Origin: Candidatus Borrarchaeum weybense
GTDB taxonomy: Archaea > Asgardarchaeota > Sifarchaeia > Borrarchaeales > Borrarchaeaceae
DNA: 64,000 bases
NCBI GenBank assembly: GCA_019057385.1
Contig: JAHQJS010000005.1
Location: forward strand, 32,001-96,000
Direction of reading: 5' to 3'
Both the position numbers and the translations under genes were made by a program. This document shows, piece after piece, positions 1 through 64,000 of this stretch; the first letter of the stretch is position 1; the number at the start of each line of letters is the position of its first letter. The notes beneath the pieces were generated by a model, which was not told where the DNA came from, ran no database searches, and was given only the letters and a program-made list of their open reading frames with translations.

Positions 1-46
1 AATACCATGATGACAGCTATCGCTTTTAAAATGGAAATGCCATAAT

Positions 47-64
47 TTCCACAAGAAATAAAGG
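47..64 (+). promoter_or_regulatory. ORB-like (origin recognition box) element upstream of cdc6
   Basis: TTCCACAAGAAATAAAGG resembles the archaeal ORB consensus TTCCAnnGGAAAnnAAGGG and lies 20 nt upstream of cdc6. Confidence 0.5.
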
Positions 65-84
65 TTCAGTCAGCCCATTAAAAT

Positions 85-1344
85 ATGGAGGCTAAAACAT
101 TGGATACACCGTCCCCGAAAGTTGATGCGATGATTGACAAATATTTAGAAGCTCCACAGATATTTAAAAACAGAGAAGCGCTAAACCATTCTTTTGTGCC
201 CGATGAACTCCCACATAGGGATAAACATCTTGATAGAATGGTTTCTATTCTTATATCAGCATTAAGAGGTGGTACACCCTCTAACATCTTCCTCTATGGC
301 AAAACGGGAGCAGGAAAAACAGCAGTAGCTCGGTTGGTGTTAAGGGCAATAGCATCCAAGGGAAGAGGAACAAATATGCCCCTTATTCCTTCCTATATTA
401 ATTGTAATCAGTTCAGCACAAACTATAGTATACTAAGAAAATTATGCAAGAAAATTGACATTGAAGTCCCCTTTACAGGATTGCCGACCGATGAAGTTTA
501 TTCTAGATTTAGAGACGGTTTGGATTCAGCTGAGCAATTAATGATTATCATTCTTGATGAAGTAGACAAACTTGTCAATAAAAGCGGGAATGATGTCCTA
601 TATGACCTTACTCGCATGAAGGTAGATTTGGAACGGGCACGGGTTAGTTTAATTGGTATTACTAATGATCTTAGATTTAAGAGCCAAATTGATCCTAGAG
701 TTTTAAGCAGTTTAAGTGAAGAAGAATTATTTTTTGCACCATATAAAGCTACGGAACTACAAACTATTCTAGAACAGCGAGCTAAAATGGCATTTCATCC
801 CGGAGTCTATGATTACGGTGTTATCACACTCTGCGCTGCAATTGGGGCTAGGGAACATGGTGATGCAAGAAGAGCATTACATTTGTTGAAGGTTAGTGGA
901 GAGCTTGCCGAAACACAAAAACTCAACAAGGTTACAGAGGATCATGTGAAGCAGGCACGAAACCATATTGAACAAAAGACTATTAACACTTTCTTAGAGA
1001 CGCTTCCAATCCAATCGAAAACCGTTCTGCATAGTATTTATTTGTTAGAAGTCAACGGTAAAAAGGAAATCTTTAGTGGAGACGTTTATGATGTATATTC
1101 CGAAATTTGTGGGATTGTAGGTTTGGATAGATTAACCCTACGTCGAATCAGTGATTTTGTTAATGAACTTATTATGCATGGAATTATTTCCGCACAGGAG
1201 ATAAGCCGTGGAAGGTATGGGCGCACCAGACGAATGCAATTAAGCATCCCTCAAGAACAGGTGAAAAAAGTACTAGTCGAAGAAGATAAAACTGGCAGAT
1301 TAAAACAAGTAATTGACTTCGTACCTACTTTACTTCGCCCATAG
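85..1344 (+). CDS. cdc6: Orc1/Cdc6 replication initiator
   Basis: PDELPHR, Walker A GKTGAGKT, Walker B ILDEVD, HGDARRAL, C-terminal wH with GRYGRTR. Confidence 0.96.
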   Translation: MEAKTLDTPSPKVDAMIDKYLEAPQIFKNREALNHSFVPDELPHRDKHLDRMVSILISALRGGTPSNIFLYGKTGAGKTAVARLVLRAIASKGRGTNMPLIPSYINCNQFSTNYSILRKLCKKIDIEVPFTGLPTDEVYSRFRDGLDSAEQLMIIILDEVDKLVNKSGNDVLYDLTRMKVDLERARVSLIGITNDLRFKSQIDPRVLSSLSEEELFFAPYKATELQTILEQRAKMAFHPGVYDYGVITLCAAIGAREHGDARRALHLLKVSGELAETQKLNKVTEDHVKQARNHIEQKTINTFLETLPIQSKTVLHSIYLLEVNGKKEIFSGDVYDVYSEICGIVGLDRLTLRRISDFVNELIMHGIISAQEISRGRYGRTRRMQLSIPQEQVKKVLVEEDKTGRLKQVIDFVPTLLRP

Positions 1345-1345
1345 T

Positions 1346-2920
1346 TTAGTTAAAATTTATTTCTGTTACCTTTTTTGTGTGTAAATTTATTATAGGGACT
1401 ATGCCTGGAGTTGGATTGATATTTAATTTCTTTTGATAATTCGTTTGTGCTTGGAAAGCCCCTGAATTAACGACTGTTACACCTCGATACATAGTGACTC
1501 CGTTCGTATGTGTATGTCCTGCATGAAATATGTCTGGTACATCTTCGATGACTAAGAAGTCATTAGATTCGTGTGCTAGTGTAGTTTTTCCACCCCAGCG
1601 CGGAGCTAAATGTCGTGCTTTCAATAATTCTACCATTGCTTTATCAGGAGATTCAGTGGCAACGGTTGGAATGCTTTCAACTACATCATCAAGAGATCTG
1701 CCATGATCAAGTAGGACTTTTACATTATGAATAGAAACGTATGTAGGACTTCCAAGAACTTGTACATTTGGCATTTCGTATAATTCCTCTGCAAATTCTT
1801 TAGGAATTGGTGGTTGAGGTAATGCTTGACGGGTTGCATCGTGGTTTCCAGGTATTATGATGATTTCGATATGTTGTGGTATTTGTTCAAGGAATTTACT
1901 AACCTCTTTATATTGCTGGTAGATATCTTTGATTAATAGTTCTTTTTCTTGGTTTGGAAAGATCCCTATCCCTTCAACAAGATCACCAGCAATGAGTAGA
2001 TACTTGACGCTTCGACCAAGCGTTTTCTCCTTTCTACCACCCACTTCCCCCTTTAACCATGAAATGAATTGCTCAAAAGCCCTATCTAAAAATTTCATAG
2101 ACCCTATATGTAAATCAGAAATCAGCGCAGCGCATATAGGAATCGGTGCACCCTTCCATGAATGTGTTGTTGGGATCTCAGGAAGCAGTATATCCTTTAC
2201 TAGAAACATTTTGTTACGCGTTGTGCCATGAATGCAAATAACTTGATCATCTAATAATCGTTCAGTTTTGTGTACTAAGTTTTCCTCATTTCTAGGAACA
2301 ATCACTTGGAGTGTCCCAGTAGGATCATCAATTTCTAAGGAGTATCCGCCTTTTTTAGTCTCGCGTCTTGAAACTAACATGCCTATAATATGGAAATCTT
2401 CCCATTCGTCAGAACTATGTAATTCAGCTATTGGAACATAATTTTGTGTATCACTTCGTTTAAGAAGGAGTTTTTTAAGTTTAACATATCTTGAATGAAA
2501 AAGGTTAGCTAAATGTTCAATTGGGTTTTTTACAGCAGTTTTTATTATGTTTGGTGTTTTTATTATCACGATTTCTGCTTCAACTTCCTTAGCATCTATT
2601 AAAGTTATTTCTTGGTCATTTGCGAGTATTGTATCCCTTTTAATTACAGGTGCCGCGATTTCGAAATCTTTCTTGAACATTTCTGTTCCTATCGAACGCA
2701 TCTTCCCTTTAGTCGATGGCTCTATGGAGGTTAAGAACTCTTTTGTGATTACTAAAGGACTCTTAGGTAATTCATTAGCTTTTTCAATGATTGTTTTAAT
2801 TAGATTTTCTGGATTCTCTTTTGACATTAGAAGTTCAAGAACATCCGAACCAATTTGATATCCCGAAAGAACAAACTCTTTCAAAAATTCCGTAGCTTTC
2901 GATTTAATATGATTAGTCAT
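1346..2920 (-). CDS. polB: DNA polymerase D small (exonuclease) subunit DP1
   Basis: OB fold (DDPTG) plus calcineurin-like motifs SDLHIGS, GDLVEG, PGNHD, HG, FHAGHTH. Confidence 0.95.
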   Translation of the reverse strand: MTNHIKSKATEFLKEFVLSGYQIGSDVLELLMSKENPENLIKTIIEKANELPKSPLVITKEFLTSIEPSTKGKMRSIGTEMFKKDFEIAAPVIKRDTILANDQEITLIDAKEVEAEIVIIKTPNIIKTAVKNPIEHLANLFHSRYVKLKKLLLKRSDTQNYVPIAELHSSDEWEDFHIIGMLVSRRETKKGGYSLEIDDPTGTLQVIVPRNEENLVHKTERLLDDQVICIHGTTRNKMFLVKDILLPEIPTTHSWKGAPIPICAALISDLHIGSMKFLDRAFEQFISWLKGEVGGRKEKTLGRSVKYLLIAGDLVEGIGIFPNQEKELLIKDIYQQYKEVSKFLEQIPQHIEIIIIPGNHDATRQALPQPPIPKEFAEELYEMPNVQVLGSPTYVSIHNVKVLLDHGRSLDDVVESIPTVATESPDKAMVELLKARHLAPRWGGKTTLAHESNDFLVIEDVPDIFHAGHTHTNGVTMYRGVTVVNSGAFQAQTNYQKKLNINPTPGIVPIINLHTKKVTEINFN

Positions 2921-3025
2921 ACTAACAAGTTGCTCCTGATTTCTTGATATTCTATAGTTTACTTAGAGTTATATTCTTTTCTTTATTTAAAAGATACCTC
3001 GACAAAATCCATCTACGAACCTATT

Positions 3026-4021
3026 TCACTCCGAAACTAAGTCCGCTATATCAAGAGCAATTTCGCTAATAATATCCTCAATTTCAAGTATATCTTTTAG
3101 ATCTAGAAATAAATCTATTGGCTGTTTAGGAGTTTGTTTTACCAGAACGGTCTCTACTTTTTCATATTGTTTTAAAAATTGTTTCCGCATTACAAGAATT
3201 TTATCTGCAAGGATTGGGTCTTTGTTTAAAACAGCATTAAATGCTTGTTGGTGCATCTTAACAACAAATTCATTCAATGATTTAAATGGTTCGAAGATTT
3301 GTTTATATTCGCCACGATCATAGGTTTCTAGTAACAAAACCTTTTCAGCAATTTCAACAGCACGATCTGCAAGACTTTCTAGACTTTTTGCTAGTACTCG
3401 ATAGTCTAGACATTCAACTGGGCTAACATTCATTCTTTCAGAAAGAGATGGCTTTTGAATTACTGCTCTAAGTTGTCTGACTGCTAAAAAATAAAAGCGA
3501 TCAACTTCATCATCTCGCTCGATCACATTTTGAGCAAGTTTGATATCATTCTCAAAGAACGCGACTAATGCATCTTTGTGCATTTTATTTGCGAGTAAAT
3601 AAATCCTCCTAAATGTTTGATCAATTTGTACACCAGTAGGTGCGATTAATGCCTGTAATAATATTTCAGAGGACGATTCTTCTACTATCTCCACGCCAAC
3701 CAATCGTCTTACGATTTTCTTAACATTTTCTCGTTCTTCGGGGGTAAGTCGGGTGTTAGAGGTTACTTTGATTTTATCAAAACCTAATAAATAGGCGCTT
3801 AAAATGCTTCGTCTAATATTTTGCTCAAGCGGGATTGTAGACTCGGTTAACTTATTAATGCTTTCAGCTTGAGGTGATAGAACTAGTGAGCCATCCCCTC
3901 GCTCAATGATATAGAGTACATCTCCACGTTTTAAATCACTTTTATTAACCCAATCTTTTGGTAATGAAATTAGGTACGTTCCATCAGCACCACCAGTTTG
4001 CTGTAATTTCCTTAGTTCCAT
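3026..4021 (-). CDS. AbrB-PhoU phosphate uptake regulator
   Basis: N-terminal RKLQQTG...ISLPKDW AbrB domain; PhoU motifs RDDEVDRFY and LESLADRA. Confidence 0.9.
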   Translation of the reverse strand: MELRKLQQTGGADGTYLISLPKDWVNKSDLKRGDVLYIIERGDGSLVLSPQAESINKLTESTIPLEQNIRRSILSAYLLGFDKIKVTSNTRLTPEERENVKKIVRRLVGVEIVEESSSEILLQALIAPTGVQIDQTFRRIYLLANKMHKDALVAFFENDIKLAQNVIERDDEVDRFYFLAVRQLRAVIQKPSLSERMNVSPVECLDYRVLAKSLESLADRAVEIAEKVLLLETYDRGEYKQIFEPFKSLNEFVVKMHQQAFNAVLNKDPILADKILVMRKQFLKQYEKVETVLVKQTPKQPIDLFLDLKDILEIEDIISEIALDIADLVSE

Positions 4022-4213
4022 AGAGGTTCACCAACATTCCGTATTCAAAAATATTAGACAATTTGTGAGGATATATAAACTTTATACTTTTTTAGGTGGA
4101 ATACAAAGAATACCAACTTTATATAAAATGAATTTTCTACTAAGAAGTGACTTAAATCATTCAAAAAAGACGATTAGACGAAATGAGACTCATAATGACA
4201 TCTTAGAATATAT

Positions 4214-5164
4214 CTAAATTATCTTCATTCCTTGCATTAAATTGACCATCAATATAACCGATATAAGATCAGCTGTTGTGCCCGGGTTATATCTGTTCTC
4301 AGAGTCTCGTAAACTTCTGTCGAAGTGATGGAGAGCATCGGTCCCTTTTTGTGTCAGAAGCCCTCCCATTTCAAGTACTTCTTTTGCTTTGTAGGATACT
4401 TGCATCGCTGCTTCATTGCCTAATTTCCTTTGAATTAGTGTATCTGGTTTGCTTGAAAGTAGAAACAGAAATGTATGCACCGTTGTTATATTCACATCCT
4501 TTGTAGACACATATGTTTGCCTAAAAAACGGATATCCTTTCCCCAAAGAAAGTTCGAGTGCGGTAACAAATTCTTTGGAAATTGTATCCCATTCTTGAGA
4601 GATTTCCATTGTTCTAAAAAGTGTGATTTCCCTTTCCTTCAATATATTCCAAGTATTCTCATCAGTAACGTCTGCTTCATCATCAACTTTCCCCATACCT
4701 CCAGGAGACACCGTTGCTATTGCTTGGTAGAGGTCAAGAGCATCTTGAGGAGTTGTCGCCCGAACAATATGATTAAACTGTTTTCTTAATAACTCAATTT
4801 CGAATTCTCTTTTTTCAATTAACGTTCCCGCAGCAGTTGCTAATGGAACCATCAGTATTAGCATGCCAAGGTTTGTATTCGGTTCATTCCACTGCTTTAC
4901 GTCACGGATGCCCTGAAGAATCCATCTGCCTATGCCTACATCTGAAGTTTGAATCTCTCCTTTCTGTAATTTTACACCCTGAGATGCTGCTCTTGCAATT
5001 GCAGGACCTATAGCCACAGCACCAGCTAAATAGTGTTCATATCGAGTATCTGCGAAATCTGCAGTCCTATGTACATTCCCAGGCTTTGGCCAACCACTAA
5101 GTTCTAGTGCTGCAGCAAGTTGGGCGCAACATTGTATCTTATTGACCCATGTCTCCTTTTGCAT
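4214..5164 (-). CDS. citG: CitG-family triphosphoribosyl-dephospho-CoA synthase
   Basis: PKPGNVHR, NTNLG, DTLIQRK, NPGTTADL motifs. Confidence 0.88.
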   Translation of the reverse strand: MQKETWVNKIQCCAQLAAALELSGWPKPGNVHRTADFADTRYEHYLAGAVAIGPAIARAASQGVKLQKGEIQTSDVGIGRWILQGIRDVKQWNEPNTNLGMLILMVPLATAAGTLIEKREFEIELLRKQFNHIVRATTPQDALDLYQAIATVSPGGMGKVDDEADVTDENTWNILKEREITLFRTMEISQEWDTISKEFVTALELSLGKGYPFFRQTYVSTKDVNITTVHTFLFLLSSKPDTLIQRKLGNEAAMQVSYKAKEVLEMGGLLTQKGTDALHHFDRSLRDSENRYNPGTTADLISVILMVNLMQGMKII

Positions 5165-5203
5165 TTTCTTTTCATCCTTCTAACTTTAGGGTGCTCTAGG
5201 GTA

Positions 5204-8074
5204 CTATAAGTCATCCCAGAATGCCCTCGTACGTGCGAATTCTTTCTCGGCGTTCCATAATGCTTTATAAAAGTCATGTTCTGAATTAAATTTTCTTGCA
5301 AGAATACGAGATGCTGTTTGAGGACCAATTCCTCTACTAGCAAGTGCAATAATCGCTTTTTTGCCATATGCCTCTACAAGTACTGAACTCTTGCCTCCAC
5401 GCTTAATTTCTTTCTTATCCTCGATTGTCAATTTCATTTTCGCTTTTTGATGTCTTAATGCTGTCTTCAAGGCTGTATTTCTGGAAAAAACGACCGCTAT
5501 AAAAACACTTTTGCATTTTGGGCATTTTAATCTCTCATCAGGCAAATATTTAACCTGTCTAACACTTTCCCATTGTCCACAGTGCATACAGACGAGTTTA
5601 ATGCGCTTTTCATTTATCTTGTTTTTTACTGCCTCTATCAATACTGCTTCAGGTCGTGCTGACTTAACATAACTACCTGACTTTGCATTCCTAAGAGCTA
5701 GAAGAGAAAATGGAGATCCAAATTCAATAGAACCTTTTTGAACGATGTCAATAGTAGTGAGACCATTGGAAATTTGGGATAGAATCTTTTTTGTGTTCGG
5801 AATATCAAGTTTTTCTAACTTTATTTCTCTCAATGTCTCTATAACTGCCGTAGTATCTCTATATGCATGAACTATTTTTTCAATTAGAGTTGAATGGAAT
5901 TCAGCCCCCTTATCGATAATTCCGAAGCGTTGCGCAACTTGGCTAAACCTCCATAAAAACAGAGATGATCGACTTAGAGAGAGATCCAAGATATGATCCA
6001 CATGTTCCGGGTTTTTAAGTAACTCTGGAATTATTTTAGGATTTATTCGGGTTGGCAGTTGGAGTTGAATTGTATATGGTGACGAACGCATCACAACATT
6101 GGAACCCATTTCGGTAGTAAGCAATGCGGAAAGTAGTTCCCCTATTGTCTCATTGATTTTACTTCCGAAACAACAATGAATAATTATGTAGTCTCCAAAG
6201 GCTTCTATTACAATTCGCTTATGAGTTGGAATTGGAACATCACTTTCAATCTGTTGTATATTTGTATTCAAAATGATTTCTTTGACATTAGAAGAAAGCT
6301 GATATTCATCCAAGATGGCGTCAGTGTCCCCATTATTTTGATATGCTTGTTCTAATCTATGCCTTAATTCTCCCACTTCTTGTGCGACTTGATAAGGAAC
6401 AGGAATTAACTCTCCTACCCATCCAGGAATAGCACCAGTGGGATCTGGTGCGGGTGTAACTTCAATTTTGTTTTCATTAAGATTAAGAATTTTCCAAGGC
6501 CTACCCCTAACTATGAAAACAGTTCCCAGTTTCGCTTTAGTTGCAACGAATTCATTATCAAGAGTGCCAATTGGTCGATTTGTGGTTATATCAATAACTT
6601 GCCAACGCTGACCAACATCAGGAATCGTAGAAACTCTCTTATAATAAAATAGCAAAGTTTTACGACTTCTCTTCAGAATCCCATTATTTTCCCAGATAAG
6701 TTTTAGTTGGAGCATTAGATCAATTGTTTTGTTTAATAGTTCCTTGTCAAGATTTGCATAAGGATATGCTCTTCCTATAATCTGCTCTACCTCATTTATA
6801 GTTACTTCCCGCTTATCCATGACTATTCCAGCAATCTGATGCGATAATACATCTAGTGCGTTTTCATGAATTAAAATGTCTTCAAGCTCGTTTTTCAGTG
6901 CTTTTGAGACTATTACTATAGACTCTGCAATATCATCAAAGTCCATAGTAATGATCGTGCCCCTTGAAACCTCACCGATCTTGTGCCCTGCTCTCCCTAC
7001 TCGCTGAATTAGTTTTGATACCTGCCTTGGACTCATTAACTGAAGGACTTTATCGACGCTGCCTACGTCTATACCGAGTTCAAGAGATGATGTGCAAACA
7101 ATTGCTTTTAGTTCTTGTGACTTGAATTCCTCTTCTGCTTGGATTCTCACGTCTCTCGATAAAGAACCATGATGAATGGCATAATTAAAATCAGGGTCAA
7201 GTAGTCTTAAATGGCTAGAAAGCATTTCGGCATGGTCACGAGTATTTGTGAAACAAAGTACAGAGTTATTGTTTTCTATATGAGATGCAATCCTATTTAT
7301 CCTAGCAGCAGTTTCGGCAGTGGTATATAACTTTTTAGCGAGAGATCGATCTTCATCTGTAGCTAATGGATTTTCAATAGTAATTTCAAATTTCTTTTCT
7401 GTGTCAGTTTTAACCGTCTCAATTGATCTCCCTATTCCAGCCAAGAATCTTGCCACACGTTCTGGGTTACCGATAGTTGCAGAAAGTCCGAGAATTTGAA
7501 ATTCTCTTTCTGTACGATCTCTCAATCTTTCAAGTCCAACACTTAACTGAGTGGCACGCTTACTTTCAACAATTTCGTGGATCTCGTCTACGATAACGAC
7601 TTTTACATTTTTTAGGTGCATCCCCATCCTTTTCGCAGGTAAGATCGATTGAAGGGTCTCAGGCGTTGTAATAAGAATATGTGGAGGTTTTAATGCTTGC
7701 TTTCGTCTAGCATTAGAACTTGTATCTCCATGTCTTATCTGTATATCAAGCCCGAGATCTTGCCCCATTTCGATTAAGCGGCGGAAAATATCGCGATTGA
7801 GGGCTTTTAATGGCGTTATATAGAGAACTTGTATTCCTCTAATGAGTTTATTTCTGTTTTCTTGAAATAATGTTTCAAAAATAGGAAATATCGACGCTTC
7901 CGTCTTTCCTGTACCTGTGGGTGCAATTAATAATAGGTTTTTTCCCTCTAAAACTTTAGGTATGGCTTCATTTTGTATTGGGGTCGGCTGTACAAAGTTA
8001 TACTTCTGTATAGTTTTTTGTATTTCTTTGTGAAGCAGATTAAAACTATTTTGCGAGTTAACCGAGTCTTGCAA
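5204..8074 (-). CDS. lhr: Lhr-family ATP-dependent SF2 helicase
   Basis: APTGTGKT, ITTPETL, DEIH, SAT, SSLELGID, QRVGRAGH, C-terminal CxxC..CxxC; TTG start. Confidence 0.92.
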   Translation of the reverse strand: MQDSVNSQNSFNLLHKEIQKTIQKYNFVQPTPIQNEAIPKVLEGKNLLLIAPTGTGKTEASIFPIFETLFQENRNKLIRGIQVLYITPLKALNRDIFRRLIEMGQDLGLDIQIRHGDTSSNARRKQALKPPHILITTPETLQSILPAKRMGMHLKNVKVVIVDEIHEIVESKRATQLSVGLERLRDRTEREFQILGLSATIGNPERVARFLAGIGRSIETVKTDTEKKFEITIENPLATDEDRSLAKKLYTTAETAARINRIASHIENNNSVLCFTNTRDHAEMLSSHLRLLDPDFNYAIHHGSLSRDVRIQAEEEFKSQELKAIVCTSSLELGIDVGSVDKVLQLMSPRQVSKLIQRVGRAGHKIGEVSRGTIITMDFDDIAESIVIVSKALKNELEDILIHENALDVLSHQIAGIVMDKREVTINEVEQIIGRAYPYANLDKELLNKTIDLMLQLKLIWENNGILKRSRKTLLFYYKRVSTIPDVGQRWQVIDITTNRPIGTLDNEFVATKAKLGTVFIVRGRPWKILNLNENKIEVTPAPDPTGAIPGWVGELIPVPYQVAQEVGELRHRLEQAYQNNGDTDAILDEYQLSSNVKEIILNTNIQQIESDVPIPTHKRIVIEAFGDYIIIHCCFGSKINETIGELLSALLTTEMGSNVVMRSSPYTIQLQLPTRINPKIIPELLKNPEHVDHILDLSLSRSSLFLWRFSQVAQRFGIIDKGAEFHSTLIEKIVHAYRDTTAVIETLREIKLEKLDIPNTKKILSQISNGLTTIDIVQKGSIEFGSPFSLLALRNAKSGSYVKSARPEAVLIEAVKNKINEKRIKLVCMHCGQWESVRQVKYLPDERLKCPKCKSVFIAVVFSRNTALKTALRHQKAKMKLTIEDKKEIKRGGKSSVLVEAYGKKAIIALASRGIGPQTASRILARKFNSEHDFYKALWNAEKEFARTRAFWDDL

Positions 8075-8476
8075 ATTCTACACACCAAAGTTTCAGAATC
8101 GAAATGATTTACCTAGTTTTTAGGCGTGAATTGTTAAGAAATGTAACGTCAAAAAATAGATAAATGCCACTAACCGTGCATAAAGTTGGAAAAACGCATA
8201 AAGAATTTGACAATGGATTATTTATAAATAAATTCATTTTTCCGCAGCTTCATCCTCTGAAAGTACTTGATACGCAAGAATAAGGATGACTGCTATAAAT
8301 CCAAACGAAAATACTAAAGTTCGGACAATAAAGGGGTCTACGCTCAAAGATTTTCCTCCACAAAAAAAACTGGTACATACAACGATGTGTAATGGATTTA
8401 AAAAGTTGTCTCATTATGTTAAATTTCTGCTTCCTTATCAAATTTTGATATATATCTTTGAAACCTACTTTCCATT

Positions 8477-9397
8477 CTATTTTCTATCTTTTAATGCAAT
8501 TTCCAAAAAATCATGTGCAATTATCGTATTTGGAAAAATCTTTGTAGCTTGCTCATAAAGAATCGAAGTATCTTTGTATCGTGTACTGATATGTGTTAAG
8601 ATTAACTGCTTGACCTTTGCATCTTTTGCTATCTTAGCGGCTTCCCCTGCTGTAGCATGTCCTGTCTGGATAGCCTTTTCTAAAAGAGAATCATCAAAAG
8701 TTGCCTCGTGAATCAAAACATCACTATTTTTGCTTAATAAGACAATAGATTTTGTTGGACGTGTGTCAACTGAGTAAGTGACTTTTCTCCCAGGTCTTGA
8801 AGGTCCAACAACTTCGGAGGAATTGATAACTCTCCCATCTGGTAATTGAATATTCTCTCCTGCCTTTAATTTTGCCCATAATTGTCCCTCAGGAATTCCA
8901 AGTTCTCTTGCTTTTTCTGGAAAAAACTTACCCGGATATGGTTTTTCAACAATAGAGAATGCAAATGTATCAATTCCATGATCTGCTAAAGTAGACTCAA
9001 CTACATACTCTTTCTCTTCAATTACAATCCCTTCTCCTATCTCACTTATGCTAAGTTCAAATTGTGTATCTAGCACACCTGCTATAGAATTCACAGCAGC
9101 CAGATATTGTTTTATACCAGGAGGACCATAAAGATGCAAAGGTTTTGTTCTTTGATACATTCTGAGAGTAAGAATCAACCCAGGCAGGCCGAATATATGA
9201 TCTCCATGAAGATGACTGATGAAAACTTTTGAGATTTTCATTATATTGAGTTGAGCATTAATGAGTTGGTACTGCATTCCCTCTCCAGCGTCAAATATGA
9301 GAATTTCGCCTGAATTTTTCCTTATAATGGCAATACTTGACAGTTTCCTCGTTTTCGAGGGGACGGCAGCACCAGTACCCAAGAAAACAATTTTCAT
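8477..9397 (-). CDS. rnz: Ribonuclease Z
   Basis: FLGTG, SHLHGDH, GP exosite arm, HEAT, LTHISTRY. Confidence 0.95.
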   Translation of the reverse strand: MKIVFLGTGAAVPSKTRKLSSIAIIRKNSGEILIFDAGEGMQYQLINAQLNIMKISKVFISHLHGDHIFGLPGLILTLRMYQRTKPLHLYGPPGIKQYLAAVNSIAGVLDTQFELSISEIGEGIVIEEKEYVVESTLADHGIDTFAFSIVEKPYPGKFFPEKARELGIPEGQLWAKLKAGENIQLPDGRVINSSEVVGPSRPGRKVTYSVDTRPTKSIVLLSKNSDVLIHEATFDDSLLEKAIQTGHATAGEAAKIAKDAKVKQLILTHISTRYKDTSILYEQATKIFPNTIIAHDFLEIALKDRK

Positions 9398-9412
9398 TCT
9401 AGTTGCTCCAAT

Positions 9413-10522
9413 CTAATTCTGAAAAACGCCAATTATTCGTGTTAAACTTTTATGAACTCGCATCTTGTGGAGTTCTACAGTTTTAAGTCCAATCTCATTT
9501 GCTATCGTTTGAAGATTTATATGAGTAGGGGTACAGATACAAATATACCTCTTTTTTTGCAGAATATTCGTTGCAGATCCAAGAAAAGATTGAATTAACT
9601 TGTTTAATTCTATACCTTTTGTAGTAGATGATCTTCCGTAGGGAGGGTCCGTAGCAATTGCATAAATATCATCCTTAAAGGGAAGTTGACGTGCATCTGC
9701 GCAAATTAAGTTACCAGATAGATTAAACTGCTTTAAATTAACGGATGCGCCTTTTACCATCGTTTTTTGAACATCACATCCTAAGATGGTTGCTCCTATT
9801 AACCCCGCTTCGATGAGGATTCCACCACTACCGGAAAAAGGATCCAGAAACAACTTATCATCTTTTGCGCGTGAAAGATTAACCAATACCCTAGATAAAC
9901 GAGGTTCTAATGTACCTGGATGAAAAAACTCCCTCTTATGTCCCCTTCGTTTATCAAATCTCTGGAAATAAGTCTCTGATTTCCAAAGGTTTAATCCGAA
10001 GAAAAACTTATTTTCTGTAAATATTCCATAAAATGTGATATCGGGATTTTCAAGGTTAACCTTCATCACTTTGTTTACCTGTTCTAAGTGATTAAAAAGT
10101 ACTGCCCCAAGTTGTCGCTCAAGTTCTACTTTATCAATATGCGCTCCATAGTTCTTTATGCGTTTTATACGCACAGCAAAACTCTTTCCAAATATGAGCG
10201 AATTATCGACTATCATTTCTTTTGCGGTTTCAATGATCTCCTCAAAAGTATCATCTGATTCAAAAAAATAGGCACAGCAACGGTGCACAAGTGCACTTCT
10301 CCGAGCTATCACCTGGACACTATCCATTGAAGTAGAGATTTTCATGAGTTGATCAAATTTTGTGAAGTTTGAATATTGTCTTTCGGTAGCCTGTAGAATA
10401 GATATGGCTTCTGAAAAAGCTAATTTTGGATATTCTCCGTTTAATACAAAAAATAAATCTCTTGAGGCCATTTGAGACCATTTCTTTATTAATTGTTTCA
10501 AATATCGCAACCTAATTTTCAA
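9413..10522 (-). CDS. trmG10: tRNA m2G10 methyltransferase (THUMP + MTase, Trm11 family); probable start ATG 10471
   Basis: THUMP SFAVR..VNLENPD, DPFSGSGG, TDPPYG. Confidence 0.88.
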   Translation of the reverse strand: MKIRLRYLKQLIKKWSQMASRDLFFVLNGEYPKLAFSEAISILQATERQYSNFTKFDQLMKISTSMDSVQVIARRSALVHRCCAYFFESDDTFEEIIETAKEMIVDNSLIFGKSFAVRIKRIKNYGAHIDKVELERQLGAVLFNHLEQVNKVMKVNLENPDITFYGIFTENKFFFGLNLWKSETYFQRFDKRRGHKREFFHPGTLEPRLSRVLVNLSRAKDDKLFLDPFSGSGGILIEAGLIGATILGCDVQKTMVKGASVNLKQFNLSGNLICADARQLPFKDDIYAIATDPPYGRSSTTKGIELNKLIQSFLGSATNILQKKRYICICTPTHINLQTIANEIGLKTVELHKMRVHKSLTRIIGVFQN

Positions 10523-10559
10523 AGACAGTTAATGCTTCAGAATAATCTAAATAGAGTAT

Positions 10560-11426
10560 CTATGTAAGGGCATCTGCAATGAGTGATGCAACTGAAATTT
10601 TACTTACTTCACTTAGAACGGAGTCTGTTCCAATAATTTCTTCAACTTGTGCTTGCATGATACGCGTTCGTGCATTTTGGATAAGTAAAGCATGTGTTGC
10701 CCCTACAAAAACCCTTCTCGCCCCTTGTGCCTTTAGCATTTTCGCAGCATTTACAATTGTACCGCCTGTTGAAATAATATCATCTATTATAACCGTATCA
10801 CGCCCTTTAACATTAAGTTTCACTACTTCTGTTTCAATTTCTCCAGTAATAAGATCTCTTTTTTTGAAGCAGCTACTAACATCTGCATGGAGCGTTTCTG
10901 CTACTTCTTTTGCCAAGAATTCTGCTCCTTGATCAGGAGATACAATATATGGGTCTTTCAAATCATACTTTTTTAGATAAGTTCCAATAGCATTCATAGC
11001 GCTTAGATTGATTATGGGCATTTTAAATTCACTCAATACCGCATCTTCGTGAATATTAATCGTATAAAGTTCGTCCACGCCAATATTTTCAATCAAACGG
11101 ATAATTGTCTTTATACTTATTGCCTCTCCAGGTCTGAATCTTTTATCTTGTCGTGCATAGGCAAGATATGGAACGATCGCAGTTATTTTGGACGCAGCTA
11201 ATTCCTTTACTGTATCTAGAAGCAAAAAAAGTTCAATAAGATGCGGATCAGTAGGAAATGTAGATTGAACAACCGCTACATGTTCACCTTGAATATCTCC
11301 ATCGATTCTTATGTAAGCTTCCCCATCTGGAAACCGCTTATAGTCCAAAGGCACTACTTTTGCTTTTAGCAAATTTCCTATTTTAAATCCTAAAATCTGT
11401 GACGCAGGGCCAGGTATTACAATCAT
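10560..11426 (-). CDS. prs: Ribose-phosphate pyrophosphokinase
   Basis: FPDGE, PYLAYARQD, SPDQG, DDIISTGGT. Confidence 0.95.
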   Translation of the reverse strand: MIVIPGPASQILGFKIGNLLKAKVVPLDYKRFPDGEAYIRIDGDIQGEHVAVVQSTFPTDPHLIELFLLLDTVKELAASKITAIVPYLAYARQDKRFRPGEAISIKTIIRLIENIGVDELYTINIHEDAVLSEFKMPIINLSAMNAIGTYLKKYDLKDPYIVSPDQGAEFLAKEVAETLHADVSSCFKKRDLITGEIETEVVKLNVKGRDTVIIDDIISTGGTIVNAAKMLKAQGARRVFVGATHALLIQNARTRIMQAQVEEIIGTDSVLSEVSKISVASLIADALT

Positions 11427-11690
11427 ATTGTAACCTCATTAGTTGATCGTATTATTCTTGATGAATTTTGTCTCTTTCTAGAAAGAATTCCTTCTAAAAT
11501 CGTTGTCATTGTCTATCTTTATTATTTCTAATTTTTTAATTAGATGTATCTGCATAACAACTATGTTTAAAAACAAAACTCTGAAGCCAAAGGGATTAAA
11601 TCAAATGGACTATTGTAGCTTATAAAAGAGTGATAACACGCCCCCCATTTCTTTAAGGGATTAGTATTTCTCTCTAGTTATAGGTTTCTG

Positions 11691-12254
11691 TTAACTTTTT
11701 TTTCGGGCGATAATAACTACTCCAATGAATAAACCTATTACAGGCAAAATATATACTCCTAAAAATATTGCTGATGGATTTTCAATTGACCCCTGAGGAG
11801 GAGTCCATAATTTCGTTTCAATACTAATTTCAACCGTGTTTGAACTCACAGTAAAACTTTCTCCAGTTAATTCGAAATTGATTTCAGCAGCTTCTAGCGT
11901 ATGATTGCCTGAACTTCGTGCTTCAAGGATGTATGTGTGGTTAATGCTTTCAAGTGCATCAATACTAGACCAAAATTCAATTAAAGAACCCGAAACTACA
12001 AGAAATGCGTCTGGAACGGTATCAATTAACTCTACGTTTCGTATTGGTAATGAGTTTTCATTGTTTATAGTTACCGTTACATTTAATCTGTCGCCTGTTC
12101 CTATGATTTCTTCACTAACAGTTTTCTCAACATTAACTCCATTATTTTGTTGATATTGGAGTGCGGTGGTTGTATTTACAGAAAGAATTGCCCCACATAG
12201 CAACACAACAGTCAACAGTGCTAATTTCTTAGGATTAATAATTTCTCTCACCAT
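11691..12254 (-). CDS. Signal peptide + Ig-like domain + C-terminal TM; TRAP-beta (SSR2)/DUF11-like
   Basis: Hydrophobic N-terminus; VELxD..F.VVSGSL...W..I......HT.IL.....G pattern matches TRAP-beta as I recall it; single C-terminal TM with basic tail. Confidence 0.6.
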   Translation of the reverse strand: MVREIINPKKLALLTVVLLCGAILSVNTTTALQYQQNNGVNVEKTVSEEIIGTGDRLNVTVTINNENSLPIRNVELIDTVPDAFLVVSGSLIEFWSSIDALESINHTYILEARSSGNHTLEAAEINFELTGESFTVSSNTVEISIETKLWTPPQGSIENPSAIFLGVYILPVIGLFIGVVIIARKKS

Positions 12255-12560
12255 TTGTGAAATTTATTGTTTATTTTTATCATTACAATCTAAATGGTGG
12301 TACCATATTGGAAGGGACTGAAAATCTATCCCTATTTAACTTTATCGGCGAGGAGACCTCGTTTTCTAAAACAACTAAATTATGATTTTATCATACATTT
12401 TTTTTATGGACAGATGGACGTGATTGCAAATAGATTAGCAAGTTAGGAAAAAGTAGCGAGGTTTTTATATCTACTTGTTCTTTGCAAGTGAAGACTTTGA
12501 TAATGAAAACCTTCCCAAAGTACTGTTTAAAAGCCAAAATAAAATAAAGAAGGAAAGAAA

Positions 12561-12746
12561 ATGCTAAAAAAGTTTTTAAGAAACAAAAAAGGCTCGCCTT
12601 TGATTGAAGAGGTTATGTTAATTGGGATGGCAATTCTTATGTTTGCCTTGGTGATTAGTTTAATATTTGACATCTTTAATTGGACTGGAGCATCAACGTC
12701 GGAACTATACCAAGAATTGGCCAATCTTTGGAGCGAATTTCGTTGA
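12561..12746 (+). CDS. Small class III signal peptide (type IV/Flp pilin-like) protein
   Basis: Basic leader LRNKKG|SPLIEE with Glu at +5, followed by a hydrophobic helix; 61 aa. Confidence 0.65.
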   Translation: MLKKFLRNKKGSPLIEEVMLIGMAILMFALVISLIFDIFNWTGASTSELYQELANLWSEFR

Positions 12747-12901
12747 TGAAATAAGATCAAGTTTTTAAACATTATGGAGCCTTAGATCATTGTTTGAAAT
12801 ATATTGATAACAATTAGCAATCAATAAAGTTTTTTCTCCTCCCTAGAAAACTAGGAGAACCATTGTACTTGTTATAATATTTTTTAACACTTAGATACAA
12901 G

Positions 12902-13114
12902 TTGAAGACAAAAGATATTTATGTAATCAATGTAGTTTACGCACATGGAGGATTATACGTGGCTCAGGTGTACATAGATGCATTAACGAAATGGAAGGCT
13001 ATGATAAAATTACTAGAAGGAGAGAGTGATGCTTCCCGAGATAGGGGTCTCATAGCCGCAATATTAGTTATGACGGCAGAATTCATAAAATATAGAAAAG
13101 GTAGTAACGAGTAG
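12902..13114 (+). CDS. Small hypothetical protein (likely start GTG 12959)
   Basis: GGAGG 7 nt before an in-frame GTG; no recognisable motif. Confidence 0.3.
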   Translation: MKTKDIYVINVVYAHGGLYVAQVYIDALTKWKAMIKLLEGESDASRDRGLIAAILVMTAEFIKYRKGSNE

Positions 13115-13276
13115 GAAATGAATATACTTTTTAGGAAGGACGCAACTAACCGCCTTTCCATTTTCTGTCAATACCCTTATGAATCTTGTTAGTAGCGCTC
13201 ATCTCTTAATTGAAATAAAGATTGTTCCAAATATATTATTTCAATTAAATATGGAATAACTTCTAACTAACTAGAA

Positions 13277-13867
13277 TTAACTCTTTTGAATCCACTTAAG
13301 GTATTTCTCGATATATTTCTCTTTGATATTCGTTCGCATCAGTTCTTTTTTAATAATATCTAAAGGCATATTTTCGTCCTTTAACGACATATAGAGTTTT
13401 GTGATAGTTTCTCTACGTTCCCAAGGAAAAACTATCCACTTATCGGTTTCAAGGATCCAGTAATCCGGGTTGCATTTGCTCCAAGGCTTCATATAGAGGG
13501 CCGCTACACGTACATCTGATGCACCAGATTCTTTTATATGGTCAATGGCTGCCAGTAGACTCTCGCCAGTATCAGCTACATCATCACATAATAGTACCTT
13601 TTTCTTTTCAACTGATACAGAGATGGGTTGAACAATTCTTGGTTTTTCTTCAGTTTGATTAATATCAGCGTAGAATTCAATCTTTATATTCGCCGTTAGA
13701 TTATTTTCTGAAAAATCGGAAAGCAGTCGAGCAGGAATCCAACCTCCTCTTGCTACCCCTACAATAATATCAGGAAAGAACCCATCTTGTAATAGGTTTT
13801 CATATAATTCGATAGTTATATCATATATTTCGTCCCATGAAGGTGTAACGAACTCCACCAAATACAT
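13277..13867 (-). CDS. Purine phosphoribosyltransferase (HGPRT/XPRT-like)
   Basis: GVARGG, LLCDDVADTGES PRPP loop, WIVFPWE. Confidence 0.9.
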   Translation of the reverse strand: MYLVEFVTPSWDEIYDITIELYENLLQDGFFPDIIVGVARGGWIPARLLSDFSENNLTANIKIEFYADINQTEEKPRIVQPISVSVEKKKVLLCDDVADTGESLLAAIDHIKESGASDVRVAALYMKPWSKCNPDYWILETDKWIVFPWERRETITKLYMSLKDENMPLDIIKKELMRTNIKEKYIEKYLKWIQKS

Positions 13868-13941
13868 TCCTCCAGAATTCCTAATGTATCTTCTGATGTA
13901 ACTCTTTTAATTCGGGCATACTAAGTGTTTTCAAATTAATA

Positions 13942-14553
13942 ATGTGGTCTCTAATGAATTCTAAAAATGTCTTGATCAAGTCTCTAGAGGTTAATTATTT
14001 ACATTTTAAATTTGTTGGAGTGACTGGCTTTCGAGGTATAAAGCCTTTCAATATAGACAAATTATTAGGAAAGATAACAAGGCTGGGGAATGAAAAAAAT
14101 GTCACAATCCAACTTTTTGATAGTGATTTGATTGCCACATGGGAACATCTATTTTTTGCAACTCTCCACGGAGTCAAAGCATTCTTGTATTCTCGAAATA
14201 TCTCAAAATCGTTAGCAATTGAATCTCTCATATATGCATCTGGTCAAAGACAGATAAAACTTGCAGTAAAAGTTCTAGGACTTAAGCCAAAGACTAAGAA
14301 TTGTGCTTTATTACTAGTAGGAACTTCTCCAGAGAATATTGAATCCGTTGCAGAGGAGGTTTATAGATATTTAGGCGGTAAATTAGACTTGAGTGTTTTG
14401 GACATTGATGAATCAAAGTTCAATAGAATAAAGACGACTTTCGATGTATCTGATACCGAAATTGACACACTCATTTCAAACAATACATGGGACGATCAAA
14501 AAAATGCTTTAGTAAAACTTATACTCGAACGACTTGCATTTCTTCATTTCTAA
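13942..14553 (+). CDS. cgi121: KEOPS complex subunit Cgi121
   Basis: HLFFA...NISKSLAIE.LIYASGQRQI..A...LGL. Confidence 0.9.
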   Translation: MWSLMNSKNVLIKSLEVNYLHFKFVGVTGFRGIKPFNIDKLLGKITRLGNEKNVTIQLFDSDLIATWEHLFFATLHGVKAFLYSRNISKSLAIESLIYASGQRQIKLAVKVLGLKPKTKNCALLLVGTSPENIESVAEEVYRYLGGKLDLSVLDIDESKFNRIKTTFDVSDTEIDTLISNNTWDDQKNALVKLILERLAFLHF

Positions 14554-14587
14554 TTTATAAATCTAAACAGTCCCTCATTTAGGAGAA

Positions 14588-14740
14588 GTGAACTACCTCA
14601 CGCTAAAGCGGTGAGGCTTCCTGTTTCTGCGACCATACTTGCCTCAACGTAGGCTATCTGATTCAGATACTCCAACATTAAGGTAGAGGTATTAGTCTCC
14701 ACAGGCGTGACTTCGGTAGGTCCCCTACCTAGTAACCTAC
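14588..14740 (-). ncRNA. Predicted omegaRNA (reRNA) scaffold of tnpB element 1; 5' boundary approximate
   Basis: Overlaps the tnpB 3' end and right-end hairpin, the established arrangement for TnpB. Confidence 0.55.
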
Positions 14741-15887
14741 GCCCTTCGTGTTCTAGCACACAACTGCTGTTATAATCACGGTCTATCACTAGACCACAGT
14801 GGTGACATGCATAGGTGCGTTCGGCTAAACTCATGGGGCGCTGATGACCGCAACGCGAACAAGTCTTTGTGGAGGGGAAGAAACGGTCAATTTCCACCGG
14901 TGTATGCACCTTTATTTCAAGCATGCGAATGATTCCACCGAGGCTGGTTGACAGCATTCTTCTACCCCACAGGCGTTGCCAGGCGCCTAAATTCTCATTT
15001 TGATAACATACTACTTGAAAATTGGTGTAGAGGTAATGAACGAGTTTATTGCGGATGTCTCGTTTAATATTGGTGGTTTTGGCGTAGGCTTTGAGCAACT
15101 TATATAACGTTTTCCACCAGTTCTTACTACGATACTGTTTACGACTAAATTGCTTACACAACTGCTTTATCCGGCGTGTAACTGGTATCTTGTATCGTAT
15201 ACGTATCCCATTCGACAGCGATAACTGATTCTTTACCCCAAAATCAATGCCAATTGATTTGACTGGCGCTACCACCACCGGTCTGCTTTCTCGCGGAGTA
15301 TAGGTGGTTATTGCTATGTAATACTCGCCATTCTGGTGAAGTAAGGTGGCATTAGCATATTCACAATTGGATGGTAGTTGTTCTAAACCGTTGACACGCA
15401 GTTTTTGCGGCATCTTTTGAAGCTGCAAGTATTTGCTATTGATGAGCTTGTAGGTATTGCCGTACTGCTTGAGTGGGGTGGACTTCACATACGACTTAAA
15501 TTTCAACCACCCAATCTTGTGACCCTTGGCTTTCAGACGTGCTAAGCCACGGATATTCTGCTGGGTGCGCTTAATGATGCTCTGACGTACTTGCGCCGGT
15601 AAATGCCTTAATTGGCGCAGCTCAAACCGGTCTTTCACCTTCATCGGGACGGCTGTTATTGTATCATCGATAGAGAACACGTTAGGATGCCCAACACAGT
15701 AATTATAAAGCCATTTAGCTTCCAAGAATAATCGATTTAAGTGAGTTAATGAGTCTTGGTTTAAATGTGAGCGGTCTAGCTTCACGGTATACACCCGGCA
15801 CACCATGTGTTTACGCCGCTCCTTAGTGTCCTTCAAGGTAGCTTTGATCCGCTGGTTCTTTGTTGACATGACACAAGTGCTCCGCAC
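14598..15887 (-). CDS. tnpB: TnpB RNA-guided nuclease (probable start ATG 15869)
   Basis: RuvC GIDFG, ENL, DRDYN; PSTKTCSRCG..CHHCG zinc finger. Confidence 0.93.
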   Translation of the reverse strand: MRSTCVMSTKNQRIKATLKDTKERRKHMVCRVYTVKLDRSHLNQDSLTHLNRLFLEAKWLYNYCVGHPNVFSIDDTITAVPMKVKDRFELRQLRHLPAQVRQSIIKRTQQNIRGLARLKAKGHKIGWLKFKSYVKSTPLKQYGNTYKLINSKYLQLQKMPQKLRVNGLEQLPSNCEYANATLLHQNGEYYIAITTYTPRESRPVVVAPVKSIGIDFGVKNQLSLSNGIRIRYKIPVTRRIKQLCKQFSRKQYRSKNWWKTLYKLLKAYAKTTNIKRDIRNKLVHYLYTNFQVVCYQNENLGAWQRLWGRRMLSTSLGGIIRMLEIKVHTPVEIDRFFPSTKTCSRCGHQRPMSLAERTYACHHCGLVIDRDYNSSCVLEHEGRRLLGRGPTEVTPVETNTSTLMLEYLNQIAYVEASMVAETGSLTALA

Positions 15888-16101
15888 AACTTACAATAAC
15901 TCGTTAATAATGTACACTACAATTTCTCACTGTTTGTACTCCATCCTTGTTTATAAACTCAGCAAAAAGTAGCACAAAGTTAAAAAATGTACTATCCTGA
16001 CACCATTCATCCCCAAACTCAAGCAATGGGGCTTTCTTGCGTCGTAACATGTAAGATTGCGGAAAAAAAGAAAAAAGGTATCAAAGAACCTTCAAATTTA
16101 G

Positions 16102-16371
16102 TTATTTTCCAATGATTATTTCCATTGCACTTACGTTCCTTGTGCCTTCAGATGTGTTTATTTGTTCTGTGCTAATCCTTATATCTTTGACGCCCACTTC
16201 TGGCATGAAACGTTTTCTTAAGATTTCAGCTACATCAACTGCTCTGCTAATTGCACGGCCTCTAGCCTTTATGGTAATATCGCCTGCGCCTCGGTTTAAC
16301 TGAGTAACACATGCAAGGACATAGTTCATCACTGGTTTATGACCTACGAACACAGTGTTTTCATCTGCCAT
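16102..16371 (-). CDS. albA: Chromatin protein Alba
   Basis: [29 protein letters not shown]; start moved to ATG 16371 after GGGGTG. Confidence 0.96.
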
Positions 16372-16462
16372 ACTTACACCCCTTGAATTGGTTTCTGTCA
16401 TATCTGATACCTAAGCTCGAAAGGCTCTATAGATAAGAAATTCGGGTCGTTATAGATATACT

Positions 16463-18799
16463 TCATTTAAATGCTTTGTCTTTAGTCAGTTTTGATGCTC
16501 CAGCAATTGCTTGTCCTATAGAGATACCTCCATCTCCTGGAGGAATACGCTTATGTTGTACAAATCTAAGATTGCCTTGAGTGACATTTTCCTTAATAGT
16601 TCTCACTATAAAATCGTTATAAGCGACTCCTCCGCTAACACCAATCACATCAATTCCTGTTTCCTTTGCAATCTCAACCGCTATGTCAGATAGACCTTTT
16701 GCGATAGCATATTGTGCAGTGCTGGCTATGCTTTTTGTTGCGATCCCTTTTTCTTTCAGTTTCAGTAAATCTAGAAGAATTGTTGAGGTATCTAAAAAGG
16801 TTCTTCCCTTCCTATGTTGAATATAATCTTCGATAGAGAGTTTTATTGGTTTCCCTTCCCGTGCAATGGCTTCTAATCTAATAGCAGGTTCTCCTTCATA
16901 AGATCGAAATTGACAAATGTCTAAAAGCGCAGAAACTGCATCAAGAAAACGCCCTGCGCTAGTAGTCATAGGTGTATTAATATTTTGTTCCAATTGTTTC
17001 AACATAACATCTATTTCTTGTTCTCCATGTTTAAATCCTTGAATGCAATACGTTTTCAGAAGATTTCGAACACCATCTTCACCAATTTCACTGTATAAAG
17101 AACCTCCTAGCATTCTGCACGGATAGTATGTGGATATATCCCCTCCTGGCATCGGTTGCGGCATTAGACTTCCAGGTCTTGTAAATGATCTTAGATCACC
17201 TTCAAGAATTTCTCCTCCCCAAGACTGTTCATCAAAGGCTCCATACCCAAATCCATCAATTGCAATAAGAATTATAGGTTCAGATATTTTCATATCTACC
17301 ATAAGTGCCTTAAGATGGGCATCATGATGCTGAACTGGAATTAATTCACAATTAAATTCAGATGATAGTTCTTTTGCATATCTAGTTGTTAGAAAATTAG
17401 GATGCAGATCACAACATACGACATCTATGTTCTCAGGAATAAGCAGATTCAAAAAGTGATTAGTCGTCTTTCTTAAAGCGTTTAATGTTGTTAGATTGTC
17501 TACATCCCCTATATGCTGAGATATGAATGCTTTGTCGGACTTAATGATTGTTGCTGTAACATTCGTTTCAGGTCCTACACCAATAGCGTTTATGTCCTTA
17601 AAGGGGAGAGATATATATTCCGGGACATATCCTCTGCTTCTTCTAAGAAATGTTTCATTCTGTGCAACAATTTTCACAACAGAATCATCGTTTCTTTGAA
17701 AGATCTGTCTATTATGAAGTAAAAAGTAGTCAACAATATTCCCTAATTTACCAATGGCCTTTTCATTTTGAATGAACATCGGCTCGCTAGGCTGATTTGC
17801 ACTTGTCATAACGAGAGCCAATTCATCTAAATGTTTGAAGAGCAAATAATGAATCCCTGAATAAGGTAGCATTACACCAATTGTATCAAGACCAGGGGAT
17901 ATTTCTTCAGGTAAAACAGAAGGTGTTCTTTTCTTAAGCACTACTATAGGTCTCTGATAAGATGAAAGTAATTTCCGTTCTAGAGATGTTGGAATAGTAA
18001 ATTTCTCAAGGGTAGTCAGATTGGCGCTCATAACGGCAAAAGGTTTATTTGATTTTTTTCTACGTTTTCTGAGTTTAAGAACAGGCTCATCTTCGCTTGT
18101 TTTAACTGCAAGATGAATACCACCAATTCCTTTGATAGCTAGAACATATCCTTCAGAAATAAGACGAGCAGCAACTTCTATTGAATCTTTAACTTCTATT
18201 AATGTACCATTCTTACCATATAAACTAACACGCGGTCCGCAGATTGGACATGCCATTGTCTGTGCATTTAGCCATCTCGTTGTAGGATCTGTGAATTCTT
18301 TAACACAAGATTTGCAAAGAGGGAACTCCTTCATTGAAGTTCTTTCTCTATCATAGGGTAAACTCTCAATAACACTAAATCTAGGGCCGCAATTTGTACA
18401 ACTAATTAAAGGATAATTATAGCGACGCGAATTTTTGTCAAAAATATCCTTTCGACAGTCATTACACATCGCAATATCTGGTGGAAAGACAGCACCCTTT
18501 GGTGATCCTTTCTTCTTACTGCTTCTCCTTATAATAAATGAATCAAAATCTCCAACAAAAGACGTCCATTTTATTTTGAGACTTTCAATTCTCGAAAGAG
18601 CAGGTTTTTCTTTTTCTACTGCATCACAGAAAAAGTCAATTCTTTCTTTTTCTCCCTCAACAACGATTTCAACCCCTGCATCACCTAGGTTCAAAACATA
18701 TCCCTTCAAACCTAATCTGTGTGCTAATCGATAAATAAATGGTCGAAACCCAATTCCCTGCACAACGCCTGTAACGTGTAATTTTGCTCTTTTCTTCAA
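16463..18799 (-). CDS. hypF: Carbamoyltransferase HypF
   Basis: Acylphosphatase GVVQGIGFRPF, CTNCGPRF zinc fingers, CDLHP, QHH, PPGDGGISIGQ. Confidence 0.96.
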   Translation of the reverse strand: MKKRAKLHVTGVVQGIGFRPFIYRLAHRLGLKGYVLNLGDAGVEIVVEGEKERIDFFCDAVEKEKPALSRIESLKIKWTSFVGDFDSFIIRRSSKKKGSPKGAVFPPDIAMCNDCRKDIFDKNSRRYNYPLISCTNCGPRFSVIESLPYDRERTSMKEFPLCKSCVKEFTDPTTRWLNAQTMACPICGPRVSLYGKNGTLIEVKDSIEVAARLISEGYVLAIKGIGGIHLAVKTSEDEPVLKLRKRRKKSNKPFAVMSANLTTLEKFTIPTSLERKLLSSYQRPIVVLKKRTPSVLPEEISPGLDTIGVMLPYSGIHYLLFKHLDELALVMTSANQPSEPMFIQNEKAIGKLGNIVDYFLLHNRQIFQRNDDSVVKIVAQNETFLRRSRGYVPEYISLPFKDINAIGVGPETNVTATIIKSDKAFISQHIGDVDNLTTLNALRKTTNHFLNLLIPENIDVVCCDLHPNFLTTRYAKELSSEFNCELIPVQHHDAHLKALMVDMKISEPIILIAIDGFGYGAFDEQSWGGEILEGDLRSFTRPGSLMPQPMPGGDISTYYPCRMLGGSLYSEIGEDGVRNLLKTYCIQGFKHGEQEIDVMLKQLEQNINTPMTTSAGRFLDAVSALLDICQFRSYEGEPAIRLEAIAREGKPIKLSIEDYIQHRKGRTFLDTSTILLDLLKLKEKGIATKSIASTAQYAIAKGLSDIAVEIAKETGIDVIGVSGGVAYNDFIVRTIKENVTQGNLRFVQHKRIPPGDGGISIGQAIAGASKLTKDKAFK

Positions 18800-19112
18800 T
18801 GAATTCTCCTCAATCGCAGACTTTCTTAGATATTCTTGAAATCCATTATTACTCAGAGAAGTAAATGCCTTTTTTGAACTATTACAAAAAGGAATTCATA
18901 AAGAAATTGATTTGGACATGATTTCAGCATACAACTAAAATTTCTTTGAATTAAAAACAGATTAGAATGAAAGCAATTTAAATAATTATTCAATTTCAAG
19001 GGATTCCATCTTGAAGAAGAACGGAATATTGCTTATTTTTTCATTAGAAACCTATGGTTCTGTCATCTCGTAAATAGAAAATTAAGTGACAAAAATCAGA
19101 AGACCTACAAGA

Positions 19113-19850
19113 CTATGTTGTTTTAATAGAAAGACGTGAAACTTTTTCAGAGATGTCTCGCATCTCCTCTTTGATTTCTTCTATTCTGCCAGTTTCAATA
19201 TATGGCTCGGTCATCCAAACAACCCACAAGTAAGTTGAAAGCACACTTATAGGAGGAAGAGGGGCATTTATTTCATTACAGATCGTTTCCTTGACGAAAA
19301 GTTCATTTTCATACATCTGTACGATCTCTCGGGCATGGATAGAAAGCTCATCGACAAGTTTACTTACGTTAAAATGCTCCTCTGTATTAGTAATAAATTC
19401 TACAATTAGTTGACAGAATTCCACATACTCTTTGAATATTTCTCCATTTGTTAGAAGGTGTTTTACAGTTCCATTATAGATCTTAATAAATTCTTCTCCA
19501 ATTCTATTGCTCTTTTCTAACATTGACAATATAGTTGCTTCGAACTCACCTAATTCTTTTTCTAATTCCTTAAACTCCTTTACTATTGTTTTAAATCTAG
19601 GGAGGCTCTTTTTCAATTTGAGCATCGCATCTTCCATATTTTTTACAAGTTTTTGCCCTACTTTTTCACCAATATTTTCAAAATTCTTTAATTTACCAAG
19701 CGATCCCTTCTTTAGGTGCACCAATTTTGCCGCTATATTTTGTAGCTGGCTAATTACTTTCCAAGATTGTGATTGGATGTGATTCCAATGCCTTATCGAA
19801 TTTTCAAGTGTATTAAGAAGTATTGTTGGAAAGCTGTTTATATCTTCCAT
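19113..19850 (-). CDS. Helical-bundle protein resembling eukaryotic CINP/C1orf109
   Basis: C-terminal MYENELFVKETICNEI..LSTYLWVVWMTEPYIE resembles CINP MYRKELLLKRTVAKEL..LSYLSMWLHQPYVE (recalled, not searched). Confidence 0.55.
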   Translation of the reverse strand: MEDINSFPTILLNTLENSIRHWNHIQSQSWKVISQLQNIAAKLVHLKKGSLGKLKNFENIGEKVGQKLVKNMEDAMLKLKKSLPRFKTIVKEFKELEKELGEFEATILSMLEKSNRIGEEFIKIYNGTVKHLLTNGEIFKEYVEFCQLIVEFITNTEEHFNVSKLVDELSIHAREIVQMYENELFVKETICNEINAPLPPISVLSTYLWVVWMTEPYIETGRIEEIKEEMRDISEKVSRLSIKTT

Positions 19851-19985
19851 TCTACCACTACATAAGATATATGGATGTAATTCCTAAAAAAGATTTTGTT
19901 GAATGTATAGCGTTATATGATATGGTAGTGTAACGTAATAAACCAAACCTTAAGAATTAGTGATTTTGAACAATTCTTCAGATCT

Positions 19986-21056
19986 TTAAAGAAGTTCATT
20001 ATTAAAACCAATTCCATTGCAAGTTATCTCAACTTGACGATTACTTCCCTCCTTTACTGAAAAAGATGCGCTTGTTAATTGTTTGCATATCTCTATCGCA
20101 GTTTTTGTATGCAATGTAAATTTATTGGTAATGATTTTGGATGATCCTTCTGCAAGTGCCATATAAATTATTAGTTGGTCTGCGAGGAAAGGATCTACTG
20201 GACTGTCTGCGTTAACTATTTCTAACAATTTTCGTGCTGCTTCACGTCCCACAACTTCAGCAGGTTTTCCTTTCTCTCCGATTGCATCTGAACCGATAAT
20301 TGCACCAGCACTTGTCTTTGCCCATAGTGTAATACCACTTCCTGGGGAGAGACTGTCCATTATCTGTTTTGCAGTTATTTCTATGTTTTGATAACCTGCA
20401 TCTTTCACTTCTGAAATAGCAGCCTTCTTTTGGCGTATTGCAACATGTTCTGGTAATTTTGCACAGTAGGATGTTCCGCCAATATTTTCGATTTTTCCAA
20501 TATTGTCTAGTATGATTGGTTTTAGCTTCTTGCTGGGATCTATTTTAGCCTCGATTATTCCTCCACCTTTTGGATAAAATCCGTGCTTTTTTATTTCAAT
20601 TTGTGTACGAATGCCTGTCTTTTTGAGGATAGGTAATAAAACATTCTGAATAGATGGTGTTGGTGGTGACCATCTTACAGTTGTACCGCCTATCAACTTA
20701 AGATTCACTTGTTCCGAAGTAAAAATTGCAACTGGCATTAATACTTGCAGTAAGAGTGTCACACTTCCTGCTGTTCTTACATCTACTGTATAATATCCCC
20801 CTTTTCGTGTTGTAGGTAAAAATTCAATTTCCTTAGATCCAATATTTAAGCCTCTTACAGAGGCATTAGTCAAGTCTGCTAGTGCTTTTAGCCCGGTTAA
20901 ATGTTGTGCTTTTAAACCTGGCGTTGATCTTTTTCCCCTGATATTGATAATCTCAACAGGAATCCCTGTTATTCCTGAAAGAGCGGCAGCAATTCGTAAA
21001 ATCTGGCCTCCTCCTTCGAGGATTTCGCCGTCGATTTTTACAAACCCTTGAGTCAA
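19986..21056 (-). CDS. rtcA: RNA 3'-terminal phosphate cyclase
   Basis: EGGGQILR, PGLKAQH, GFYPKGGG, LADQL, TLH. Confidence 0.95.
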   Translation of the reverse strand: MTQGFVKIDGEILEGGGQILRIAAALSGITGIPVEIINIRGKRSTPGLKAQHLTGLKALADLTNASVRGLNIGSKEIEFLPTTRKGGYYTVDVRTAGSVTLLLQVLMPVAIFTSEQVNLKLIGGTTVRWSPPTPSIQNVLLPILKKTGIRTQIEIKKHGFYPKGGGIIEAKIDPSKKLKPIILDNIGKIENIGGTSYCAKLPEHVAIRQKKAAISEVKDAGYQNIEITAKQIMDSLSPGSGITLWAKTSAGAIIGSDAIGEKGKPAEVVGREAARKLLEIVNADSPVDPFLADQLIIYMALAEGSSKIITNKFTLHTKTAIEICKQLTSASFSVKEGSNRQVEITCNGIGFNNELL

Positions 21057-21259
21057 GTGATTCGCCCTTCATTTCATTCAGTTTGGTTTTATTGAGTTTT
21101 GTTCAGAACATTCAAAGAATAAATAAAGTACTCAATTGAATCTTAGATCTTTTAAGATAAAAGTAAGCCTCTAAGAACCATTTCGCCTCTTTAATCTGAG
21201 TATTTGTACGTTATTTTTTTGAATTAAATAAATAAATCTTCACAAATCTCCCATCTAAA

Positions 21260-21631
21260 TCAAATCAAGAATATTAAAAATTGAAATAATGTTCCTAAAA
21301 CGAAGACCAATATGCTTAGTATTAGATATGGGAAAATCCAAGGTGAGACCTGGCTAATGACGAGGCCTATGACTATACTGAAAGCAAATGAGCAGATTGG
21401 TAATATTATAACGGAGGAAGGGGTTATAGACAACAACAGTTCGTTGAGGATAATAATCAAGAAAAGAATAACTACGCTATAAGTATTATCAATTCCTAAT
21501 TTAATACAATGAGTGAATAGCGGAACATACACAATAAAAATAAGCAGGCCGTGGAGCAACATCCCTAGCAGTGAGTTAAGATACCTAATAAACTGCCAAC
21601 CTCCAAATATTAACCATTGCTTCTTCTTCAC
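21260..21631 (-). CDS. Small hypothetical membrane protein
   Basis: About 4 hydrophobic segments; may be a 5'-truncated remnant. Confidence 0.45.
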   Translation of the reverse strand: MKKKQWLIFGGWQFIRYLNSLLGMLLHGLLIFIVYVPLFTHCIKLGIDNTYSVVILFLIIILNELLLSITPSSVIILPICSFAFSIVIGLVISQVSPWIFPYLILSILVFVLGTLFQFLIFLI

Positions 21632-22115
21632 CTTGGTTCATAAACTCCGCGCAAAAATACAATATTTGTGACTAAAAGCTAATGCATCTGATATACAGCA
21701 TCTTAGAGAGTTTATGGATGTGCCCCATCCCCCATAACGATAGTACACTACTGGATGGATATTTTTTTTCTTATATAAGAAATAAATCTTGATAATTTTT
21801 AGAAACAGTTCTCACAAATGTTTCCATTTCTCTTTTTCTACTGTTTTCTACTTGACTTTAAATACTTTCGATAGAGTCTCCAATAATTGATATCGTCTTT
21901 AAAGAAAGAACTTTTTCACTTAAAAATAACTTTTGTGGCAAAAAATTGCGTGGTCTTAATATATTTTTCTTATCAAAGAAAGAAGCTAAATAAGTTCTCC
22001 TAAAAGTACTTTCGCGGCTTTTTTAAATTATAATAAATCGTGGTCCTTAAATATTTCTTTTGAAACCTGTTAACAGCTTAATAGAACAATGATAAAAAAA
22101 CAGGAGGACATATTA

Positions 22116-22145
22116 ATGGATCCAGGTGGAAATTGGCCTTGGTAG
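22116..22145 (+). CDS. Candidate micropeptide MDPGGNWPW (18-aa form from ATG 22089)
   Basis: AGGAGG 8 nt upstream of ATG, GC-rich codons in an AT-rich spacer, downstream T-run. Confidence 0.3.
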   Translation: MDPGGNWPW

Positions 22146-22245
22146 TTACCTCTAAGAATCCCTTCTCAAATTCTTTTTTTCAAACATCAATTTTTAACAG
22201 ATTCTCTGTTGAAACGATAAGGTAAAGAGTATTTTAACACAATCA

Positions 22246-25200
22246 TCAGACTAGTTTTTTTGCTGCTTTCTCAAACATATCCACATTATTTAGATCTATT
22301 TGGAGATTGGATTGCACAATTTTTTCTAGTCTTTTATCAGCACATTTCTTATCGTTTTTTAACGTATATGGCATACGAGATATTTGCCTCCTTGTCAAAG
22401 GAACATCTGCAGCTATCTCCAGTGCTTTTGAAACACATTTTTCCCCATAATTATCTTCTATTTGTTGGAACAAATCATATCCTAATTCATAAGGATTGAT
22501 TGATTGCCCATATTTTAGGGTGAAATATTCATGATCAACATTCAGGTTTTTAGTATCAGATATTCTGTTTTTAATCGACTTTATTTCATTTAAAACCTGC
22601 TGAGAGAATTCTTGATTTTTTTTAGGAGTTCTTTCGAGTATTTTTTCGAGAGTTTTCAATACAAGCCATACTGCAAAACCCTCATTGACTATCAATGTAG
22701 AAACGCTAAACCATTGAACTCCAATTGCATATTTATCTGATATTTTCTCCAATTCTTTCGTTAACAATCCAATTCCTTTACGATGATATTCCAGTTCAAG
22801 AAGTTTTCTCCCTAATATTGTATTTTGATAAAAGAAACCATGACCGAACTTCTCATGGATGATAATGTTCAGAAGGCCGGCAATTGAGTCAGGATAAATA
22901 TATTTATTCATATCATAGAGGATATTCACGTCACCTAAAGGATCTACAAACGCCATTTGTTGTATTGGAATTCTTGAGACGTGTAATCTAGTTGATCGTC
23001 TTTTGTTTTTGTGCCCTTTATTATCATTAAAATTAAAATATTCTGAAAGAGTTTCACGAAACGAATTAAGGTTATGATAAACAATAGGAAATTTTCCTAC
23101 ATGAATTCCTAATTCATCCATAATATCCCATATTGTTTCGACTTTTTCTCTTATCTCATTTACGACACCAACTTTCAGTAAATTTTTAGGGAATACTTGT
23201 AGAGTGATTGGTGTAGCAAAAGCCCGATATTTCTCGTTTTTCATGGTGAAATAAAACAATTGTGGATGTTTTTTACTATAGAGTGGTTCAGTTACTCGAA
23301 CAAGGACTTCAATATTCATTGATTGCCCAGGAGAAAATAAACGATCAATTTTCATACCGCCGTTCTTTGCCATACGTATTCCTGAGATTATTTTTATGCC
23401 CTTTTTAGGAAATATGCCCTCAATATTGTTTACATGGACTGAAGTGTCGGAAGTGATTTGTATTTTATAAATGATTTTTTCATTTACCTCCACTTGTGTT
23501 TTGTCGACTGATACAACAAAATCTAAACCCCTTGGCTCCACCTTATTGGTAGTATCAAAAACCGGCGTATATGGAGTAAATGGTATTTCAACGAGTTTGA
23601 ATATATTTTCAGGTAATTCTTCTAGATGAGGGAGATTATTAAGTAAATCTCTTGTAAAACCATAACGTTCCATATCTTCGGCATCCTTGAAATAGTTGAG
23701 TGCACCAGTTAGTTCTTCTACCATATTATCCTTAAACTTGTCCTTTTCTATGGGATTATCATTTTTTTGAAATAATAGAGAATTGTAAATGTAACTAACT
23801 AACTTTTCGAACCCAAGAACGCTGCTATATGTTTTTTTAAACATTTTTAGCATTCTTGTTGCATCTATGAGTGATTGATGAGCGAGTTCATATTTCTTAT
23901 TTAATTCAGACAAATTAAGATCCACGCCACGACGCATTATTTCTAATGCGTACATCCATCCTTGACAAAAGGATTTCAATCCTTCACACAAATTCTTTAA
24001 TGCTTCATCAGACGATAAAACCTGTGATGCGGTTTCAAATTGATCGGTTGCACTCGCAAGATAAGATGCCGCATTCTTATACTCACTGTCTTTGAGTGCA
24101 ACTTCAGATTGTTCAAGTCCAAACAATCCATTAATAAAAGAATAATAACCTTCGATATGAATATCTCGATCTCTGAATTGCGACAAGAGTGTGTTTGCTT
24201 CTTTAAGTAGTTCAATTGCCTCTTGACTCTCACCAATATTACGACAGATTAATGATTGCAACATAAAAGATTGTGCAATGCAAAATGCTTTTGCTGCTTC
24301 AAAAAAAAGTTGTTGTAGATCATAGGCTCTCCTGTCAATGAAATATTGGAATTGTGTTTTGTAATATTCAATTTGATGTTCTAAGGTCTCTTCAAATAAA
24401 CGAGTGATCTTAGAAAGAATTTCAAGCGTTTTGTTATACTCTTCCTCTATAAATCGCATAGATGCCTCTTCAAAGAATGCATATGCATTATATAACAGTC
24501 CTTCATAGGAAAAAAATTCATTTAATTGCAAGAGTGAACTCGTTTTTTGATATAACTTCATAGCGTGTTCATAGTTTCCTTGAAGGTGTGATTCCTTAGC
24601 CTTCACACCCAATAATCGTGCTTGTAGGTATTTTTTTAGATCATGATAGTATGGATAATCCTTTCCAGCAAGAATTATCTTATCAGTGAGATTGTACCCT
24701 AATTCATAATGCTTTATGGACAAAGAATACTTCTGATAATCTTCTGCAATAATAGCGATTTTATATGCCTCAAAAAGCGCATCTTTGAACTCATCTGTTT
24801 CCAATGCAGATTTATAAGATTTAGTTGCGTATTTCACGCATTTTTTAAAATATGTCTGGTTTCGTTCCACTTTAGATAAATCAAAATAAATCGAAGAAAG
24901 ATCACGCCAAGTATAATATATGTGTGGTGACCACGTTACAGAAATTTTTTCATCCTCAAGTAGCAATTCTTCGGATTTCTTTAAAAATTCCAACTTCTGT
25001 GAACGTGAAGTCGCGAATGTAGCATTCATTTTGTATATTTCGTTAAGATAATGGTGCATTTCAACCTTATCGCGAGTACTTTCCATATTTGAAGACTCAT
25101 AAATATATTTCATTCTTTCTGCGGATTTCATCGCTTTATTTATGTAATTTTTGAACTTATCTTCTTTCACAACCTCAAAATAGACGATAGAGGTGTATAC

Positions 25201-26157
25201 TTTGGTTTTCAGTTCATATTTATAGAAATGCAGATGTGGCAGAAAGATTAGTTTTTCATATTTGTCTAGGTTATAGCAATCTTCTAAAATTTCATCAAAC
25301 ATTTCTTTTTTTCGTTCGCTTACTCCTGCAGCATAGATTATACGTAGTAGTTTCAATCTGGACTTATTTAGTAAAGCCAAATAATCAAATTCAAATGATC
25401 CATGAGCTTCAGCGATTTCGGCCAGAATATCATAAAGGTACATGAAACCGATAAAATCTTCTTCTGTGGTAGCCTTATCTCCTCTTAACATTATTTGTGG
25501 CAATTGTTCAGCATAAGCAAAAATATATGCTGATAAAATATGTGCATCTCTATTTCTTGTATTCTTACTTAATTTTACCGCCTTATGTGCTAGTTTTATT
25601 ACATTCTCAACTATGTTATGCCGTTGTTCAAAGTTCATTTCTCTAGATTTAGAAATAAGCTGAAAAATTAGGCCCTGAGTATACCAAACACACCCTAAAG
25701 AATGATAGTCATCATATTCAACAGATGATTCAAGTTTTTGAAACTTAGTTACGTTATCGATAATGATCTCACCTAAGTTTAAGATATCGTTAATAGAAGC
25801 GTCTTCCTCTTTGTATTTCATCGTATGATATTTTATAAAACACTCTAGATGATATGATCGCAAAATTTGTCTTATCAAGTACTCTTTTTCTGCGAGACTT
25901 CTCGCTTTATAGACTAGTTCAAGTGCTCGATCGTATTGTTGCATACGACTGTTATTATTTTCAATCAATAAACAGTATTCCATAATTACTTCAGCTAAAT
26001 TCAAAACAATGACAGGATCTTTCATTTTTTGAAGTTTTTCTAATTGCACCACGATTTCATCTATTTTCTCTATTCTTTCATTCAAAGTCTTTAGTTTGAA
26101 ATAAATCTCCATCTCATCTTCAAAGTTCATTTCTTTTCGCCTGAAAAGATCTATCAT
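22246..26157 (-). CDS. Large TPR-like helical protein + Ig-like domain + putative zinc metallopeptidase domain
   Basis: Repeated A...Y/F..A helices; beta-rich VSVDKTQVEVNE.I.Y.IQIT segment; C-terminal HEKFGH followed by NEGFA. Confidence 0.6.
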   Translation of the reverse strand: MIDLFRRKEMNFEDEMEIYFKLKTLNERIEKIDEIVVQLEKLQKMKDPVIVLNLAEVIMEYCLLIENNNSRMQQYDRALELVYKARSLAEKEYLIRQILRSYHLECFIKYHTMKYKEEDASINDILNLGEIIIDNVTKFQKLESSVEYDDYHSLGCVWYTQGLIFQLISKSREMNFEQRHNIVENVIKLAHKAVKLSKNTRNRDAHILSAYIFAYAEQLPQIMLRGDKATTEEDFIGFMYLYDILAEIAEAHGSFEFDYLALLNKSRLKLLRIIYAAGVSERKKEMFDEILEDCYNLDKYEKLIFLPHLHFYKYELKTKVYTSIVYFEVVKEDKFKNYINKAMKSAERMKYIYESSNMESTRDKVEMHHYLNEIYKMNATFATSRSQKLEFLKKSEELLLEDEKISVTWSPHIYYTWRDLSSIYFDLSKVERNQTYFKKCVKYATKSYKSALETDEFKDALFEAYKIAIIAEDYQKYSLSIKHYELGYNLTDKIILAGKDYPYYHDLKKYLQARLLGVKAKESHLQGNYEHAMKLYQKTSSLLQLNEFFSYEGLLYNAYAFFEEASMRFIEEEYNKTLEILSKITRLFEETLEHQIEYYKTQFQYFIDRRAYDLQQLFFEAAKAFCIAQSFMLQSLICRNIGESQEAIELLKEANTLLSQFRDRDIHIEGYYSFINGLFGLEQSEVALKDSEYKNAASYLASATDQFETASQVLSSDEALKNLCEGLKSFCQGWMYALEIMRRGVDLNLSELNKKYELAHQSLIDATRMLKMFKKTYSSVLGFEKLVSYIYNSLLFQKNDNPIEKDKFKDNMVEELTGALNYFKDAEDMERYGFTRDLLNNLPHLEELPENIFKLVEIPFTPYTPVFDTTNKVEPRGLDFVVSVDKTQVEVNEKIIYKIQITSDTSVHVNNIEGIFPKKGIKIISGIRMAKNGGMKIDRLFSPGQSMNIEVLVRVTEPLYSKKHPQLFYFTMKNEKYRAFATPITLQVFPKNLLKVGVVNEIREKVETIWDIMDELGIHVGKFPIVYHNLNSFRETLSEYFNFNDNKGHKNKRRSTRLHVSRIPIQQMAFVDPLGDVNILYDMNKYIYPDSIAGLLNIIIHEKFGHGFFYQNTILGRKLLELEYHRKGIGLLTKELEKISDKYAIGVQWFSVSTLIVNEGFAVWLVLKTLEKILERTPKKNQEFSQQVLNEIKSIKNRISDTKNLNVDHEYFTLKYGQSINPYELGYDLFQQIEDNYGEKCVSKALEIAADVPLTRRQISRMPYTLKNDKKCADKRLEKIVQSNLQIDLNNVDMFEKAAKKLV

Positions 26158-26555
26158 TAATCAATCTTTGAAATTAGGTTGATATTATCAAATTCGATAT
26201 CACAATAACAAACAAAAAATTGAAATGTCTGAAAATTTAAATGTATAGTTAAAAATACTAATTCTAATCGAATCTTTGCTCTAAATTCTATTAAAAAAAC
26301 GTTTTTTTTCATAAAAAATGAAATTAAATAAACAGGTTTCTGTTGTTTTATCGAAATCATTAAAACACAGTACTTGAAATTGAGATCTAATTCCAGATTT
26401 GAAGACTTATATACATGCAGCTATAGATAACCCTAATGTGCCTTGACCTTAACCTCAATAAGAATCCATTTTGGAGTTCAATGATCTTGAGGGAGTTACA
26501 AGGCGCACATTTTTGTTTTACTTCACAATTAAATAGTTCCAAGAAAAATGTAAAA

Positions 26556-26592
26556 TAAGTAATTAAAGTATAAGTAATTAAAGTTTAAGTAA
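26556..26592. repeat. 15-bp tandem repeat TAAGTAATTAAAGT(A/T), about 2.5 copies
   Basis: Seen directly downstream of tfb. Confidence 0.6.
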
Positions 26593-26636
26593 GAAATCAA
26601 AGAATAAAAACTCTAGTTAAAAAAGAGAGAAGAATA

Positions 26637-27581
26637 TTAAAGTGGTACTTCAAGGTTCATTTTAAGAACAAGTTCTTTATAGCGATTTCGGACTGTTACT
26701 TCTGTCACTCGTGCTACTTCAGCTACATCTCTTTGAGTTCTTCGTTCGTTCATTATAACTGAGGCAATGTAAATTGCCGCGGCAGCAACGCCAGTAGGTC
26801 CGCGACCCGATGTGAGCCCATTTTCGCTAGCCTTTTTTAGTATCTCGATGGCCTTAGCTTGTACCTCCCCAGGTAGTTTCAATGAACTAGTGAACCTTGG
26901 AACATAGTCTATTGGGTTTGTTGGAGGGATAGATATTTTTAATTCTCTTGCAATAAATCGATATGACCTGCCGATCTCTTTTTTACTTACTTTCGACACT
27001 TCTGCAATCTCATCAAGAGTACGACTCACTTTACATTGCCTACATGCTGCATATAACGCCGCAGCAGCAACACCTTCAATACTTCTCCCCCGTATTAGCC
27101 TTTGTTCTACTGCTTTACGATAGAGGCATGCAGCAATCTCTCGTACATTACGAGGAAGACCGAGATGAGACGACATTCGATCAAGTTCAGATAGTGCAAA
27201 AGCAAGATTTCGTTCAGTTGCATCTGATACGCGGATTCTTCGTTGCCATTTTCTTAAGCGGTAAATTTGGGCACGTTTTCCGGGAGCAAGATGTTTTCCG
27301 TAACTGTCTCTGTTTCTCCAATCGATCATCGTCGATAGTCCTTTGTCATGAATCGTATAAGTCATCGGGGCGCCTACTCTTGCGCGCTTTTCTTTTTGTT
27401 CGTGATCAAATGCACGCCATTCAGGCCCTGTATCCATAATTTTATCGCGAATGACCAAACCGCACTCTATACAAATCACTTCAGCTCTTTCATAATCCTT
27501 TATAAGTTTATGATTTCCACAATCTGGGCAACAACTAGAAGAAACAAAAAGATCACTTTCATCTTTTTCCGATAAGTGAAT
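26637..27581 (-). CDS. tfb: Transcription initiation factor IIB (start extended to ATT 27581)
   Basis: GPEWRAF, RLRKWQ, GRSIEG, two cyclin repeats; first half of the zinc ribbon (CPDC) is in frame upstream of the ORF-track start. Confidence 0.95.
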
Positions 27582-27616
27582 AGATAAACACCTCCAATGG
27601 ATGTTAACTTATTTTT

Positions 27617-27904
27617 TCACTTATTTCGTTTGCGCTTTCCTCTGGTATACATAAATAAGTCTGAAGATAAAAGTTCTTCTACTTTTGAGGGATTAGAAAC
27701 TGTGATAGATAGATAAGGTTGTTTTACTGGACCAAAGACATCTTTCACAGAACCAATAATTTTCTTGTCTTTAGTACATACCCTCGTTTGTAATTTTGGA
27801 ATAAAATTAGGATTACCTTGAACAATAAGTTTACCATGAGGCGAGATATGTAAGATTGTTCCAATATGTTTCAAAAAGTCTCCTCCAGACCGGAAACTCT
27901 GCAA
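27617..27904 (-). CDS. gar1: H/ACA RNP protein Gar1/Naf1
   Basis: IG.V.DVFGPV..PY; conserved gar1-tfb synteny. Confidence 0.88.
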   Translation of the reverse strand: MQSFRSGGDFLKHIGTILHISPHGKLIVQGNPNFIPKLQTRVCTKDKKIIGSVKDVFGPVKQPYLSITVSNPSKVEELLSSDLFMYTRGKRKRNK

Positions 27905-27934
27905 AGAGAAGCGCGCACGAAAAGTGAAAACCGG

Positions 27935-27947
27935 TATATAAACTTTT
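27935..27947 (-). promoter_or_regulatory. BRE-TATA promoter of gar1-tfb
   Basis: AAAAGTTTATATA on the minus strand; the same motif occurs upstream of phoU (~4072-4083) and cas7. Confidence 0.6.
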
Positions 27948-28049
27948 GGGTATTTAAAGTTTACGATTAGTGTAGGAGTCGGAATTTATAAAGGTTCCTT
28001 TTATATCTCTACTTTAACTAAGAATACATTTAAACTTCAGGAAGAATGA

Positions 28050-29327
28050 ATGGGTAATTATTTCAATATGATGGCGGAAATGATGAAGGATTGGCTCGCG
28101 TTAACAAAGGAAATTGTAAAAAAGCATTATATATTGATTATTGGCTTCTGCCTAGCGTTTGCAGTACGACTGTTGATTGCTACAATTGGTGCAAATCGTC
28201 ATTGGGATTTTCGTGATTTAACTGCAACTGGACTGTTGCTTCTTGAGGGTAAGGTACCTTACCGAGATATTCCTGTTGGAAAAACGGATTATCCTCCACT
28301 AATTTCATACACTATGATGGTTACAGTTTTTCTTTGCGGAGATTTTGTATTTCTTTGTAAACTCCCGTTTATTATTGGCGATCTCTTAATTGGTTATGTT
28401 CTCTATATCTTTGCGAAAGAATGGCAAGTTGATAGCGATAACTCTTCTCATCGGAGTTATATAATAACGCTCATTTATTTGTTTTTACCTTATCCAATAT
28501 TTGAAAGTTCGTACATTGGACGTTTTGATTCAATACCGACTCTATTTCTTTTGCTTACAATTTATTTTCTTCATAAGGAACATCACAATTATGCAGGGTT
28601 ATGTTGGGGCATAGGAATAATGTACAAATGGTTCCCCGTGATCGTTGCACCTATAATCTTCCTATACTTTTTCAAGACTAATAAAATGAAAGACCTTGCA
28701 CGATTTCTTTTTATAACATGTGCTGTATGTTTCTTAATTTCTCTTCCCTTTCTTATTCTCGCACCAAATCAATATATCTCAACATATCTATTCCATCTTA
28801 CCGGAAGGGAAGTTTCAACAGATTTATCGATTTACTCTCTCTATAGCTATCTTACTAATGATTATTCCATGATTGTAAGAATTATTAGCACAACTATTCA
28901 AATAATTGTACTTTTAGGTTTATTTTTGAGTTTTTCTGTAGCAAAAAAAGTCTTTGAGACGCCTTACGTTCTAATTATACTCAGCGCCTTATTTCTGAAT
29001 GCTTTTGTACTTTTTAATCGGATCATCAACCCTCAATATTTCTTCTGGTATTATCCGATCCTACTCTTCTTACTTTTTCTTCAAAAGACTGCAAGAAGAC
29101 AACTTTTTCTTGTAATATTTCTGATAATTAATCTTGATGTTATTGCTTTTGCTCAGTTCTGGTTACAATGGGGGTATCGTAGAACGATCTTAACCATAAC
29201 TCTTCCTTTCGAGTCCATGATCCTTTATGTTGTAGTCTTTCATGTGTTATCTTATGTTCTTTTTATCTACCTTCTTAGATTCTATACATTGAACCATCCT
29301 TCTGTTCCTCTTCAGGTAAAAGACTGA
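28050..29327 (+). CDS. GT-C fold membrane glycosyltransferase (GT87/PIG-M-like mannosyltransferase)
   Basis: PYRD..DYPP, GRFD, KWFP, NPQYFFW; polytopic. Confidence 0.8.
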   Translation: MGNYFNMMAEMMKDWLALTKEIVKKHYILIIGFCLAFAVRLLIATIGANRHWDFRDLTATGLLLLEGKVPYRDIPVGKTDYPPLISYTMMVTVFLCGDFVFLCKLPFIIGDLLIGYVLYIFAKEWQVDSDNSSHRSYIITLIYLFLPYPIFESSYIGRFDSIPTLFLLLTIYFLHKEHHNYAGLCWGIGIMYKWFPVIVAPIIFLYFFKTNKMKDLARFLFITCAVCFLISLPFLILAPNQYISTYLFHLTGREVSTDLSIYSLYSYLTNDYSMIVRIISTTIQIIVLLGLFLSFSVAKKVFETPYVLIILSALFLNAFVLFNRIINPQYFFWYYPILLFLLFLQKTARRQLFLVIFLIINLDVIAFAQFWLQWGYRRTILTITLPFESMILYVVVFHVLSYVLFIYLLRFYTLNHPSVPLQVKD

Positions 29328-29392
29328 GATACACAAAACTAAAAATTCCTCTTAAAATCAGACCTAAGTAAGTTTGTATAAGGAAAAATTGA

Positions 29393-29507
29393 CGCCGGGG
29401 GAGGGATTTGAACCCTCGCGTTCACAATGGAACACTGACTTTCTTCCGTTTGACTCAAGGCCAGCGCCTTTAGACCACGGAGTTAGTCCGGGCTTGGCTA
29501 CCCCGGC
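29393..29507 (-). tRNA. tRNA-Ser(UGA) with two introns (21/22 at 29470-29483; 37/38 at 29441-29453)
   Basis: Acceptor stem GCCGGGG/CCCCGGC, T arm GAGGG-TTCAAAT-CCCTC, long variable arm, anticodon TGA at 29455-29457; removing both introns gives 88 nt; CCA not encoded. Confidence 0.9.
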
Positions 29508-29823
29508 TTTAAGAACGATTTAAATTCGGAAGAGGTGATGAAGATCGCACTTCACAATAAGAGATGTAGAAACTTGTTAATTTAACACGTGTATAAACAT
29601 TTTTGTAAGGACTATTTCATGAATTCATAAGATTTACTGTTTTCTAATTACAATTATTCTCAAAAGATATCATTTGTATTACCTTTTACAATAGTAGACT
29701 AGTTTGATATAATTAATTGCCTTCATGTAAAGTTTAAAAGAAAAAGTAGAGAATAAAAGAAAAAGAAGTTTTTAAAAGAAAACTTAGGATGATTATATTA
29801 ATTGAATAAATGGAGGATATCTG

Positions 29824-30507
29824 ATGAATAGAGATTTATTTCCAGATCAACGTGATATTTATCAACCAGAAGCTCAACACGGTGGCTATCTACCCGGAGC
29901 TACCGCAATAGGTGTTGTATGCAAAGACGGTGTTGTTTTAGCAGCAGAGAAGAGAGTATCGTATCCTGGGTCAACATTGGTTTTAAGTAAACTCGGAAAA
30001 AAAGTCTTTAAAATTACAGATAACATAGGTGCAGCGTGTGCAGGATTTATGGCAGATATGGACTCTTTGATAAGAACAATTGAAGCACATTCGCGGCTCT
30101 ATAATTTAGAATCTAGAAAGCCAATGTCAGTTCGTGCGGCCGCAAAACTTATGTCTAATATATTATTTGGTAGACGGTTTGCACCGTTATTGACAGAAAC
30201 ATTAGTAGCTGGTATGGATTCTGACGGAATTCCAAGTTTATTTGTTCTTGATCCCGCTGGTTCCGTACTTGATGATAAGTTCGCTTGTGCGGGAACTGGT
30301 GCTTCGATTGCGATTGGTGTCCTTGAAAGTGGTTATCGAGATGATCTTTCAGCAGAGGAAGGAAAGAAACTGGTTCTTAGTGCTATGAAATCCGCAATCG
30401 CGAGAGATGCTGCTAGTGGCGATGGTTGTGATCTGCTAGTAATAACAAAAGATGGTACAGAAGAAACTTTCATGCAAGTCTCACAAATTGAACAAATGTC
30501 TCAGTAA
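29824..30507 (+). CDS. psmB: Proteasome beta subunit, probably non-catalytic
   Basis: DGVVLAAEKR, GLD/GMD..LDPAGS, RDAASGD; GATAIG in place of GTTTVG. Confidence 0.92.
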   Translation: MNRDLFPDQRDIYQPEAQHGGYLPGATAIGVVCKDGVVLAAEKRVSYPGSTLVLSKLGKKVFKITDNIGAACAGFMADMDSLIRTIEAHSRLYNLESRKPMSVRAAAKLMSNILFGRRFAPLLTETLVAGMDSDGIPSLFVLDPAGSVLDDKFACAGTGASIAIGVLESGYRDDLSAEEGKKLVLSAMKSAIARDAASGDGCDLLVITKDGTEETFMQVSQIEQMSQ

Positions 30508-30657
30508 AACAAATTTAATTATTTTCCTATCAGTTTATACTGTGCCAACACTTTTACTATTGGTTTTATCAACCAGAAGACGGAATTCTTGAGCTAAATT
30601 TGAATATTAGAAACCAATTATTCTTTTATTTATCAAAAACAAGAAGTATCTTAGGAA

Positions 30658-31170
30658 TTGCAAATGTCAGAAGAAACCTTATGGAGAGACTACTGGAAGA
30701 ATGTAGCATCCTGTTTCAATAATGAAATAGCGAACCAATTAAATATTGAGCCTTTAACTTTAAAAGAATTTAAGCTTATATCACTAAAGAAACTTGCACG
30801 AAAACTTTATGAGGCGTGTAAAAATCACCAAGACAAACTAGATGCCATTATTTCTCTCTGTACAAAAGCCAAATTCTCTCAAAATGTATTGAGAAACGTA
30901 AGTAGGGTTCCATGGGGCTATGTAGTCACATATAGTCAGATTGCAAAATCAACTGAAAACCCAAAGGCTGCACGAGCTGTTGGTAATATTATGAGAAGAA
31001 ACCCATTCCCATTTATTGTACCATGTCATCGTGTGGTTCGTAATGATGGATCTATTGGTGGATTCATGGGTGGATTCCAAAATAGCACAAAAGTAAAGGA
31101 AAAACTACTTGAGATGGAAGGTATTACATTTGAGAATAAACGCATAAATTTAAAGAAATATGGCTTTTAA
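30658..31170 (+). CDS. ogt: Methylated-DNA-protein cysteine methyltransferase
   Basis: TYSQIA, ARAVG, NP..VPCHRVV. Confidence 0.92.
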   Translation: MQMSEETLWRDYWKNVASCFNNEIANQLNIEPLTLKEFKLISLKKLARKLYEACKNHQDKLDAIISLCTKAKFSQNVLRNVSRVPWGYVVTYSQIAKSTENPKAARAVGNIMRRNPFPFIVPCHRVVRNDGSIGGFMGGFQNSTKVKEKLLEMEGITFENKRINLKKYGF

Positions 31171-31179
31171 TCGAATGAT

Positions 31180-31557
31180 TTGAGAATTAGGAGGGACAAA
31201 TTGCAGCCGTACAGAATCTTTACTGATCGTTTAGAGAAAGGTGAACTTAAGATAGATTGTATCGTATTAGAATTAGAGAACGCTTTGTTTTTAATAATCT
31301 CCGAAAAAGGTTATCGTGTTTCTACAATGGCTGGAGGTGTGCCTTCACCATCAGGAGTCTCTGATATGCGAGCAACATCTTTTAGAATTCTTGGGCATAA
31401 AAACCTACTTCTTGCAAGCGCTCTTGCTGAAAGAATCGCCCATTCGTTAAAAAAACTTGCTTTTGTAAGTGTAGCCACTAGAGAGGATGACCCTATTCAA
31501 AAATTAGTGCTTGAACTCGCCAATAAAGCTTTAGAAAAAGTGGGTGACTCCTCATGA
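31180..31557 (+). CDS. Proteasome assembly chaperone PAC4-like protein
   Basis: ST.A..VP...S..ILG....LA..LAERIA....K.AFVS pattern; two genes downstream of psmB. Confidence 0.55.
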   Translation: MRIRRDKLQPYRIFTDRLEKGELKIDCIVLELENALFLIISEKGYRVSTMAGGVPSPSGVSDMRATSFRILGHKNLLLASALAERIAHSLKKLAFVSVATREDDPIQKLVLELANKALEKVGDSS

Positions 31558-32135
31558 AATTAGTTGTCGGAGTAACCGGCGCTAGCGGCGTAATTTATGC
31601 GTTAAAACTATTGAAATTCTTACAGGAACAAACTAGTTCCGAAGTTCATCTTGTTATCTCGAATCCCGCTGAAATTGTTATTGAACATGAACTAGAAATG
31701 GATAAAAAGGAATTTCAAAAATTTGCAGCTTATTCTTATGAAATTGACGATTTTCTATCACCCATTGCAAGTGGATCTCAGCAATTTGATGCTATGATAA
31801 TCATACCGTGTTCTATGTCTTCCCTTGCCGCGATTGCACAGGGATACACAACAAATCTTTTGTTACGGGCAGCAGATATTAGCATAAAAGAAAAAAGAAC
31901 TCTCATTATAATGCCGAGAGAACTCCCTTTCAGTCCAATTCATTTAGAAAACATGCTTAAATTAGCTAATTTAGGTGTGCATATAGTACCCGCAGCACCT
32001 GGTTTCTATCATAAACCAAAACATATTGAAGATCTTGTGAATTTTGTTGTTGGTCGGATATTAGATCTATTACATATTCCACATAACTTGTTTTCGCGGT
32101 GGCCATCTAAAAAGACTAAACGAAATGATTCTTAA
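31554..32135 (+). CDS. ubiX: Flavin prenyltransferase UbiX
   Basis: GVTGASG, IASGS, PCSM, RAAD..KE.R, PRE.P, PGFY. Confidence 0.95.
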   Translation: MKLVVGVTGASGVIYALKLLKFLQEQTSSEVHLVISNPAEIVIEHELEMDKKEFQKFAAYSYEIDDFLSPIASGSQQFDAMIIIPCSMSSLAAIAQGYTTNLLLRAADISIKEKRTLIIMPRELPFSPIHLENMLKLANLGVHIVPAAPGFYHKPKHIEDLVNFVVGRILDLLHIPHNLFSRWPSKKTKRNDS

Positions 32136-32358
32136 CAAGCATTTAGTTGACTTCTGGGAATAATTACACCAAATAAACTCTCTATGCGTTTTAGGGATGT
32201 AGTTCACAAAAACTAGTTGATTTTATCAAAACTTGTGGTCTTTATATACTATTTTTCATTTTTGTCTACGCTCTAATAGAGCCCCACATTTCTAGAAGAG
32301 ATGTACAGTTAATCACTAATACATCATTTCTAAACCAGATTTCCTTAGGTGAGAGACC

Positions 32359-32640
32359 ATGACTGAGGCAATTACAACCACGAGTACTGAAGTAACGCAA
32401 GAAGATCTACAAAAACTCTATAAGAAACAGACTGATTTAATTGCGGAAAAAATCAAATATGAACTAGTAATTGGAGATATCCTTCATGCTTTTGATACTA
32501 GAGATGCCCTGAAATGGAACAAAGCAAAAAAAATAGCAAAGATGGAACTTTTGAACAAATATATTCTTCAGTACAACCAGGTAAGAAAACAACTCATTGA
32601 AATAAATAAGACAATTAGGGCATTAGAAGAGCAAACATAG
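32359..32640 (+). CDS. Hypothetical coiled-coil protein
   Basis: GGTG RBS 7 nt before ATG; heptad pattern. Confidence 0.6.
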   Translation: MTEAITTTSTEVTQEDLQKLYKKQTDLIAEKIKYELVIGDILHAFDTRDALKWNKAKKIAKMELLNKYILQYNQVRKQLIEINKTIRALEEQT

Positions 32641-32712
32641 ACTTAATTCTATTCTACTATTAATTCTGCACTGCACTAGCTTATTTTCATGGTTTAATCA
32701 CAGTAAGAGATA

Positions 32713-32967
32713 TTATATCATGCTATGAAGTCTTAGGCGTTTTTTTTCCCATGAGATGGTACCTTTATCGACCATATGATCGATAAGTTCACTTATTCGG
32801 TGTTTAAGATCCTCAACCGATGATGAAGTTGTATACTGTATTAATTCAATCAATTCATCAAATTTTGGAAATTTACCAGTTTGGTTATGAAATTGGTCAA
32901 TGAAGAATTTCAAATCCTCTTCACTGATGCTACTAAAATCGCCACTCATAACTAAAATCGCCGCCAC
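32713..32967 (-). CDS. Small hypothetical protein, possible winged helix
   Basis: Helical body ending MVDKGTISW, a wing-like segment. Confidence 0.45.
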   Translation of the reverse strand: MAAILVMSGDFSSISEEDLKFFIDQFHNQTGKFPKFDELIELIQYTTSSSVEDLKHRISELIDHMVDKGTISWEKKRLRLHSMI

Positions 32968-33089
32968 AAATTCAATTAGAAGAGTTGGTGAAATTATTTC
33001 TCATATCATGAGAATTTCTTATCTATAAAATAATTAATTTTTCTCGTTTAACTAAGGAAAAAATCTATGATTGAAATCAGTAGTATAGC

Positions 33090-33342
33090 ATCAAAGTCTT
33101 TTGTCAAACTGGATTTGCAGTTTTTTCCAATATGTTTCTTTTCTTCCACTTTTTCCACTTCCTTCTTAATTTAAAGATTACACATCGGATAGTGGTTCCA
33201 AATAAAAAATCATAATTTAAGAACTATAGTTAAAAAGTCGGCTTCACGTATAAAAAGAAATTGTCTTTGAAGTAATCTTGCAATATAGGTGACCTATGGT
33301 CTGGGGTAAATCCATTTTTTCAATATGTTTCTTTTCTTCCAC
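33090..33342 (-). pseudogene. Degenerate tandem copies of the start of the 33357-33809 gene
   Basis: Frameshifted DLPQTIGHL/IARLLQRQF versus intact DLPQSLGYLIARLVHQKF; exact 22-bp repeat at 33128-33149 and 33321-33342. Confidence 0.6.
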
Positions 33343-33356
33343 CTTTCTACTCCCTT

Positions 33357-33809
33357 TTAGCTATAAAATAACAGTTTCTGTTGCAATTCAGTCTGCGCTA
33401 TTTGTTGTTTTATTGCAGAAATGCCGACTTTAGCTTCCGTCATATCTCCGCCTATTTTGTAACGTTCGGTCAAATCATATTGCCCTTTCTTGACTTCCTT
33501 CAGTTCATAACTAACATAATAGACGGTTTTTATGTAATTACTTTTGCAGTGCAGACATTTTGCTTCTCCAGAAACCGCTTTAGTTTCAACTGCTTCATAG
33601 ACGAATTGCATTTTACCAAAGTCTAGCTTAATGATATTGTAACGTTCCATTTTTTCTTTATCATCGAAGACTATTGTCATTGTTCCATCTCGATTTATGG
33701 CGGCAACTTCTCTAGGAAACTTTTGGTGAACGAGCCTCGCAATGAGATAGCCTAGGGACTGGGGTAGATCATATTTTGCTTCAGAGGTCTTTTCCTCCAT
33801 TTTTTCCAC
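33357..33809 (-). CDS. Hypothetical protein
   Basis: 150-aa ORF with RBS GAGGTG; contains a CLHC motif. Confidence 0.6.
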   Translation of the reverse strand: MEKMEEKTSEAKYDLPQSLGYLIARLVHQKFPREVAAINRDGTMTIVFDDKEKMERYNIIKLDFGKMQFVYEAVETKAVSGEAKCLHCKSNYIKTVYYVSYELKEVKKGQYDLTERYKIGGDMTEAKVGISAIKQQIAQTELQQKLLFYS

Positions 33810-34269
33810 CTCTTTTTTAATTTATGATGCAAATAAATTTGATTTACTAATAGATAAAGATACAAATGGTTTGGAAATCGAGGGGATTGTTAACGATATC
33901 TTCAATTAACTTTTCGGATCCATCTCTTAAATTACTTGTGGGAAATCTCTACGCTGTTCTCAACTCTTATGCTCCAAGAACCGCTAAAGTGAGGTATAAT
34001 GTAATTTACTTGTATCAATAAATTAATCGAAATATCGCCATATATAGATACACAACAATAAGTTAAAAATACATCGATAGCGGAAATTTAAGATTAACAC
34101 GAACTGTCATGTTTCTTGTAAAGTTCGCAGGATCATGTTTCATTATCATTTACATCAACAGATCCTTTGATGTTTCTTTCAGTAACCACAATACTAAGAA
34201 ATATATAATGTCCACGAACGAAAGAATGATACATACTATTAATTGAATAAATTGAAAGGAAAGAAAAAA

Positions 34270-34455
34270 ATGGCTAATAAGGAACAGATGATAATAGATG
34301 CGATGAAGAAAGCAAACAAACCCGTAAGACCTGGAGACATCGCAAAAATGACAGACTTAGAATCGAAGGAAATTTCTAAAATTATAAAGGAGTTAAAGAA
34401 GAGCGGAAAGGTTGTCGTTCCTAAAAGGTGCTATTACATACTAGTTGATGAATAA
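34270..34455 (+). CDS. Small winged-HTH protein
   Basis: KPVRPGDIAKMT...EISK.IKELKK.GKV..PKRCYY. Confidence 0.8.
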   Translation: MANKEQMIIDAMKKANKPVRPGDIAKMTDLESKEISKIIKELKKSGKVVVPKRCYYILVDE

Positions 34456-34489
34456 AAAAACAAGTTTCATTTCTAAAAAGCTAGCGAGT

Positions 34490-35923
34490 CTATAATTTCT
34501 TTGAAATGTCGAGAATTCGTTCCATCTTAGTAATACGTTCTTCGAGATTTTTAATTGCTTTATCCTTTTCTCTAATTTCTTTTTCTATCTGATTGAGTCT
34601 TCCGACACCCTCTCTGCTAAAAGGTGCTTTCATGTATTCAGAAGCGATCCAACCAAGATCATGTCTATCAAAATAGTTCTCTTTTGATCCTTCGAGTTTA
34701 TGACCCATTAATGCTTCTGCAAGGTCGTTATCAATGGGTGCTTTGTAGAACATTTTTCTAAAACTCTTTCGAAGTAGGTGCGCCCATATTCGGTCAGGGT
34801 CTAAACCGATTTTCTTAGCACTACGTTTCACAATACGATTTACTGAATCGTGATAGAGAGGTCTACCATTTTCACGATAACTTTCAGAAGCAAATACAAT
34901 GTCGTCATCTTTTGGTTTCCATCCTTCTGTTTCTTTTCTCCACTCGATATAAGTTTTCAATGCTTCAGCAGCTTCGTCTTGTAGGAAGGTATAATAGTAG
35001 GTGAGTTGATAATTAATGAGTTTGGTGTCTATGTCTGATGTAATTTTGAGATGAATAGGAACGGTTAATTTTGGTTCGACAAATGCTTTAATCATTCCAT
35101 ATGTCCAGCGGCGAATACAATTACTTCTAACTCCGCTTTGAAACAAACACAGAATCAATGCTCTATTCCTTAACGATCCTGCACTATCAGCCATACGGTA
35201 GATTTCTTCCTTTTGTGGTATTTGTTGAATACGAGTTCTTTTAGCAGTTCTTTTTACCTTATCCCTTTTGGTAAACGGTATTCTTCGTCGATGATAATCA
35301 AAAAACGATCTTAATACTATATAGATTTTTCGAGCGGTCTCGTTCTTTCCTTCTTTAATATATTTTTGTTTAACTAGCGTATATTTCTTAATTATCTCTT
35401 CTGGTGATAGAGATAAAAGGTCTGGTGGTTTTAGTTTTGAGTGGTCAAGAAAATAATTCATACAACTCAGATAACCGTCGCGAGTACCAGTAGATTTATA
35501 GTCATTTATCCAAAGATTGATTTCGTCGTAATCCAATAGCCAACCATAGACTTTTTCTGTCATGGGAATTTTTACAAAACGACCATACTCGTCTTGACGT
35601 TCTCCTAAAGGTTTTTCTATTTTTTTATTGTGATAACGCAAAAAATTATTTACTGCTGCTCTCATTTTCCAAAAACTACGATCTCTTAATGTTTCTTTTA
35701 GTTCTTTGAAAGTACGGTCAAAAAGAACGCTGATTTCTTCAGGTGTTTGATCTAAAAGTGTTTGTGGTGTGGTGTTTGTCTTTTTGCAGAAATGAGATAA
35801 ATTAGTTATACGCTCTCGCTGAGTGCTTTCTTTATTTGTATCAACAATCCATTCAGTTACAGACTTGAAATTTAAAAGCCAATCATAAGATTTCCGTTTG
35901 CTTCGAGTCAAGATTTTTGACAA
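34490..35923 (-). CDS. Tyrosine recombinase/integrase with duplicated N-terminal domain
   Basis: Catalytic SGVR, HLLRK, LMGH, Y (ENYF); C-terminal coiled coil; TTG start after GAGGAGG. Confidence 0.9.
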   Translation of the reverse strand: MSKILTRSKRKSYDWLLNFKSVTEWIVDTNKESTQRERITNLSHFCKKTNTTPQTLLDQTPEEISVLFDRTFKELKETLRDRSFWKMRAAVNNFLRYHNKKIEKPLGERQDEYGRFVKIPMTEKVYGWLLDYDEINLWINDYKSTGTRDGYLSCMNYFLDHSKLKPPDLLSLSPEEIIKKYTLVKQKYIKEGKNETARKIYIVLRSFFDYHRRRIPFTKRDKVKRTAKRTRIQQIPQKEEIYRMADSAGSLRNRALILCLFQSGVRSNCIRRWTYGMIKAFVEPKLTVPIHLKITSDIDTKLINYQLTYYYTFLQDEAAEALKTYIEWRKETEGWKPKDDDIVFASESYRENGRPLYHDSVNRIVKRSAKKIGLDPDRIWAHLLRKSFRKMFYKAPIDNDLAEALMGHKLEGSKENYFDRHDLGWIASEYMKAPFSREGVGRLNQIEKEIREKDKAIKNLEERITKMERILDISKKL

Positions 35924-36070
35924 TATATCATCCTCCTCTTTGTTGAAGAAAGATCGCTGACTTCATATTAAAAAGAGATATATAAGGGTACCGCAGTAAG
36001 TCACCAAAACGATGTTATTACGCTCTGGCTGAGCAGTAAACTAATAGTCTAAACTCTGACAAGTTTTCAT

Positions 36071-36706
36071 TTATTCATCTTTTTTTGCGCTTTTTAAAAA
36101 AATTGTAAGCTGTGCAAGTCTCTTAACCATCTTATGGATTGATTTGAGACCCACTTCGTCCTCTTTGGTTCCCTCGGCTTTTTGGTCCTTTGACCAAATA
36201 GTTCCCCCTAGGTTCGCGCCAAAACTTCCTCCCCCGACCGGAAGCATGAAATTTATTATGTAGAAATCGATGATCGTCTTAATTGTTGGTTCTTGACCTC
36301 CTATTCTATCGCCCCCAGAAGCGATCGCTCCACCTACTTTGTTCTTAAAAATATGAATATCTTTTGCAACTAAGGCACGGCATCGATCAAGTATTGCTTT
36401 TGTCTGAGCGGATACATTTCCCTGATAAACAGGTGAACCGATAATCCACGCATCTGCCCATACTAATTTCTGAAAAAGTTCCTGTGACACGTCATCGTCC
36501 TTATGTACACATTTGCCCTCTTTTTTTCGTACGCATAAATCACAATGAATACAGAACTTGATATTCTTTTTATGTGCGGAAAAGTAATCAGTCTTAACGT
36601 TATATTTCTCACGAGCGTATCTTAATGCTTCGTTCACTGCGAAATCAGTTGATCCTAGCCTAGGACTGCCAGAGATCCCAAGTATTTTAATTTGATCATT
36701 GGTCAT
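36071..36706 (-). CDS. Iron-sulfur flavoprotein (Isf/flavodoxin-like)
   Basis: GISGSPR, CIHCDLC...C, GSPVY. Confidence 0.9.
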   Translation of the reverse strand: MTNDQIKILGISGSPRLGSTDFAVNEALRYAREKYNVKTDYFSAHKKNIKFCIHCDLCVRKKEGKCVHKDDDVSQELFQKLVWADAWIIGSPVYQGNVSAQTKAILDRCRALVAKDIHIFKNKVGGAIASGGDRIGGQEPTIKTIIDFYIINFMLPVGGGSFGANLGGTIWSKDQKAEGTKEDEVGLKSIHKMVKRLAQLTIFLKSAKKDE

Positions 36707-36786
36707 TAATATCCCTCACTTGATGTAATTAAAGCGATTTATTGTCTAAAAAAAGGTTGTAAAAAAGTCTTTTGGAGAATTAAAAC

Positions 36787-37221
36787 TCAATACAGTGTGA
36801 GATAGACGAAGATTCCGCTAATCACCAGAAAATACCACAATAATAGTAGTATTATTCCTAATGTCTGATGTATACGTCGCTGCCTAGGTGGTAGAACCAT
36901 GACCGGGCTGTCTTTTGCCCTCCAAATAAACCCAAGAATGATATTAATTGCAGCTAATATCACAACCAAAGACGCAATTGTAGCATGTGCGATTGTTGAC
37001 GCCGCTTCAGCTATGGAAAGCAAAATAGAGAAACTAATGACCATTAACGCAACACCAAATACAATGTGAGCCACAAAAGAACTTAGCATTATCCAGTGGT
37101 GCCGAGTACCTCTATGCTTTCGTGCAAAATAGAAACCAAGCGTCAAGAGAATCGCTAAAATTATTTCTACAATCAAGATTGCATCGGAAATTAATGGTGC
37201 TTGTGCTCTAAAAATTACCAT
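36787..37221 (-). CDS. 4-TM membrane protein with conserved His (DUF420/cytochrome b-like)
   Basis: Four hydrophobic helices, HH, H and H residues. Confidence 0.55.
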   Translation of the reverse strand: MVIFRAQAPLISDAILIVEIILAILLTLGFYFARKHRGTRHHWIMLSSFVAHIVFGVALMVISFSILLSIAEAASTIAHATIASLVVILAAINIILGFIWRAKDSPVMVLPPRQRRIHQTLGIILLLLWYFLVISGIFVYLTLY

Positions 37222-37266
37222 CTTTTCCCTCCATTAATTATTAAAGTCCGTTTTATGAAAGTTCGG

Positions 37267-37836
37267 TTATAAAAAGCGATCTAATGTGGCACTTTTGCTA
37301 ACGATACTACGTATGTCTTCTGGTTTCTTCAGTACGGTGATACTTTGCATTTGACGAAGTTTCGCTACGTTTTCAACATCAATAGGTCGCATTGTTAATG
37401 TCAATTCCTTTCCACTAGGCAATATCGTTGTAACACTACCAAACTCTTGATCTACTGGTAAAATAAAAACAGGACATCCTCCCTTAATTCCCTGACTCAA
37501 AGAATTCGTGATTAAAGTATCTGCAATCCCGTGAACTATTTTGGCAGTTGTATTTGCTGATGACGGCGCAATGAGGAAGAAATCATATTTTCGTAGTTGT
37601 AATGAAGCAGCTAAGAATGGAGTATTTGCGTCCTTCTCAACCATTACTTTTCCAATCGTTTCTAAAGTATCCCAAAATTTATACATATCAGCAACAGTCT
37701 TGCCTGCTTTGCTCAAAAAAATTTTAACTTGAACTTTTTCTTCTTCTATAAGTTCTTTCATTATTTCTACTAACTCAGGAAGCATATCTCCTGCGCCCGT
37801 TATTCCCCATGCGATTCTTAAGTTCTTTTGCGACAT
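37267..37836 (-). CDS. afpA: Archaeoflavoprotein AfpA family
   Basis: IAWGITGAG, APSSANTTAKIVHGIADTLITN, ILPVD, R.IDVEN. Confidence 0.85.
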   Translation of the reverse strand: MSQKNLRIAWGITGAGDMLPELVEIMKELIEEEKVQVKIFLSKAGKTVADMYKFWDTLETIGKVMVEKDANTPFLAASLQLRKYDFFLIAPSSANTTAKIVHGIADTLITNSLSQGIKGGCPVFILPVDQEFGSVTTILPSGKELTLTMRPIDVENVAKLRQMQSITVLKKPEDIRSIVSKSATLDRFL

Positions 37837-38028
37837 AGGTCTACCTCACTTAGCTCAAACTTAAAGTAACATTATGGCACTATCTCTATAAGAATCTATT
37901 TGTTGACAAATACCTCTTGTAAAAATTTAGATCGCGCAAAATTATCTTCACAGGTCATCTATTTTCTCTTATTTCGAACACTATAAGTTTAAATTTAATT
38001 TACCTATGCCTATATCGATTAAATTATA

Positions 38029-38313
38029 ATGATACATAATGAAAGAACAAATACGGAGACTATGACAATGTCAAATGATAAAAAAGCAGACAAAGTTTTG
38101 GATTGCCGTGGAATGCTATGCCCAGAACCAGTTTTAGAAACGAAAAAAAATATTAAAAATTTAGAAATTGGGCAAGTCCTAGAAGTTTTAGCCGATGACA
38201 GGGGCTCTGTAGAAGATATTCCACGATGGGCCAAAAGAACTAAACAAGAGTTTCTAGGTTATGAAGAAACAGATGAGGGCCACTATAGTTTCCTTATAAA
38301 ACGAATTAAGTAG
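38029..38313 (+). CDS. tusA: Sulfur carrier TusA
   Basis: LDCRGMLCPEP, LEVLADD...DIPRW. Confidence 0.9.
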   Translation: MIHNERTNTETMTMSNDKKADKVLDCRGMLCPEPVLETKKNIKNLEIGQVLEVLADDRGSVEDIPRWAKRTKQEFLGYEETDEGHYSFLIKRIK

Positions 38314-38324
38314 GAGGAATTAAT

Positions 38325-38681
38325 ATGGCTAAGAAAATCGCAATCATTGTATCAGGAGATACACCAGATAAGGCGTATCCCCCGTTCATTTTAGCAACGA
38401 CGGCAGCGGCGAGTGACATGGAGGTGCACTTGTACTTCACCATGAATGGCTTGCGTTTGCTGACGAAAGGATTTGCTGACAATATATCTATGCCTGGTGC
38501 TCCACCGCTGATTGGTCTGATCAATCGTGCAAGAGAAATGGGCGTGTATATGTACGGGTGCACAGTAAGTATGCCAATGCTACAAATCACAGAAGATGAC
38601 TTCATAGAAGGCGTTACCTGTGTAGGCGCAGCTACTTATCTTGATATAGCTGCTGATTGTGACGTCAGCCTCTATGTTTAA
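38325..38681 (+). CDS. DsrE2/DsrE-like sulfurtransferase
   Basis: PPFILATTAAA, LYFT..G, GCTVSM, VGAATYL. Confidence 0.85.
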   Translation: MAKKIAIIVSGDTPDKAYPPFILATTAAASDMEVHLYFTMNGLRLLTKGFADNISMPGAPPLIGLINRAREMGVYMYGCTVSMPMLQITEDDFIEGVTCVGAATYLDIAADCDVSLYV

Positions 38682-38705
38682 AAATAAAACTCTCCTTTCT
38701 TTTTT

Positions 38706-39095
38706 TTGAATTTGAAGGTGATTATTATGGGTACCTTATCTATTTTGCTCACAACAGGTCCTTACACTTCGCAGAACACAGATACAGTAATAGAGGTAAC
38801 TAAGGCTGCAGTAAAAAGGGGACACGAAGTCATGGGAATATATTTATTTATGGACGGTGTTTTAAATACCAATAAGGATATAGATAGTCTATCAGATGAG
38901 GAAAGAAATATTGCAAGGCTTCTGGAGGAGTTAACTGCAACGGGCGTAAAGATCTTTTCATGCCCAGTATGTTGTAGTTACCGGGGGATCAAGGATGAAA
39001 AATTACTGATCGAGGGTGCGACGTTCGATGGACTGGGCGGACTTAGTGAATTAGTGCTAGACTCTGACAGATTTTTGGTTTTTAGCGGTTATTAA
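38706..39095 (+). CDS. DsrE/TusD-like sulfurtransferase (probable start 38727)
   Basis: GPY, YLFMDGV, CPVCCSYRG. Confidence 0.85.
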   Translation: MNLKVIIMGTLSILLTTGPYTSQNTDTVIEVTKAAVKRGHEVMGIYLFMDGVLNTNKDIDSLSDEERNIARLLEELTATGVKIFSCPVCCSYRGIKDEKLLIEGATFDGLGGLSELVLDSDRFLVFSGY

Positions 39096-39478
39096 TGTTT
39101 GATGAGGAGAATGAATTGCCAGAAAGTGTCGTAATATTATTCCGAAATGCCCCTTATGGCACTGTTTTCAATGCCGAAGGTTTAAGAGTTTGTACTGGAC
39201 TGACGGCTTTAGATGTGGAGACGCATGCAGTATTTATGGACGATGCTGTTTTCACGTTGTTACAAGGACAAACGCCTAAAGGCATTCATATGGGGGATTT
39301 AAGCAAAGGAATCATTCCAATGATTGAGTTCGAAGTGAGTGTCTATGTAATGAAGGAGTCACTTGATTCACGTGGCTTAGCTGAAGATGACATCATAAAA
39401 AACGATGAAATTCAAATCATCTCTAAAAAAGAATTAAGCAAACTCATCGTAGAAGCAGATGTCACATTTTCGATATAG
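39095..39478 (+). CDS. DsrF/TusC-like protein
   Basis: APYG...EGLR, FMDDAV, ESLDSRGL. Confidence 0.85.
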   Translation: MFDEENELPESVVILFRNAPYGTVFNAEGLRVCTGLTALDVETHAVFMDDAVFTLLQGQTPKGIHMGDLSKGIIPMIEFEVSVYVMKESLDSRGLAEDDIIKNDEIQIISKKELSKLIVEADVTFSI

Positions 39479-39502
39479 GATAAAAGGATAGGTGGAAGTA
39501 AG

Positions 39503-39829
39503 ATGCCAAGTTTGTTATATATCGTAAGAAGATCTCCTTTCATGTATTCAGATCTTGAACGCGCTTCTGAATTAGCGTCTATGCAAAAAGAGGAAGGGAA
39601 TGATGTAGGGATGGTCTTGATGCAAGATGCTGTTCTTATCACTAAAAAATCCGAGAAGTCGAAAATGTTGGAAGAGATAATGGTAAATGGAATAAACATT
39701 TACGTTATAGAGGCAGACTGCAACGCAAGAGGCATCAATGAGATGATTATTGAAGGGGTCAAAAAAGTAGGCTACGAAGAGTTCATAGATTTAGTCATGG
39801 AAAACTATGAAAAAACTGTTTCTTTCTAA
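39503..39829 (+). CDS. DsrH/TusB-like protein
   Basis: RSPF, LMQDAV, DCNARG, YEEFIDL. Confidence 0.85.
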   Translation: MPSLLYIVRRSPFMYSDLERASELASMQKEEGNDVGMVLMQDAVLITKKSEKSKMLEEIMVNGINIYVIEADCNARGINEMIIEGVKKVGYEEFIDLVMENYEKTVSF

Positions 39830-39876
39830 ACACTTATTTTTGTGACAGAAGAAGTTTCAATTGGATCGGAGTTTCA

Positions 39877-40539
39877 ATGAGTAAAGAAAATTTATTGCTA
39901 ACACTTGATAATAGGTTCGTGGACAATTTTCAACTTAAAATAAAGGACCTATCTGAAGGACGTTTCGTTGAAGAAACTAATTTCAAAATCTATTTGAAGA
40001 ACGAGAAAGAGAATTTATCTCGAAACCCGGCGATGTTTGGGAAGCACTTCAGTGGAAGAGGCAAATTCTATTTGCCCTGGGTCGAGGTGTATTTTGTAGA
40101 TACTGTAAAATTTGAATCTCGTGAAGAGACACTCTCCTATAAAACCCTTGGACTGCTCTTTAAAGAGATTTCCAGTATTATTCCTGCAGGCGGAAAGTTG
40201 ATGATACCTTATATCGGTCATGAAACTACTGATGCGGCTCTTCGTCATGGAGCACCACCAGTGACCACCGAAATAGGTTATCTCATGTGGCGAGCTGGCG
40301 CGACTTGGTTTAAAGACTGGTATTTCTCGGAGGGGGCGTGGGAAGGAGATGTGAAGATGCAAGGTAACAAGCCTTTTGATGAGAAACATCGGAAAAAAAA
40401 TTTATTATCGATTTACGAGGAAGTAAGCGACTTTTTGAAGAAGGATAACTCTAATTCTAAACTCTTTAATGGTTGCAGACAACGTGCCAAATTGATTTTG
40501 GACGAGATAATAACGCGATTTCCAGATATTTCTCTATAA
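39877..40539 (+). CDS. DUF1122-family protein
   Basis: FSGRG..Y.PW.E, G.TWFKDWYFSEG..EG..K.QG.KP. Confidence 0.8.
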   Translation: MSKENLLLTLDNRFVDNFQLKIKDLSEGRFVEETNFKIYLKNEKENLSRNPAMFGKHFSGRGKFYLPWVEVYFVDTVKFESREETLSYKTLGLLFKEISSIIPAGGKLMIPYIGHETTDAALRHGAPPVTTEIGYLMWRAGATWFKDWYFSEGAWEGDVKMQGNKPFDEKHRKKNLLSIYEEVSDFLKKDNSNSKLFNGCRQRAKLILDEIITRFPDISL

Positions 40540-40679
40540 GCACGCCTTTTGTTTATTTTTCTCTTGTATTTATTTTTTTATTTATTTCAAAACAATTGTT
40601 CTAAAATCCGCAAGGTTTATATGTAGAGTTAACAATATAAACATTGATGACTCTACATATTTTATGGAGGTAAAATAAT

Positions 40680-40883
40680 ATGAGTATGAAAGACTGGGAA
40701 AAGGACATTAAAGAGTTAACCGTTCTTGGTAAAGAATTTTTTGGAAAGACTCAAGTGCTTCTCACAAAAATTACCAAAGAATTAGAAAAAGAGGCAGCAA
40801 ACAGGGTAAATGAACTGAAGGTTAACTTCGATAAATTTATGAAGGTTCTACTTAAGGCTGAGGTCACAAAAACTGCTGCCTAA
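40680..40883 (+). CDS. Small helical hypothetical protein
   Basis: GGAGGT RBS and upstream AAGGTTTATAT promoter-like motif. Confidence 0.6.
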   Translation: MSMKDWEKDIKELTVLGKEFFGKTQVLLTKITKELEKEAANRVNELKVNFDKFMKVLLKAEVTKTAA

Positions 40884-40915
40884 ACCTTATTTTTTATATT
40901 CTAAGAGGATTGAAA

Positions 40916-41083
40916 ATGTCGGACGAATATCTAAGAAATAAAGTCAAAGAACTTTCAAATGAATGGAAAAAAACGAAAGAGCCTTATTACATTCAAGAAG
41001 CATTAAGTACAGCCAAAAAAATTAAAGACGGGCAGGCTCAATCATTCTTAGAAATTTTACTTGCACTTGCCAGTGCTAAATGA
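40916..41083 (+). CDS. Small hypothetical protein (55 aa, MSDEYLRNKVKELSNEWKK...), not in ORF track
   Basis: GAGGA RBS, open frame directly after the previous gene. Confidence 0.45.
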   Translation: MSDEYLRNKVKELSNEWKKTKEPYYIQEALSTAKKIKDGQAQSFLEILLALASAK

Positions 41084-41175
41084 AACAATTGAAGAAATCA
41101 TTTTTTAAAATACTTTCACTCTTTTTTCGAAGCATGGGGCATTCATCTACGATTTGGTAGTTTTCTTGCAAGATA

Positions 41176-41210
41176 GTCAACTACCTACCCCACAAGTTGG
41201 GATCTTCTTG
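41176..41210 (-). mobile_element. Solo IS605-type right-end palindrome remnant
   Basis: Minus strand CAAGAAGATCCCAACTTGTGGGGTAGGTAGTTGAC resembles both ends of the neighbouring tnpB element. Confidence 0.6.
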
Positions 41211-41290
41211 GGAGAAATAATAAAAAAATAAGTAAGTTCACGAAAAACATGTAAAGTTAAGATTGTGGGAGAGTACACTAATACAGCTAA

Positions 41291-41587
41291 TTACTCAATG
41301 AGTTTGAGGATTTCTCCTTTTTTTTCTTCATTAATTGTGTATTTGACAGGAGAACCGTGTCGAATGGCGTTACGTGTAGGATCTATATGATGCTCGACCA
41401 CTAGACCATTTTCCATGAGCCATACTAATCGATGACTTATGATATCACTAGTTATTTTATCGCTTTGCGACTTTGTCTTCATTACTAAATGACTTGCTGT
41501 AAGTTCACCTTCAGATAGCAACGTTTTTAGTACTATTGAATCTAATTCTTTGTCAAAACCAGGCATTTCGCTCATTAATATCACCAC
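41291..41587 (-). CDS. Winged-helix (ArsR-like) protein
   Basis: LT...L...ISHRL..L.ENGLV...Y.IN. Confidence 0.7.
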   Translation of the reverse strand: MVILMSEMPGFDKELDSIVLKTLLSEGELTASHLVMKTKSQSDKITSDIISHRLVWLMENGLVVEHHIDPTRNAIRHGSPVKYTINEEKKGEILKLIE

Positions 41588-41894
41588 GTTATCTTCAATG
41601 TTTCAAATTTGGCACTTATATTATTATTTTCAGCGGCAACTAGGAGTGTTTCACGTATGGGCTTCTGGTGAACAATAGAGTTGTAGAAATTGTATGATGG
41701 GGAACTAAACTAAAGAAAAAACGAAAAAAATTGCTAAATTACTAACCTTGTTTTTAAGCAGTTTATATCATTTCTTCGCAAGAAGACCCCCCCAACTTGT
41801 TGGGGGGATGAATTGCGTGTGTTACTTGTTTCACTTTCACCGTAGCGTCCCTCACTTTAAATAGCTTTTTGCGGATAGTAACTCTACTAGTGAC

Positions 41895-43088
41895 ATGAAT
41901 CTTCAGGGGAACATAGGGAGGGGTGTGATGAAACGCACGTACAAATTTCGCCTGTATCCAACCACACCACAACAGGCTACGTTCACGCAATGGCTGACTA
42001 CCTGTCGTTGTGTGTATAATAACGCTTTGGCCGAGCGAAAAGACGCCTGGCACACCCATCAACAAGCAGTCAGCTATTATGAGCAAGCCAACCACTTGAA
42101 AGACGCAAAAAAAACTAATCTGTTTTTGCAGGCGGTGCATTCGCAGGTACTGCAAGATACCCTAAGACGACTGGATAAGACCTTTAAGAACTTTTTTCGG
42201 CGTCTTAAGAAGGGTGAAAAGCCAGGTTACCCACGCTTTAAAGGAAAATACCGGTATGATTCCTTCACGTACCCGCAAAGTGGGTTCGCCCTCGATTACC
42301 ACAACAAGAAACTTCGGCTCTCGAAAATTGGAAGTATCACGATTACACTCCACCGCCCGATACCAACTGAGTGTGTGATCAAGACTTGCACCATTAAGCG
42401 TGATGTCGACCACTGGTATGCCTGTGTTGCAGTAGCACTGCCTGATCCTGCTCCTGACACTCAGCAAAGAGCCATAAAGAGCGCGATAGGTTTGGATGTG
42501 GGGCTGAAGAGTTTGCTGACCTTACATACTGGGGAAACCATAGATAATCCCCGCTGGTTGAGACACTCGGAGAAGAAAGTAGCCAAAGAACAACGAAGAA
42601 AAGATAGGAAGGTTAAGGGCTCAAATAACCGTCATAAGCAGAACAGGAAGGTGGCACAGGTACACCGGAAGATACGCCATCAGCGAAAGGACTTTCATCA
42701 CAAACTCAGCCGGAAATTGGTCGATAGTTATGACCTCATCGTGTATGAGAACCTTAGGATCACCAACATGGTGAAGAACCATCATCTCGCCAAGTCGATT
42801 AGTGATGCAGGCTGGAGGCAACTCATGCGTTTTACCGAGTACAAAGCGGAGGAAGCTGGTACTCTCGTAGAATATGTGAATGCCTATAACACCACACAAT
42901 TGTGTAGTCGGTGTGGGCAGCTGGTGCCGAAAACACTAGCAACCCGTATCCACCGCTGTCCGTACTGTGGATTGGTGTTAGCGAGAGATCATAATTCAGC
43001 CATCACTGTTTTACACCGATCAATTCACTATGTAGAAGCACGATCATCATCATCATCAGGGCAGGGACTGTCCGTTGAGCCTGTTTGA
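41895..43088 (+). CDS. tnpB: TnpB RNA-guided nuclease (probable start 41928)
   Basis: YKFRLYP, GYPRFK, GLDVG, YENL, ISDAGW, CSRCG..CPYCG, RDHNSA. Confidence 0.95.
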   Translation: MNLQGNIGRGVMKRTYKFRLYPTTPQQATFTQWLTTCRCVYNNALAERKDAWHTHQQAVSYYEQANHLKDAKKTNLFLQAVHSQVLQDTLRRLDKTFKNFFRRLKKGEKPGYPRFKGKYRYDSFTYPQSGFALDYHNKKLRLSKIGSITITLHRPIPTECVIKTCTIKRDVDHWYACVAVALPDPAPDTQQRAIKSAIGLDVGLKSLLTLHTGETIDNPRWLRHSEKKVAKEQRRKDRKVKGSNNRHKQNRKVAQVHRKIRHQRKDFHHKLSRKLVDSYDLIVYENLRITNMVKNHHLAKSISDAGWRQLMRFTEYKAEEAGTLVEYVNAYNTTQLCSRCGQLVPKTLATRIHRCPYCGLVLARDHNSAITVLHRSIHYVEARSSSSSGQGLSVEPV

Positions 43089-43149
43089 CATATCCCGTTG
43101 GGGAATGGATGATTCAGGAAGCCAGCCTACTTGTAGGGTGGTAGTTCAC
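43000..43149 (+). ncRNA. Predicted omegaRNA scaffold of tnpB element 2; 5' boundary approximate
   Basis: Overlaps the tnpB 3' end and right-end hairpin. Confidence 0.55.
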
Positions 43150-43224
43150 CGATATGTAGAGAACACATTTCTTAAAAAAGTAAAGAAGTATGCCATATTG
43201 AAACACTGCACAGGTTGGAAACAG

Positions 43225-44022
43225 ATGAATAACGAAAAGAACACGTCAAAAGATATCGGAGACAGGTTTCAACAAAAAACGAAATACCAAAGAAACAAAT
43301 TACCAAGACACTTTATGGACTGGGATAACAAACCTACGCTCTATAAAGCTTATGAGGATCCTATTGAGGAGCTCTCACTACCTGAACCTGAATTTAGGAA
43401 TGAAGCTAAACTCATGGAGGTTTTAGCTAGTAGAAGGTCGAGAAGAAACTATGATCCGCAAGAATCAATTGATCTTAAAACACTCTCAACCCTTCTATGG
43501 GCGACACAAGGAGCAACTTCAAAGCATGACACCCCGTTTGGACCTCTTTTTTTAAGAACAGCACCATCAGCAGGCGCATTATATCCTATTGAGACTTATT
43601 TGAATGTTCGACTCGTAACTGGCCTTGAACCTGGCATTTATCATTTTAGACCGCATTACTTTGATCTTGAGTTATTAAAGAAAGGTGATCATTCAGAAGA
43701 GTGTGCAGCAGCTGCACTCAACCAGAAGATGGTTAAATCCGCACAAGTTACGTTTGTATGGACAGCTGTTGTTGAGAGGTCAAAATGGAAATACCTCCAA
43801 AGAGCGTATAGATACATATATCTTGATGCAGGTCATATTGGACAAAATCTTTATCTAGCAGCGGAAGCGCTTCAGTTAGGTTGCTGTACAATTGGTGCTA
43901 TTTTTGACGAAGAAGCGAATAAATTACTAGATGTGGATGGTGTCAACGAAACCGTTGTCTATATGGCAACTGTTGGTGTACTTCGAAAGTCAATACAAGA
44001 CTTTCCTTCTATGCCGCCATAA
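43225..44022 (+). CDS. SagB/ThcOx-family nitroreductase-like dehydrogenase
   Basis: RRS.R.Y, RTAPSAGALYPIE, RAYRYIYLDAGH; start moved out of the IS to ATG 43225. Confidence 0.9.
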   Translation: MNNEKNTSKDIGDRFQQKTKYQRNKLPRHFMDWDNKPTLYKAYEDPIEELSLPEPEFRNEAKLMEVLASRRSRRNYDPQESIDLKTLSTLLWATQGATSKHDTPFGPLFLRTAPSAGALYPIETYLNVRLVTGLEPGIYHFRPHYFDLELLKKGDHSEECAAAALNQKMVKSAQVTFVWTAVVERSKWKYLQRAYRYIYLDAGHIGQNLYLAAEALQLGCCTIGAIFDEEANKLLDVDGVNETVVYMATVGVLRKSIQDFPSMPP

Positions 44023-44131
44023 ACATCATTATATTTTGAAATCTCAAAAAGTTAGTCTCAATGTTCTAGATCACAAAAGGAAAAAGATTTACGAAAGAAA
44101 CCACCAATAGATAGGATGGGGGTTTTGAATT

Positions 44132-45343
44132 ATGCCAAAATATGTAATTAAACCAAATGTATATTGCATCTCTATCAATGACAGGACAACTGACCTATTC
44201 GAAGGACTTTGGCCAGTAACGGAAGAAGGCGTCTCATACAACTCGTATATGATCGTTGACGAGAAAAAGGTGTTGATCGATTTATCTAAAGCATTTAAAG
44301 GGGACGAATTCTTTGACGCGGTAGAAGAAATTATTCCAATTTCAGAACTTGACTATGTAATTATGAACCATTTGGAACCTGACCATGGCGGACTCGTAAC
44401 CACTATGCGAAGAATCAACCCTAATTTAACCATCTTGTGTACCGACAAGGCAAAAGAAATGCTTGCAACATTTTATAATATAACTGACAACGTGCAAGCT
44501 GTAAGTGACGGAGAAACCCTTGATCTTGGCACTAAAACTTTACAGTTCTTCCATGCACCCTTTGTACACTGGCCAGAAACAATGGTAACCTATGATACTG
44601 CTGATAATATTCTCTTCGCGTGCGACGCATTTGGCGGGTACGGAGCTATTCGTGGTGCCATCTTTGACGATGAAATCAAAGAAGAAGAGTGGGAGTTCTA
44701 CATAAGAGAATCACTTCGCTACTATGTGAACATCGTTGCGAAATTTAGCGGGCAAGTAAATAAAGCAATAAAAAAATTAGTTGACGCAGGCCTCAAAATT
44801 GATGTAATCGCTCCTTCTCATGGAATTATCTGGCGTAAAAACCCAGGGCAGATTATCGAGTTATATCAGAAATGGGCAGGATATATGCTTGGGGAAACTG
44901 AGCCAGGTATAACTGTACTTTATGCAAGCATGTATGGCAATACAGAAGCAATGATGAATGCCGTAGTTCAGGGAATTTCTGAAGTTGGTGTACCAGTTGA
45001 AGTCTTTGACGTCGCAAGAATTAACGTGAGTTATATTCTTCCGGCGCTATGGTCCAATAAAGGCATTATGATCGGTGCTCCTACCTACGAAGCAGGTCTC
45101 TTTCCTCTAATGGTTTATGTCTTAGATATGGCGAAACGTAAACGCATCCTTAATAAAAAAGTTGCCCGATTTGGCAGTAAGGGATGGAGTGGTGGTGCAC
45201 AGAAAGAAGTTGAGGAACTGGTAGAGCGCAATAGATGGGAACTCACTGATTATTTTGAGTTCACCGGTCATGCTACAAAAGAGGAATTAACAAAAGGTGA
45301 AGAATTCGGTAAGAAGTTTGCGCAACTCATAAAGAGTTCATAA
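44132..45343 (+). CDS. fprA: Flavodiiron protein FprA
   Basis: NHLEPDH, HWPE, CDAFG, PSHG, SMYGNT flavodoxin domain. Confidence 0.94.
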   Translation: MPKYVIKPNVYCISINDRTTDLFEGLWPVTEEGVSYNSYMIVDEKKVLIDLSKAFKGDEFFDAVEEIIPISELDYVIMNHLEPDHGGLVTTMRRINPNLTILCTDKAKEMLATFYNITDNVQAVSDGETLDLGTKTLQFFHAPFVHWPETMVTYDTADNILFACDAFGGYGAIRGAIFDDEIKEEEWEFYIRESLRYYVNIVAKFSGQVNKAIKKLVDAGLKIDVIAPSHGIIWRKNPGQIIELYQKWAGYMLGETEPGITVLYASMYGNTEAMMNAVVQGISEVGVPVEVFDVARINVSYILPALWSNKGIMIGAPTYEAGLFPLMVYVLDMAKRKRILNKKVARFGSKGWSGGAQKEVEELVERNRWELTDYFEFTGHATKEELTKGEEFGKKFAQLIKSS

Positions 45344-45400
45344 CGAGCCGATAAAGGTACTGCCTTCATTCTTTTTTTTCATATTTAATCGCAGATGCAT

Positions 45401-46360
45401 TCATTTTTTTTGCTTTCGGACATACTTAATTGCATTCATGCCCGCTACAGCACCTTCCCCGGCTGCAGTGACTATTTGCATCCCACCACAAGTGACATCC
45501 CCAGCAGCGAACACGCCGGATAAATTGGTTTGTTGCATTCTATCAACTTGTATGCAATTACGCCCTCCTATTTTCACTCCTGCCTTTTTGAATAACGGCG
45601 TCATTGGGATCGCTTTAAAAACAAACACGGCATCAATTTTTAGTTCCTTTTCTCCCTCATCATTTTCAATTACAATACTTTCTACTTTCTCTTGTCCCTT
45701 AATTTCTTTTACAACAGCAGTTTCAATTATTGGAATATTCAATTCTTTGATTTCTTCAACTAGTTCTGGTGAAACCTTGAGCCCATCGGGGTCATCGAGG
45801 ATCCAGGTAACTTTGCAGCCCATCTGATGAAGAGTTAAAAGGTCTTCTGCGGCCTCATTGCTATTTCCGATTGCCACTACCTCACGTCCTCTGTAAAGAG
45901 GTCCATCACATGTGGCACAATAACTCACACCCATTCCTACAAAGGATGCTTCTCCAGGGATCAGTTTTTTCCTTGCTGTGCCTTTACCAGTAGCAATAAC
46001 CACGGCAACAGCGGATATCGCATTTTTTTTGGTGGTGATAAGTTTAGGATCACCCAAGACGAAATCGGTTACTTCCGTTTCTATAATTCTTGCTCCAAAT
46101 TTTTGAGTATGTTCTATGAACTTTTCGAGAAGATCTGCGCCTTTTATAGAAGGGATTCCTGGATAATTTTCGATTAAATGCCCCTTACCTAAATAAGATT
46201 CTGACTTTTTCCCAACGATAATCGTATCTAATCCCGCGCGTGCAGTATAAATTGCTGCTGCTAGACCAGCAGGTCCAGTACCGATGCAGAGGACGTCAGT
46301 GGATATACTTTCTAATGTAGGACCAATATCTACACTAATTCCAAAATCCAGCTCCATCAA
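45401..46360 (-). CDS. trxB: Thioredoxin reductase
   Basis: GTGPAG, GVSYCATCDG, GVFAAGD. Confidence 0.92.
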   Translation of the reverse strand: MMELDFGISVDIGPTLESISTDVLCIGTGPAGLAAAIYTARAGLDTIIVGKKSESYLGKGHLIENYPGIPSIKGADLLEKFIEHTQKFGARIIETEVTDFVLGDPKLITTKKNAISAVAVVIATGKGTARKKLIPGEASFVGMGVSYCATCDGPLYRGREVVAIGNSNEAAEDLLTLHQMGCKVTWILDDPDGLKVSPELVEEIKELNIPIIETAVVKEIKGQEKVESIVIENDEGEKELKIDAVFVFKAIPMTPLFKKAGVKIGGRNCIQVDRMQQTNLSGVFAAGDVTCGGMQIVTAAGEGAVAGMNAIKYVRKQKK

Positions 46361-46478
46361 AAAACCTCCACTGAAGGAATGTTTCTAGAAAAATATATTC
46401 TTTTTAGTATTTTAAAAATTGAAAACCTAAAAATGAATTCACTATAAAAAAGGGATAAGTGTGGTTTTTCGGGTTAAT

Positions 46479-47705
46479 CTATGTGCCTAGCACTGCAGAA
46501 GATAATGCTAGGTTGCAATGCATTATTTCCTTTTGTTGAGTCGTTGCTTGTTCGCCGAAAACATTGTATCCGATGAACGGTGTGTCACCAAGAGCCATTT
46601 TTGCCTGTTCGACTACTTCACCGACTCTATCCCCAATTGCCAGTCTACATCCAGCACAGTGGACGAGAAAACCGAAACTTGGTTGTGATATCTTGCCCAT
46701 GTCAATCGCTCTCTTAAAGACTGCATTAGTCTCCGCAACTAATTCATCTTGTGTAGCAGACAAAACAGCAATATCAGCCCCTTGAGGAAATACCACATAA
46801 CCATCTATTGATAGATCCTCATTGACATTGCCAGGATGCACCGTCTGCCAATAGCCCTCGTGTGCAATTCCGATCGGATTAAAGAAGGATTCGCTTAATA
46901 TCGCTCCACCTTTAATTGAGTCTAAAGTTTTGCCCGCCCATTCCGCATAGACTTCTGCTGCGGGGCGCCCATCTATTTCGTAGAGTGTCCTTCCTTTGGC
47001 CTTCGTTGCTTTACCACGTTTCAAAGGTTCATATTCCTGACTATAACTATAGCCAACCTTAAGATCCTTTGAATACAAGCAAGCTACCGATAAATAGTCG
47101 CTGTATACGTCCAAATCAGCAAACTGCTTCCATTTACCCTCAAGTGTATTATCCGCTGAGGTGCCTCCAACTATTGGAAACATTGTAGGGACGGCACTTC
47201 TAATCCCACGGATGTGCCCCTCTTCAACTCCCGGTGCAGCGCACATCAACACCAAATCCGGTGGATGGCGTTCAGTTTGCCCTACCGCAGTAGTCGTACG
47301 TGAGTCCACAGCGGTCTGAACGTGTTCACCAACATCGGCTAAGGCTCGTTTCATTGCGAGTTCGCCTTCACCGAAACCATCACTTCTGATTTTTGTCGCC
47401 CCTACGCCAACAGTCAAAGTCGGTGAAGATAAAATTGCTACCCCTACAGAGCCATTTTCACTTTCAATAAAACCGTCAGGGGTCCACACACCACCTAATG
47501 ATGTCCCGCCCCATAGTGGCGCTCTTTTTGTGGCTTTATTGATTCCATTTATTATTTTTTGTTCATTATATTGAACTGTGCAAAATGCTATTGTAAAGGT
47601 TGGTTCGGCACCGCCAAGTTGTGCTAGAGCTTTATTAGCGGCTTCTGTTCCTGCCTCTTTCGGATCTTCCAAAGTAGAATATCCTATTCCTACCTTCAAG
47701 GACAT
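46479..47705 (-). CDS. FIST N/C domain protein
   Basis: PIVGGTSAD, EIDGRPA, HCAGC, FGEQ, HCN. Confidence 0.88.
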   Translation of the reverse strand: MSLKVGIGYSTLEDPKEAGTEAANKALAQLGGAEPTFTIAFCTVQYNEQKIINGINKATKRAPLWGGTSLGGVWTPDGFIESENGSVGVAILSSPTLTVGVGATKIRSDGFGEGELAMKRALADVGEHVQTAVDSRTTTAVGQTERHPPDLVLMCAAPGVEEGHIRGIRSAVPTMFPIVGGTSADNTLEGKWKQFADLDVYSDYLSVACLYSKDLKVGYSYSQEYEPLKRGKATKAKGRTLYEIDGRPAAEVYAEWAGKTLDSIKGGAILSESFFNPIGIAHEGYWQTVHPGNVNEDLSIDGYVVFPQGADIAVLSATQDELVAETNAVFKRAIDMGKISQPSFGFLVHCAGCRLAIGDRVGEVVEQAKMALGDTPFIGYNVFGEQATTQQKEIMHCNLALSSAVLGT

Positions 47706-47807
47706 TTTTCATTACCTAACAAAGCGTTACTATTAGAATTTAAAATATAATATTGATGTCTAACGCTTTTAGGGTTTCGATTGAGGCGAATATTTCAATT
47801 AAAATTA

Positions 47808-48113
47808 TTAATGTGCGGGAATACTACGTACTGATCCTTGATGAAATGAATAAGAATTCACATAATAATTCAATATTAATTCTTCTAGTAGTACTTGGTC
47901 ACACACACCACCTATTTTCATGAAGTCAGGGAAAACAAGTGTAGGACATACAACTACATCATACTTTTTAGAAGTCTCTGGAATTTTGGTTATATCTACT
48001 TTTTTGATTTTGATTGGTAGTTTATTTTTTTCAATAACTCCTAAAAGACGTTGTTCTACCAGAGGACAAAGACCACATGTGGGCGATATAAAAAGATAGA
48101 CTTCTAATTTCAT
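47808..48113 (-). CDS. Thioredoxin/glutaredoxin-like protein
   Basis: SPTCGLCP, VDIT, Y.V..CPT; start moved to ATG 48113. Confidence 0.75.
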   Translation of the reverse strand: MKLEVYLFISPTCGLCPLVEQRLLGVIEKNKLPIKIKKVDITKIPETSKKYDVVVCPTLVFPDFMKIGGVCDQVLLEELILNYYVNSYSFHQGSVRSIPAH

Positions 48114-48261
48114 TCGTTTCCCCTGCCTACTTCCTTTAACTTTATATAAAGACCACATTTTTTGTGAGAGTCCAAAAATTAGCTGAGTTTATCGAATGTA
48201 TTTAAGTTACAAATTTAAACCACATAATCCATTTTAGAGTGCATAACAAAAGGTGGAGTCT

Positions 48262-48411
48262 TTAACCTCTATTCTTCTCCTTAAGCCATAACTTGATCGC
48301 TTCTTCTATCGCTTTACTTTGATCGCCTTTTTTCCCACCTAGTCTCTTTGCTACTTCCACTCTGAATTCCTTTTCTAGCTCATCATCTATTACGAAGGAG
48401 ACTTTGCCCAT
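48262..48411 (-). CDS. Ribbon-helix-helix (CopG-like) regulator, 49 aa, not in ORF track
   Basis: MGKVSFVIDDELEKEFRVEVAKRLGGKKGDQSKAIEEAIKLWL; GGGTG RBS 7 nt upstream. Confidence 0.85.
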   Translation of the reverse strand: MGKVSFVIDDELEKEFRVEVAKRLGGKKGDQSKAIEEAIKLWLKEKNRG

Positions 48412-48431
48412 CTAATATCACCCGCACAATT

Positions 48432-48506
48432 TATAGGAATATCTACTTATATGATTAACGGTTATTATTGATATTCCTATATTCAGAAAAGTTTATATAG
48501 GAATAT
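48432..48506. promoter_or_regulatory. Three TATAGGAATAT boxes around a BRE-TATA promoter
   Basis: Copies at 48432 (+), 48471-48481 (inverted) and 48496 (+); GAAAAGTTTATATA at 48486-48499. Confidence 0.7.
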
Positions 48507-48629
48507 GACCTTATAAATAATGCCGACGAAAAAACTTGTCGCATAGAAAACGAATGCGGGTACAAAAATAGCGATTTTTTCCAAATATGATACATAAAAA
48601 ATCATCTCAAGTTAGGGGAGTCGTGTGGC

Positions 48630-49472
48630 ATGTCCAAAAAAATGTCTGACCGAGTTAAGAGGATACAAAATCCTCAGAGAATTCTAAAAGTGGTTGCTTA
48701 TACCGCAATCGCCAAACCGTTAAACGGTTCTCTTCCTAGAAGTAATAATTCGCATTTTTTGAGATTATATCCTATAAAGTATTCTTACAGGAATGGTAAA
48801 GAGGAAAAGGAAGCTTTCTCTATATCGTATTTACTTAAAGGGATTAGAGGAGCTATTAGGCATCAAGTGATGAAGACTTGTTATGATGCTGGTGTGGAGG
48901 TGTGCCACACTAGCGATAAAGCGACCGATAAAGCGGGCAACAGTCTTCTTCCTAAAGGTTTTCATCTTTCGGGTTCTTGTAAGGGCAATGGTGAATGCAT
49001 AGTTCATCAAGTTTTTGGATCTATGGGTACTGAAGGTTTAATTTCTGTCTACGCAGAGCCAATTACAGCAATTTCTCATAAATCGGCTAAAACTGAAGTT
49101 AAAGTTCAAAAAGTCCATATTGCCACTGAAAATCGTGTTTGCATGACTTTTGATAACAAACCTGTCCAAGACTTTGGCGAGCGGTATTTTTCCGGTGAAT
49201 TTACCTTTGAAATTGATGTTACGCGTTGTACAAGTGAACAAATTGGTTTATTGATTGAATCAGTTATTAACATGCAAAGACTAGGCAGAGGATACAATGC
49301 GGGATATGGTAGGGTTCAAATTAAGCGATTTCAATTATTAGAGCGCATAATAAAGAGGATTCCGGAGTGGCAAGAAGATAACTTCATTGTCAAAGAAGAA
49401 CTTAACGAAATTTCGTTAAAAAACGAGGTTGTAGAGGCGATGGAGGCTTGGAATGCTTACGTTAATACTTGA
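48630..49472 (+). CDS. cas7: Cas7-like RAMP (Csm3/Csc2-like backbone subunit)
   Basis: KGIRGAIRH, Cys/His cluster ending C.VHQVFGS, ENR thumb, GEFTFEI, G-rich loop LGRGYNAGYGRV. Confidence 0.8.
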   Translation: MSKKMSDRVKRIQNPQRILKVVAYTAIAKPLNGSLPRSNNSHFLRLYPIKYSYRNGKEEKEAFSISYLLKGIRGAIRHQVMKTCYDAGVEVCHTSDKATDKAGNSLLPKGFHLSGSCKGNGECIVHQVFGSMGTEGLISVYAEPITAISHKSAKTEVKVQKVHIATENRVCMTFDNKPVQDFGERYFSGEFTFEIDVTRCTSEQIGLLIESVINMQRLGRGYNAGYGRVQIKRFQLLERIIKRIPEWQEDNFIVKEELNEISLKNEVVEAMEAWNAYVNT

Positions 49473-50274
49473 AGGTCAAATTGTAACTCCAATTGTCACT
49501 AGGAAAACTGAATTTTATATGGAAGGATGTAAAGCTATAATTAAGCATCCAAGAAGACGTTATTACAATAAAATTAATGCATCTAAGCCGATGTATCCCT
49601 ATTCATTTCAGTGCTATTTAGGAGCTATTGAATTACACTTTAGATGTTCAAATACTGCAAAACTAAAACAGAAATTAAAAGATTTGTTGCAGATTAAAGC
49701 GATAGGGCGCTTTCATAGTGAAGGGATGGGATTGGTCCAATGGATCAAGGGCACCATACATTCGAATTATGAGCCAACTCACACAAAAAATACACGAACA
49801 CTCCGAATTCGCAAAGGTCTTCCTCATAATTTAACAAAAGATACCAAGAAACTGTTATTGTATGCTTTGCTTCATGATTTTGTTAATACGCCTAAACATA
49901 AATCTAAAATTTACATAGAACCGAATCTAGACGGCATAGCGTATTTATGCAACCATCATGATAAAACAGAAGACAGTTTCATTCAGTTATTTCAGAAATA
50001 TGACCATCTAGCGGCCATGATTACAAGAAAGATAAGGTCACCCAGAACTAATAGGTATAACTGGTCTTCCAATAGCAATATTAATTTTGAAAAATTAGCA
50101 ACAGAGATAAAGGAGGTGGCATCCAACATTTGGAAGTTGTATGATTACATCTATCAGAGTAAAGAACTAGAGCAATTAAACGAAAGTTTACAACATGGCC
50201 ACACGTCATTAAGAAATCATTTACTGGTGATAGTCAATTTAATAGTGCATGATTTTCAAAGAAATGAACTTTGA
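49453..50274 (+). CDS. Cas5-like RAMP fused to HD nuclease domain
   Basis: N-terminal beta strand + TP, G-loop IGRFHSEGMGLV; then ALLHDF, H, HHD, YDHLAA, SLRNH; overlaps cas7 by 20 nt with a GGAGG RBS. Confidence 0.7.
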   Translation: MLTLILEGQIVTPIVTRKTEFYMEGCKAIIKHPRRRYYNKINASKPMYPYSFQCYLGAIELHFRCSNTAKLKQKLKDLLQIKAIGRFHSEGMGLVQWIKGTIHSNYEPTHTKNTRTLRIRKGLPHNLTKDTKKLLLYALLHDFVNTPKHKSKIYIEPNLDGIAYLCNHHDKTEDSFIQLFQKYDHLAAMITRKIRSPRTNRYNWSSNSNINFEKLATEIKEVASNIWKLYDYIYQSKELEQLNESLQHGHTSLRNHLLVIVNLIVHDFQRNEL

Positions 50275-50378
50275 AGGGTTTTGCACACCAAGGGACAGAT
50301 TGCCGTTGCCCTGCTAAATGTGAGCAGAAGGGCTTGATAGTAGGGCGTTAAAGGTTTCTGCTCTTTACCCCGCACCCA
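50275..50378 (+). ncRNA. Candidate structured RNA downstream of the RAMP-HD operon
   Basis: GC-rich; 50308-16 pairs with 50338-46 and 50322-29 pairs with 50356-63 (pseudoknot topology). Confidence 0.35.
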
Positions 50379-50413
50379 AAATATTATATTGGATTGGGGA
50401 TCCTTAAGGCACT

Positions 50414-50902
50414 ATGACTGAAACAACTGAAAAGCCCTATTTAGACTATATTGATTTTGGACATGCAAGCCTCAAAAATTTCTTCGTTTTCCGAATTAGC
50501 AAAGGTGGTGACTTGTTCCGCTGTCTTGAAGCGAAATTAAAAGACGAAGGAATTAGATCAGGTTTAGTACTGTTCATGCTCGGGACGTTGAGAAACGCAC
50601 GTCTTGCTTATTTCAACACAAATATTGGCGAGTTTCACGTGAATGAATTCAATCCTCCTGGAGGTATTGAATGTGTTGCAGGGAGCGGTACTGTAAGCAT
50701 TCAAGAAGACGAAATGCTAGCACATATCCATGTGGTTGTTGCTGGTCCAACAGGAAATGCCTATGGCGGTCATATTTACCCCGGGAGTATTGTAAAAGAG
50801 TATATAGAAGGCGGCATAGTGATTTTAGAAGATATACGTATGGAACGAATTTATGATGAAAATGTTAAAGCTTTTCCTCTGAAGTTTTTCGATCCTGAAT
50901 GA
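50414..50902 (+). CDS. PPC domain (DUF296) protein
   Basis: LG.L..A.L, G.G.VS, HIHVV, GGHI. Confidence 0.88.
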   Translation: MTETTEKPYLDYIDFGHASLKNFFVFRISKGGDLFRCLEAKLKDEGIRSGLVLFMLGTLRNARLAYFNTNIGEFHVNEFNPPGGIECVAGSGTVSIQEDEMLAHIHVVVAGPTGNAYGGHIYPGSIVKEYIEGGIVILEDIRMERIYDENVKAFPLKFFDPE

Positions 50903-50938
50903 AAGGGAAAAATTAGCGAGAAATATATCGTAAAAAGG

Positions 50939-51469
50939 TTACATTCTGACGAGTTTTTCGCCTTTTTCTATCACAACTTTACAAGACGTCGGAAATTTCA
51001 TAGCGGCACGTCGTAATGCATCCTTTGAAAACTTGAAGTTTTCAGCAGTCGTTCTGACGGTAACTAATGGTTGGCCACGACGTACTCGGGCAGCTGTACC
51101 GATTGGTTTTCCAAATGCCCGTCGCATACCGTCTTGAAGCCTGTCTGCACCTGCAAAAGCCATCATCTTGTTTTCTCTAAGAACGTGAAACGGGTGCGGG
51201 CGAATTCTTAAATGATATCCTTGTCTTCCGATTGTCTTTGTGAGATATCTATTTACAGTTTGTCTTGCTGCTTCTAAAGCGCTGTGGCGAATTTGACATG
51301 ATTCTTCTGCAATCAATGAAACTTTTAAAGGAAACTGTTCAATGCCACCTGTCCTCAATCCCATGTCATAAATTGTAATTTTTGGACCAGGGATGCCGCG
51401 CATGTACTTTTTTCTTGTGTACGCTTTTTTCTTGAGGTTACGATAACATTTCGCTGGTCTTTCTGGAAT
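50939..51469 (-). CDS. rpl10e: Ribosomal protein uL16 (L10e); start extended to ATT 51469
   Basis: [28 protein letters not shown]; conserved N-terminus PERPAKCYR in frame upstream. Confidence 0.96.
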
Positions 51470-51677
51470 AGTAATACACCTTCTTTGAATTCTAGTAGCG
51501 TGAAGTACAGTAAAATGGTTGTTTTTTAACTTTATCGGAAGAGTGGTGAGAGGTATAACACGTCATCGAATTGCACTAAACGGTTGTTTTAAAGATTGAA
51601 TTCACAATATATTAGTACAATTATTTCTAGAATTGATATTTTTTGTATTTAAACTAAAATTTGTTGTGGTGAAAGAA

Positions 51678-52187
51678 ATGACACTTAGTGACACCATGAG
51701 AGACTCCCTAAATGATCAAGTAAAATGGGAATTATGGAGCGGGTATTATTACCTCTCAATGGCAACATACTTCTACGAGAAAAACCTACCTGGATTTGCG
51801 AAATACTGGACCGTACATGCAGCGGAAGAACAAGAACATGCAATGAAGATCTTCAAGCATATCGTCGAACGAGGAGGAAGAGTTACTCTCCAAACAATAG
51901 AGCAGCCTCAAACTGATTGGAATTCACCTTTACACGTTGCGGAAGAAGTTGTAGAACATGAACGAAAAGTAACTGGTATGATAAACAACTTAGTTACTAT
52001 GGCAAAATCAGAGAATGATTATGCTACAGAAGTTTTTCTACAATGGTTTATTGATGAACAGGTAGAAGAAGAAGAGGGTGCTGAGAAGGTTTATAATCAA
52101 GTGAAACTTGCGGGTGATTCTGGCACTGCTTTACTGATGTTAGACATTGAATTCGCTAAAAAAGCGGCAGCAAAGGAAGAGGATTAA
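51678..52187 (+). CDS. ftnA: Ferritin (non-heme)
   Basis: EL.S..YYLSMA, EE..HAMK, EHE, FLQWFIDEQVEEE. Confidence 0.93.
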   Translation: MTLSDTMRDSLNDQVKWELWSGYYYLSMATYFYEKNLPGFAKYWTVHAAEEQEHAMKIFKHIVERGGRVTLQTIEQPQTDWNSPLHVAEEVVEHERKVTGMINNLVTMAKSENDYATEVFLQWFIDEQVEEEEGAEKVYNQVKLAGDSGTALLMLDIEFAKKAAAKEED

Positions 52188-52376
52188 ATTAATTCCTTTG
52201 GTCTAATCATACTTAAGGAAACCTATCGCAAGTCTCCTAATAATTTTTTTCTTTTTTTTATGATTTACAGTTCACTCAGATTTTTTTGTTCATCATATTA
52301 GAAAATTAGAAAAGAAAAAAGCAGAATATAAGGCTAAAAAAATTATAGGCCGGTGGATGCGTATTCATCAGCGGTA

Positions 52377-53237
52377 TCAATAGAGTGAGTAATCTAACAC
52401 GGTGTTACAAGAGCATTCTTTATCCGTAGGGATTCTTGGAATAACCTCAAATAGGAGTTTATTTACATTTTTGACGTTTTCTTTCATAGATTGAGCGACT
52501 CGTTCTGCAGTGACCGGAAGCACACCATAGACATCTGTATCTGTTATCAGGGCAATACTTGCAAAACATATTTCTGCTTCTCGACACAAGCAAGCCTCAG
52601 AAAATGCAGTCATGCCGACACAAGACCATCCTTGTGACTTGTAAAACAACGATTCTGCACGAGTGGAGAAACGTGGCCCTTCCATACAGACATATGTGAA
52701 CATTTTTTTCTCTTTTTCCTCTTCTGGAGTAGGATGGACAACAACTTCATTATTTGGCCAAAGTTCACGTGCAGTATCGAGAATTACACGTCTCAATTCA
52801 TCACAAGTTGGATCTGAAAATGGTACATGTCCTGTTAGTCCTCCTTCATAGAATGACAAAGGTCGACGTATTGTAGTTCGATCAAAAAACTGGTCACTAA
52901 CTACGAATTCATAAGGTTTGATAAAATCGGGCTGTAATGATCCCACCGCTGCAGGAGAAATAATCCTTTTCACGCCCAGTTCTTTCATTGCCCAAACGTT
53001 TGCACGATAGTTTACACGGAATGGGGGGATTGTATGATGTCTTCCATGGCGCGGTATAAACGCAACTTTTTTGCCTTTAATCCAACCTACAAGAACAAGG
53101 TCACTGGGAGCACCGTAAGGGGTGTAAATCTTTATCTCTTTCGCGTCTTCAAAGATATCAGGATCATAATTGCCTGTTCCGGCAAAATAACCAATTTCCA
53201 CATCTTTTTCTTCTGGTTCAATTCGTGTGCTTGCCAA
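52377..53237 (-). CDS. mtnP: S-methyl-5'-thioadenosine phosphorylase
   Basis: TPYGAPS, PRHGRHH.IPP, AVGSL, EGPRFSTRAES, VGMT. Confidence 0.92.
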   Translation of the reverse strand: MASTRIEPEEKDVEIGYFAGTGNYDPDIFEDAKEIKIYTPYGAPSDLVLVGWIKGKKVAFIPRHGRHHTIPPFRVNYRANVWAMKELGVKRIISPAAVGSLQPDFIKPYEFVVSDQFFDRTTIRRPLSFYEGGLTGHVPFSDPTCDELRRVILDTARELWPNNEVVVHPTPEEEKEKKMFTYVCMEGPRFSTRAESLFYKSQGWSCVGMTAFSEACLCREAEICFASIALITDTDVYGVLPVTAERVAQSMKENVKNVNKLLFEVIPRIPTDKECSCNTVLDYSLY

Positions 53238-53489
53238 ATTCGAAACCTCCGAAGATTGTTTCTAAAGACTGTAAGAATATAGAAAAGAAGTGAAACATTC
53301 GCAGTTATAAATGTTAATTTTGGATCACGAAATCAAATAAAAACAGATTTTTTAATTTGTTACCCTAATTCACAATTAAAAAACGTAATACATCTAACGT
53401 TACAACAAAAAAGAGTTTCTTCATTAACTATAAAAAAGGAAAGTGGGAGGGTTATATACTGACCGCAGCACCTATTAATTGCTTCAGAC

Positions 53490-54074
53490 TTAGAACTTTT
53501 CGCATAAGACTGCGTAATAATTTCTCTCATGACCGCAAGATGGACATTCTTCTGGTGGCTCAGTTCCATTATGGACGTAACCACATTCTAAACAGACCCA
53601 ATCTACTGGAGTAGCTTTTTTAAAGACTGTACCTGCCTCGACGTTTTTTAGAAGCGCTGTATATCTGTCACGATGATGCTTTTCTGCGAGTCCAATTGAT
53701 CTTAACTGTTCAGCGAGATCTGGATATCCCTCGCTCTCTGCGATTTTTGCAAATTCAGGATACATCTCTGTGTATTCATAATTTTCTCCAGCGATTGCAC
53801 CTTTTAGGTTGTCAGCGGTTGTGCCAAAAGCAGTTGGTGCTGCTGCTGGAACATTGATTTCTCCCCAATCCTCAGAGCTCATTCCTTTTAATTTTTGGAT
53901 CCATTCCCACAATTGTTCTGCGTGTTCTTTTTCGTTCTCCGCAGTAACTATGAAAAGCTGAGATATCTGGATAAAACCTTCTTTTCTTGCAACCTTACTG
54001 TACATGGTGTATCGGTTTCTTGCTTGGCTCTCTCCAATAAATGCTTTTGTTAGACTCTCAATAGTATTTTTCAT
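53490..54074 (-). CDS. rbr: Rubrerythrin
   Basis: [24 protein letters not shown]-terminal CLECG..CPSC. Confidence 0.95.
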
Positions 54075-54146
54075 GGTTTTTCCTCCACGTAAAAGAAGAA
54101 AGTTGCTTCTATTATGTAGTGAATTGGTATTAGGAGTAATTACTAT

Positions 54147-54186
54147 TATAAACGCAACTTTAGCGGTATAAACGCAACTTTAGCTG
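54147..54186. repeat. 20-bp tandem repeat TATAAACGCAACTTTAGC(G/T)G upstream of rbr
   Basis: Two adjacent copies; related copies at 53051-53069 and ~54667-54680. Confidence 0.8.
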
Positions 54187-54211
54187 TGTATTTTTACTAT
54201 TTGAAAAAAAA

Positions 54212-54649
54212 TCAGGCAGATACAAGCACACGTTCTTTTAACACGGATCTCAGTTCATCCATTAAATCACTGTGGTTGTATCCATAATTCATGCCGGGTG
54301 GTGATCCGACAGTTGGACTATCCATCGAGGAACTCAATTCCATAGGGATGGACTCAGAAAGTGGTTCCCATTTCACATGATTATCATATTTCATTTGTCG
54401 AAGTAATTGGCCTAAATCGATAATCAACTGACGTAGTGAATGAAGTTCTGCTACAATATCTTCTTGAGTAACTAAATTGATGTCTATTAAATTTTGAGGA
54501 GACTCTTTTTTAAGCAGACCATTGTTTTCTCTTTTATGCATATGACCTTTATGAATGCTAAGACCCCTTTCATTTTTGCAGGTCTTTCCACAGATGTCGC
54601 AAATAACTGATGTTTCCATTGTTAACACATCATAGCTTCGTATTACCAA
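54212..54649 (-). CDS. C2H2 zinc-finger protein
   Basis: CDICGKTCKNERGLSIHKGHMH, then coiled coil and low-complexity tail. Confidence 0.75.
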   Translation of the reverse strand: MVIRSYDVLTMETSVICDICGKTCKNERGLSIHKGHMHKRENNGLLKKESPQNLIDINLVTQEDIVAELHSLRQLIIDLGQLLRQMKYDNHVKWEPLSESIPMELSSSMDSPTVGSPPGMNYGYNHSDLMDELRSVLKERVLVSA

Positions 54650-54910
54650 TTTTTCATTTTTGCTTATATACGCAACTTTATTTAAGAATACATGCGCGCA
54701 TTTTTATCGTTTTTATAATAAAATGCCGATCGACCATATAAATATTATGGTAAATAAAACATCATTGTAATTACGATGGAGTTTAATACACTACTAATGT
54801 ACTTCAAATGTAGATTATATACCATTTTAAGGCAATAAGTTTTATCATATTACTGAAATTCATTTTTTCGTTTTCGCATAAATACGCCGCTAAATGCTCC
54901 TAATCTCTTG

Positions 54911-55483
54911 TTATTTTTCCTTCCTAAGTGCTTTTTCAATGCCTTCCTTCATAGCATTAATATAAACGAACATAAGCCTTGAAGAATAATAATAGAGGTG
55001 AAAGGCAAGCTCTTTATCAACTTGTGATGTTATTTTTTCTTTAAGATCAACTAAAATATCGAAAAAATGACGTGTGTATATGAATAATTCTTCATGTTCT
55101 ACTAAGTCTTCGAAAAGAGGCAATAGTTCCGAAAAATGAACCGCATCAATTTTTTCCTTATTTTCTAAAAGATAATTCTGGAAATGAAACATATGATCTA
55201 AATCAGTTCTGTTTAATTCTTCTAACCTTTGGCTGATTAAACTTCGCCCCCAACACTCCTCTCCAGATTCTGTATATGTGTAAAAGGCACCGACCTTCTC
55301 TACTCTCTGTTCCTTAATTAATTCTTTTAAATATTTGCTCAATGTTTTTTTAGTCACTTTAAAACGTCCTTTGCTAAAGGAACGATTTAATTCAGAGAAT
55401 AACTGTTTTTTGTGATCCATCAAGCGCGAAACAATTTCTTGTTTATATTTTTCTTTTGAATCGGCGTCACGTCTCACCATCAA
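54911..55483 (-). CDS. Winged-helix transcription regulator-like protein
   Basis: FSEL...TLSKYLKEL...VEK...Y..TE.G. Confidence 0.7.
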   Translation of the reverse strand: MMVRRDADSKEKYKQEIVSRLMDHKKQLFSELNRSFSKGRFKVTKKTLSKYLKELIKEQRVEKVGAFYTYTESGEECWGRSLISQRLEELNRTDLDHMFHFQNYLLENKEKIDAVHFSELLPLFEDLVEHEELFIYTRHFFDILVDLKEKITSQVDKELAFHLYYYSSRLMFVYINAMKEGIEKALRKEK

Positions 55484-55597
55484 AGTGCACCTATGGTATA
55501 CTTTCGTATACCTTTATAAAAACCTATGTTTACTTCGCGCGCGACATAGAAATAGTATAAAGGCACAAAAATGCAATGATTTGGTTGGTGAAATATA

Positions 55598-57109
55598 ATG
55601 GCCAAAAGTAGCTATAGACCCGATGGCGTATACCCTGCCATAGTGACACCCTTTACTAAAGAAGGAGAAATTGATGAAGAAGCATTTAGAAATGTAATCC
55701 GGTATGTGTTTGATGATCTAGGTGTAACTGGTATTGTACCAGCAGGATCCACAGGTGAATTCAGCTCACTGACGTGGGAACAACACCTTCAAGTTTTAAG
55801 AATTGCTGTTGAAGAAGCCAGTGGACCTGTGCTAGCGGGAACTGGTACTTCTGGAACAAGTAGAACAATAAAATTGTCAAAAGCTGCTGCAGATATAGGC
55901 GCCGACGGAGTTATTGTAGTTTCCCCGTTTTATATGAAACCAACGAACCGTGGAATGTATATGCATTTCGCAGCATTAGCAGAAGCCGTTGACATTCCAA
56001 TTGTCATGTACCAAATTCCAGTACTAACAGGAAGTTGGATACCACGAACGGTTGTCGAAGATCTTATAGTAGAATACAAGAATATTGTAGGGCTTAAAGA
56101 TTCAAGCGGTGATATAAAATACCAGCAGGAGTTACTTGAACGAGTGAAGGGACCTGTAGATCCCGATTTTAGGATCATGAACGGGTGGGATGAAATTGCG
56201 TTTCCAGCATTCTGTTGTGGAATCGATGGAACGATTTTAGCATCTGCCAACTTTTTGGGAGATTATTGGGTTCAGATAAGAGATCTAGTGCTAGAGGGTA
56301 AAATTGAAGATGCCCGTAAGAAAGAGATGGAAATCCATAAGATCACTAGGATTATCACGGCTACAGGTGCCGCAGGAACAAAAGCCGCCCTTAACATGAT
56401 TGGAGTGAAAGTAGGAAAACCAGCATTGCCTTTAGAGATCGGAGGCTCAATCAGTTACGAATTACGGGAAGAATTGAGATTTGAACTTGAAAAAATCGGA
56501 AAGGCAACACGCCCAACCTATGAAAAACTCGAACCAACACCAGAAAAACCGCTTGAGGAACGCTTCGAGATAATTGGAATCGCTGGGAAACAAATTACCG
56601 ACTTCAAGATGCTCGTCGGCGAGGCATTATTTGGAGGCGGGGCAGAGGTAGCACATATAGATCTATTGATAGGATTAAAGGATGGTCCTGTCGGAGAAGC
56701 CTTTGCAAAGGTATTTAGTGGTCTTGAAAAGAAAGAAGGTATCGAAGGTTTGCTAGCTGTAACTCAACCCAATGAAAAAGTTCGACCAGAGACCCTAATC
56801 ATACCCACGGTAACGGTCACCGATTTAAGAAAAGCACAAATGATTTATGGTCCTGCACAATCGGCAGTAGCGAGAGCTGTAACTGAATCAGTCAAAGAGG
56901 GTCTTATTCCGGAGGAGTTAGTTGATAAACTCTGCATTATAACGAATATATTCGTTCACCCGACAGCTGTGGCAAGACATCGCGTGTATATCAACAATTA
57001 CAAAGCTGCAAAACAGGCAATAAGGCGGGCCCTTGAAAAATATCCTACTCTTGATGAACTAATGGAAAGCGCAGAAATGTCGCGGCATCCATTTAGGCAT
57101 GAGCCCTAA
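55598..57109 (+). CDS. DapA-family class I aldolase fused to C-terminal formaldehyde-activating enzyme (Fae) domain
   Basis: TPF, GSTGE, Y.IP, GLKDSSGD; then VGEAL..G.EVAHIDLLIG..GPVG.AF, GPAQ.AVA.AV, NNY.A...AI.RA, HPF. Confidence 0.9.
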   Translation: MAKSSYRPDGVYPAIVTPFTKEGEIDEEAFRNVIRYVFDDLGVTGIVPAGSTGEFSSLTWEQHLQVLRIAVEEASGPVLAGTGTSGTSRTIKLSKAAADIGADGVIVVSPFYMKPTNRGMYMHFAALAEAVDIPIVMYQIPVLTGSWIPRTVVEDLIVEYKNIVGLKDSSGDIKYQQELLERVKGPVDPDFRIMNGWDEIAFPAFCCGIDGTILASANFLGDYWVQIRDLVLEGKIEDARKKEMEIHKITRIITATGAAGTKAALNMIGVKVGKPALPLEIGGSISYELREELRFELEKIGKATRPTYEKLEPTPEKPLEERFEIIGIAGKQITDFKMLVGEALFGGGAEVAHIDLLIGLKDGPVGEAFAKVFSGLEKKEGIEGLLAVTQPNEKVRPETLIIPTVTVTDLRKAQMIYGPAQSAVARAVTESVKEGLIPEELVDKLCIITNIFVHPTAVARHRVYINNYKAAKQAIRRALEKYPTLDELMESAEMSRHPFRHEP

Positions 57110-57182
57110 AGAATGAAAAATCAAGAAACACTTCATAGCAGTCTTGGTTCAATCACTCTTCTTTTATTTTTGTCCACTAGTT

Positions 57183-57689
57183 TTAGGACATGATGCCTTT
57201 CAGGAATTTCAGTATATCCACAATATCAGTTATTTTTGAGCCTAAGAATTTAGTAGCTTCTTTCATCAGATAATCTGCACTTTCAGCCTTATTGATCATC
57301 CCTATAAAATTTTGCACATCTGGAATCTCCAAATTTTTTTCTTTATCCTCATAGCGGATTGTAAATAAAACAGCATTATCTTTAGGGTCCTCAGTATCAT
57401 ATGCTAATCTTGTATCCTTCGGTGTGAAGCCTGGGGCCATCGGGAGGTATTTCGTGAATTCGCTTATGACCGATCCCAGAGCATTACTAAATTTAAACCA
57501 GCGAATTGATTTTTCAAAAATTTGATCAACTTCTTTTTTGGTTATTTCTGAAGAACCTCTCTTCTTGAAAACTCCAGAGACAGAGTTATCTTTTCCTTTA
57601 TTAAGATTAATCTCATAATCTACATCTTTGTAAGAAACAGTTATCTTTTCAGAAGCCAATGCCTTTTTTAGATATTGTGCCAAGATCAC
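57183..57689 (-). CDS. Hypothetical protein
   Basis: 168-aa ORF, GAGGTG RBS. Confidence 0.65.
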   Translation of the reverse strand: MILAQYLKKALASEKITVSYKDVDYEINLNKGKDNSVSGVFKKRGSSEITKKEVDQIFEKSIRWFKFSNALGSVISEFTKYLPMAPGFTPKDTRLAYDTEDPKDNAVLFTIRYEDKEKNLEIPDVQNFIGMINKAESADYLMKEATKFLGSKITDIVDILKFLKGIMS

Positions 57690-57967
57690 TACACCTCATA
57701 ATACCGGATTTGTTGACAGCTTTTTTTGATATTGTCGAAGTAGTTTAAAAGCATTTATTTTTGCGTTTATCAGCAAATTTATCGATTGCTTCAATTTGTG
57801 TGGTATTTCTTTGCTTTTGTCTTCTCAAGACAGCAAAATTCAAAATCAACTATAATTTTAGGGTCTAAAGATTTAACCAAACACTGCGGTGCCTTAATAA
57901 AAATTCTTTTTAAAAACAAATTCTATTTCAGTTATGCGAATGCAATTGTGGAAAGGAGCTACTAATC

Positions 57968-59017
57968 ATGCCAATTAAAAGCGTACGCGTCGATTTAAAG
58001 AAGGTCATTCTTGAGAAAATAAAAAATAAGGAAGATTCTCTCAAAAAAATCATAGGACAAGATGAGGCCAAGGAAGGAATTCTTGCATCACTTATTGCAG
58101 GTCATCATGTGTTGATTGAAGGTCCTCCAGGAATTGGAAAAACAACCTTAGCAAAAGAAATTGCAAAACTATTACCTCCGTTAGAAGTTATAGAAGATTG
58201 CCCATATCACTGTGATCCTGCGGAACCTGTATGCCCTTCATGTAAGGAAAAAGCGATCACAGGAGAGGAACTCGAAACTGTTATGACGGAAGGGAGCGAA
58301 CGGTTTATAAGAATTCAGGGAAGTCCAGATCTAACAGCTGCCGATTTATTGGGAGATATTGATATCTCAAAAGCATTTAAGTTCTCGCCCTCGGACTATC
58401 GAGCATTTACTCCAGGAAAACTCCTCAAAGGAAATCACGGCGTCGTCTTTTTTGATGAACTTAACAGGATTCCAGAAAAACTTCAAAACGCTTTATTACA
58501 AGTATTAGAGGAAGGTATCGCCACTATCGGCCCCTATGATTTAGCTTATCCTAGTAATTTTATTATGATTGCAACGATGAACCCGGCAGAACATGCTGGT
58601 GTGGAAGAACTTTCAGATGTTTTACTTGATAGATTTGACATGGTTAAAATGGATTATCCTGCCAGTACTGAGGAAGAAAGAGAAATTATACTAAAAAACG
58701 CAAAGAAATTTGATGAAGTACAAGTACCATCAAAGATGCTGGATACACTGATTGAAATAGTTCGAAGTACTAGAGATCACAAAGATTTAATTCAAGGGGG
58801 AAGTGTAAGAGCCAGTATTGGATTATATGAAAAGGCTCAGGCGTCGGCTTTGCTCAAAGGAAGAAAAGTCGTCTCACTTGAAGATATTGAAAGAATGGCT
58901 GCTTCAGTGATGGCAAAGAGAATCAGACCATCTCCGGAATCTGCATATTATGATGATCCAACCCTTCTTATTACGACCATAGTCAGAGAAATTACTAAAA
59001 GAGATGTTAATCAATAG
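57968..59017 (+). CDS. ChlI/MoxR-like AAA+ ATPase
   Basis: GPPGIGKT, CPYHC..C..C insert, FFDELNR, ATMNP, LLDRF. Confidence 0.88.
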   Translation: MPIKSVRVDLKKVILEKIKNKEDSLKKIIGQDEAKEGILASLIAGHHVLIEGPPGIGKTTLAKEIAKLLPPLEVIEDCPYHCDPAEPVCPSCKEKAITGEELETVMTEGSERFIRIQGSPDLTAADLLGDIDISKAFKFSPSDYRAFTPGKLLKGNHGVVFFDELNRIPEKLQNALLQVLEEGIATIGPYDLAYPSNFIMIATMNPAEHAGVEELSDVLLDRFDMVKMDYPASTEEEREIILKNAKKFDEVQVPSKMLDTLIEIVRSTRDHKDLIQGGSVRASIGLYEKAQASALLKGRKVVSLEDIERMAASVMAKRIRPSPESAYYDDPTLLITTIVREITKRDVNQ

Positions 59018-59026
59018 GCGATAATT

Positions 59027-61447
59027 TTGGCAGTTTCATCAGTTCAGTCAGAATTGAAAGATATCATAATGAATGATCCTGAGGCTATCGATAGACTATT
59101 TGAGGGAGTCGTCCTTGAAGAACCAATCAAACACAGTTTCTTGAGCAGTTTGATCTCAGGACACCATATTCTTATTTTAGGACCCCCAGGCAGTGGTAAG
59201 ACGAAACTAGCCCTAAGTGTCGCAAAGATTCTGCCTCCTCTTAGAATTCTAAAAGAATGTATAATACGCAACACACCAGAGTCACAATGCCCTTGGTGTG
59301 AAAAAGAATGCCAAGAAACGATAGAGATTTCTGGCGAAGAAAGGATAACACGAATACAGGGCAGCCCTGAATTAGTTCCCGAAGATATTATAGGCGATAT
59401 TGACCCAGAAATGGCGTTGAAGTGGGGCACACACGACATCAGATCCTTCAGTCCAGGAAAGGTACTAAGGGCGAATAATGGGGTCCTCATACTTGACTTC
59501 ATTGATAGAATGCAAGAGCGTGTGATCAATACATTATTGGTAGCTATGGAAGGTGGAGATCAAATCGAAATTGGCCATTTTGACGAGAAAATCCCTGCAC
59601 TGGATCTAATAATAATTGCAACAGGAGCTTATCATGCAGTAGATGTACTACCCCAAGATCTTCTTGATCGATTTGATGTTATTCGGTTGGAATATATCAA
59701 AGATGATGATAAGGAAAAAGAAATCGTTGCAAAAGAAGTGAACATTCCACGAGAAAAGATGTTTTCCAAAGAATATCTGCTGGCTATGGCGCTTCTAAGA
59801 AACACCCGAGCACATGAAGACATCTTAAGGGGCGTAAGCACGAGAGGAGGAATCAGATTTTTTGAGTTATTAGAGGCCTTTTCCTTGATGAATGAAGAGA
59901 ATTCTGTTACACCTCAAGACATTTTAAAATCGGCTATGATCACATTACCGCATAGAATAAGGTTAAAGCCAACAGTCGAGAGATCACTGACGCCAAATGA
60001 TGTTATTTTGGATATTTTTGAAAGAACAGCAACAGCAACATTGGAAGAACAACTCATCAAAGAAGATGAGATTCGAAAGATCATAAGAGAACTGATGACT
60101 GAAAAAGAGATACAGAAACTCTTACGCTATGGTCATTACGACATAATCTTAGCGCGAATAGAAAACAGGCCAGATCTAACTCTTTCAAAAACTCATGAAA
60201 AGTTATTAGAGCAGATATTTAAGACTGAAAGAACAGAGTTTGGATTCAAAGTAATGCCAGATGAATTGAGACGAGATATAGAGAGAGAAACCGGAAAACA
60301 ACTCATTAAGAAACTCAAACTTAAAGCGCTCGAACAATTATTTGAAAAACTTGGAGAAATGAAAGTTCTAGAAACTACATTTCCAGGCTGGGTTTTAAGC
60401 ACAAAAGCAGCACAAGTATTTTTGGAAGAATTATTTCCAAGGGTATGGGGCTACGCACCATCTTTGAGTGAAGGGGCTCACCCTGTTGGCAAGAAGGCAT
60501 TTTCAGGATCCGGAAAAATTGTAGGTACTAGAAAATTTCGAACCGGCGACAGATACAGAGATGTTTCTATCAAAGAAACTATTAAGAATACCATTAGAGC
60601 AGGGCGCTCGACAGTCGAACGAGAAGATATAATGGCCTTTCAGAGAGAACCTCGCACGCGCGTTGAAATAATTTTACTTTTGGATATAAGTGGTACAATG
60701 CTTGAAGGAAATAAACTCTTACATGCTAAAAAAGCAGCGTCAGCCTTAGCATTAATGAGTTCAAAATACGGGGATCGCATGGGAATTGTTTCATTCAGTA
60801 ATAAAGGTAAGAAAGAACTTCGTTTAACAGACGATCCGAACATTCTCACAAAAAAGATCCTAGATCTGTTCGTCTTGAACAGGGGGGATGAAACGAATAT
60901 TGGTGAGGCATTGAGGATTGCACGTTTTATGATGATGAGAGAAGGGTCTACGTCTGCAACGAAGCATTTGATTTTGATATCAGATGGGGTACCTACGGCA
61001 CCTCAACCAAATCCGGAAGAATTCGCACTAAAAGAAGCTGTAGAGATCATTAGAAAAAAGATAACAATCTCAGCAATTTGTATTTGCACTGAAGAGGCTT
61101 CAGCAGAACCTGAATTCCTACGAAAAATCACAAAGATAGGACATGGTCGTCTCTTTCGTGTTGGAGAAGAGGAATTGCCACAAACACTATTGACTGAACA
61201 TGAATTTGTAAGAAAGATCTCGAAAAAATTGCCAAAGGGGATTGGTACTGCTGCTGAGAAACCGCTTAGAGCGATGATCTTATCTATTTTGGCGAAAGAA
61301 GGAGTAGCCGCAGTAAGTAGTCTTAGTAAGATCTTTGGAGTCAAAACGGAATGCATTGCAAAAGAACTGAGAGAGTTAGAAAACGAAAAAATCGTAGAAA
61401 AGGTTACAGTCGAGAGTGTGTACTTTTACTATATCGTCCCAACATAA
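59027..61447 (+). CDS. ChlD-like AAA+/vWA protein with C-terminal HTH
   Basis: GPPGSGKT, degenerate Walker B ILDFID, MIDAS DISGTM..T..SDG, C-terminal LSKIFGV..I.KELRELE. Confidence 0.85.
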   Translation: MAVSSVQSELKDIIMNDPEAIDRLFEGVVLEEPIKHSFLSSLISGHHILILGPPGSGKTKLALSVAKILPPLRILKECIIRNTPESQCPWCEKECQETIEISGEERITRIQGSPELVPEDIIGDIDPEMALKWGTHDIRSFSPGKVLRANNGVLILDFIDRMQERVINTLLVAMEGGDQIEIGHFDEKIPALDLIIIATGAYHAVDVLPQDLLDRFDVIRLEYIKDDDKEKEIVAKEVNIPREKMFSKEYLLAMALLRNTRAHEDILRGVSTRGGIRFFELLEAFSLMNEENSVTPQDILKSAMITLPHRIRLKPTVERSLTPNDVILDIFERTATATLEEQLIKEDEIRKIIRELMTEKEIQKLLRYGHYDIILARIENRPDLTLSKTHEKLLEQIFKTERTEFGFKVMPDELRRDIERETGKQLIKKLKLKALEQLFEKLGEMKVLETTFPGWVLSTKAAQVFLEELFPRVWGYAPSLSEGAHPVGKKAFSGSGKIVGTRKFRTGDRYRDVSIKETIKNTIRAGRSTVEREDIMAFQREPRTRVEIILLLDISGTMLEGNKLLHAKKAASALALMSSKYGDRMGIVSFSNKGKKELRLTDDPNILTKKILDLFVLNRGDETNIGEALRIARFMMMREGSTSATKHLILISDGVPTAPQPNPEEFALKEAVEIIRKKITISAICICTEEASAEPEFLRKITKIGHGRLFRVGEEELPQTLLTEHEFVRKISKKLPKGIGTAAEKPLRAMILSILAKEGVAAVSSLSKIFGVKTECIAKELRELENEKIVEKVTVESVYFYYIVPT

Positions 61448-61604
61448 GTTATAGATGGTCTTTCATAACAAGAGAAGTTAACAAAGGTTTAGAGAACCAA
61501 GTATATCTTTAAATTTCGATTGAAAAAGTATAGAAATTCTTGACATTATTCTAAAAAATAATTAAATTAAAAAAAAGGATTAGGCAGTGTAAGAGACTGA
61601 TTCT

Positions 61605-61817
61605 CTAACAAGAACTGTGTTCGATAGCTTCGTTTGGACATGCTGTGACGCAAGCACAACACTCTGTACATTCATCGATTTTTTCTACCACTGCTTTTCC
61701 ATCCACTACTTTGAACATTTCCACAGGACACATATCGACACAGTCTCCAACGCCTGTGCATTTATCATAGTCTACAGTGATGTCAATATCTAATTCGTCT
61801 GAGTGCCAAGTTGGCAT
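61605..61817 (-). CDS. Ferredoxin (possible 3Fe-4S/4Fe-4S)
   Basis: CTGVGDC..MCP and [12 protein letters not shown]. Confidence 0.88.
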   Translation of the reverse strand: MPTWHSDELDIDITVDYDKCTGVGDCVDMCPVEMFKVVDGKAVVEKIDECTECCACVTACPNEAIEHSSC

Positions 61818-61920
61818 TAATATCACCTAAATCATTTTTTATGGATTTAATTGGGCAAGTGATATCATTTGCTTTAAATAATTTTCGAATTTGGACTCAT
61901 ATACTTTATTTTGATTAGCA

Positions 61921-62139
61921 TCAGCAGCTACTGTGTGTGATTGCGTCCTCAGGACAAACTAAAACACATGCACAACATTCTGTACAGTCATCAAGGCGTA
62001 TTGGTACTGCTTTTTCTATTTCTTCGTCTATCTCTAAAACGTTTGTAGGGCAATTTTCAACACATGGTAAACACGCGTGGCATTTCTCGTAATCGATTGT
62101 AATCGTAAAATCAAGTTCATAATTTTTCCATTCAGGCAT
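61921..62139 (-). CDS. Ferredoxin 2x[4Fe-4S]
   Basis: [12 protein letters not shown] and [12 protein letters not shown]. Confidence 0.9.
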
Positions 62140-62685
62140 AATTGTCACCCACATTTTTAAACTGCGATCAAATATAAAATCTCATAATTTAAATAAATAT
62201 CTAAATATGCACACTTGCTAATCAAACTAATTTGTTCTTGTTTGCAATATGATTTACGTCACGTAGGTAGTTTTTTAGGGTTGGATATTACGGAAAATCT
62301 CAAATCGGTTAATAAAGTTCGTAAAAAGGAATTATGAAAAATCTAATTGCGATGAAAACTGAGAAATCTTACTTAGCTGCAACTAAATATAAACCTGATA
62401 GCAGATTTTTTATTAGCGCGCGTTGTTTTAGTTGATTATAATCAATTATTTCATAAAAAGAAAATATTATAAATAAGAATAATAATGGTTGTTTGAGCAA
62501 TTTTTCGGAGGAAATACATTGCGAATCACCACATTATTCATTGATATACTAATGAGATTATTTGAGAGATTAGATGTATTTTTACTGAAACATAGAACAG
62601 TCTTACGTGTTCTGAAATAATTTCCTCATTTATTTTTTGAACTAATTCATGTTTAAATTATAATTGTTAAAGATAACATCTTTTA

Positions 62686-63912
62686 TTATAACATAGACTC
62701 TCTACTAGCAGCTATAACCTTGTCTAACTCTGATTGTAACTCTGACGGAAGTCCTTCGATTTTTACGTCCAAAAAACCGCTGACAATTGAAGTTGTGGCC
62801 TCTTCTTCGGTAAGACCTCGCGCTTGTAAGTACATAATCGATTCTTTTGCAATTTTTCCAACTGCAGCTTCATGAGATAACTCTACATCTGGGTTGACTC
62901 CCTCTAGCTCAGGTACCGCGCGAATGAATCCCCCTTCTTTTAATATGAGCCCTTCACATTCCAAATGACCTTTAACTCCAGGTGCATTACCTATTATGTG
63001 CCCACGAGCCCATATGTTTCCACCGGTAGTAATAGCGCGTGATATTATTTCAGCTCGGGATCCTTGGCCTAACAGATAGACACGAGCACCTGTATCGAGT
63101 TCGGAATGTGGTGGAGCCAGTAATATACTATGAAAACGCGCTGTTGCATTACGACCACATAGTTTAGTTGTAGGATATGCCTGAAGTGATCGAACAGGTT
63201 GCATAGACACATAATTGTTAAGAAAAATGCCACCATCTTCAACATTAATCCCAGTTCTAGGTCGGACTGCGATTTCAGGTGCCCAATTATGAATCATAGT
63301 AAAACTCAGTTTTGCATTTCGTTTTACATAGAATTCACTTACACCGATATGCGCTCCTCGTTGAACACGATGACTGACCGAGCAACCTGTAATTATGTCT
63401 AACTGTGCTCCCTCTTCAACGATGATAATGTTATGAACATTCTGAGCAATGTTATCCTGTGACATATACAGGCATGATTGAAGTGGTTGAATCGTTTTTA
63501 CTCCAGGCAACACACGTATGAAATAGCCTAGATGTTTTCCTTCTAATTCTGTATATGCAGTATATTTATCAGTATCTACGGCTACCGCCTTCCACCAGTA
63601 ATCTTTTAACCAAGAATGTTTTTTTAATGCGTTACCCGTGTTTAGAATCTCGATTCCATCCTGGGAAACCGAACTATGAACGACTGAGTTATCCATCATA
63701 ACAAAAGTGCCTGCACGATTATGTGCATCAGGTTCGACACCTGACATGCGCAAAGTCTTTTGTTCTTCCTTAGAAAACACAGTGAGATCGTCATAATAGG
63801 AATGCGGTGAGGGGTTCATAGAATATTTATCTAAATCAAGATCTTTACCTAATGAAGCTTTTTTACTCTTTGAAGAAATAGCTTTCTTCTTTATTTCATC
63901 AAAATCTGTCAT
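62686..63912 (-). CDS. sufB: SufB/SufD-family Fe-S scaffold (SmsB-like)
   Basis: PLQSC, HIGVSEF, GHLECEG, PELE, LSHEAAVGKI, YL.ARG. Confidence 0.92.
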   Translation of the reverse strand: MTDFDEIKKKAISSKSKKASLGKDLDLDKYSMNPSPHSYYDDLTVFSKEEQKTLRMSGVEPDAHNRAGTFVMMDNSVVHSSVSQDGIEILNTGNALKKHSWLKDYWWKAVAVDTDKYTAYTELEGKHLGYFIRVLPGVKTIQPLQSCLYMSQDNIAQNVHNIIIVEEGAQLDIITGCSVSHRVQRGAHIGVSEFYVKRNAKLSFTMIHNWAPEIAVRPRTGINVEDGGIFLNNYVSMQPVRSLQAYPTTKLCGRNATARFHSILLAPPHSELDTGARVYLLGQGSRAEIISRAITTGGNIWARGHIIGNAPGVKGHLECEGLILKEGGFIRAVPELEGVNPDVELSHEAAVGKIAKESIMYLQARGLTEEEATTSIVSGFLDVKIEGLPSELQSELDKVIAASRESML

Positions 63913-63924
63913 GCGTTATCACTT

Positions 63925-64000
63925 TTAAGAACTTTTCATTAAGCAAGCAACGCACTCTTCGTAACCCATCTTCCTAACATTCGCAAGAATGACTGATGGA
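63925..64000 (-). CDS. sufC: 3' end of SufC/SmsC-like ATPase (truncated by window)
   Basis: PSVILANVRKMGYEECVACLMKSS*; C-terminal CxxC directly upstream of sufB. Confidence 0.7.
   Translation of the reverse strand, partial: PSVILANVRKMGYEECVACLMKSS

Follow-up and report, generated by a model that had tools for sequence, protein, structure and literature searches.

A compact, putatively mobile, probable ARAMP locus with a Cas5-HD fusion, its own regulator gene and a candidate RNA partner in Candidatus Borrarchaeum weybense

Introduction

To our knowledge, ARAMP and HRAMP modules are the smallest known CRISPR derivatives. In the summaries given by PMC8730458 and by PMC12669027 and its supplement, ARAMP (Makarova, Wolf, Shmakov, Liu, Li and Koonin 2020, CRISPR J 3:156) is restricted to Asgard archaea and is built from diverged Cas7 and Cas5 proteins closest to those of type III, with neither a CRISPR array nor a canonical adaptation module. 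Most ARAMP loci carry a distinct Cas1 homologue according to the summary in PMC8730458, and the associated nuclease is most often of the HNH or PD-(D/E)xK kind in the account of PMC12669027. HRAMP (Makarova et al. 2019, FEMS Microbiol Lett 366:fnz079) is summarised in PMC8730458 as haloarchaeal, its usual nuclease partners being of the HNH type. Whether either module interacts with crRNA remains unclear according to the supplement of PMC12669027 (2025), which adds that an RNA-using ARAMP or HRAMP would qualify as a new CRISPR-Cas type.

Here we analyse a locus in a 64,000-nt stretch of Candidatus Borrarchaeum weybense DNA (the window), which a preliminary description had read as a possibly novel array-less module of a Cas7 protein and a Cas5-HD fusion. 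The novelty was not upheld. The gene pair falls in a family confined to Asgard archaea, and a diverged Cas1 is encoded at its sibling loci, as in the summaries of ARAMP given by PMC8730458 and PMC12669027; we therefore assign the locus to ARAMP and not to a new system. Like ARAMP, it is found only in Asgard archaea and combines diverged Cas7 and Cas5 proteins with no array or canonical adaptation module at the locus, and a distinct Cas1 homologue occurs at sibling or orthologous loci and a PD-(D/E)xK nuclease at some. The window copy differs in having no Cas1 or separate nuclease gene, its HD nuclease domain being fused to Cas5, and it adds to ARAMP as summarised a ribbon-helix-helix (RHH) gene of its own, an RNA element (R2) and mobile behaviour. 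The absence of Cas1 does not exclude membership, because Cas1 is described as frequent, not universal. HRAMP is likewise a very small module that combines diverged Cas5 and Cas7 with nucleases and has no array, but its haloarchaeal hosts and HNH-type nucleases set it apart from the window locus, by description only. Taken together, the locus is probably a compact, self-regulated and mobile ARAMP member that consists of an RHH gene, a cas7-like gene, a cas5-HD gene and an RNA gene of ~130 nt abutting the cas5-HD stop codon.

Results and discussion

Layout and regulation of the cassette

The cassette occupies 48177-50407 (2.23 kb) and holds the RHH, cas7-like and cas5-HD genes and the ~130-nt RNA element (Table 1). 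As had been described, the two effector genes overlap by 20 nt, and ORF2 is preceded by a GGAGG ribosome-binding site at 49442-49446, 6 nt ahead of its ATG. The same order of RHH, cas7, cas5-HD and RNA is kept in relatives at 84-97% protein identity and in two genomic contexts. Nucleotide identity to one of these relatives, L071, is 89% across the cassette, and identities at codon positions 1/2/3 (0.96/0.94/0.77 in ORF1, 0.94/0.93/0.82 in ORF2) indicate that both genes are under purifying selection.

Table 1. Features of the cassette in window coordinates.
Feature	Position	Strand	Basis
Cassette left end, non-coding	48177..48261		Between thioredoxin gene start and RHH stop codon
Putative repressor, 49-aa ribbon-helix-helix protein	48262..48411	-	Pfam RHH_6; conserved position and spacing in relatives
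Divergent promoter/putative operator region	48412..48629		Three 12-nt repeats; conservation in L071
ORF1, cas7-like RAMP with Cys/His cluster, 280 aa	48630..49472	+	Pfam, PADLOC, AF2, Foldseek
ORF2, Cas5-like RAMP and Cas10-type HD, 273 aa	49453..50274	+	AF2, VIA-align, Atlas; invariant HD residues
R2, predicted conserved structured RNA element	50275..50410	+	Covariation, nhmmer, covariance model

At the left end, homology to L071 begins at 48177, outside of which identity falls to 41%, and it is 78% within the non-coding stretch up to 48261. Bases up to 48253 are also present in G308, a genome of the same genus without the cassette, where they lie shortly before the PCC gene, so this stretch may be either the old PCC promoter or a remnant of the cassette.

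We detected the regulator gene that had been proposed, which encodes a protein matching Pfam RHH_6 (E 1.7e-5; 25.8 bits, just below the 27-bit cut-off) and travels with the gene pair in relatives. Its position and spacing are identical in L069, L070, L071 and the contig carrying P0005, its nucleotide identity to L071 is 94%, and an RHH homologue is divergently placed beside the sibling pair M11 and the pair in L027. The divergent region, 88% identical to L071 overall, contains three copies of TATAGGAATATC (48432-48443, 48470-48481 and 48495-48506), two direct and one inverted, with the third copy matching at 11 of 12 positions. Two of the copies are unchanged in L071, and the one at 48432-48443 differs by a single base. 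We infer that these 12-nt repeats are the operator of the RHH repressor, which would bind them in the divergent promoter and thereby keep expression low. With its own regulator, the 2.23-kb cassette offers a convenient minimal model.

The Cas7-like protein and the Cas5-HD fusion

ORF1 bears the Cas7/Csm3-type RAMP motifs attributed to it, GIRGAIRH (residues 71-78), VFGS (127-130) and LGRGYNAGYG (218-227). Of all the motifs that had been quoted for ORF1 and ORF2, every one is present and most show conservation in the family alignments. Its matches to Pfam RAMPs PF03787 (26.7 bits, above the 22.1-bit cut-off) and PADLOC Csm3 (E 1.1e-8) agree with the structure search, in which the AF2 model (pLDDT 88) returned 216 Foldseek matches in the PDB at E<=1e-3, headed by Cas7 proteins of types IV-A3, VII and III (E about 3e-9). 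In the family alignment, C92, H112, C117 and C123 are invariant and H93 nearly so, while no invariant or nearly invariant Asp occurs anywhere, which fits the earlier remark that the Csm3-type catalytic Asp is missing.

The AF2 model of ORF2 (pLDDT 87) resolves into the two parts that had been expected, a short RAMP and an HD domain, both of which found structural matches. Residues 1-108 form a Cas5-like RAMP, with Csm4 and Cmr subunits among the best matches (best VIA-align rows Z 8.4-8.8, rmsd 2.3-2.8 Å). Csm4, Csf3 and Csx10 clusters head the Atlas list, in which a cluster of Csf1-Csf3 fusions aligns across residues 1-254. Because Cas6 also matches this RAMP (Z about 7), the Cas5 assignment rests on rank and on the modelled contact with Cas7. 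Residues 128-273 align best to the N-terminal HD domain of Csm1/Cas10 (6mua_A, residues 1-218; 130 aligned, rmsd 3.5 Å) with a Z of 6.6, which is moderate for a helical domain, and the model thus points to an HD of Cas10 type. ESM feature matches to HD families score 0.90 and are a lead only. The G-loop IGRFHSEGMG (84-93) and the LLHD and SLRNH motifs are present, and in the family alignment H141, D142, H149, H168, H169 and H256 (of SLRNH) are invariant and D184 nearly invariant. Sequence profiles from Pfam, NCBIfam, PADLOC and the PDB did not detect the HD domain: searches of the first three with ORF2 returned nothing, and its profile gave 0 matches to PDB sequences at E<=10. A scan of viral contigs found no relatives of ORF2.

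The two proteins are predicted to bind each other, consistent with the proposal of a two-protein effector in which Cas7 is joined by a nuclease-bearing Cas5. The ORF1-ORF2 prediction reached an ipSAE of 0.80, a value that 58 of 80 solved complexes attained, as did 2 of the 110 mismatched pairs, and the best control scored 0.00; since Cas5-Cas7 complexes have already been solved, part of this score may reflect likeness to known structures. At least 73% of contacts were common between runs, and partner pLDDT was at least 72.

Type III (Csm/Cmr) systems resemble the pair in several respects, ORF1 matching Csm3 profiles, the ORF2 RAMP matching Csm4 and Cmr subunits and the ORF2 C-terminus matching the Csm1 HD. 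ORF2 at 273 aa, however, has only the RAMP and the HD, with no Cas10 palm/cyclase, and none of the remaining cassette genes is a candidate for Cas10. The cassette also differs in having no Cas11 or Cas6 gene and no array on its contig, and ORF1 lacks a conserved Asp at the Csm3 catalytic position. Type IV is likewise a reduced type III derivative that combines Cas7 (Csf2) and Cas5 (Csf3) with a Cas10-type HD, and the best structural matches of ORF1 and ORF2 include type IV-A Cas7 and Csf3. The NCBIfam Csf2 model TIGR03115, however, scores ORF1 at 22.1 bits against a cut-off of 130, and a separate Csf1, DinG and array are all absent. In subtype IV-C it is the large subunit Csf1 that bears a Cas10-like HD (PMC8730458), whereas in the window cassette the HD is on Cas5.

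A predicted structured RNA element behind cas5-HD

Directly after the ORF2 stop codon we detected R2, whose predicted structure comprises a long irregular hairpin at about 50290-50365, another hairpin whose loop varies at about 50368-50399 and a conserved tail, ATCCTTAAG. R2 is 92.5% identical to L071, compared with 77-82% at third codon positions of the ORFs. Compensatory changes occur in 11 of its 19 pairs, and 93% of alignment cells are paired (29-42% in slid controls), with U-G and G-U pairs that fit the plus strand only (e.g. columns 35/75, U-G in 10 of 12 sequences). The stability of the single-sequence fold is no better than that of shuffles (z -0.75), and an Rfam search of 47700-51000 gave no match.

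The R2 covariance model scores 117 bits in the window, and together with nhmmer it places the element directly 3' of ORF2 homologues in other Asgard genomes of several families. Five loci found by the model were outside the training set (L014, L023, L040, L050 and L054), each with the element just after ORF2. Ten sibling pairs carry another RNA, R1; the R1 model reaches at best 10.8 bits (E 3.4) in the window, with no hit near the locus, and the R2 model gives no match in sibling loci L001-L010. Because neither model finds the loci of the other, we treat R1 and R2 as distinct families. On the protein tree, RNA type tracks clade, R2 and R1 each corresponding to one clade (100/99 support). No shared element was seen downstream of f13-family loci. 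ORFs of 65-120 aa between or after the sibling genes, considered as small proteins, were rejected as frames running across the R1 RNA.

The final codons of ORF2 contain a TATA-like AATTTAATAG whose nucleotide sequence is well conserved, and an internal promoter is plausible; third-position conservation in this block (0.64) is not clearly higher than in the rest of ORF2 (0.44-0.66), and its codons are common AT-rich ones.

The conserved, clade-linked position of R2 suggests that it may be an RNA partner of the Cas7 and Cas5-HD proteins. By analogy with a class 1 effector on its crRNA, several Cas7 subunits and one Cas5-HD would assemble on R2, with the Cas5 RAMP binding a conserved portion of it and the HD domain, in place of a large subunit, cutting nucleic acid upon target engagement. 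The preliminary description had proposed that the two-protein effector uses a non-CRISPR or in-trans guide, an idea that needs revision because a structured RNA appears to be encoded in cis behind ORF2. R2 has no obvious spacer-like hypervariable segment apart from its hairpin loop, and its matches elsewhere in its own genome are of 14-17 nt, as expected by chance; a guide function of R2 is thus unsupported. Since R2 tracks the protein clade and differs from the RNA of the siblings, whether ARAMP uses RNA becomes directly testable.

R2 could instead be a cis-acting part of the cassette, such as a 3' UTR or terminator, a leader or promoter of the host gene or an end used in movement, with the protein pair acting free of any guide, for example as a non-programmable defence nuclease. 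A host start codon follows R2 within about 5-15 nt in six loci (the window, L071, L052, L045, L016 and L051), so R2 could serve the downstream host gene and not the effector. Homology of the cassette does not extend past the conserved tail in either insertion context, many 3' fragments of ORF2 followed by R2 persist in other genomes, and a deletion derivative in G305 retains the last ~84 nt of ORF2 and R2 ahead of the HAD gene. The abstract of the ARAMP paper is also said to suggest a role in defence, possibly non-programmable. Cas5/Cas7-group RAMPs, however, bind RNA in every solved effector matched by ORF1 and ORF2, and the covariation of R2, spread over more than one helix, far exceeds that of a terminator hairpin. 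In f11-family genomes, moreover, R2 lies inside a gene cluster ahead of gene f12 and not at the end of the element. On balance we consider a purely cis-acting R2 unlikely.

It appears quite unlikely that the pair borrows guides in trans, loading crRNAs of the genome's canonical array, with R2 having no part in guiding. No array lies on the contig of the window, in line with the earlier remark that the 64 kb has none, and no Cas1 match was found in the cassette or the window. The only array of the genome, with about 49 repeats (C4:148433-152111), is on another contig, where canonical Cas1 adjoins it (C4:148-154 kb). Its repeat has an 8-mer, TCCTTAAG, in common with the R2 tail, which may be chance. 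Array-derived guides are hard to reconcile with the finding that each protein clade keeps its own RNA linked in cis, the R2 clade doing so in several Asgard families and the sibling clade with another RNA.

Mobility of the cassette

The cassette behaves as a mobile unit, to judge from its different positions in close relatives and from alternative sites that lack it. It is flanked by the thioredoxin and PCC genes in the window and in L069/L070 (97.6% identity over 3252 nt), and by the PriS and HAD genes in L071 and the contig carrying P0005. The PriS-HAD site of the window's own genome is without the cassette, and G308 lacks window positions 48254-50413 at the thioredoxin-PCC site. In both contexts, homology stops at the conserved tail of R2 (50407 in the window). 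Target-site duplications are ambiguous: the L071 insertion shows an A-rich repeat of 5-7 bp, the window site only an imperfect xxAAGG. As the 2.23-kb cassette encodes no recombinase, its movement invites the question by which route the family spreads and if the diverged Cas1-helicases of siblings take part.

TnpB omega-RNAs carry a guide sequence derived from the flank of the element. The window cassette has a comparable arrangement to OMEGA (TnpB/IscB) systems, in that a structured RNA sits at the 3' end of an effector gene and stops where the mobile unit stops. Those systems use RuvC nucleases, whereas the cassette encodes class 1 RAMPs, and there is no transposase in the cassette. By this analogy, the cassette could be a non-autonomous RNA-directed mobile element: because R2 ends exactly at the right boundary, read-through transcripts would carry a flank-derived guide, with which Cas7/Cas5-HD would recognise or cut unoccupied sites, and a sibling helicase-Cas1 would integrate the element in trans. 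If so, ARAMP would be a class 1 equivalent of OMEGA or CAST that depends on Cas1, and not a defence system. The precise right end in both contexts, the A-rich repeat at L071, the cassette-free sites and the lack of a recombinase are consistent with such an element, while the position of R2 away from the element end in f11-family genomes speaks against it, and we regard it as decidedly improbable.

Sibling loci and distribution in Asgard archaea

The named homologues of ORF1 and ORF2 all come from Heimdall-, Hod-, Thor-, Odin-, Hermod- and Promethearchaeota MAGs. Within the phylum of the window, 40 of 400 genomes have a match to the family, often several per genome, and the window's own genome contains 11 such gene pairs. 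A gene for a helicase-Cas1 protein of ~1330 aa lies upstream of most of them, intact in six of the 11 and split in a seventh. This protein begins with a DEAD-helicase, and for pairs M2 and M7 the upstream protein passes the cut-off of Pfam Cas_Cas1; an ESM Atlas feature search with an N-terminally truncated query of 852 aa gave no usable match.

That the window locus is decaying from a larger ARAMP locus, with its Cas1-helicase lost and no function of its own, is hardly credible, for although it lacks the helicase-Cas1 gene of the seven sibling loci and related genomes often contain decayed fragments of the family, ORF1 and ORF2 are intact and under purifying selection, the HD residues are all retained, the full layout is conserved in relatives in both contexts, and the minimal layout recurs in the sibling clade (M11 and L027). 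The locus is better read as a compact ARAMP member.

Clade-mates in other genomes have further genes beside the pair. Among these, hhalign linked none of f4, f5 and f12 to Cas7 or Cas5, and Pfam and PADLOC gave no match for them. In f13-family genomes the pair occurs together with a PD-(D/E)xK protein, and f9 and f11 match the Cas1-like region in hhalign with probabilities of 90.9% and 95.1%.

Architecture of the locus and its two effector proteins

The locus is best supported as a minimal ARAMP (Asgard RAMP) effector cassette comprising an RHH regulator, Cas7, Cas5-HD, and a structured RNA encoded in cis. Of this reading, the analysis shows how both proteins fold, that the HD residues are conserved, that the two proteins are predicted to be in contact, and that the RNA is structured and linked to them. 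Housekeeping genes flank the locus on both sides (thioredoxin, a PCC-domain protein, ribosomal protein L10e/L16, and ferritin) in a genome of 8 contigs, 4.18 Mb, and about 37% G+C. ORF1, a cas7-like RAMP gene, and ORF2, a Cas5-like RAMP fused to an HD domain, overlap by 20 nt with a GGAGG 6 nt ahead of the ORF2 start codon, confirming the coupled pair and its coordinates in the preliminary description. That description had also given the module its own regulator, to which the divergent small ORF corresponds. In the 218 nt of intergenic sequence in front of this ORF a 12-nt motif occurs three times, twice in direct and once in inverted orientation, and the putative RHH product of the ORF would repress the cassette.

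Features of the locus and of related loci
Feature	Position	Strand	Description
ORF1	48630-49472	+	280 aa
ORF2	49453-50274	+	273 aa
Small ORF	48262-48411	-	49 aa; RHH_6 match just below cut-off
Sibling loci L001-L010	G000 (own genome) C5:118546-125125; C4 near 340, 422, 524, 753, 905, 1003 kb; C3 near 65, 93 kb; C6 near 563 kb		Cas7 + Cas5-HD modules, ten in all
Divergent conserved set beside RAMP pair	L056:11454-18797 (G087); L059:157-6595 (G082)		LAGLIDADG-like 523 aa, 246 aa, 672 aa, 228 aa, PD-(D/E)xK nuclease
R2 relics	G071:C2:70424-70883; G071:C27:18208-18430; G058:C41:3942-4212; G072:C3:44138-44439; G305:C215:2525-2745		Only the last 25-110 Cas5-HD codons, with R2 directly after

ORF1 matched Pfam RAMPs (26.7 bits, cut-off 22.1) and PADLOC Csm3 (E 1.1e-8), and its AlphaFold model (pLDDT 88, pTM 0.83) returned 216 Foldseek hits at E<=1e-3, with Cas7 subunits (types IV-A, VII, and III) and gRAMP at the head of the list. 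The family alignment retains the glycine loop and a Cys/His cluster in which C92, H112, C117, and C123 are invariant and H93 nearly so; it contains no invariant or nearly invariant Asp. Conservation of this cluster (residues 92-123) suggests a zinc site in a Cas7-like protein. Cas7 domains of Cas7-11/gRAMP carry zinc fingers, and gRAMP was one of the structural matches to ORF1.

ORF2 had no match in any sequence library (Pfam, NCBIfam, PDB sequences, PADLOC), and its model (pLDDT 87) has two domains. Residues 1-108 form a RAMP (best VIA-align rows Z 8.4-8.8, rmsd 2.3-2.8 Å), and an Atlas search listed Csm4, Csf3, and Csx10 clusters. Residues 128-273 align to the HD domain of Csm1 (Cas10), residues 1-218 (Z 6.6, rmsd 3.5 Å, 130 aligned), and language-model features place them among HD-domain clusters (0.90), as a lead only. 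Invariant positions in the family are H141, D142, H149, H168, H169, and H256; D184 comes close to invariance. The proposed identities, Cas7 and Cas5 plus HD, were right, and the match to the Csm1 HD domain agrees, at moderate strength, with the proposed Cas10-like order of HD first and last His at the end.

Complex prediction for ORF1 with the ORF2 RAMP gave an ipSAE of 0.80 against 0.00 for the best control. Among solved complexes 58 of 80 attained this mark, and among mismatched pairs 2 of 110. Likeness may account for part of the score because Cas5-Cas7 complexes have been solved. Runs agreed in at least 73% of contacts with partner pLDDT of at least 72, and the prediction supports contact between ORF1 and the ORF2 RAMP.

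Sibling loci and ARAMP membership

Each protein has about 85-100 relatives in a large protein collection, the named ones all from Asgard MAGs and often several per genome. When 400 genomes of the phylum were searched by profile, 40 had matches, concentrated in a few families, with many matches being C-terminal fragments or interrupted by stop codons. The own genome holds 11 ORF1+ORF2 pairs (35-45% identity to the studied pair), and the sibling module at C3 near 65 kb is without a Cas5-HD gene. An upstream gene of ~1330 aa with a DEAD-helicase N-terminus is intact at six of these pairs and split at a seventh, and Pfam Cas_Cas1 scored above cut-off in the upstream proteins of two pairs (M2 and M7). 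In other Asgard families, the pair is accompanied by a 1339-aa protein and three proteins of unassigned family (genomes with accessory family f11), or by a LAGLIDADG-like protein, a 672-aa protein, and a PD-(D/E)xK nuclease (genomes with family f13); in profile comparison the 1339-aa and 672-aa proteins match the Cas1-like half of helicase-Cas1 (90.9% and 95.1% probability). The divergent set at L056 and L059 belongs to one Asgard family, its 672-aa protein being related to that same half.

ARAMP, an array-less CRISPR derivative, is summarised in PMC8730458 and PMC12669027 as a diverged Cas7 and Cas5 found only in Asgard archaea, together with various nucleases and, at most loci, an unusual Cas1. 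The studied family likewise has diverged Cas7 and Cas5, Asgard-only relatives, and siblings with helicase-Cas1, and as ARAMP is described in those summaries the system belongs to it; on the novelty of the system the preliminary interpretation was wrong. The studied locus differs from the summarised ARAMP loci in being without Cas1 or a separate nuclease gene and in having an RHH gene, and is a reduced ARAMP member.

Structured RNAs linked to the effector genes

The 133 nt 3' of the ORF2 stop are 92.5% identical to those of a relative whose third codon positions are 77-82% identical, and nhmmer located this element, R2, directly 3' of ORF2 in other genomes too, at loci encoding proteins only about 48-59% identical. 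An alignment of 12 sequences revealed a 19-pair structure with compensatory change in 11 pairs, in which 93% of cells were paired versus 29-42% with partners slid, and no shuffle reached the observed covariation score. Pairs are often U-G or G-U, compatible with the plus strand only. The covariance model scored 117 bits at 50275-50410, with nothing else of note in the rest of the window and genome, and matched extra loci outside its training set, always just after ORF2. R2 occurs in 7 of 151 sampled genomes of the phylum, mostly behind ORF2 or its 3' fragments, and had no match in Rfam; among relics, the R2 end seems to be preferentially kept. A TATA-like AATTTAATAG within the last ORF2 codons, about 30 nt ahead of R2, is well conserved, which may reflect protein and codon-usage constraints.

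Sibling loci carry a different conserved, structured element, R1 (~100-130 nt), with 28 copies in the own genome, some orphan, and one to three at each of the ten sibling modules; it is absent from the window. Small ORFs between or after sibling genes were rejected as small proteins, the sequence there being R1. R2-linked and R1-linked Cas5-HD proteins form separate clades (support 100/99), and the studied copy alone represents the R2 clade in its genome.

R2 most plausibly takes the role that crRNA has in class 1 effectors; Cas7 and Cas5-HD would assemble on it, and the HD domain would supply nuclease activity. No spacer-like variable segment was found in R2, and a search of the own genome for R2 targets found none. 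A rival source of guides is the only CRISPR array of the own genome (C4:148433-154474; about 49 repeats of 37 nt, spacing 75-83 nt), which adjoins a canonical Cas1 and whose repeat has the 8-mer TCCTTAAG in common with the conserved R2 tail, possibly by chance.

Mobility of the cassette

Block 48177-50407 is 89% identical to positions 1664-3891 of locus L071, and identity in the flanks falls to about 41%. The thioredoxin-PCC site is filled in the window and in two metagenome contigs (97.6% identity over 3252 nt), and a site between the primase PriS and HAD hydrolase genes is filled in L071 and in the contig carrying P0005. The PriS-HAD site of the own genome is empty; L071 1500-3889 is an insertion relative to it. 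The thioredoxin-PCC site of G308, of the same genus, is missing window 48254-50413, with ~70 nt corresponding to 48177-48246 directly upstream of the PCC gene. The PriS-HAD site of G305 holds an internal-deletion derivative of the full cassette that keeps the last ~84 nt of ORF2 and R2.

At either insertion site the cassette ends on the right at the conserved R2 tail, a few bases ahead of the downstream host start codon (window 50401-50416, 6 nt ahead of the PCC-domain gene ATG; about 5 nt ahead of the HAD gene ATG in L071), and insertion therefore parts the host gene from the sequence that once preceded it. Definition of the left end is poorer. This position of the tail also bears on a second rival, in which R2 would act purely in cis, either at the end of the cassette or by providing the downstream gene with a leader. 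The comparison of filled and empty sites indicates that the 2.2-kb unit behaves as a mobile cassette; it encodes no integrase or transposase gene, and an RNA-directed, Cas1-assisted mobile element is an improbable account of it. Neither the mobile behaviour of the 2.2-kb unit nor a dedicated R2 RNA of this clade is described in the ARAMP literature as summarised from PMC8730458 and PMC12669027.

Separately, window 43096-43150 is a copy of a ~54-nt dispersed repeat (about 30 genome copies, 88-100% identity), one copy of which lies just upstream of a nitroreductase-like gene, and the L071 contig begins with the same repeat.
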